Part shown: positions 1 to 32,000 of the stretch, one piece after another
Layout of the letters: each line of letters begins with the position of its first letter
Position numbering within the stretch: the first letter of the stretch is position 1
The notes under the pieces: generated by a model
Told to the model about the DNA's origin: nothing
The model's input: the letters and a program-made list of their open reading frames with translations, nothing else
The model's database searches: none
Program-made: the position numbers and the translations under genes
Assembly (NCBI RefSeq): GCF_000270205.1
Contig: NC_015913.1
Location: forward strand, 1,588,006 to 1,620,005
Length of the DNA: 32,000 bases
DNA from: Candidatus Arthromitus sp. SFB-mouse-Japan
Lineage (GTDB): Bacteria; Bacillota; Clostridia; Clostridiales; Clostridiaceae
Direction of reading: 5' to 3'

Positions 1-2
1 AG

Positions 3-128
3 GTATTCATCCAAGGAGGAATGGCATCAATTACAAATATATTAACTGTAGGTATAATCGGAACAAGCTTATTATCATTATATTCTAAATCTATTGTAAA
101 AAAAGGAAGTCTATCCAAAGAATCCTAA
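3..128 (+). CDS. 3' end of a membrane protein, possibly the ECF substrate-specific (S) component (partial, starts outside the window)
   Basis: Frame 3 is open from the window edge to TAA 126-128. It encodes ...VFIQGGMASITNILTVGIIGTSLLSLYSKSIVKKGSLSKES*, a hydrophobic helix followed by a basic tail. The S-component call rests only on its position directly upstream of the ECF A and T genes. Confidence 0.35.
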   Translation, partial: VFIQGGMASITNILTVGIIGTSLLSLYSKSIVKKGSLSKES

Positions 129-161
129 AATAAAATTTCCAAATTTGAGGTAAACATCCAA

Positions 162-1892
162 ATGAAAAAAAAATTAATTGAATTTACAAATTTCAGTTTT
201 AAATACAATTCACAACAATTTCCCACATTGAAAGACATAAATCTAACCATCTACAAAAATGAAAAAATACTCATACTTGGAGAATCAGGATGCGGTAAAA
301 GTACTCTATTTAACTCCATAAATGGTCTTGTTCCTTTTTTTTATCCTGGAGAAATTTCTGGTAATTTAAAAATTAATGACAAAGATACCAGAAATATGTC
401 TATTTTTGAAATATCAAAAAATGTAGCTACAATCCTTCAAGATACTGATAATCAATTTATAGCATTAACATCTGCAGAAGATATAGCATTCAAGTTAGAA
501 AATTTATGTGTAAATTCAGAATTAATGCATAAAAAAGTCAATAATATATCTAATCTTATTGGTTCCAATGATTTTTTAAATTCAAGTCCTCATAATCTAT
601 CTGGTGGACAAAAACAAAGAGTAACTCTAGGCGGTGCACTTGTAGACAATAGTGAAATATTAATTTTTGATGAACCTTTAGCAAATTTAGATCCAAAAAC
701 AGCAGAGGAAACCATTAATTTAATTAATACAATCACAGATAAAAATCCGAAAACTATAATAATAATAGAACATAGACTTGAAGAAGTATTGAAACTTAAT
801 TTTGATAGAGTATTACTTATGCATGATGGTAAGATAGTTTTTGATGGTGAAATAAATAAATTATTATCAACCTCATTATTAAAACAATGTGGTATAAGGG
901 AACCTTTATATTTAACAGCTTTAAAATATGCAGGATGCGATATAAATGAAAATCCAAACCTTAATAACATAGAAAATTTAAATATTTCATCTTTTAAAGA
1001 TAATATTAAAAGATTTTATAAATCATTAAAATACACTAATTTTCATGCTAATATATGCTCTGCCCATCCTCTTTTAAAATGCGAAAATATAAACTTTGGC
1101 TACAAGAATGATAAACTTGTTTTAAATAATTTATCATTTGATGTTTACAATAATGAATTACTATGTATTGTCGGTAAAAACGGTGCTGGAAAGTCCACAA
1201 TTTCAAAAATTATATGTGGGTTTTTAAAACCGTCTTCAGGTAAAGTATTTTTAAATAATAAAGATATAACATACGATACAATATTTCAAAGATCTTCTTC
1301 AATTGGATATGTAATGCAAAATCCAAATCAAATGATAAGTAATACTTTATTGTTTGATGAAGTAGCATTTACTCTTAAAAATATGAATTTACATAAAATT
1401 GAAATTGAAAATCGTGTATATGATATATTAAAAATATGTGGCTTATATGAGCTTAGGAATTGGCCTATATCTGCGCTGAGTTATGGACAAAAAAGACGTG
1501 TGACAATAGCATCTATCTTAGTAAGCAACCCAAAAATACTTATTTTAGATGAACCAACAGCTGGTCAAGATTTTAAACACTATAATCAAATAATGGAATT
1601 TATACAAAGATTAAAAAAATATAACATAACTTCAATTATAATAACTCATGATATGAACTTACTGATGGAATATGCAGATAGATGTATTGTTCTATCTGAT
1701 GGTAAAAAAATAGGTGACGATATACCATCTAAAATTTTATCAAACGAATATATAATAGATAACGCTAACCTAAGGAAAACATCATTACATAATATTTCTA
1801 AAAAATTATCATTAGATGACACTGATATATTTATAAACAAATTTATAACTTATGACAGGAGCACAAGGTATAAAAATGAAGTTGATTCTTGA
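162..1892 (+). CDS. ECF/ABC transporter ATP-binding protein, fused tandem ATPase (EcfA1-EcfA2 type)
   Basis: 576 aa with two complete ABC cassettes. Walker A is GESGCGKST and GKNGAGKST; signatures are LSGGQKQR and LSYGQKRR; Walker B is ILIFDEP and ILILDEP. GAGG lies 11 nt upstream of ATG 162. Confidence 0.9.
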   Translation: MKKKLIEFTNFSFKYNSQQFPTLKDINLTIYKNEKILILGESGCGKSTLFNSINGLVPFFYPGEISGNLKINDKDTRNMSIFEISKNVATILQDTDNQFIALTSAEDIAFKLENLCVNSELMHKKVNNISNLIGSNDFLNSSPHNLSGGQKQRVTLGGALVDNSEILIFDEPLANLDPKTAEETINLINTITDKNPKTIIIIEHRLEEVLKLNFDRVLLMHDGKIVFDGEINKLLSTSLLKQCGIREPLYLTALKYAGCDINENPNLNNIENLNISSFKDNIKRFYKSLKYTNFHANICSAHPLLKCENINFGYKNDKLVLNNLSFDVYNNELLCIVGKNGAGKSTISKIICGFLKPSSGKVFLNNKDITYDTIFQRSSSIGYVMQNPNQMISNTLLFDEVAFTLKNMNLHKIEIENRVYDILKICGLYELRNWPISALSYGQKRRVTIASILVSNPKILILDEPTAGQDFKHYNQIMEFIQRLKKYNITSIIITHDMNLLMEYADRCIVLSDGKKIGDDIPSKILSNEYIIDNANLRKTSLHNISKKLSLDDTDIFINKFITYDRSTRYKNEVDS

Positions 1893-2706
1893 ATATATTG
1901 ATAAGAATTCGTTTATTCACAATTTAACAGGTGCAACTAAATTAATATGTTTTATTCTTTGGTGTGTTGTAACAATAATAACATATGATACAAGATTATT
2001 AATATTCTTAATTGTATTAAGTGTATTTTTATTTAAATTATCAAAGATAAAATTTAGGGATATTTCCTTTGTAATAACATTCATACTAATATTCCTATTA
2101 TTGAATAACATACTCATATATGCTTTTGGTCCAAATACAGGACCAGAAATATATGGAACTAAAACTATACTATTAAATTTTAATAATGCATATTCAATTA
2201 CTGCTGAACAGCTTTTCTATCAACTTAATATTACATTAAAGTATTTTAGCGTAATTCCTATTTCTCTACTGTTTATACTAACAACAAATCCGAGTGAGTT
2301 CGCGGCATCATTAAATAAAATAGGTATAAACTATAAAATTTCTTATGCTATATCTTTAGCACTTAGATATATACCTGACATAATAGAGGATTACAAAAAT
2401 ATATCATTATCCAAACAAGCACGCGGAATCGATATGTCCAAAAATGAAAAACTATCTATAAGAATAAAAAATATGTTCTTTATAATAATTCCTATAATTT
2501 TTTCAAGCATTAATCGTATAGATAAAATTTCATGTGCAATGGAACTTAGAGGGTTTGGTTATAAGAAAAAACGTACATGGTATACACAAAGAAAATTTAA
2601 AATAAATGATATAGTATCAATATTATTTTTCATTATATTAGACTTAATAGCTATCTGGTTGTTTTATATGAATAATGGTAGATTCTTTAATCCGTTTATT
2701 AAATAA
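1876..2706 (+). CDS. ecfT: ECF transporter transmembrane (T) component, CbiQ/EcfT family
   Basis: Polytopic membrane protein with the EcfT-type coupling motif (SKQARGIDMS). It sits immediately downstream of, and overlaps, the fused ATPase gene. I prefer ATG 1876 (AGGAG at 1857-1861) over the track start at 1852. Confidence 0.85.
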   Translation: MKLILEYIDKNSFIHNLTGATKLICFILWCVVTIITYDTRLLIFLIVLSVFLFKLSKIKFRDISFVITFILIFLLLNNILIYAFGPNTGPEIYGTKTILLNFNNAYSITAEQLFYQLNITLKYFSVIPISLLFILTTNPSEFAASLNKIGINYKISYAISLALRYIPDIIEDYKNISLSKQARGIDMSKNEKLSIRIKNMFFIIIPIIFSSINRIDKISCAMELRGFGYKKKRTWYTQRKFKINDIVSILFFIILDLIAIWLFYMNNGRFFNPFIK

Positions 2707-2736
2707 AGGGGAGGATACTAAAGTATCCTCCCCTTT
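2705..2736. terminator. Bidirectional intrinsic terminator between ecfT and the BFD-like gene
   Basis: Perfect 14-bp stem aaaggggaggatac / gtatcctccccttt with a 4-nt loop (taaa). A/T runs flank both sides, and the stem covers the stop codons of both convergent genes. Confidence 0.8.
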
Positions 2737-2941
2737 ATTTATCTGATTCTTCTATAAGTTCTATAATTTTACTCCTACACCTAGCTCCTTTACATCCACC
2801 TCCAGTTGCTCCAGTCTTTTCTTTTATTTTATCAACTGTATCAGCACCATCTTTTATACATTCATTAATGGTAAACTTATCAATTCCCCTGCACAAACAT
2901 ATCTTTGTTAATTTATCTTTTATCATAGTATCCTTATCCAT
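2735..2941 (-). CDS. BFD-like [2Fe-2S]-binding domain mini-protein
   Basis: 68 aa with a C-x-C ... C-x4-C pattern (ICLCRG...GGGCKGARCRSKI) typical of the bacterioferritin-associated ferredoxin-like domain. GAGGTGA lies 7 nt upstream of the ATG. Confidence 0.75.
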   Translation of the reverse strand: MDKDTMIKDKLTKICLCRGIDKFTINECIKDGADTVDKIKEKTGATGGGCKGARCRSKIIELIEESDK

Positions 2942-3042
2942 TAATTTATCACCTCATAAACATTATACACTTTATTAACTCTATATTTCAATGTATAATA
3001 AGCTATATAGTATTTAGTATTTTTCATTTTAACTTAAATATT

Positions 3043-5043
3043 ATGCTTAAAAATTTTAATAATAATGAAAAATATAATAGTAAGCTTATAATTCAATACA
3101 TTATAATCTGTATACTGTTCTTCATTTTAATTGAATTAATACATAGACAAGACCTTAAATCTATATACAATTTTTTAAGTTCAAACAATATATATATATA
3201 CTTATATCTAATACTATTTTTTATATTTTCAAGTTTATATACGTTCATATTTAAAAAACCTCTTATATTTTGTGCAATGCACTATAGTGTATGGTGTTTT
3301 ATTGCATTTATAAGTAATGTAAATATTTATTTTAAAGGTAGTCCATTAATTTTTGAAGATTTATTCTTAGTAAATGAAGCAACTAATATTATTTCAAAGT
3401 ATCTAAATACCAAACTAATAACTAATGTATTGATATTAATTATTTTATTCTCCATTATATTTATAATTGTAGTAAAAATATCTAAAAACATTAAATTTAA
3501 GTTATTTAATTTAAAATATAGGTATTTAAACTTTATACTATACACATTATTTATATATATTTACTTGTTATCTATGGATAAACTTTATAATTATGGTAAA
3601 TCTATTACATATGTACTAAGTGATTTTAATTTATCAGATACATATTTTAAAAATGGATTTTTACATTCTTTTTATGACTCAACAACCTTATTCTTTTCAA
3701 ACAATAAAAACCTCGATTACGATATAGATAAAATCTTAAAAATCAAAAATATGTTATCTGAAAATGATTATAATTTTGAAAATCCAGATGTTAATATAAT
3801 CTTAATTCAATTAGAATCAATATTTGATCCACTTAAATTAAAGGATGTTAAATTTTCTAATGATCCACTTAAAAACTTAAGAAATCTATCAAAAATAAAC
3901 GAAAGTGGAGAAATAATTGTTCCAGTTTTAGGCGGTGGGACAATTCAATCAGAATTTGAAATACTTACAGGAATTAATATAAAAAACCTTTATACAAAAA
4001 TGCCTTACTTAAACTTATTAAATAATACTCAAGTAGAAAGCATTCCTTATATATTAAAAAATTATGGATACGCAACAACAGCTATACACAATTATTTTTC
4101 GACATTCTATAATCGTACTAAAGCTTACGAAAATATTGGATTTGAAACATTTATACCTATTGAAGCTATGACATCAAGAGAAATAAGTCAAAATTTTTGG
4201 TATAAAGATAATATCCTAATAAATGAAATTATAACTAAAATTAAAAATACTCCGGAAAAAGATTTTATATTTGGTGTTACTGTAGAATCACATGGTCCAT
4301 ATAATACGTTAATAAATGGTGACATTGTAGTTGAAAGTAATTCACTTAGTGAGAAAGACTTAATAGAGCTCCAAAATTATACAAATATTATTAAACATGT
4401 GGACGATTTCATTCTAAATTTAATAAATGAACTAAATAACACAAATGAAGAATATATTCTAATACTTTATGGTGACCATTTACCTTCTCTTGGAGAAAAT
4501 CAAAGTACCTTTTCTTCATTAACTAAAGAAGATTTATTTAAGACCCCTTATTTAATAATTGAATCAAATAATAAAAAAATGATATCTATTGATAAAAATA
4601 CAGAAATTCATGCTTATGAATTTCTGTATGAAATTTTTTCAGATTTAAATATAAATTCCACAATATATCATAGATTCAGAGAAATTTTTAAGGAAGATAC
4701 AAAATATAACGATTATGAAAAACAATTAATTTTAGATATAAAAAAACAAAATATATACGATAATAGTAAATTTCCTTATGAAATATCACCTATAAAAATA
4801 GGCAATAACACTCAAATTATAGAAGATATTAATATAAATAATGATGGAGTCTTTATAATTGGAAATGGTTTTACTGAAAATTCAAAGATTTTAGTTAATG
4901 GTAAAAAAATAGATACACAATATATATCTACTAATTGTCTAAAATCTATAAACTATATTCCCAATAATGAGGATGTATTTATAGTTATACTATTTTCAAA
5001 TAAGAATTCCCCTCTAAACATTAGCAATAAATTCATATTTTAA
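3043..5043 (+). CDS. LTA synthase / sulfatase-family (alkaline-phosphatase superfamily) membrane transferase
   Basis: 666 aa. The N-terminal ~170 aa are multi-TM, followed by an extracytoplasmic sulfatase-like domain (LIQLESIFDP, GGGTIQSEFEILTG with the nucleophile Thr, GDHLPSLG). A C-terminal ~100 aa beta-rich extension follows. No clear SD precedes the ATG. Confidence 0.8.
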   Translation: MLKNFNNNEKYNSKLIIQYIIICILFFILIELIHRQDLKSIYNFLSSNNIYIYLYLILFFIFSSLYTFIFKKPLIFCAMHYSVWCFIAFISNVNIYFKGSPLIFEDLFLVNEATNIISKYLNTKLITNVLILIILFSIIFIIVVKISKNIKFKLFNLKYRYLNFILYTLFIYIYLLSMDKLYNYGKSITYVLSDFNLSDTYFKNGFLHSFYDSTTLFFSNNKNLDYDIDKILKIKNMLSENDYNFENPDVNIILIQLESIFDPLKLKDVKFSNDPLKNLRNLSKINESGEIIVPVLGGGTIQSEFEILTGINIKNLYTKMPYLNLLNNTQVESIPYILKNYGYATTAIHNYFSTFYNRTKAYENIGFETFIPIEAMTSREISQNFWYKDNILINEIITKIKNTPEKDFIFGVTVESHGPYNTLINGDIVVESNSLSEKDLIELQNYTNIIKHVDDFILNLINELNNTNEEYILILYGDHLPSLGENQSTFSSLTKEDLFKTPYLIIESNNKKMISIDKNTEIHAYEFLYEIFSDLNINSTIYHRFREIFKEDTKYNDYEKQLILDIKKQNIYDNSKFPYEISPIKIGNNTQIIEDININNDGVFIIGNGFTENSKILVNGKKIDTQYISTNCLKSINYIPNNEDVFIVILFSNKNSPLNISNKFIF

Positions 5044-5070
5044 AAAATAAATGAAAGGATAAATGAAATA

Positions 5071-6627
5071 ATGAAAAATACCTACTATATAACGACACCT
5101 ATCTATTATGCATCGGGAGATTTACATATTGGACATACATACACAACAATAATAAGTGACTCAATTGCTAGATTTAAAAGACTGCAGGGATACGATACAA
5201 AATTTTTAACAGGAACTGATGAACATGGATTAAAAATTCAACAAAATGCAGATAAATATTCAAAACATCCAAAAATATATGTTGATGAGATAGTTGAAAA
5301 AATTAAATCTCTTTGGAGACTATTTAATATAGATTATGACATATTTGTAAGAACTACTGATGATTATCATATAAAAACTGTACAAAATATATTTGAAACA
5401 CTATATAAAAATGGAGATATATATAAAGGCACATATGAAGGACCTTATTGTATTCCTTGTGAATCATTTTTTACAGAAACCCAATTGATTGACAAAAAAT
5501 GTCCAGACTGTAAACGTGATATAACCATTCAAAAAGAAGAAGCTTATTTCTTTAAGATAAGTAAATATGCAAATAGATTATTAAAACACATAGAGGAAAA
5601 CCCATCATTTATTCAACCTGAATCAAGGAAGAATGAAATGATAAACAATTTTATAAAACCTGGACTTCAAGATCTATGTGTTTCAAGAACTAGTTTAAAA
5701 TGGGGAATACCTGTAAAATTTGATCAAAAACACGTTGTCTATGTATGGATAGATGCTTTATCAAATTACATATCTGCTCTTGGTTACAAAAATAATGAAA
5801 AAAATCTGATGAATTCTTTCTGGCCTGCTGATCTTCATGTTGTAGGAAAAGAAATTGTAAGATTCCATGTGATTTATTGGCCTATTATGCTATTTGCACT
5901 AAATCTTCCACTTCCAAAGCAAGTATTTGGACATGGTTGGCTTCTTATAGACGGAAATAAAATGTCTAAATCCCAAGGTAGTGTAATTGATCCAATTATT
6001 TTATCACAACACTTTCCAATTGACTCTATAAGATATTTTCTTTTACGCGAAGTTAATTTTGGAAATGATGGAGTATTTAACAATGAGTTATTTATGTTAA
6101 AAATAAATTCTGATTTATCTAATCTATTGGGTAACCTCATATCAAGGACTATATCTATGATAATAAAATATTTCGATGGATTTATTCCTAATCAACTTGA
6201 AATATTAAATGAAGATATAGAACTTATAAATTCGGTTAAAAATTTAAAAGATAAGGTTACATCATGTATGGATCAATTAAAAATATCAAATGCCTTATCA
6301 GAAATATTTAACTGTATAAGCCTATCAAATAAATACATAGATGAAACTAAACCTTGGATTCTTGGAAAAGAGGAACAATCAAAGGATAGACTCAAAACTG
6401 TTTTATATAATCTATGTGAATCAATACGTGTATTCTCAATTCTGCTAGGTCCATTTATGCCAAATACATCAAAACAAATTAAATCTAAATTAAATTATGA
6501 TGTAGACTCATTTGATTCTATTTCAAATTTTAATGGAACAAAAGCTGGAACCAAAGTTGAAAAAGGTGAAAATTTATTCCCAAGAATAGATATTGAAGAC
6601 AAATTAAAACAGCTTCTAAATAATTAA
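5071..6627 (+). CDS. metG: Methionine--tRNA ligase (short form without the C-terminal tRNA-binding domain)
   Basis: HIGH motif (DLHIGHTYT), KMSKS motif (KMSKSQGS), and one CxxC...CxxC zinc knuckle (CIPCE...CPDCK). Confidence 0.95.
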   Translation: MKNTYYITTPIYYASGDLHIGHTYTTIISDSIARFKRLQGYDTKFLTGTDEHGLKIQQNADKYSKHPKIYVDEIVEKIKSLWRLFNIDYDIFVRTTDDYHIKTVQNIFETLYKNGDIYKGTYEGPYCIPCESFFTETQLIDKKCPDCKRDITIQKEEAYFFKISKYANRLLKHIEENPSFIQPESRKNEMINNFIKPGLQDLCVSRTSLKWGIPVKFDQKHVVYVWIDALSNYISALGYKNNEKNLMNSFWPADLHVVGKEIVRFHVIYWPIMLFALNLPLPKQVFGHGWLLIDGNKMSKSQGSVIDPIILSQHFPIDSIRYFLLREVNFGNDGVFNNELFMLKINSDLSNLLGNLISRTISMIIKYFDGFIPNQLEILNEDIELINSVKNLKDKVTSCMDQLKISNALSEIFNCISLSNKYIDETKPWILGKEEQSKDRLKTVLYNLCESIRVFSILLGPFMPNTSKQIKSKLNYDVDSFDSISNFNGTKAGTKVEKGENLFPRIDIEDKLKQLLNN

Positions 6628-6637
6628 ATTTAAAAAT

Positions 6638-6669
6638 GCAAATAGAAATTACTCTATTTGCCTTTTATT
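6638..6669 (+). terminator. Intrinsic terminator after metG
   Basis: 8-bp stem gcaaatag / ctatttgc with an 8-nt loop, followed by cttttatta. It begins 11 nt after the metG stop. Confidence 0.7.
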
Positions 6670-6820
6670 ATACTTTGGATAATAATATACAAATGTATAT
6701 ATATTTTACATTACTTAATTAAGAATTTTTAAATAAATTTTAAACAATACTATAACTGTTAATATGTTATAAATATTATGTTTTTAATATCTAATAATTT
6801 TAATAAATACCTCTAAAGCC

Positions 6821-6849
6821 TTGAAATATATAATTATTAAAACTAAAAT
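6821..6849 (+). promoter_or_regulatory. Candidate sigma-A promoter for rplI
   Basis: TTGAAA, 17 nt spacer, TAAAAT, about 45 nt upstream of the rplI ATG. AT-rich background makes chance matches likely. Confidence 0.3.
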
Positions 6850-6894
6850 ATTAATTACTATAATGTAAATTTTTTATTTTACGGAGGTATTTTT

Positions 6895-7338
6895 ATGAAA
6901 GTTATACTAACTAATGATATTAAAAATCTAGGAAAGAAAAATGATTTAGTTGAAGTATCAGATGGGTATGCAAGAAACTTCCTATTTCCTAAAAAATTAG
7001 CCATAGAAGCTAATAATTCAAATTTAAATACACTAAATTACCATAAAGAGATGGAACGTCAGGCACACATCGAAAAAATTGAAGAATTTCAAAAAATAGC
7101 AAATAATTTAAGAGGAAAAGAAATTATAATAAATACAAAACTTGGAAATAATGGAAAACTATTTGGTACAATTACATCTAAAGATATTTGTAATAAAATA
7201 AACTCAAAATTCAACTTAAATATAGACAAAAAGAAAATATCGTTTGAACAAGTTAAATCATTGGGAAATTATCCAATCTCCATAAAATTATGTACAGAGG
7301 TTTCGGTTAACATGATATTAAAAGTTATTAGTGAATAA
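6895..7338 (+). CDS. rplI: 50S ribosomal protein L9
   Basis: The N-terminus MKVILTNDIKNLGKKNDLVEVSDGYARNFLFPKKLA is the canonical L9 signature. GGAGG lies 7 nt upstream. Confidence 0.95.
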   Translation: MKVILTNDIKNLGKKNDLVEVSDGYARNFLFPKKLAIEANNSNLNTLNYHKEMERQAHIEKIEEFQKIANNLRGKEIIINTKLGNNGKLFGTITSKDICNKINSKFNLNIDKKKISFEQVKSLGNYPISIKLCTEVSVNMILKVISE

Positions 7339-7384
7339 TTTTTAACTTAATTTAATTTTTATTAAATAATAAGGGGGAGATAAT

Positions 7385-9307
7385 TTGAATTCTAATGTTA
7401 CAATTGATGAAATTGAGAAACTAATTGAAGAAAGTAATAATATTGAATTTAGAGTTAATGTTTTATATGAAATGCTTGAAAAATTATTCGATAAAAATAC
7501 CATTAATAGTAGAATTTCTAAATTTAAATTACCAAAATATATTTCAAGTAAAAATATTAATGAAAAACTTTATAGCATAAATGTAATTGCTAGTAATGGA
7601 AAATCCTTAATTGACGTTCCTTCTTATGATGAATTAGAAAAAGTTTATTTAATTACCAAGGATATTATAGTTGAAGAAATCAGTCGCAGATACATTCAAA
7701 GTAAAATTGAAAATGAAGTTGAAGATATATTAAATGAAAAACAAGATAAATATATTGATGAAATAAAACTACAAATCATTAAAAAAAATAAAGGTCCAGA
7801 AAATACCAAAACTCTAAAAAAATATGCCCAACTTGAGATGCTCAATAAAAAACAATTAAATAAAAGTATACAACATCTTTTAAGACCTAAATCATTTGAT
7901 GAAATAATAGGTCAAGATAGACCTATTAAAGCATTGATTTCAAAACTTACTTCTGAATATCCTCAACATATATTAATTTATGGACCACCCGGGGTAGGTA
8001 AAACTTCTGCAGCTAGACTTGCTCTAGAAGAAGCTAAAAAATTTGATTTTACTCCATTTAATAATAAATCAAATTTCATAGAAGTTAATGGAACAACATT
8101 AAGATGGGATCCAAGAGAAGTTACAAATCCTCTTTTAGGATCTGTTCATGATCCAATTTATCAAGGTAGTAAAAAAGACTTAGCAGAAATAGGAATACCT
8201 GAACCAAAACCAGGACTTGTTACAGATGCACATGGTGGAGTATTATTTATAGATGAAATCGGTGAACTTGATTTAATATTACAAAACAAATTATTGAAGG
8301 TACTTGAAGATAAGAAAGTAGAATTTTCATCAGCATATTATGATCCAGATGATGAGAATATACCTAAATACATTAAATTTTTATTTGATAATGGAGCACC
8401 TGCAGATTTTATATTAATCGGTGCTACTACCCGTGAACCACATGAAATAAATCCTGCTCTTAGATCCAGATGTACCGAAGTATTTTTTGAACCTCTAACA
8501 TCAACTGATATAGAAAAAATTGTAGTAAATTCCGCTAAAAAATTAAATATAACATTAAAAGATGATGTACCGTCAATAATAAGCGAACATTGTATAGAAG
8601 GTAGGAAAGCAACAAGTATAATAAGTGACGCATATGGTTATGCGATATACAAGAACAAAGGAAATAAAAATTCAAATATTGTGATAACAAAAGATATAGT
8701 AAAGGAAGTTTTATCATTATCTCGTATTTCTCCTTTTGTAGAGAAAAATAAAATAGAAGATCCTAAAGTTGGTTTAATAAAAGGACTTGGAGTTAATGGA
8801 TTTTTAGGTTCCGTTTTAAATTTTGAATGTGAAACTTTTAAAGCCAAAAATCCCTCAAAAGGCAAACTTAGATTCAATGAAACAGCTGGTTCTATGGCAA
8901 AAGATTCAGTATTCAATGCCTCAACCGTTATACGTAAGCTTACTGGTCTAGATTTAAACGACTATGATATACATTTAAATGCTATAGGTGGTGGTAAAAT
9001 TGATGGTCCATCTGCAGGAGTTGCGGTAACTATATGTATATTAAGTTCTATTTTAAATAAACCAGTACCTCAAAATATAGCCATAACAGGTGAAATATCA
9101 ATTAAAGGAAACATTAAAAAAGTTGGAGGTATATTTGAAAAGATATATGCTGCAAGAAAAAGTGGATTAAAACATATCATAATCCCAAAAGAAAATGAAA
9201 ATGATATTCCTAAAAATATAAAAGATATTAACATTATTTGTTCAGATAATATTAATGATATTATAAAATTTATATTTAAAGATCCTTCCTTAGTTAATAT
9301 TATTTAA
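7385..9307 (+). CDS. Lon-family ATP-dependent protease (LonB/LonC-like; AAA+ plus S16 protease domain)
   Basis: TTG start with AAGGGGGAGA upstream. Walker A is GPPGVGKTS and Walker B is VLFIDEIGEL. The C-terminal Lon protease domain has the catalytic Ser in DGPSAGVAV and the Lys in GGIFEKIYAARKSG. The rplI-lon-dnaB order is common in Clostridia. Confidence 0.9.
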   Translation: MNSNVTIDEIEKLIEESNNIEFRVNVLYEMLEKLFDKNTINSRISKFKLPKYISSKNINEKLYSINVIASNGKSLIDVPSYDELEKVYLITKDIIVEEISRRYIQSKIENEVEDILNEKQDKYIDEIKLQIIKKNKGPENTKTLKKYAQLEMLNKKQLNKSIQHLLRPKSFDEIIGQDRPIKALISKLTSEYPQHILIYGPPGVGKTSAARLALEEAKKFDFTPFNNKSNFIEVNGTTLRWDPREVTNPLLGSVHDPIYQGSKKDLAEIGIPEPKPGLVTDAHGGVLFIDEIGELDLILQNKLLKVLEDKKVEFSSAYYDPDDENIPKYIKFLFDNGAPADFILIGATTREPHEINPALRSRCTEVFFEPLTSTDIEKIVVNSAKKLNITLKDDVPSIISEHCIEGRKATSIISDAYGYAIYKNKGNKNSNIVITKDIVKEVLSLSRISPFVEKNKIEDPKVGLIKGLGVNGFLGSVLNFECETFKAKNPSKGKLRFNETAGSMAKDSVFNASTVIRKLTGLDLNDYDIHLNAIGGGKIDGPSAGVAVTICILSSILNKPVPQNIAITGEISIKGNIKKVGGIFEKIYAARKSGLKHIIIPKENENDIPKNIKDINIICSDNINDIIKFIFKDPSLVNII

Positions 9308-9310
9308 GGT

Positions 9311-9853
9311 TTAAAAATTTGGAGGAGTACTTACCCAGATGACACATGCCTCAATATGATTAGATGTATTCTCTATATAGTGATCTGTTTCTGGTGAAAA
9401 ATAAAAGGACTCTCCTTTTTTTACCCTTATCTTCCTATTTCCCAAATTTAAATAAATACTTCCTGAAATAACATATCCAAACTCTTCTCCTTCATGTGGA
9501 TCTTCTTTAAATGTTTTTCCTCCACCCTTCAAATACACTATAATAGGTTCCATTCTATTTTTCTGAGAATTTGGAACAATCCAATGTATATCATGTTTTA
9601 ATTCTTCATTATTAGTTATAAAAAAATCATTCTTACCAAAACATATTTTCTCATTATCTTCCTGACTAAAAAATTCTTTTAAATTAGTTCCTAAACACTC
9701 TAAAATATCCACAAGTGTAGCTATTGAAGGTGAAGTTAAATCCCTTTCTAATTGAGATATAAATCCTTTAGATAATTCACTTCTATCTGCCAATTCTTCC
9801 TGAGTAAGACCATTTTTAATTCTTAAATGTTTTATTTTTTTACCGATCTTCAT
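9311..9853 (-). CDS. XRE-family HTH transcriptional regulator with a C-terminal cupin domain
   Basis: N-terminal HTH_3 (IKHLRIKNGLTQEELADRSELSKGFISQLERD) plus a cupin barrel (GEEFGYVISGSIYLNLG...GESFYF). I prefer ATG 9853, where the GGAG inside the upstream ATGGAG is spaced 6 nt away, over the track start at 9865. Confidence 0.85.
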   Translation of the reverse strand: MKIGKKIKHLRIKNGLTQEELADRSELSKGFISQLERDLTSPSIATLVDILECLGTNLKEFFSQEDNEKICFGKNDFFITNNEELKHDIHWIVPNSQKNRMEPIIVYLKGGGKTFKEDPHEGEEFGYVISGSIYLNLGNRKIRVKKGESFYFSPETDHYIENTSNHIEACVIWVSTPPNF

Positions 9854-9883
9854 TACAAACTCCATATAAAAAATTAATAAATA

Positions 9884-9900
9884 TTAAACTTAAAGTTTAA
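9884..9900. promoter_or_regulatory. Candidate operator: 17-nt perfect palindrome in the XRE-cupin 5' leader
   Basis: ttaaactt-a-aagtttaa is a perfect inverted repeat. It lies just downstream of the predicted minus-strand transcription start and 31 nt upstream of the regulator ATG. Confidence 0.35.
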
Positions 9901-9912
9901 AATAGTAAACTT

Positions 9913-9942
9913 ATTATAATTTAACATTATTTTATTTGTCAA
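9913..9942 (-). promoter_or_regulatory. Candidate sigma-A promoter of the XRE-cupin gene
   Basis: On the minus strand: TTGACA (9942-9937), 18 nt spacer, TATAAT (9918-9913). Both hexamers are consensus. Confidence 0.5.
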
Positions 9943-9965
9943 TTAACATAATTACCTTCTATAAT
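9936..9965 (+). promoter_or_regulatory. Candidate sigma-A promoter of dnaB
   Basis: TTGTCA (9936-9941), 18 nt spacer, TATAAT (9960-9965). The -35 overlaps the -35 of the divergent promoter. The predicted TSS near 9972 argues against the track start at 9971. Confidence 0.5.
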
Positions 9966-10000
9966 ATATAATGAAATATTTTATAGAAGGAACTAATTTT

Positions 10001-11320
10001 ATGGATAATAAGATTTCACCAAATAATATAGAATCAGAACAAACACTATTAGGTGCAATGATAATACATAAAAATACCATTCATGAGATACTAGACAATA
10101 TAAATGTGGATGATTTTTATAAAGATGTGCACAAAAATATTTTTAAAACTATAAAAAAGATGTTTTTAAAAGATATACATGTAGATTTAATTTCTCTTAT
10201 TGAATATTTAAAGAAAGATTCTCTATTAGAATTATCTGGTGGAGCATTATACATAACTGATATATCAAATTCAATAGCCACAATTGCCAATATACAAACA
10301 CATATCAAAATAGTTAAGGATAATTCCATACTTAGAAAACTTATCAAAATTTCTAATGATACTCTCGAACGTATTTATAAAAAAGAGGATCCCAATCTAT
10401 TAATAGAAAATATACAAAAAAGTGTATTTGATCTCTCAATATCAGAAACTAAATCTGATATTGAACCACTTAATAACATATTAGATAGAACAATTAAACA
10501 CATTGAAAATTTATATGTTAATAATTTATCTTTTGTTGGATTATCCACAGGGTTTTATGATTTAGATATAAAATTATCTGGATTACAAAAATCCCAAATG
10601 ATATTAATAGCTGCAAGACCATCTATGGGAAAAACTACTTTTGCTTTAAATATAGCTGAAAATGTAGCAATTAAAGAAAATAAAACTGTACTTATATTTT
10701 CTCTTGAGATGAGTAAGGAACAATTAACTAGTAAATTAATATCATCAATAACAAAAATTAATATACAAAAACTTCAAACGGGAAATTTAGATGATTCTGA
10801 TTTAGATAGATTAGTTAAAGGCACAGAAATTATATCTAAAGCAAAAATATATATCGATGATACCCCTAATATATCAATAACAGAAATGAGATCAAAATGT
10901 AGAAAACTTAAATTTTCTACCAACATAGATTTAATAATTATAGATTATCTTCAACTTATGAGTGGAAATACGAGAAATGAAAACAGACAGCAGGAAGTTT
11001 CAGAAATATCTAGATTCATAAAAGCATTATCGAAAGAAATTAATTGTCCTATAATTGCATTATCCCAGTTATCCCGTGCTCCAGAGCAAAGATCTGATCA
11101 TAGACCAATGTTATCTGATTTGCGTGAATCAGGATCTATTGAACAGGACTCTGATATAGTAATGCTCCTATATAGAGATGAATACTACAATAAAGATACA
11201 GAATATAAAAATATTGCTGAATGTATAATTGCAAAACACAGAAATGGTGAAGTTGGAAACATAAAACTTGCATGGATAGGTCAACATTCAAAATTTGCAA
11301 ATCTAGATAATAAACATTAA
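10001..11320 (+). CDS. dnaB: Replicative DNA helicase (DnaB family; called DnaC in B. subtilis nomenclature)
   Basis: N-terminal PNNIESEQTLLGAMI, Walker A ARPSMGKTTFALN, Walker B LIIIDYLQLM, and SQLSRAPEQRSDHRPMLSDLRESGSIEQDSD. Start moved to ATG 10001 (GAAGGA 10 nt upstream). Confidence 0.95.
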   Translation: MDNKISPNNIESEQTLLGAMIIHKNTIHEILDNINVDDFYKDVHKNIFKTIKKMFLKDIHVDLISLIEYLKKDSLLELSGGALYITDISNSIATIANIQTHIKIVKDNSILRKLIKISNDTLERIYKKEDPNLLIENIQKSVFDLSISETKSDIEPLNNILDRTIKHIENLYVNNLSFVGLSTGFYDLDIKLSGLQKSQMILIAARPSMGKTTFALNIAENVAIKENKTVLIFSLEMSKEQLTSKLISSITKINIQKLQTGNLDDSDLDRLVKGTEIISKAKIYIDDTPNISITEMRSKCRKLKFSTNIDLIIIDYLQLMSGNTRNENRQQEVSEISRFIKALSKEINCPIIALSQLSRAPEQRSDHRPMLSDLRESGSIEQDSDIVMLLYRDEYYNKDTEYKNIAECIIAKHRNGEVGNIKLAWIGQHSKFANLDNKH

Positions 11321-11350
11321 AGGGAGTATTCAAAATTGAATACTCCCTTT
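11319..11350. terminator. Bidirectional intrinsic terminator (dnaB / RlmH-like operon)
   Basis: Perfect 14-bp stem aaagggagtattca / tgaatactcccttt with a 4-nt loop. It overlaps the dnaB stop codon and is flanked by A/T runs. Confidence 0.8.
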
Positions 11351-11383
11351 AATGTTTTTAAAAATATACTTTATCAGTATAAA

Positions 11384-11773
11384 TTACTTATGATATGGTT
11401 CATTATTGATTATTTTATATGATCTATATATTTGCTCCAATACAATTAAAAACAATAAATCTATATCTACATTAAAACATACAAAACAAATATTATGATA
11501 TAAATTAGATGTTCCAAAAACAATATTAATATTTTTTATTCTATCCATACTTTTAAATCTTATAATATTACTAAATTCAATAGAATCCATATACTCTCCA
11601 TCTATTGATATATTAATATTATACGAATCACTCTGATCAAACAATTTACTATTTAAACAATAATAAATATTAATCTTTACAAACTTGTCAATTCTTCTAA
11701 AATAATCCATTATTGCAGGAAATAAATCAGAATTCCTTAAGTCCTTCTTATTTAAAAATAAATTTATCCTCAT
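11384..11773 (-). CDS. RlmH-like SPOUT protein, degenerate copy B (SAM loop and knot loop lost, C-terminal tail conserved)
   Basis: 129 aa. It aligns end to end with RlmH (MRINLFL..., DYFRRIDKFVKINIYYC, INISIDGEYM). GGxxG is replaced by FGTSNL and the (T/L)PH loop is deleted. The C-terminus LEQIYRSYKIINNEPYHK is near consensus. The start overlaps the upstream stop as ATGA. Confidence 0.6.
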   Translation of the reverse strand: MRINLFLNKKDLRNSDLFPAIMDYFRRIDKFVKINIYYCLNSKLFDQSDSYNINISIDGEYMDSIEFSNIIRFKSMDRIKNINIVFGTSNLYHNICFVCFNVDIDLLFLIVLEQIYRSYKIINNEPYHK

Positions 11774-12159
11774 TTATAAAACATCTCATTTATAAATTTC
11801 AATGCAATTAACCTAAATATCTGATGTGGATACGTAAAACTACTTAACCTAATTGTATAATTACACTTAGTCTTTATTTCATTACATACCCCTTCACTAC
11901 CACCAACTATAAAATAGATATTTTTATTAATATTCTTAAGTTTATTAATTTCACCTAAGTCTCTGACACCATTTACATCAAACAATACATATAAACTATC
12001 CTTGTTCTTATTTATTATATTCAATATACTCTTACTCTCTAAGATTCTATCACTTTCTTTTATAGTTATTAAATCAACAGAACCTTTATAATATTTCTCT
12101 GATTTCTTAAAATAATCTTTCAATGTACCAACAGAAATTAAACTTACCTTCCGCAACAT
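11770..12159 (-). CDS. rlmH: RlmH-like SPOUT methyltransferase, copy A (SAM/knot motifs retained, C-terminal tail missing)
   Basis: 129 aa. It retains KVSLISVGTLKDYF, FIVGGSEG and SSFTYPHQIFRL as in 23S rRNA m3Psi1915 methyltransferase. It ends at ...KFINEMFYK without the YR...PYH(K/R) tail. An MBL hydrolase followed by rlmH matches Firmicutes synteny. Confidence 0.7.
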   Translation of the reverse strand: MLRKVSLISVGTLKDYFKKSEKYYKGSVDLITIKESDRILESKSILNIINKNKDSLYVLFDVNGVRDLGEINKLKNINKNIYFIVGGSEGVCNEIKTKCNYTIRLSSFTYPHQIFRLIALKFINEMFYK

Positions 12160-12641
12160 TTCTTATATTTTTTACCACTACCACATAAACACAATTCATT
12201 TCTTCCAATTTTTATACTATTTACTACAACTTTAGATGATCTCCATTTGGTTGTAATTTCTTTAATCTTATCACTAGATAAAATATCCTTCCATTCTTGT
12301 AAATTGAATAAATAATCAGCTTTAGCATCCAACATATTAAAATATAATTTTTCCACATCAATATTAAAATCTATTTCATCATTTAATGTAATATTTTCTA
12401 TATCTACATTCGTATTTAAACTCTCACTTATACCATCAACAAACCCTACTATAAATTCCTCACTTATACCATATTTCTTAGATAATTGACTAATACTAGA
12501 GGTAAATCTAAAACTTTTATTCCCAAGTATATCCTTATAAATTTTTAATTCTACACTTTTATACTCATTCCAAAATACTGCTTCACCTTTTGTCTTAACG
12601 AATTCAGTAACCATATTAGTCCATTTATCATATAAATTCAT
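12144..12641 (-). CDS. SEC-C metal-binding motif protein
   Basis: The C-terminus NELCLCGSGKKYKKCCGR is the SecA-type zinc-binding SEC-C motif. AGAGGTG SD upstream. The 3' end overlaps the next gene by 16 nt. Confidence 0.8.
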   Translation of the reverse strand: MNLYDKWTNMVTEFVKTKGEAVFWNEYKSVELKIYKDILGNKSFRFTSSISQLSKKYGISEEFIVGFVDGISESLNTNVDIENITLNDEIDFNIDVEKLYFNMLDAKADYLFNLQEWKDILSSDKIKEITTKWRSSKVVVNSIKIGRNELCLCGSGKKYKKCCGR

Positions 12642-12664
12642 AAAAACACCTCTTTAAAATATAA

Positions 12665-12823
12665 TTAATCCATTACAATATATTTTGCATACTTATTGCA
12701 ATAATTACAATAATTATTATCCCTATCAAATTCAATATTCGGAACTAATTCATATGTGTTAATAAAATCATCAATAACATAACCTATATGTTCCTCACAT
12801 GAACAATATATATTATCTATCAT
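12665..12823 (-). CDS. Small CxxH/CxxC protein (BA_5709 / YyzF-like family); not in the ORF track
   Basis: I translated it manually as MIDNIYCSCEEHIGYVIDDFINTYELVPNIEFDRDNNYCNYCNKYAKYIVMD* (52 aa). It has an N-terminal CxxH (CEEH) and a C-terminal CxxC (CNYC). It starts 5 nt after the MBL-hydrolase stop, the position this family usually occupies. Confidence 0.7.
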   Translation of the reverse strand: MIDNIYCSCEEHIGYVIDDFINTYELVPNIEFDRDNNYCNYCNKYAKYIVMD

Positions 12824-12828
12824 TATAC

Positions 12829-13608
12829 TCAAAACCTCATATAATTACTTGGTAAACTTCTGTGTGCAATAGTTAACTTCAAATCTTTTCCAATTTTCAT
12901 ACCATGATTTAAAATAATTTTTTCTGAAGTTTTGTATGCAAGTTCAGGAAAATTACTTGTAATACTTAAATGTCCCAAAATAACTCTTTTATAAGATATT
13001 TCTGCTAATTTAACTATCGTTAATGCGCATTCCTCATTTGACAAATGCCCATGATCACTAAGTATTCTTTCTTTTAAAAAATAAGGATAATTACTAAGTC
13101 TAAGCATATCTTCATTATAATTACTCTCAATCAATATCACATCTGAATCTTTTATATTATCAAAAACATCCTTTGACATATAACCAATATCAGTAGCTAT
13201 ACTCAACTTTTTTGTTCCATCTAAAATACTATAGCCAATTGGATCAACAGCATCATGAGGTAATTTAAAGGTTCTAATATCTAAATCACCAATCGAAAAT
13301 TCTTTATTATCTATTATGTTTATTCTTTCTACACCTTTTAATTTATCCTCAATATTTTTAAATGTCAATTCATTTAAATACAATGGAATATCTAAACTTT
13401 TACATACTACACTGGCTCCTTTATAATGATCTAAATGTTCATGCGTTATTAATATACCACTAATTAAATTAGGTTTCACATTAATCATATTAATAGCATT
13501 TAATAATGATTTTTTTGATATTCCTATATCTATTAAAATATTTGTTCTATCACTTCCAACAAAAAAACAATTACCAGAACTACCACTACTTATAGAACAA
13601 AATTTCAT
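12829..13608 (-). CDS. MBL-fold metallo-hydrolase (YycJ/WalJ-like)
   Basis: HxHxDH motif (ILITHEHLDHYKG) plus downstream His/Asp ligands (DHGHLSN). 259 aa. GGGGGT SD. Confidence 0.9.
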   Translation of the reverse strand: MKFCSISSGSSGNCFFVGSDRTNILIDIGISKKSLLNAINMINVKPNLISGILITHEHLDHYKGASVVCKSLDIPLYLNELTFKNIEDKLKGVERINIIDNKEFSIGDLDIRTFKLPHDAVDPIGYSILDGTKKLSIATDIGYMSKDVFDNIKDSDVILIESNYNEDMLRLSNYPYFLKERILSDHGHLSNEECALTIVKLAEISYKRVILGHLSITSNFPELAYKTSEKIILNHGMKIGKDLKLTIAHRSLPSNYMRF

Positions 13609-13624
13609 TTTACCCCCAGATAAA

Positions 13625-14911
13625 TTATATTATATTTTTAAATTCCTTAATATCACTTCTGTATTCTCTATATATATTAGCACCCAATTTCCTAAATTTT
13701 TCTTCTATATGAGGATATCCCCTATCTATATGTTTTATTGAAACTATTTCTGTAGTTCCCTCTGCCACTAATCCAGCTATAATCATAGCAGCCCCAGCTC
13801 TAAGATCTGTAGCTCTAAGCTTACATCCCGTAAGCCTATTTACTCCATTTATAATAGCAGCTCTTCCCTCAATCTTAACATTTACCCCCATTTTCTTTAA
13901 TTCATCAAAATATTTAAATCTATTTTCAAATATACTCTCACTTATAATACTAGTCCCTTCAGAAATACTCATAAGGACACCTATTATTTGTTGTACATCA
14001 GTTGGAAATCCTGGATATGGCGCAGTTTTAATATTTACGCCTTTCAAACGTTCAACACTTTTAACCAAAATACTGTCATCATATTCAAAAATAGTTACGC
14101 CCATTTCTATAAGTTTTGCTGTTATGGACTCTAAATGCTTTGGTATTACATTTTTAATCAATACTTCCCCTGTACAAGCTGCAGTTGCCATCATGTATGT
14201 AGATGCTTCTATTTGATCTGGTATTATTGAATAATTACATCCTAAAAGTCTATTAACACCAGTTATTTTTATAATATCTGTACCTGCACCTTTTATATTT
14301 GCTCCCATTAAATTCAAAAAATTCGCGACATCAACAACATGTGGTTCTTTTGCAACATTTTCAAGAACAGTAACTCCATCTGCAAAACATGCTGCTAACA
14401 TTACATTTATAGTTGCCCCTACACTTACCACATCAAAAAATATATTATTCCCAACCAATTTATCAGTTTCAGCAATCACTGATCCATGTTCAATCCTAAT
14501 ATTAACACCAAGTTTCTCCAACCCTCTTATATGTTGGTCTATAGGACGATCACCTATGCTACAACCTCCTGGTAAATCTACGATTGCTTTCTTAAATCTT
14601 GCTAATAGCGCACCTATTAAATAATAAGAGGCTCTCATATTATGTACATCATCACTATCAGCTCGATAACTTTGTAAATCAGAGTTATCTATTATTAATG
14701 TATTATTTATTTTTCGTACATTAGATCCCAAAGTCCTCAATATTCTCACTAATTTATTTACATCTTCTATATCAGGCATATTATCTATTACACAAATTCC
14801 TTCACTACACATAACTGTAGCTGGTATCACAGCAACTGCTGCATTCTTCGCACCACTAATTTCTATACTTCCATAAAGTGGATTAGATCCATTTATTATA
14901 ATCTTTTCCAT
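13625..14911 (-). CDS. murA: UDP-N-acetylglucosamine 1-carboxyvinyltransferase
   Basis: The N-terminus [26 protein letters not shown] and the active-site loop [14 protein letters not shown] (catalytic Cys present) identify MurA. 428 aa. Confidence 0.95.
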
Positions 14912-15000
14912 CTATTCTCCCTACTTTAAATTGAGTTTAAATATAATAAAAATATCTCATAAACAATTCTTATTAAACTTTTTTAAAGTCGCTCCTAAAT

Positions 15001-15029
15001 ATTCTAATTTTATTGGTGTTTTTTGTCAA
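15001..15029 (-). promoter_or_regulatory. Candidate sigma-A promoter of the murA operon
   Basis: On the minus strand: TTGACA (15029-15024), 17 nt spacer, TAGAAT (15006-15001). It lies about 85 nt upstream of the murA ATG. Confidence 0.5.
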
Positions 15030-15105
15030 TATTCTTAACAATCAACCTAATATTTTTCTAAATTTTAGTTATTATTATTTCTTCGTTTAAATAATTTTAT
15101 TCATA

Positions 15106-15160
15106 TCAAAAAATAAAGCATTCCCCACTAACTACAATTAATTATAGTATAGGAATGCTT
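15106..15160 (-). terminator. Candidate intrinsic terminator after the DUF1540 gene
   Basis: 9-bp stem aagcattcc (15116-15124) / ggaatgctt (15152-15160). The large loop can partly pair. On the minus strand it is followed by TATTTTTT. Confidence 0.5.
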
Positions 15161-15165
15161 CATCA

Positions 15166-15324
15166 CTATTTCATAGACTGAAAACTTGCACAATCTGTTG
15201 ACTCTATATTTTTGACTATTGCATCATGTTTAGTTATCTTTATTTTGTCTAAAGTACAGTATTGATTTTTGTCATTAAATTTACATTCTACTACATTACA
15301 CAATATATTGTTATTCTTCAACAT
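15166..15324 (-). CDS. DUF1540 domain small Cys-rich protein; not in the ORF track
   Basis: I translated it manually as MLKNNNILCNVVECKFNDKNQYCTLDKIKITKHDAIVKNIESTDCASFQSMK* (52 aa). It has the 4-Cys pattern C-x4-C-x8-C...T-x-C-x-F typical of DUF1540. AGAGGT SD lies 7 nt upstream. It is antisense to the spurious track ORF 15262-15453. Confidence 0.7.
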   Translation of the reverse strand: MLKNNNILCNVVECKFNDKNQYCTLDKIKITKHDAIVKNIESTDCASFQSMK

Positions 15325-15454
15325 TTTTTTACCTCTATCTTAAAACAAACTCACTATTTTATTATTAATTCTTATTATTTTTTTATTCTATATTATGTTA
15401 TAATCCTATTATTACATTTAGAGGAGGATTTTAGGTTCATATACCTATATTAAT

Positions 15455-15955
15455 ATGAAATATATTATTAAGTGTGGACTTACAGATAATTCTATAAAAG
15501 ACTTAAAATATTTTGAACATAAAATTTCAAAAAAATATAATCAAATAAAAAATAAAAATATATTTTACGTACCATTAATTAGCTTTAATTACAATGATTA
15601 TATTAAATTCAATCCACAGTTATTAAAAAAACTACAAAAATTTCAAACATTCAGAATTAATGTATCTGATATTAAATTTCAAAATAAAATAGTTTATTTA
15701 CTTATAAAACCTCTTGGTTTCATATCATCAATACAGAGGTTGTTAGAAGAATATTTTATAACCAATAATATTAAGTATAGTAAACTGAATAAATGGGATT
15801 ATTTATTCATAGAATATACAACTATCAACAAACTGAATATAAATATAGATGATTTATTTTTCCCATCATATATAAAGATTTCATCAATAAATATATTTAG
15901 AGAAAATAGCAAAAAAAATACTCCAATAGAATCCATAAATTTAAAAAATATATAA
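15455..15955 (+). CDS. Hypothetical protein (166 aa); weak pattern resemblance to a catalytically dead 2H phosphoesterase/LigT fold
   Basis: A long ORF in a stop-rich AT genome. No signal peptide or TM segment. Strand-turn elements FYVPLISF (about residues 37-44) and DYLFIEYT (about 115-122) sit where the two HxT/S motifs of 2H enzymes lie, but both His are absent. The nearest GGAGGA is 27 nt upstream, so the SD is poor. Confidence 0.55.
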   Translation: MKYIIKCGLTDNSIKDLKYFEHKISKKYNQIKNKNIFYVPLISFNYNDYIKFNPQLLKKLQKFQTFRINVSDIKFQNKIVYLLIKPLGFISSIQRLLEEYFITNNIKYSKLNKWDYLFIEYTTINKLNINIDDLFFPSYIKISSINIFRENSKKNTPIESINLKNI

Positions 15956-16018
15956 AAAAATCACCTTAATTAATCAATATAATAAACTAAATTATATATT
16001 AATTTTAAGGTGATTTTT
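15956..16018 (+). promoter_or_regulatory. Hairpin that sequesters the S8 protease SD (also terminator-like)
   Basis: Perfect 14-bp stem aaaaatcaccttaa (15956-15969) / ttaaggtgattttt (16005-16018). The loop is a 35-nt AU-rich stretch, with 5 further bp possible after a 2-nt bulge. The 3' arm contains AAGGTGA and ends immediately before ATG 16019. The 5' arm starts 1 nt after the upstream stop codon. Confidence 0.45.
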
Positions 16019-17209
16019 ATGATTACTATTAAAAATAAAATACACACTAATCTTTTAAATATATTTAACAAACGTACACTTACTAATTACAGAATAATAT
16101 TAGAACTAAACAATAGCTCTCCAAAAATAATAAAAAAAATCCAAGACAATCAAAATTGTACTCTAATACACCATATGTGCGATTTAAATATCATATGTTG
16201 TATAGTATCTCATAAATTATTAAACATGTTAATAAATTCCCCTGAAGTTAAATACATTTCTTTTGACTCTGAAGTTTTCTTATGTGGAAACAAATTATAT
16301 TCAGAAATTGAAAAACCCAATTATAAAACTATGCCATATAACACTAACTTAACTGGTAAAAACATACGCATAGGTATAATAGATTCAGGAATTTATCCAT
16401 TAAATATTTTTATTAAACCAAAAAATAGAATAGTATTATTTAAAGATTTTATAAACAACATTTCATATCCATATGATGATAATGGACATGGTACAGCTAT
16501 GTGTAATATAATAGGTGGAAACTTCATATATAAAAACACCGTACTTAAAAATTCCTCAGAATGCGACTTTTGTGTAATCAAAACATTTGATAAATACAAT
16601 AAATCGTATTGCTCATTGATTTTTAAAGCTATTGATTTAATATATGAAATTTCTGCTAAATTTAATATTCAAATATTATACCTTCCATTTGAACTTCATG
16701 AATTTAATAAATTTATACTAGATATATTCCAAATTTTAATAGATAAAATATCCAAATCTAATATTATTGTATTAGTACCATCAGGAAATAATTCAACTAA
16801 TTACTGTTCACTAAAAGGTCTATCATTACTTGATAATTGCCTTGTAGTAGGAGGTATTAACTTCAAAGATTCATCAAAAGGTATTTATAGTAATAAATTT
16901 ATTAAACCTAATATAGTATCTATTTACGAAAATATCTATTTGCAAAATATAAATACCAAGTATGTTCCAGAAAAAAATAATCAATATATATATCCAACTA
17001 AACCCAATAATTCATTAATTGAGTATTTTGGTACCTCCTGTTCATGTGCTTATGTATGTGCTTTGATAACATTACTTAAACAAAAAAACATATCAGTAAA
17101 TATAAATGATGTTATGTCTTTACTAAAAATAAGTTGTAATAAAACTAACAATTTAGATGATTCTATACAAGGATTAGGTACAATCAACTTAACCCAATTA
17201 TTAGAATAA
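16019..17209 (+). CDS. S8 (subtilisin-like) serine peptidase with an I9-like N-terminal pro-region and no signal peptide
   Basis: Catalytic Asp (IGIIDSGI), His (DNGHGTAMCNIIGG), oxyanion Asn (VPSGNNS) and Ser (GTSCSCAYVCA) are all present. I prefer ATG 16019 (AAGGTGA 6 nt upstream) over the track GTG at 16010. Confidence 0.85.
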   Translation: MITIKNKIHTNLLNIFNKRTLTNYRIILELNNSSPKIIKKIQDNQNCTLIHHMCDLNIICCIVSHKLLNMLINSPEVKYISFDSEVFLCGNKLYSEIEKPNYKTMPYNTNLTGKNIRIGIIDSGIYPLNIFIKPKNRIVLFKDFINNISYPYDDNGHGTAMCNIIGGNFIYKNTVLKNSSECDFCVIKTFDKYNKSYCSLIFKAIDLIYEISAKFNIQILYLPFELHEFNKFILDIFQILIDKISKSNIIVLVPSGNNSTNYCSLKGLSLLDNCLVVGGINFKDSSKGIYSNKFIKPNIVSIYENIYLQNINTKYVPEKNNQYIYPTKPNNSLIEYFGTSCSCAYVCALITLLKQKNISVNINDVMSLLKISCNKTNNLDDSIQGLGTINLTQLLE

Positions 17210-17241
17210 ATAAACAATATTAATATTGTTTATTTATTCTA
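17202..17241. terminator. 40-nt perfect palindrome, a bidirectional terminator candidate between the S8 and M23 genes
   Basis: tagaataaataaacaatatt / aatattgtttatttattcta match 20 of 20 positions. The palindrome contains both stop codons (TAA 17207-17209, TAG complement 17239-17241). It is very AT-rich, so the stem is weak. Confidence 0.55.
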
Positions 17242-18423
17242 ATATGCTACATAATTTAATGGATTATCTGCTTTGCCATTAACCCTCACTTCAAAATGCA
17301 AATGCGGTCCAGTGCTTCTGCCAGTATTACCTATCTCTCCTATTATCTGACCCTTTTTCACATATTCACCTTCCTTTATAAACATAACATCACAATGTCC
17401 ATATAATGTTTCAACTCCTTTTCCGTGATTTAATTTCATATAATTGCCATATACATTATTATATGACACCAAATTTGCAAACCCAGATTCTGCTGCAAAT
17501 ATAGGATCACCTATATCACCTGCAATATCAATCCCATGATGTTTCTCTCCACCCCACCTTAATCCAAAAGGAGAAGTTATTACATTGCCTTTAGAAGGAT
17601 TATTTAAATAGAATAATTCACCATTTTGAACCTCATTTAAAGGAGATCTTAACATCTTAGTAGATACTTTCTTCATCCCCACATACTTATCATTATTATA
17701 AGTAATTTCTCTAACAACTTCACGATCAAATCCATTCTGGTATATTTTCTCTTTATTACTGCTTTGATTATAGAGTTTCATGATTTGTACTTTATTTCCT
17801 TCAATATTTTCCAAAAAAGTCTTACTAGCTACTATTTCGACGGTAGCTAAAATATTGTTGTTTTCATTATTACTTAAAATAAAGTCATATAATTGATCTT
17901 CATTCATGGTATCTTTAAAACTTAAAACTTCTTCACTAAATTCAACTTTTTCTTTAATCTTAATCCAATTAATAGGAATATCATTTAAATTGTGCTTTCC
18001 TATATAATAATCAAATAATCTCTTCTTTACATTATTGAATACATCCCTATTATCTATGTTTGCAATTTTTTTATCACCAAGAAATAAACTATAAGCTTTA
18101 ATATAAAAGTCTAAATTTTCATCTAAAATTTTAATAGTTTCATCAACAGATAAACATTCTATCTTATTAACTAATCCTATTTTAAAATCTAAAGAATCCA
18201 TTTTTACAATTTCCTGTGATTTGATATTATTATTGTGCAATTTTTCCTCATAATATTCATTAAATATTTTTTTATTTTTTGTAACTCCAATCTGATTTCC
18301 ATTAACCAAAATTACATAACCTAAGGTTTTACCAGATATTAAGTAAAGTATTAATATTATAAAGATAATATTAATAGCAAAAATTATATTCCCAATATTT
18401 ATTTTACCTTTAAAATTATGCAT
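17239..18423 (-). CDS. M23 family metallopeptidase (peptidoglycan endopeptidase) with an N-terminal membrane anchor
   Basis: N-terminal TM segment (IIFAINIIFIILILYLI). The C-terminal LytM domain has HHGIDIAGDIGDPI and GNTGRSTGPHLHFEVRVNG (HxxxD and HxH zinc ligands intact). Confidence 0.9.
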   Translation of the reverse strand: MHNFKGKINIGNIIFAINIIFIILILYLISGKTLGYVILVNGNQIGVTKNKKIFNEYYEEKLHNNNIKSQEIVKMDSLDFKIGLVNKIECLSVDETIKILDENLDFYIKAYSLFLGDKKIANIDNRDVFNNVKKRLFDYYIGKHNLNDIPINWIKIKEKVEFSEEVLSFKDTMNEDQLYDFILSNNENNNILATVEIVASKTFLENIEGNKVQIMKLYNQSSNKEKIYQNGFDREVVREITYNNDKYVGMKKVSTKMLRSPLNEVQNGELFYLNNPSKGNVITSPFGLRWGGEKHHGIDIAGDIGDPIFAAESGFANLVSYNNVYGNYMKLNHGKGVETLYGHCDVMFIKEGEYVKKGQIIGEIGNTGRSTGPHLHFEVRVNGKADNPLNYVAY

Positions 18424-18495
18424 AAATTTTACGTCATCTCCTATATCTTTTTTGACTATTATTTATACATTTTTTATAAAATATTCCTTTTTTTA

Positions 18496-18524
18496 TTCTT
18501 ACCTGGAAAAAAAAATGTTATAAT
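18496..18524 (+). promoter_or_regulatory. Candidate extended -10 promoter for the dnaD-like/dnaI-like operon
   Basis: TTCTTA, 17 nt spacer, then TATAAT (18519-18524) with TG at 18516-18517 (TGnTATAAT). Confidence 0.4.
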
Positions 18525-18559
18525 TTAATTCAAAATTTATTTTAGAAAGGCAAAATCAA

Positions 18560-19552
18560 ATGAGTTTATATAAATTAACTTCTCCATTTGTAAACTACAC
18601 TTTAATCGATAATAGTTTTATTGATAATTTTTTACCTACTGCTCGTGGAGAGTATGTGAAAATATATATCCTTATTCTCAAATACGCATCTTCTGGAGAG
18701 CTAGGATTCAATACATCTTTTATTGCTAAAACTCTTAATTTATTAGAATCTGATGTCAAAAATGCTCTTAATTATTGGAATGATTTAGGATTAATAAAAA
18801 TTTCAACATTAGACAATAAAATTTCTAATGTTGAATTTAATCAATTATCAGAATCAAATAACTATACATCATCCTTAAATTTAATAGATCAAATAAATGA
18901 TAACAATCTTATAGATTTTTTTAGAGATATTGAAACAACTATAGGTAGACCACTATCACAAAAGGAAATGGAAACATACATAAATTGGACCAAAAATTAT
19001 AAATTTTCATATGAATTAATTCTCTACTTAATAAGTTATTGCGTAAATAAAAATAAAAAAGATTTTAGGTATATAGAAAAGGTTGCCATTTCATGGTCTG
19101 ATTTAAATATTAATACCCTTGATCAGGCTATGGTGTATACAGAAAAAAGAGAGAAACAATTTTCTAATATAAAAAAAATACTGAATTATATAGGATTAAC
19201 TGATACTGAAATTAGCAAACCTCATGAAGAATTATTTAATAAATGGCTTATAACTTATAATATGCCCCTAGAACTAATTTATAAAGCATGTGACATATGC
19301 TGTTCAAAATTATCAAAACCTGATCTAAATTATATTGATGGTATATTAAACAACTTTAAAAATTCAAATATATTTTCTCTTAAAGATTTGGAAAAATATG
19401 AATCAAATAAAAATTCAATATCAAAAAATTTTTCAAATAAATCTATTAATAAAAATTCATTTTCAAATTTCCCGCAAAGAGACTATGACTATGAGAAACT
19501 TGAAAAAATATTGACTCAAAATAACTATGAAGGAAATAATACAAATGATTAA
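18560..19552 (+). CDS. DnaD-domain replication initiation / membrane attachment protein (B. subtilis DnaB/DnaD-like)
   Basis: DnaD-type C-terminal repeats (FRYIEKVAISWSDLNINTLDQAM; LNYIDGILNNFKNSNIFSLKDLE). It lies directly upstream of, and overlaps, a DnaI-like loader gene. Confidence 0.85.
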   Translation: MSLYKLTSPFVNYTLIDNSFIDNFLPTARGEYVKIYILILKYASSGELGFNTSFIAKTLNLLESDVKNALNYWNDLGLIKISTLDNKISNVEFNQLSESNNYTSSLNLIDQINDNNLIDFFRDIETTIGRPLSQKEMETYINWTKNYKFSYELILYLISYCVNKNKKDFRYIEKVAISWSDLNINTLDQAMVYTEKREKQFSNIKKILNYIGLTDTEISKPHEELFNKWLITYNMPLELIYKACDICCSKLSKPDLNYIDGILNNFKNSNIFSLKDLEKYESNKNSISKNFSNKSINKNSFSNFPQRDYDYEKLEKILTQNNYEGNNTND

Positions 19553-20531
19553 AGGATATGGTGAAAAATTAAATAATTTATATCAAGAAATAAGATCGAA
19601 TAATTTAAAAGAACATATTAAAAGATTAGAAAATGTATATAACATTAATCCAGAATTAAGAACCTTAAATAATAATATAAAAAAGTTAACATTTCAATTA
19701 ATAAAATCAAATAATAATATCACATCAAATCAATTAAAAATAAAAATAAATGAAATAAGAAGTAGACTTAAAACCATATTAAATAACTTAAATTTTCCAG
19801 ATAATTATTTGGATAATATTTATAATTGCAATATGTGTAATGATACTGGGTATATATTAAATGAAAAATGTTCTTGTTTAATAACAAATCTAACTAAACT
19901 TTACTTAAATGACTCAGAGCTAAAATTATCTATACTAAAAAATAATTTCGAAAATTTTAACTTTTCTTTTTATTCTGACAATATCACTCAAAACAACAAA
20001 ATATCACCAAGTAATAATATAAAAAACATATACACTAATATTTTAAATTATATAAAAACATTTAAAACAAATAAATTAAATTTACTATTTAATGGAGAAT
20101 GTGGAAGTGGTAAAACCTTTATGACTCATTGTATAGCTAAAGATTTATTAGATAAAGGATATTCAGTACTATATAAAACTTCTGAAGATTTATTAATAGA
20201 ATTATTCCATTACTACACTAATAAAAATGTAAATAATTTTAATGAAAATATTAATGATTCATTTCTAATGCAATGTGATTTACTTATAATTGATGATCTA
20301 GGTACAGAGAACCAAAACAAATTATATAACTCAATTCTTTTTAATTTTATTAACAAAAAATTAATGTTGGATAAAAGAATGATTATTTCTACTAATTTTA
20401 CCCTTAGAGATTTACAGCAAACATATTCTGATAGAATATTTTCTCGTATTGTAGGAAACTTTAGAATTCATAACTTTTTCGTTCATGAAGATATACGAAT
20501 TCAAAAACAACAGATTAAGAGGGAGGGATAA
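19545..20531 (+). CDS. Helicase loader ATPase (DnaI/DnaC, IstB-like AAA+)
   Basis: N-terminal Zn motif CNMCNDTGY...CSC, Walker A NGECGSGKTF, Walker B LLIIDDLGTE. I prefer ATG 19545 (AAGGA 10 nt upstream; ATGATTAA overlap with the upstream stop) over the track start at 19527. Confidence 0.85.
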   Translation: MIKGYGEKLNNLYQEIRSNNLKEHIKRLENVYNINPELRTLNNNIKKLTFQLIKSNNNITSNQLKIKINEIRSRLKTILNNLNFPDNYLDNIYNCNMCNDTGYILNEKCSCLITNLTKLYLNDSELKLSILKNNFENFNFSFYSDNITQNNKISPSNNIKNIYTNILNYIKTFKTNKLNLLFNGECGSGKTFMTHCIAKDLLDKGYSVLYKTSEDLLIELFHYYTNKNVNNFNENINDSFLMQCDLLIIDDLGTENQNKLYNSILFNFINKKLMLDKRMIISTNFTLRDLQQTYSDRIFSRIVGNFRIHNFFVHEDIRIQKQQIKREG

Positions 20532-20555
20532 AATCCCTCCCTCTTAATCTGTTGT
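20507..20555. terminator. Bidirectional intrinsic terminator (dnaI-like / rpsR)
   Basis: Perfect 22-bp stem (20507-20528 / 20534-20555, core gagggaggga/tccctccctc) with a 5-nt loop that contains the dnaI-like stop codon. The right arm encodes the last codons of rpsR. Confidence 0.85.
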
Positions 20556-20831
20556 AAAAGGAAGCAAAACTATATTCCTGGCAAGTTTTATAGCTCTTGT
20601 AACTTCTCTCTGATGTCTCGCGCATGTACCTGATATTCTTCTTGGTAAAATCTTACCTCTCTCCGTAACAAACTTTCTTAATTTATTAACATCTTTATAA
20701 TCTATAAAATCAGACTTTTCAACACAAAAGGAACACACTTTCTTTCTTGTTTTCCTCATCCTAAAATTGTTTTTTTTAATTTCTTGTTGCTTGTTAGAAA
20801 CATTACTTGTCTGAGAAACATTATTCATCAT
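20544..20831 (-). CDS. rpsR: 30S ribosomal protein S18
   Basis: [10 protein letters not shown]...[50 protein letters not shown] is canonical S18. AGGAGGTGG lies directly upstream of the tandem ATGs at 20831 and 20828. The track start at 20873 (TTG) would overlap the ssb 3' end and is unlikely. Confidence 0.95.
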
Positions 20832-20850
20832 TCCACCTCCTATAATTTTA

Positions 20851-21282
20851 TCAAAACGGAACATCATCATCAATTAAGGTCATATCATCTCCAATAGGAA
20901 TATCACCATAATCAACACCATTACCAAAATCATCATTATCTGATAACTTCCTATAAGATGATTTATTACCCCATTCTATAAATGATACCTCATCTGCTAC
21001 AACTTCCGTTACATATCTTTTATTATTGTCTTTATCAATATAAGTTCTCGTTTGAATTCTACCACAAACAGCAAATTTACATCCTTTATTTATATAATTA
21101 GCTGTAGCTTCAGCTTGCTTACCCCAAATTATAACTTGTATAAAATCAGTACTTTTTTGTTGTTCCTTGGAATTAATTTTTCTATCAATAGCTAGTGTAA
21201 TTGTTGATACTGCCGTACCGCTTGGTGTAAATCTCAATTCAGGATCTTTAGTTAATCTACCTATTAAGATCACTTTATTCAT
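20851..21282 (-). CDS. ssb: Single-stranded DNA-binding protein
   Basis: OB fold [25 protein letters not shown] and an acidic C-terminal tip DDDVPF. Confidence 0.95.
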
Positions 21283-21292
21283 GGATATACCT

Positions 21293-21577
21293 CTATTTTC
21301 TATTTACTATTATATGTCTTATAATATCATCCATTATTTTAAAATTTCTATCTAATTCCTTAGGCAAATCCTCACTACTTGAAAAATTTATTAAAATAAA
21401 ATATCCTTCACTTTTTTTATTTATTTCGTAAGCTAATTTTTTCCTTCCCCAATGATCAATACCTTCTATATCACCATTATAATTTTCTATAATATTAGTT
21501 ACTTTATTTACGATATCAGATATCTTTTCTTCAGTACTATCTGGATTTAGTATAAAAACAGTTTCATATTTCCTCAC
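21293..21577 (-). CDS. rpsF: 30S ribosomal protein S6
   Basis: MRKYETVFILNPD...HWGRKKLAYEI is canonical S6. GTG start (21577-21575) with GGGAGGTGA upstream. Confidence 0.95.
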   Translation of the reverse strand: MRKYETVFILNPDSTEEKISDIVNKVTNIIENYNGDIEGIDHWGRKKLAYEINKKSEGYFILINFSSSEDLPKELDRNFKIMDDIIRHIIVNRK

Positions 21578-21627
21578 ATTCTCACCTCCCTCTGGACTTA
21601 AGGCTACATAATAAGTAGCAGGGCAAT
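21578..21627 (-). promoter_or_regulatory. rpsF 5' leader with an SD-pairing hairpin (candidate S6:S18 autoregulatory leader)
   Basis: The minus-strand leader reads GGUAUUGCCCUGCUACUUAUUAUGUAGCCUUAAGUCCAGAGGGAGGUGAGAAU. GCUAC pairs with GUAGC around a 7-nt loop. The outer CCCU can pair with AGGG of the SD across an asymmetric internal loop. Confidence 0.4.
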
Positions 21628-21633
21628 ACCTGA

Positions 21634-21662
21634 ATTATAGCATTTTTAAATGTTATAATCAA
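21634..21662 (-). promoter_or_regulatory. Candidate sigma-A promoter of rpsF-ssb-rpsR
   Basis: On the minus strand: TTGATT (21662-21657), 17 nt spacer, TATAAT (21639-21634). Confidence 0.55.
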
Positions 21663-21668
21663 ATTTAT

Positions 21669-21911
21669 TTATATATCCTCCAATTTCTTTTTATTAATAT
21701 TATCATATATATCTTTAACAATTATTTTTTTGTCATTTATAAGCTTAATTATATCATTTAAATCTTCTTTATTAATTCCAATACCGATACCACAACTGCT
21801 AGTTATGTGTGATGGCACAGGTACTATAGTCAATCTTATTTTAATATCATTCAAAATTTTTTCACACTTTAAAGCTCTATATGTATTTGAAAAAATTAAT
21901 ATATATTCCAT
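21669..21911 (-). CDS. DUF3343 domain protein (putative Se/S carrier-like)
   Basis: The 80-aa sequence MEYILIFSNTYRALKCEKILNDIKIRLTIVPVPSHITSSCGIGIGINKEDL matches the DUF3343 pattern (F.s...A.k.Ek.L......l.P.P..i...CG.ai.f). AAAGGAG SD lies 7 nt upstream. Confidence 0.75.
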   Translation of the reverse strand: MEYILIFSNTYRALKCEKILNDIKIRLTIVPVPSHITSSCGIGIGINKEDLNDIIKLINDKKIIVKDIYDNINKKKLEDI

Positions 21912-21971
21912 ATTCTAACTCCTTTAAATTATTATATAATTTCTGATATATTAATATTGGGTGATAAATTT

Positions 21972-23150
21972 ATGAATTTATATTTTGATAATTCTTCAAC
22001 AAGTTTTCCAAAACCTCAGAACGTAATAGATTCTATAAATAATTTCTCTATCAATATTGGAGCTAGTCCAAGTAGAGGATATTACGATTTATCAATAAAA
22101 TCTAGTAAAATTCTCTTTGAATGCCGAGAATTATTGTGTGATTTCTTTAAATTTGATTCTCCTGAAAATATAGTGTTTTCATATAATGCAACCTATGCAT
22201 TCAATATACTACTTCAAAGCATCGTAAATTCAAATATTTTTAATGATATACCCCATTTTTTGGTTTCAAACTTAGATCATAACTGCACCTTAAGACCACT
22301 AATTAATTTAAAAAATAAAAATAAAATAACACTAGACATAATTAGTTGTGACCAAAATATGTTCTTAAATTTCAATGAACTATATTGTAAAATAACATCT
22401 AAAACAAAATTTATAGTAATATCTCATATGTCTAACGTTTTAGGTAATATCCAAAACATTGAAAAATTATCTGATATTTGTAAAAAATTGAAAATTTTCT
22501 TAATTTTAGATATAGCTCAAAGTGCAGGTCTTGTAAATATAGACCTAACTAAAATTTATTTCTCAGCATTAATTTTTACTGGCCATAAAAACTTATTTTC
22601 AACCTCTGGAATTGGTGGATTTATAATATCAAATGAACTTTTAAATGTGTGTGATAATTATTTTTTGGGTGGAACTGGAAGCTCTTCATCATCATTATTG
22701 TCTAAATCCGATATGCCTGACTATTTTGAAATTGGAACACATAACATGATCGGTATTTATTCTTTACTAAATGGTGTAAAATTTATAAATACATGTGGTT
22801 TAAATTTTATATACGATAAAAAAAAGGAGGTTGTTAAAAATATATATGACCAACTTTCTAATATTAATGATATAATTATAATAAACAACGTCCTTTTAAA
22901 ACATCAAAATTCTAATCTGTGTATTAATTTTAAAAATTTATCTCCAGATGTAGCCGCACATATGTTGAACAAATATTATGGCATATGTGTTAGATCTGGC
23001 TTGCACTGTTCTCCAAATACCCATAAAATTATTAATACATACCCATTAGGCTGTATCCGTATAAGTCCCTCAATCTTTAACGATGTTAAAGATGTTAATT
23101 ATCTGGTTTCATCCATTAAAAAAATTTGTAATGTTTCACGTAGAACATAA
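21972..23150 (+). CDS. Class-V aminotransferase-fold PLP enzyme, cysteine desulfurase / selenocysteine lyase family
   Basis: LYFDNSSTSFPKP at the N-terminus, PLP-Lys motif FTGHKNLFSTSGIGGF, and catalytic-Cys loop VRSGLHCSPNTH. I prefer ATG 21972 over the track TTG at 21957. Confidence 0.85.
   Translation: MNLYFDNSSTSFPKPQNVIDSINNFSINIGASPSRGYYDLSIKSSKILFECRELLCDFFKFDSPENIVFSYNATYAFNILLQSIVNSNIFNDIPHFLVSNLDHNCTLRPLINLKNKNKITLDIISCDQNMFLNFNELYCKITSKTKFIVISHMSNVLGNIQNIEKLSDICKKLKIFLILDIAQSAGLVNIDLTKIYFSALIFTGHKNLFSTSGIGGFIISNELLNVCDNYFLGGTGSSSSSLLSKSDMPDYFEIGTHNMIGIYSLLNGVKFINTCGLNFIYDKKKEVVKNIYDQLSNINDIIIINNVLLKHQNSNLCINFKNLSPDVAAHMLNKYYGICVRSGLHCSPNTHKIINTYPLGCIRISPSIFNDVKDVNYLVSSIKKICNVSRRT
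23132..23147. promoter_or_regulatory. parS-like centromere site
   Basis: tgtttcacgtagaaca reads TGTTCTACGTGAAACA on the other strand. That is one mismatch to the Firmicutes parS consensus TGTTNCACGTGAAACA. It lies in the last codons of the desulfurase gene, 25 nt upstream of the parA ATG. Confidence 0.55.
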
Positions 23151-23171
23151 AAGGTGGTGTTTAAATTTAGT

Positions 23172-23948
23172 ATGAAAAAAATATGTGTGTTTAATCAAAA
23201 AGGTGGTGTTGGTAAAACAACTACTAATATTAATTTGGCTAGTTATCTGTCTTTAGAAGGTTTTAAAACCCTAGTTATTGACATGGATCCTCAGGGTAAT
23301 GCTTCTAGTGGTTTAGGTGTTGATAAAAACAAATTCAATTGGTCAATGTATGATTTATTTGTCTATGATAGAGATATTAACTCATTAATAATTGAAAGTG
23401 ATATAATTAAAAATCTATATCTCATCCCTTCTAGTATAAATCTTGCTGCAGCAGAAGTAGAGTTAATTAATATCAAAAACAGAGAATTCCTGTTGAAAGA
23501 ATATATTGCCAAATTAAATAATTCTTTTGACTTCGTTTTTATCGATTGTCCGCCTTCTTTAGGCTTTTTAAGCTTAAACTCTTTGGTTGCTAGCGATAGT
23601 CTTATAATTCCTATACAATGTGAGTTTTATGCTTTAGAAGGTTTAAGTCAATTAATAAATACGATAAATCTGGTTAATCAATCTCTTAATAAGTCTCTCT
23701 ATATTGAAGGAGTTATTCTTAATATGTTTGATTCACGTGCAAAGCTTAGTAATGAAGTTGTATCTGAAGTTAATAAATTTTTTAAGGATAAAGTGTATTC
23801 CACTATAATCCCTAGGAATATTAAACTCGCTGAATCTCCTAGCTATGGCCTTCCTATTATGTTGTATGATGAAAAATGTAAAGGCGCCATTTCTTATAAA
23901 GCTTTAGCTAAAGAATTCATTTTCAAACAAAGGAGAAGTGGTCTATGA
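23172..23948 (+). CDS. parA: Chromosome partitioning ATPase ParA/Soj
   Basis: Deviant Walker A (NQKGGVGKTTT), DMDPQGNAS, and FDFVFIDCPPSLG. I prefer ATG 23172 (protein begins MKKICVFNQKGG) over the track GTG at 23154. Confidence 0.95.
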   Translation: MKKICVFNQKGGVGKTTTNINLASYLSLEGFKTLVIDMDPQGNASSGLGVDKNKFNWSMYDLFVYDRDINSLIIESDIIKNLYLIPSSINLAAAEVELINIKNREFLLKEYIAKLNNSFDFVFIDCPPSLGFLSLNSLVASDSLIIPIQCEFYALEGLSQLINTINLVNQSLNKSLYIEGVILNMFDSRAKLSNEVVSEVNKFFKDKVYSTIIPRNIKLAESPSYGLPIMLYDEKCKGAISYKALAKEFIFKQRRSGL

Positions 23949-24796
23949 AAAAAAATGTTCTAGGTAAAGGATTGAATTCTCTAATACCGAATTATGAAAA
24001 TAAAAATTCTGATCCTAATAATTATACCCTCTTAAATATTGAATTACTATATGCTAATGTTAATCAACCTCGCAAACATTTTAATGATTCTAGTTTGCAC
24101 GACCTAAGTAAATCCATCGAAATTCATGGAATAATTCAACCACTAATTGTTAGTGAATCTAATGGTAAATATTTGATAGTTGCTGGTGAGCGCAGGTATA
24201 GGGCAGCTAAAATAATAAAACTTGATAAAATACCATGTATAATTATTGAAAAATCTACTGATGAGATACTTGAATTATCTCTTATAGAAAACATACAAAG
24301 AGATGATTTAAATCCAATAGAAGAAGCTAGGGCATTCAAAAATCTTATAGACAATTTTAATATTACTCATGAATGTCTGTCAGAAAAATTATCTATTTCA
24401 AGAACTTCTATAACCAATAAGCTAAGATTATTAAAATTATCTTCTATAGTTCAAGATTATATATTAAATGAAGATATAACAGAGGGGCATGGTAAAATTT
24501 TAGCTGGAGTAAAAGATGAACACCTTCAGATAGAAATATCTAATAAAATAATAGATGAAGATCTTAATGTGAGACAAACGGAAAAATTAATTCAATCTAT
24601 ATTCTCAAAACCTAAAGAAAAAATTAACTGTAAAAATGATGTATATATAAATGATTTGAAGCTCAATTTAGAAAACTATTTTGGAACAAAAGTATCAATA
24701 CATAACAAAAAAAATAAAGGTAATATTCAAATAGAATATTACTCAGTAGAAGATTTAAATAGAATATTAGATTTAATATATTCAAAAGACGTATAA
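23945..24796 (+). CDS. parB: Chromosome partitioning protein ParB/Spo0J
   Basis: ParB box GERRYRAAK, QPLIV, LIENIQRDDLNPIEEA, and an HTH region. The ATGA overlap with parA indicates coupling. Confidence 0.95.
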   Translation: MKKNVLGKGLNSLIPNYENKNSDPNNYTLLNIELLYANVNQPRKHFNDSSLHDLSKSIEIHGIIQPLIVSESNGKYLIVAGERRYRAAKIIKLDKIPCIIIEKSTDEILELSLIENIQRDDLNPIEEARAFKNLIDNFNITHECLSEKLSISRTSITNKLRLLKLSSIVQDYILNEDITEGHGKILAGVKDEHLQIEISNKIIDEDLNVRQTEKLIQSIFSKPKEKINCKNDVYINDLKLNLENYFGTKVSIHNKKNKGNIQIEYYSVEDLNRILDLIYSKDV

Positions 24797-25206
24797 TTTA
24801 AATAAAAATACTCTTTCATATTTTTATTTTCTTCAATGAAGATATTTAATAACAAAATTAAATATCTTTTTATTTTTTTTTTGTTCCCATACTTTATACT
24901 TTGATTCAAATTCCGTATATATTTATTTTTAAGTCTAAATGAATCACTTTTTTTAATACTCTCCATATACTCTTTATATTTATCATATTGATTATTTTTC
25001 TTTATATGTCTTACGATATCTTCTTTCTCTTTGAGAGTTTCCACCCATTTTTTATTTAATTCTATATCATATTTTTCACTTACTCTTAAAAAAAATTTTT
25101 CTTGATTAGATAATTCCAAGATACTATGTGCACTTAAATTATACATTCCAATAAGTATAAATATATTCAAAAAAAATAATTTAATATATTTTATCAATAT
25201 TACCAT
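24739..25206 (-). CDS. Hypothetical secreted or membrane-anchored Lys/Glu-rich protein
   Basis: A 155-codon ORF in a stop-rich genome. It has an N-terminal signal-like segment (KYIKLFFLNIFILIGMYNLSAHS). AAGGAG (25212-25207) fits TTG 25197 (9-nt spacing) better than ATG 25206. The 3' end overlaps parB by 58 nt on the opposite strand. No family recognised. Confidence 0.5.
   Translation of the reverse strand: MVILIKYIKLFFLNIFILIGMYNLSAHSILELSNQEKFFLRVSEKYDIELNKKWVETLKEKEDIVRHIKKNNQYDKYKEYMESIKKSDSFRLKNKYIRNLNQSIKYGNKKKIKRYLILLLNIFIEENKNMKEYFYLNYTSFEYIKSNILFKSSTE
24839..24882 (+). terminator. Candidate intrinsic terminator after parB (embedded in the antisense ORF)
   Basis: 12-bp stem aagatatttaat / attaaatatctt with a 6-nt loop, followed by tttatttttttttt. 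The stem has only one G:C pair. Confidence 0.45.
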
Positions 25207-25321
25207 CTCCTTAATTAATATTCTATCTAATATATTTTTAATTATTCTGTAATTTTTTTAATCATATTTAATAATATTTAACATAACTTTATCTATGTAA
25301 TAATATTTGGAGATGCTCTTT

Positions 25322-26023
25322 ATGAAAATAAACGAAAATCTAGTTAGATATAATTTTTCATCAAGACAAGAAACTAAAATAGAATATATTGTTATACACG
25401 ATACTGGAAACACATCCAAAGGAGCAGATGCAAATGCCCATTTCTCATTTTTTAATTCAGCTGACAGACAAGCATCAGCTCACTATTTTGTTGATGATAC
25501 CCAAATATTGAGAATTATTAAAGACTCAGACAAAGCATGGCACTGTGGAGACGGTAAAGGAAAATACGGTATAACAAATGAAAATAGTATTGGAATTGAA
25601 ATGTGTATTAATATAGATGGTGACTTCAGTATAACATTAGATAAAACCATTGAATTAACAGCATACCTTATGAAAAAATATAATATTCCTATAAAAAATG
25701 TTGTGAGACACTATGATGCAAGTAGAAAAGTTTGTCCAAATATAATGAGTAAAAATAACTGGGCTCTATGGAATGAATTTAAATCTGATTTAAATATTTA
25801 TTATAATAATCTGAATCCAAATTCTAATACTATAATTATTTCAGATAATATAAATAATTTTATTGATAATATCTATATAGTATTTTTTTATAGATATCCC
25901 GATGATGAAGGTAAAAATTTTTGGTACAATAAAATAAAATCTAAAAATTCAACAATAGAAAACTTTGTAAATTCTCTAATGGATAGTCAAGAATTCATAG
26001 AAATTAAATCTATGTATATATAA
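25322..26023 (+). CDS. N-acetylmuramoyl-L-alanine amidase (Amidase_2/PGRP type) with a C-terminal DUF4214-like domain
   Basis: Zn ligands are present in IVIHDTGN and VVRHYDASRKVCPN. The C-terminus FFYRYPDDEGKNFWYNKIKS...NSLMDSQEF resembles DUF4214. No signal peptide. I prefer ATG 25322 (GGAG 9 nt upstream) over the track TTG at 25307. Confidence 0.85.
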   Translation: MKINENLVRYNFSSRQETKIEYIVIHDTGNTSKGADANAHFSFFNSADRQASAHYFVDDTQILRIIKDSDKAWHCGDGKGKYGITNENSIGIEMCINIDGDFSITLDKTIELTAYLMKKYNIPIKNVVRHYDASRKVCPNIMSKNNWALWNEFKSDLNIYYNNLNPNSNTIIISDNINNFIDNIYIVFFYRYPDDEGKNFWYNKIKSKNSTIENFVNSLMDSQEFIEIKSMYI

Positions 26024-26028
26024 AAATT

Positions 26029-26059
26029 TATAGCGAAAGCTAATTTAGCTCTCGCTATA
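26029..26059. terminator. Bidirectional terminator candidate (amidase / rsmG)
   Basis: tatagcga-a-agcta-att-tagct-c-tcgctata forms 8+5 bp with one mismatch. It overlaps the rsmG stop codon (complement of 26055-26057). Confidence 0.6.
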
Positions 26060-26756
26060 AACTCTTTTTAGCTATTAATCTATATTCTCTAGGATAAAAT
26101 TCTGGTGTTTTAAATACCTTGTTTATTACTATTAAATTACTATTAAACTCCGGTATATTAATTATATTCTCAAATTCACCTCCCAATATTCTAATGGCAT
26201 TTATTGCTTCATTCAACTCTACCATTGACTTTAACCCTTTGAATGCTATGTATTTACCATTTACTTTGACAAGTGGAAATGACAACTCTAATAATTCATT
26301 TAATCTTGCCATTGCTCTTGACACAACATAATCATATTTTTCTCTATAAATTTTATTATGTGCTAATTCCTCAACCCTTATGTTTATTACTCTAATATTG
26401 TCTAAATTTAATGTAGTTATTACATTATTTAAAAATTTAGTTTTCTTAGATATCGATTCAATTAAATCCACATTAATATCACCGCGTATTATTTTTATGG
26501 GTATCCCCGGAAATCCTGCTCCACTTCCAACATCACACAACTTAGAATTATATTTAATTTTATAATTAAATATTGATAAAGAATCTAGAAAATGTCTTGA
26601 TACAATTTCATCCCTATTTCTTATAGCTGTTAAATTAATATTTTTATTGTATTCTATTAACATTTCCATATATATATTAAATTTTTCATACATCTGATTT
26701 GAAAAATTTATATCTAACTTAGAACAAAATGTTTTCATTATATCAAAGTATTTCAT
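26055..26756 (-). CDS. rsmG: 16S rRNA (guanine527-N7)-methyltransferase RsmG (GidB)
   Basis: SAM motif [21 protein letters not shown], and position downstream of mnmG with a 4-nt overlap. Confidence 0.95.
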
Positions 26757-28636
26757 ATATTATTCCTCTTAAATAATTCAATATATAATATAAGAACAGA
26801 TATATCAGCTGGAGATACCCCAGATATCCTCATAGCCTGACCTATACTAGTTGGTCTTATAGAATTTAATTTCTGAATTGCTTCTTGTCTTAATCCTTTT
26901 ATATCACTATAATTTATATTTAATGGAATTAATTTATTCTCCATTTTTTTGAAGTTTTTAACCTCATCCTCTTGTTTTTTTATATAACCGTCATATTTTA
27001 TTACCACATTAATTTGATCAATTATATCTTTATCTATTATAGTAGGTCTATCTTTATCCAATAAGTATAAAATATTATAGTCTAATTCTGTTCTTTTAAT
27101 TAATTCATATAATGTAGTTGGTTTTTTTAATGGTTTTGAATTTATAGATTCTAATATTCTATTAGTTTCAGAAGAATTATTTATTATCACATTATTTATC
27201 CTATTTAACTCATCGTTTAAAATTTTTACTTTTAATTTGAATATATTATACCTATAATTATCTACTAAACCAATTTCATATCCTTTATCTGTTAATCTTA
27301 AATCAGCATTATCTTGTCTTAATAATAGTCTATACTCAGCTCTCGATGTCATCATTCTATAAGGTTCATTTGTTCCTTTATTTATAAGATCATCAATTAA
27401 AACCCCAATATATCCATCACTTCTATCTAATATAAATGGCGATCTATTTTTCACATATAATGCTGCATTAATTCCAGCTACTATACCTTGTGCTGCTGCT
27501 TCTTCGTATCCGGATGTTCCATTTATCTGTCCTGCTGAAAACAATCCTCTAATACTTTTTAATTCTAATGTATGTCTAAATTCTTTAGTATCCAAAACAT
27601 CATATTCTATAGCATAACCTGTCCTCATTACTTGAATATTTTCACAACCTCTTATAGTTTTTATCATTTCAATTTGTATGTTTTCAGGTAAAGATGACGA
27701 CATTCCTTGTAAATACATTTCATTTGTATTTAATCCTTCTGGCTCTATAAAAATTTGATGCCTATTTTTGTCACCAAATCTCATTATTTTATCTTCAATT
27801 GATGGACAATACCTGGGTCCAATACCACTTATAGTTCCATTATAAATTGGTGATTTATCTATGTTATTCTTTATTATATTATGTGTTTCAGAATTAGTAT
27901 AAGTTAAATAACAATCTACCTGTTTTCTATCTATATTTTTATTAAGAAATGAAAATGGAGTTATTTCATAATCACCTGCATGAACTTCTACTTTCGAAAA
28001 ATCAATACTCAACTTATTTACTCTAGCGGGGGTTCCTGTTTTAAACCTCCTTATACTCATTCCCAAATCAACCAATTTACTTGTTAAAAACTTCGAATTT
28101 GATAAACCATTGGGACCTGAATCAAATATATTATCACCAATTATAACCTTAGAATTTAAATATACACCTGTACAAATTACTATAGACTTACATTTAAAAT
28201 AAGAACCCGTTGTTAATTTTAGTCCCTTTATTTTATTTTTCTCAATATCTATATCCTTAACTTCTCCCTGAACTATACTTAAATTTTCTTGAGTTTCCAA
28301 AATATATTTCATGTAGTTTTGATATTGTACTTTATCTATTTGGAATCTTAATGAATGAACTGCAGGTCCTTTTGACATATTAAGCATTCTTGCTTGAATA
28401 ACACACTTATCCGCACTTAATCCCATCTGTCCACCTAACGCATCAATTTCTCTCACCAGATGTCCTTTTGCAGTTCCTCCTATACTAGGATTACAAGGCA
28501 TAAATCCAATTGAATCTAAATTTAATGTTATAAGTAAAGTTTTAACTCCCATTCTTGCAGAAGCAAGAGATGCCTCAATGCCAGCATGTCCTCCACCTAT
28601 AACAACTACAGAAAACTCTCCCCTTAAATAACTCAT
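26753..28636 (-). CDS. mnmG: tRNA uridine-5-carboxymethylaminomethyl modification enzyme MnmG (GidA)
   Basis: FAD motif [32 protein letters not shown], and [15 protein letters not shown]. Confidence 0.97.
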
Positions 28637-28643
28637 AAATTAC

Positions 28644-30008
28644 CTACTTTCCAATACAAAATTTCGAAAATATGTTGTCAATAATTGATTCTGTTACATC
28701 TTCCCCTGTTATATTCATTACAAAACTTAATGCTCTTCTAACATCTATAGATACAATATCTAACGGAATAGAATTGCTTAACGAAGTTATAGCATTATTT
28801 AAAAATATTCTTGCATTATTCAAAGCCTCAACATGACGTGAATTAGTTAAAACTATAGAATCCCCTATAAAATCCAAATCGTTTAATATAAATTTATCTC
28901 TAATAATTTTTTCTAAGTCCTCGAATCCTATATCATCCTTAACTGATAAATTAATTATATTATCTATTAATAAATCTTCAAGATGTCTACTTACATAATT
29001 TTTATCAATTAAATTCTTAATTTCACACTTATTTATTATAACAATTACATTTTTATTTTTTACCAAATCATATATTTTAAAATCATCCTCACTAAGCTCC
29101 CTTGTTCCATCTAATAAAAATAATATCAAATCACTTTCACTTATCTTCTTCATTGCCATATTAATACCTATAGTTTCTACTATATCTGCACTTTCCCTTA
29201 TTCCAGCAGTATCAAATAAATTTAATATAATCCCTCTAAAATTAACACTCTCTTCTATCACATCTCTAGTAGTTCCAGGAATATCTGTTACAATTGCCTT
29301 ATCAAATCTACAAAAATAATTTAACAATGATGATTTCCCAACATTCGGTTTGCCCACAATACAAGTAGAAATACCTTCTTTTATTAAATTGCCTTGATCC
29401 TTATACTTTAGTATATCATTTACACTCTCTATAATATTTATCAAATTCTTTCTTATATCATCTGAATATATTTCCTCTACCTCATCTTCAAAATCAATAA
29501 TTACTTCTATTTTAGAAATTATATTTAAAATATCATCTTTAATTATTTTTAATTTATTATATAATTTACCTAATTTTTGATTAATAGCACATTTGAGCTC
29601 AATATCTGACTTAGCATAAATTAAATCCACTATTGATTCTGCCTTTGTCAAATCTATTTTACCATTAATAAATGCTCTCTTTGTAAATTCTCCATGATCA
29701 GCCACTCTAGCTCCAAGACTAACAACTAAATTAAGTATTTTATTAGTGATAAGTCTTCCACCATGACAATTAATTTCTATTATATCCTCACCTGTAAAAC
29801 TTTTTGGTGCCTTCATAAAACTTACTAATACCTCATCATAAATCTCCCCATCATATTTTATAAATCCATACTTAATTTCATTTGGATTTAATTCTTTTTT
29901 AGTATGAAAAATTTTTTCTGCAATCTCTAAACTCTTATCTCCAGAAATTCTTATTATATTTACAGCACTACTAGATAATGCTGTTGCTAATCCAACAATC
30001 GTACTCAT
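28644..30008 (-). CDS. mnmE: tRNA modification GTPase MnmE (TrmE/ThdF)
   Basis: G1 motif GKPNVGKSS, DTAGIRE, NKCE, and the C-terminal CIGK tetrapeptide. Confidence 0.97.
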   Translation of the reverse strand: MSTIVGLATALSSSAVNIIRISGDKSLEIAEKIFHTKKELNPNEIKYGFIKYDGEIYDEVLVSFMKAPKSFTGEDIIEINCHGGRLITNKILNLVVSLGARVADHGEFTKRAFINGKIDLTKAESIVDLIYAKSDIELKCAINQKLGKLYNKLKIIKDDILNIISKIEVIIDFEDEVEEIYSDDIRKNLINIIESVNDILKYKDQGNLIKEGISTCIVGKPNVGKSSLLNYFCRFDKAIVTDIPGTTRDVIEESVNFRGIILNLFDTAGIRESADIVETIGINMAMKKISESDLILFLLDGTRELSEDDFKIYDLVKNKNVIVIINKCEIKNLIDKNYVSRHLEDLLIDNIINLSVKDDIGFEDLEKIIRDKFILNDLDFIGDSIVLTNSRHVEALNNARIFLNNAITSLSNSIPLDIVSIDVRRALSFVMNITGEDVTESIIDNIFSKFCIGK

Positions 30009-30022
30009 TACTTCCTACCTCC

Positions 30023-30055
30023 AAATAAAAAAAGAGTTGTCTTACAAACAACCCT
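30023..30055 (-). terminator. Weak intrinsic terminator/attenuator between yidC and mnmE
   Basis: On the minus strand AGGGUUGU / ACAACUCU form 8 bp (including one G-U) with a 7-nt loop, followed by UUUUUUAUUU. Confidence 0.45.
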
Positions 30056-30059
30056 ATAA

Positions 30060-30752
30060 CTAATTTTTTAATATTACCTTATCATTATTTCTAAATACAT
30101 TATTTATTATAACACTTATTATAATTGAAATTATGTTAGAAAAAACATAGTATATTCCTACTGCTGAGGAAACAGATATTGTAAATACCCCAAGCATAAC
30201 TGATAATACAATATTCATAATCCTACTTTGTTGAGCTTGAGTTTTACTATCTTCCGATACTGGTGTAGGTATACTTAATTTGCCTTGTAAAAAACCAGTT
30301 ATAACAGCCAATATTGGCAGTATAAAATACGGATCTTTAGTCGCTAAATTAGGAATCCATAAAAATGAAATCGTATTTTCCTGTAAACCTGGTAATCTCA
30401 AAAATAATTGAAAAAATAATAAAAGTATCGGCAATTGTATAAATGTAGGTAAACATCCAGATAATGGATTGATTTTATAATCTTTATATAATTGTAATAT
30501 TTGTTGTTGCTGTTTTTGTGGATCAGATTTATACTTTGCTTGTATTTTTTGAAGCTCTGGTTGTATTTTTTGTAAAACTTTTGTTGTCTTTACTTGTTTT
30601 ATATGTAATGGTAGGGTAATTACTTTTATAATTATTATAGCTAATATAATTGTTAACCCATATGATAAATTAACATTTGGAATAATATTGAAAACCACAT
30701 TATGTAATCCCTCAAACCCCTTAATCAATAAATTAATTATACTATCAAACAA
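30060..30752 (-). CDS. yidC: Membrane protein insertase YidC/SpoIIIJ (short Gram-positive type)
   Basis: TTG start with AAGGGGGA 7 nt upstream. Motifs are ITLPLHIKQ, QPELQKIQAKYK, NPLSGCLP.FIQLPI, and FLWI.NL...DPYFILPI. Confidence 0.9.
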   Translation of the reverse strand: MFDSIINLLIKGFEGLHNVVFNIIPNVNLSYGLTIILAIIIIKVITLPLHIKQVKTTKVLQKIQPELQKIQAKYKSDPQKQQQQILQLYKDYKINPLSGCLPTFIQLPILLLFFQLFLRLPGLQENTISFLWIPNLATKDPYFILPILAVITGFLQGKLSIPTPVSEDSKTQAQQSRIMNIVLSVMLGVFTISVSSAVGIYYVFSNIISIIISVIINNVFRNNDKVILKN

Positions 30753-30820
30753 TTATTAATCCCCCTTAAAACTATCAATACATTATAATTCTAATACAAA
30801 AAATATAAAAAGTACATTGT

Positions 30821-31036
30821 TTATTTTAATGGATCATATCCCCCTTTGAAGAATGGATTACATTTACAAATCCTTACAATCACTAAAAAAGTAGCCTTAA
30901 TAAAACCGTATTTCTTATAAGCTAAAATAGCATAATTAGAACATGTTGGATAAAACTTACACCTAGGCATTGTATAAGATGATATATATTTTTGATAAAT
31001 TTTTATTATTCTTATAATAAGCTTTTCATACCTCAT
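30821..31036 (-). CDS. yidD: Membrane protein insertion efficiency factor YidD
   Basis: YQKYIS....[12 protein letters not shown].....YG..K......RI.KCNPF..GGYDP is the YidD signature. ATGA overlap with rnpA. Confidence 0.9.
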
Positions 31037-31371
31037 AACAATATTAAACTCTTATTAAACAAATCATTAATACTCTTCTCTATCTCTCCGTAAATTCTAT
31101 CTTTAGCTGCCATTCTTACAATAAATACTATATCATATCCATTTTTTAATTTATGCAAATTTAACCTATAAACCTCATAAATAAGTCTCCTTATTTTATT
31201 TCTAATAACACTTTTGCCTACTTTTTTACTTACACTTATACCTAGTCTATTAATATCTAAATTTTTTTTATTTTTATATATATATAGTATAAATAATTTA
31301 TTAGAAAATGATCTTCCTCTATTATATACAATTCTAAAATCATAATTTTTCTTAATTTTATAAACCTTCAT
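31033..31371 (-). CDS. rnpA: Ribonuclease P protein component
   Basis: [42 protein letters not shown] (the RNR motif), and position between rpmH and yidD. Confidence 0.9.
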
Positions 31372-31393
31372 AATTAAAATGTAATCTCCCTCA

Positions 31394-31443
31394 AAATATC
31401 AAAGAGGCACATTTTTGAAATAAAAAGTGCCTCTTTGATATTT
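31394..31443 (-). terminator. Strong hairpin between rpmH and rnpA (attenuator or processing stem)
   Basis: Perfect 17-bp stem aaatatcaaagaggcac (31394-31410) / gtgcctctttgatattt (31427-31443) with a 16-nt, partly self-complementary loop. On the minus strand it is followed by UUUG and then the rnpA SD GAGGGAG. Confidence 0.6.
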
Positions 31444-31447
31444 CATA

Positions 31448-31582
31448 TTAATAAGTTAACTTTTTTCTTCCTCTTAGTCTTCTTCTTTTTATGATAGCTC
31501 TTCCAGAAGCAGTTCTCATTCTTTTTCTAAATCCATGCTCCTTTTTACGCTGTCTCTTTTTTGGTTGATATGTCATAAACAT
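31448..31582 (-). CDS. rpmH: 50S ribosomal protein L34; not in the ORF track
   Basis: I translated it manually as [44 protein letters not shown] (44 aa). The GGGGTGG SD is well spaced for ATG 31582. An alternative in-frame ATG lies at 31576. Confidence 0.9.
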
Positions 31583-31627
31583 GAAACCACCCCATTTTAA
31601 TTAATTTCTAAACTTTCACTTTTGTAA

Positions 31628-31656
31628 ATTATATATCTAATTTCTAATTGTGTCAA
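31628..31656 (-). promoter_or_regulatory. Consensus sigma-A promoter of rpmH-rnpA
   Basis: On the minus strand: TTGACA (31656-31651), 17 nt spacer, TATAAT (31633-31628). Both hexamers are perfect. Confidence 0.6.
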
Positions 31657-31732
31657 TTATTATTTTACAAACTTTAATTTATCTAATTAATTATTGAACG
31701 AGTGTACAATATTATGATATTATGTTCTTACT

Positions 31733-31937
31733 TGTTGATAACTATATTTAATTTTAATATTTTTATCAACAACTCAAATTATTGTTTAAATATTTGTGTA
31801 TTTTGTTTTATTCTTATGATTTTTACTGCATTTTTTGTAGTTAATGTTTTGTTTATAACTTTCTTATAGATATTTTTTTTTGAACTTATACATACTATTA
31901 TTTTAAATATATATTCAATATATATCTTTGTTTATAA
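31733..31937. promoter_or_regulatory. DnaA-box-like repeat cluster in the rpmH-dnaA spacer (oriC candidate, upstream half)
   Basis: TGTTGATAA (31733-31741) and its exact inverse TTATCAACA (31763-31771) each differ by 1 mismatch from TGTGGATAA/TTATCCACA. A 13-nt direct repeat ttgtttataactt occurs twice, carrying TGTTTATAA at 31850-31858 and 31929-31937 (2 mismatches). The background is extremely AT-rich. GGAGG at 31988-31992 sits at the window edge where dnaA should begin. Confidence 0.5.
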
Positions 31938-32000
31938 CTTGTTATTAATTTGTTAATTATTAATCATATCAAAATTTTTTATTTATTGGAGGTAATGTTT

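Follow-up and report, generated by a model that had tools for sequence, protein, structure and literature searches.

Why does the genome of the segmented filamentous bacterium (SFB) Candidatus Arthromitus (SFB-mouse) carry two short open reading frames, each resembling the rRNA methyltransferase RlmH, at the position where the ancestral gene for that enzyme lay? A broken gene, a pair of decaying copies, two proteins with separate lives and a two-subunit enzyme could each be proposed as an answer. We approached the question by comparing what each of the two proteins keeps and loses with what is known of the canonical enzyme, and by following the pair through its relatives and into other lineages.

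Canonical RlmH is the 23S rRNA pseudouridine-1915 N3-methyltransferase, and the product of rluD makes the pseudouridine on which it acts. RlmH is a homodimer in which one monomer gives the SAM site and the other gives the tail (PMC5430550). In E. coli RlmH, the substitutions E138A/Q, Y152F, H153F and R154A each leave the protein inactive with dimerisation and SAM binding kept, and R142A lowers kcat/KM at least 30-fold; catalysis depends on E138, Y152 and H153, whereas ribosome binding does not, and tail-side mutants bind ribosomes and compete with wild type (PMC5430550). The RNA patch is made up of K11, K42 and R43 from the SAM-side monomer together with R25, R26, R142 and R154 from the tail-side monomer, and at physiological SAM one site is filled (KD1 5.6 uM, KD2 about 1 mM) (PMC5430550). 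The tail itself is widely conserved across 5,000 sequences (PMC5430550).

The locus and its two RlmH homologues

The window, by which we mean the whole stretch of DNA analysed, is 32,000 nucleotides long and comes from a reduced genome (1.59 Mb, ~25% GC). It holds a minus-strand pair of 129-aa ORFs, A upstream and B downstream, set among the following features:

11313..11356, minus strand: terminator-like hairpin with a 20-bp stem, between the B stop and the convergent dnaB
11384..11773, minus strand: rlmH-B (locus tag SFBM_1488), 129 aa, proposed tail donor without SAM binding, from its PF02590 match, AF2 model and the residue table
11770..11773, minus strand: ATGA stop/start overlap of A and B, a junction of translational-coupling type
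11770..12159, minus strand: rlmH-A (locus tag SFBM_1489), 129 aa, proposed SAM-binding subunit, on the same bases
12144..12641, minus strand: SEC-C-motif protein, 165 aa, upstream of A; its last 16 nt overlap the A start
12665..12832, minus strand: YyzF-like protein gene, co-directional with the pair
12829..13608, minus strand: YycJ-like metallo-beta-lactamase gene, co-directional with the pair
13625..14911, minus strand: murA, co-directional with the pair
15001..15029, minus strand: sigma-70-like promoter match TTGACA-17-TAGAAT (11/12), the best match, upstream of murA

The two ORFs lie exactly where an earlier note on this DNA had placed them, with the ATGA common to both. The string of murA, YycJ-like and YyzF-like genes is the classical Firmicute rlmH neighbourhood; a yycJ-htrA-...-rlmH context was found in two other lineages that carry B-type genes (L023 and L026), and in Gram-positives htrA adjoins rlmH (PMC12826053). 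The hairpin at 11313..11356 is likely the operon end. The match at 15001..15029 is a possible operon promoter by its consensus alone, the regional count of such matches being not above the shuffled expectation.

A and B are both homologous to RlmH, and for each an RlmH fold is predicted with confidence. A matches Pfam PF02590 with 50.4 bits (E 3e-13) over HMM positions 20-138 of 154 and B with 41.9 bits (E 1e-10) over positions 64-154, the gathering score being 27; the N-terminus of B aligns with residues 11-47 of B. subtilis YydA, and each ORF has its own N-terminal strand and helix. Both miss the NCBIfam RlmH equivalog cutoffs (141-242), with best scores of 46.6 bits for A and 43.8 bits for B, and despite this failure RefSeq and UniRef label both as RlmH. 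No mutual similarity between A and B was detectable by BLASTP (E 0.9). The AF2 monomer models reach a pLDDT of 91.6 (A) and 93.2 (B), from MSAs that contained canonical RlmHs and may thus bias the predictions toward the RlmH fold. The best PDB matches of the A model are the RlmH structures 1to0, 1ns5, 4fak and 5twj (TM 0.75-0.86), those of the B model are likewise RlmH structures (TM 0.76-0.83), and the top 15 PDB matches by Foldseek consist, for A and B alike, of RlmH chains only (TM 0.74-0.86).

Reciprocal loss of functional motifs

All motifs that the earlier note had quoted were found, namely KVSLISVGTLKDYF, FIVGGSEG, SSFTYPHQIFR and ...KFINEMFYK in A, and IVFGTSNL and LEQIYRSYKIINNEPYHK in B. 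A retains the N-terminal xG.LK motif, LFDvNG (bight 1, D73), GGSEG (bight 2) and FTYPHQIF (bight 3, T126/H129). It had been described as a copy without the C-terminal segment; the tail (Y152-H153-R154) is indeed missing, but that description was incomplete, the R25/R26 segment, E138 and R142 being missing too. B retains DYFRR (R25/R26) and, within LEQIYRSYKIINNEPYHK, E138, R142, Y152, H153 and K154, and is without the xGK motif, the glycine loop, T126 and H129; helix alpha4 is deleted. In the numbering of B itself, E138, Y152, H153 and K154 correspond to E113, Y127, H128 and K129. The (T/L)PH loop, which had been thought deleted in B, is not deleted but substituted (VDID for FPHQ), and the true deletions comprise ~7-9 residues immediately following what was once the glycine loop and ~20 within the alpha2 region.

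We then tabulated these positions in 273 non-redundant sequences, including 21 SFB and 12 other A-types and 18 SFB and 136 other B-types. G103, G104, G107, T126 and H129 stand at 100% in both groups of A-types and are all lost in B-types, in which the loop is shortened; R26, E138, R142, Y152 and H153 stand at 100% in both groups of B-types, with K154 at 98-100%. E138 and R142 are lost in SFB A-types, and the tail is missing in ~90% of these and in most other A-types. Taken as sets, the SAM-bight residues (D73/I74 loop, GGxxG 103-107, T126, H129) are complete in A and missing in B, and the catalytic and tail residues (E138, R142, Y152, H153, R/K154, R25/R26) are absent or substituted in A and present at 98-100% in the 154 B-types. 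The N-terminal motifs are divided as well: among A-types, xGK..K occurs in 91-100% and (E/D)Y.(K/R)R in 4-16%, whereas among B-types the figures are 3-5% and 97-100%. Hydrophobic residues are kept at dimer-patch positions 122, 125 and 127 in A and B types alike. A-type C-termini are short, variable and unrelated from lineage to lineage, with no replacement catalytic motif visible.

Judged from these alignments, the cofactor-binding motifs are lost in the B-type paralogue, and the losses of A and B are reciprocal and agree with the asymmetry published for homodimeric E. coli RlmH. That E138, Y152 and H153 are invariant even where the SAM pocket is gone speaks for their acting on the SAM of a partner.

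Conservation within SFB and recurrence elsewhere

The two paralogous genes are co-conserved across the SFB clade. A survey of relatives, which the earlier note had proposed, finds the pair at the same locus, intact and syntenic, in all SFB lineages examined (six sequenced loci), down to about 37-50% identity; some 30 A and 30 B clusters (~30 each) were found in SFB, with 11 further A/B cluster pairs on common contigs. In the SFB lineages L012, L013, L016 and L025 the junction likewise reads ATGA or GTGA, and L024 has a 26-nt overlap in its place. Both ORFs are open in every SFB lineage examined, with dS above 1 (saturated) between deep lineages. At 0.11-0.30 for A and 0.17-0.33 for B, with at most 4 of 500 bootstrap replicates reaching 1, dN/dS shows purifying selection on both copies and lies well below the neutral value (near 1) that had earlier been named as a sign against the pair. 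The core genes murA and dnaB are held more tightly than either (dN/dS 0.005-0.07), and the SEC-C-motif gene, constant in its position upstream of A in all SFB lineages examined, lies at 0.06-0.23.

Two further doubts voiced earlier, that the locus might be an assembly artefact and that one copy might be sporadically disrupted, were also checked. The locus is genuine: identical A and B proteins are encoded on the complete SFB-mouse-Japan chromosome AP012209.1, and identical proteins occur in 175 (A) and 139 (B) blocks of an assembly-collection index, many independent metagenome assemblies included. The single apparent disruption checked, the truncated B variant P0019, stems from an error-ridden assembly and is an artefact, with murA, dnaB, lon and most other genes fragmented on the same contig. 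P0015, P0307 and other database entries in which A or B is shorter could be set aside as disruptions, being alternative start calls or contig ends. Separately, the B variant P0018 is frameshifted and occurs on one 5-kb contig only.

The arrangement is not confined to the source genome, the reciprocal pattern being present in 8 further lineages. The B-type family is large, with at least 106 clusters at 50% identity, many of them from human-gut metagenomes. A scan with a B-only pattern returned 19 B-type clusters, 8 of which have an RlmH-like neighbour; seven of these eight neighbours are tail-less A-types and the eighth has an altered tail (YHTQP). With one more tail-less A lineage contributed by L023 and L026, there are 8 non-SFB lineages in all in which a B-type gene lies beside or near a tail-less A-type gene. 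The B-type gene of L037 adjoins a nearly canonical RlmH, and in L020, L021, L035, L036, L099 and L094 no RlmH-like neighbour was found within 3-5 kb of the B-type gene. Adjacency of B-types to a tail-less partner is thus common, not universal.

The B family apparently has a single origin. In a neighbour-joining tree SFB B groups with non-SFB B-types; raw distances put it no nearer to them than to canonical RlmH, and the grouping may reflect long-branch attraction. The earlier note had read the pair as a duplication rather than one frameshifted gene. The second half of this reading stands, as A and B cover overlapping parts of PF02590 and are therefore not one frameshifted gene, but a recent local tandem duplication is not required, B belonging to a large family. 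Recent local duplication of A into B is in fact disfavoured, both by the lack of A-B similarity and by the clustering of B with non-SFB B-types in the tree. On balance, we lean slightly towards viewing the SFB pair as a member of a widespread, undescribed two-subunit Firmicute RlmH, in which a single ancient B-type paralogue lost its SAM pocket, kept its tail and became an obligatory partner; the tail of the resident RlmH, by then redundant, would have been lost many times over in separate lineages, in the manner of a constructive-neutral-evolution ratchet.

A proposed heterodimer and its alternatives

We consider it probable that A and B form an obligate heterodimeric RlmH with one composite active site, making m3Psi1915. 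The asymmetry of the canonical enzyme would here be fixed genetically, with the pocket role on one gene and the tail role on the other: A would serve as the pocket side only, through its three SAM bights and the N-terminal lysine patch, and B as the tail side only, through R25/R26, E138, R142, Y152, H153 and K154. The homodimers A:A and B:B would be inactive, one complete site arising in A:B only, and the overlapping ATGA junction may favour equimolar synthesis of the two chains. We infer A-B binding, activity of the complex and Psi1915 in 70S ribosomes as the retained target alike. A division of labour had already been suggested from the complementary losses, and all comparative tests run (co-conservation, purifying selection, residue partition and recurrence) support it.

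Two accounts would deny the pair any function as a pair of genes. Adjoining ORFs that change frame across a 4-nt overlap are what one might expect of a single rlmH broken in two, whether by a frameshift or through an error of sequencing or assembly, a reading that is refuted and retains practically no probability: the two PF02590 matches (20-138 and 64-154) overlap, each ORF brings its own N-terminal strand and helix, identical sequences occur in the finished chromosome and in many independent assemblies, and the A/B junction is kept in divergent lineages. Alternatively, A and B could be decaying, non-functional remnants of a tandem duplication. While the reduced, AT-rich character of the SFB genome (1.59 Mb, ~25% GC) would suit such a fate, as would two copies that are short, without canonical motifs, below the equivalog cutoffs and faster-evolving than neighbouring core genes, decay is difficult to reconcile with ORFs that are open in all SFB lineages examined despite saturated dS (above 1), with dN/dS values of 0.11-0.33 that lie significantly below 1, with a motif conservation that is reciprocal and precise, with the sole disruption checked (P0019) being an assembly artefact, and with the same A/B pattern in unrelated lineages. 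It is largely refuted, and we regard it as very improbable.

The remaining alternatives grant both proteins a function and differ in what they take it to be. A might be a self-sufficient divergent RlmH homodimer with substitute tail chemistry, and B an independent, unpaired and non-catalytic ribosome or helix-69 binder or regulator. The SAM pocket of A is complete, some B-type genes stand without an adjacent RlmH gene, and the ribosome binding of tail-side E. coli RlmH mutants, which compete with wild type (PMC5430550), makes a lone B-like binder plausible. We nevertheless find this unlikely, for the short, variable and unrelated A-type C-termini reveal no substitute catalytic motif, the loss of the tail is specific to RlmH genes beside B-types (7/8) as against its wide conservation in 5,000 RlmH sequences (PMC5430550), and E138, Y152 and H153, which serve catalysis and not binding, are yet found at 100% in 154 pocket-less B-types. 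It is also doubtful that A and B form a heterodimer with a changed job, be it another RNA target or chemistry, or a role for B in tuning or inhibiting methylation instead of being needed for it. In favour of this, A and B have diverged strongly and score far under the NCBIfam equivalog cutoffs, each has internal deletions when set against canonical RlmH, with some of the RNA-binding surface (around K42/R43) among the parts lost, and the L037 B-type, coexisting with a nearly canonical RlmH, suggests B as an accessory partner. On the other hand, all residues of the m3Psi chemistry are kept between the two subunits at 100% conservation, each half of the two-part RNA patch sits on the appropriate subunit, and the locus is the ancestral rlmH position.

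As an obligate A:B methyltransferase, the SFB pair would extend an asymmetry that canonical RlmH already has in function, one SAM site being used and the partner tail completing the site (PMC5430550). The canonical family (YbeA/YydA/OrfX; COG1576, PF02590; 1NS5, 1TO0, 1VH0, 4FAK, 5TWJ) shares with A and B its membership, the predicted minimal alpha/beta-knot fold and the type of locus neighbourhood (yycJ/htrA), and its functional residue set equals that of A and B taken together. However, canonical RlmH is one gene of ~155-160 aa with both pocket and tail, whereas SFB has two 129-aa genes with half the functional residues each, and the SFB homodimers are predicted to be dead, unlike the canonical homodimer.

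Trm61/Trm6 (m1A58), METTL3/METTL14 and ADAT2/ADAT3 (Tad2/Tad3) are paralogous heterodimers of one catalytic and one non-catalytic subunit. Their shared logic is that a homo-oligomeric ancestor was duplicated, after which the cofactor or catalytic pocket is kept in one paralogue, while the other, having lost it, is still needed to bind the substrate or to complete the site. These systems are eukaryotic and employ a Rossmann-fold methyltransferase or a deaminase, whereas the SFB pair is bacterial and has a SPOUT knot; moreover, unlike in Trm6/Trm61-like pairs, the "non-catalytic" subunit B would hold the catalytic E138, Y152 and H153, and A the cofactor. Trm6/Trm61 and Tad2/Tad3 are cited as catalytic/non-catalytic paralogue heterodimers in a 2007 survey of the SPOUT superfamily, which states that no natural heterodimer or pseudoenzyme subunit had been reported (PMC1829167). 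For yeast Ygr283c/Ymr310c (COG2106 SPOUT paralogues) an inactive heterodimer subunit was speculated upon (Tkaczuk et al. 2007, PMC1829167), the only earlier suggestion of a SPOUT paralogue in such a role that we found in the searched literature. That case is eukaryotic, concerns another SPOUT family and is speculative, and a reciprocal residue partition is not described for it, whereas the SFB pair shows one. Activity survives in an engineered SPOUT heterodimer of the nosiheptide-resistance methyltransferase (NHR wild type/R135A) in which one subunit is dead (PMC4409310); this construct is artificial, with subunits identical but for a point mutation, whereas SFB has a natural two-gene system. 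The searched literature, including a 2022 superfamily review, yielded no natural heterodimeric SPOUT enzyme or SPOUT pseudoenzyme subunit. Nor did our literature search yield a description of a split two-gene RlmH pair, in keeping with the earlier note, which knew of none.

If the A:B enzyme is real, it would be the first natural heterodimeric SPOUT methyltransferase and a natural genetic dissection of a composite site, in which one chain carries the cofactor and its partner the catalytic residues. A single study of the E. coli homodimer, by structure and mutation, underlies the composite-site model of RlmH; the pair could lend that model independent support and offer a clean system in which the two roles are separately mutable. 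The repeated loss of tails beside B-type genes could likewise serve as a test case for obligate heteromers arising from homomers by complementary degeneration. SFB are bacteria of immunological importance that are very difficult to grow in culture, so any oddity conserved in their translation machinery deserves attention. Finally, databases call both halves "RlmH" or "hypothetical", and at least about a hundred B-type clusters at 50% identity are probably mis-described as stand-alone methyltransferases.

Locus and identity of the two copies

Two short ORFs, copy A (rlmH-A, SFBM_1489) and copy B (rlmH-B, SFBM_1488), overlap by the sequence ATGA.

11770-12159, minus strand: copy A, 129-aa ORF
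11384-11773, minus strand: copy B, 129-aa ORF

Both exceed the curated cutoff of Pfam PF02590 (SPOUT_MTase, the RlmH family), A with 50.4 bits over profile positions 20-138 and B with 41.9 bits over positions 64-154. As they match overlapping stretches of the model, each represents an RlmH homologue that is complete though shortened, which upholds the earlier note's view that this is not one frameshifted gene cut in halves. The N-terminus of B can also be aligned with residues 11-47 of B. subtilis YydA. The NCBIfam equivalog cutoffs lie far above the scores of both proteins, and BLASTP detects no similarity between A and B. AlphaFold2 predicts both folds with confidence (pLDDT 91.6 for A, 93.2 for B), and for both the 15 best PDB matches are exclusively RlmH chains (1TO0, 1NS5, 1VH0, 4FAK, 1O6D and 5TWJ; TM 0.74-0.86). 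The model of A has a short helix after the glycine loop that is missing from that of B.

The finished chromosome of SFB-mouse-Japan (AP012209.1) encodes exact copies of both proteins, and the index of an assembly collection lists 175 blocks for A and 139 for B, which include many independent metagenome assemblies; an assembly artefact is therefore rejected and the locus is genuine. The pair closes a co-directional string of murA, a YycJ-like metallo-beta-lactamase, a YyzF-like protein, a SEC-C-motif protein, A and, last, B, which is the usual Firmicute rlmH neighbourhood. A hairpin with a 20-bp stem lies 3' of B, between it and the convergent dnaB. Other elements of the window are as follows.

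12144-12641, minus strand: SEC-C protein, 165 aa, with a C-terminal SEC-C zinc-binding motif
15455-15955, plus strand: 166-aa ORF without a Pfam match, flanked by an S8 peptidase gene and a DUF1540 gene
18560-20531 and 23154-24796, plus strand: DnaB_2 (DnaD-like) gene with an IstB/DnaA-ATPase-like (DnaI-like) helicase-loader gene; parA-parB pair

The start codon of copy A falls within the final 16 nt of the SEC-C gene. Its product occupies the same position in all lineages of segmented filamentous bacteria (SFB) examined, with dN/dS of 0.06-0.23, and is missing at A/B loci outside SFB. The 166-aa ORF keeps its position in every SFB lineage fetched, and the replicative helicase gene dnaB has replication and partition genes nearby.

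Partition of functional residues and its possible readings

In E. coli RlmH one monomer provides the SAM pocket (bights D73/I74, 103-GGPEG-107 and L122-H129) and the other the C-terminal tail (Koh et al. 2017, PMC5430550). The changes E138A/Q, Y152F, H153F and R154A abolish activity while dimerisation and SAM binding are kept, R142A impairs the enzyme at least 30-fold, and E138, Y152 and H153 are required for catalysis but not for ribosome binding. The RNA patch combines K11, K42 and R43 of the SAM-side monomer with R25, R26, R142 and R154 of the tail-side monomer, and at physiological SAM concentrations only one SAM site is occupied (all PMC5430550). We mapped 273 non-redundant sequences onto this numbering, among them A-type homologues, which have the pocket and have mostly lost the tail (21 from SFB, 12 others), and B-type homologues, which lack the pocket and keep the tail (18 from SFB, 136 others).

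Functional positions in A-type and B-type RlmH homologues (E. coli numbering)
G103, G104, G107, T126, H129: 100% conserved in A-types; lost in B-types
N-terminal xGK..K motif: 91-100% in A-types; 3-5% in B-types
(E/D)Y.(K/R)R motif (R25/R26): 4-16% in A-types; 97-100% in B-types
R26, E138, R142, Y152, H153: 100% conserved in B-types
R26, E138, R142 in A-types: R26 deleted, E138 and R142 lost in SFB; E138 mostly kept in others
Tail: absent in about 90% of SFB A-types and in most other A-types
K154: absent in most A-types; 98-100% in B-types
Dimer-patch positions 122, 125, 127: hydrophobic in both types

The complementary losses reported in the earlier note hold across both types, with two amendments: the PH loop of B is substituted, not deleted, and A lacks not only the tail segment but also R25/R26, E138 and R142. 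The reading best supported by these sequences is that A and B form an obligate heterodimer whose single active site is composite: A would hold SAM, B would supply the alpha1 arginines, E138, R142 and the Y-H-K tail, and Psi1915 in 70S ribosomes would presumably still be the target. This division of labour is supported by the residue partition, by conservation in SFB and by recurrence elsewhere. Activity was retained in a SPOUT heterodimer engineered to have one dead subunit (PMC4409310), so a single competent site can be enough for this fold.

Independent action, with A active by itself and B a separate factor, seems unlikely; the invariance of E138, Y152 and H153 in B-types without a SAM pocket is hard to explain unless a partner holds the SAM on which these residues act. 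A heterodimer whose role or target has changed is improbable to much the same degree. Decay of two duplicates we consider very improbable, as dN/dS (Nei-Gojobori, non-saturated pairs) lies within 0.11-0.33, at 0.11-0.30 for A and 0.17-0.33 for B, and reaches 1 in at most 4 of 500 codon-bootstrap replicates; these values are close to those of small neighbouring genes and higher than those of murA and dnaB. More remote still is a single gene split by a frameshift or an error, given the overlapping coverage of the family model.

Databases name A and B "hypothetical" or plainly "RlmH". Like the earlier note, we found no description of such a pair in the literature searched on SFBM_1488/SFBM_1489, on paralogous or heterodimeric RlmH and on heterodimeric SPOUT enzymes; the word "heterodimer" occurs nowhere in the text of a 2022 SPOUT review, and according to a 2007 superfamily survey, which offered a speculative yeast candidate only, inactive SPOUT members had not been reported (PMC1829167). 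The pair would be an undescribed two-subunit form of a known enzyme family.

Conservation among segmented filamentous bacteria

The tandem pair for which the earlier note proposed a survey of relatives is indeed retained: homologues of A with 82, 73 and 70% identity, and those of two deep lineages (37 and 45%), all lie at the same locus, each with a B homologue downstream, usually across an ATGA or GTGA junction. Profile searches gave about 30 A-like and about 30 B-like clusters in the clade, and in 11 cases an A and a B cluster have their longest contig in common. A B variant that is truncated (P0019) is not a real disruption but an artefact of an error-ridden assembly, since nearly every gene on its contig is fragmented.

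A rat-type copy-B variant (P0018, on a Logan contig of 5180 bp) carries a frameshift after ...KNINIF, at about the same place as P0019; this A/T-rich stretch may be prone to sequencing error or a real slippage site. Downstream synteny varies among deep lineages: L024 (6758-8959), which also lacks the yyzF-like gene, has about 2.2 kb without a called gene between dnaB and an HTH-cupin gene, and in L025 (5614-8693) ribonucleotide reductase genes replace dnaB.

B-type genes and their possible partners outside the clade

A B-type profile was searched against 1.84 billion representative proteins (50%-identity clusters), and 106 of the 141 new top matches are B-types of 123-148 aa with neither glycine loop nor PH loop and with an intact tail. 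Many members of the family (P0163-P0303, L029-L108) come from human-gut metagenomes and are annotated simply as RlmH. Metagenome contigs were also scanned with a DNA pattern that picks out B-type genes alone by their typically short EYxKR-to-EQIYR spacing, with no requirement on neighbouring genes; the 59 loci found form 19 genuine clusters at 70% identity, after removal of one misclassified canonical sequence. An RlmH-like neighbour lies within the fetched locus in 8 of the 19, and seven of these neighbours are tail-less A-types that keep GGSLG and FPHQ (stopping, for example, at ...LILIEQLSYL, ...MLLDQLQIICDM or ...VLMEQIESAVKL). The eighth (in L037, where the two genes span 2689-3692) is nearly canonical at 161 aa, convergent with the B-type gene at 116 nt, and keeps E138, R142, Y152 and H153; it ends ...AYHTQP, T standing in place of R154, and may represent an intermediate stage preceding loss of the partner's tail. 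In L023 and L026, which represent one more lineage, a B-type gene comes after that of a 152-aa A-type stopping at ...LLEQIYHVLQIK. For some B-type genes no RlmH neighbour lies within 3-5 kb; any partner of theirs would be at another site in the genome.

Neighbour-joining placed all 154 B-types together in a single bipartition with nothing else inside; this exact split recurs in 63 of 100 bootstraps, and long-branch attraction is possible. Raw distances give SFB B copies no closer affinity to the remaining B-types than to canonical RlmH. The A/B pattern is general and widespread, not unique to the SFB-mouse-Japan genome. Of the earlier note's tandem paralogues the paralogy stands, and a recent local duplication is probably not their origin, given this spread and the single bipartition.

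Outside SFB the two genes may be tandem with a 4-nt overlap or convergent, with either a 10-17-nt 3' overlap or an 80-nt gap; in other cases 0.9-2.9 kb separate them. The convergent overlap (L042, L068, L082, L090, L104, L074, L079, L095, L067 and L073) is unusual for two subunits of one enzyme; convergent orientation makes translational coupling impossible, and antisense interplay between the transcripts might occur. One abundant human-gut species, with a 136-aa B and a tail-less 148-aa A, has the genes in two configurations, on opposite strands at a distance of about 0.9 kb or on the same strand at about 2.9 kb (L029, L033, L038, L040, L047, L056, L069, L070, L084, L087, L097 and L103), which points to an intervening segment that is invertible or has been rearranged. 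The copy-A profile search also returned P0159 (139 aa, 16-kb contig), a tail-less RlmH-like protein with a SAM loop that ends ...LTFPHALFRLAAIEMIAGIRRG and comes from an unrelated, GC-richer lineage.
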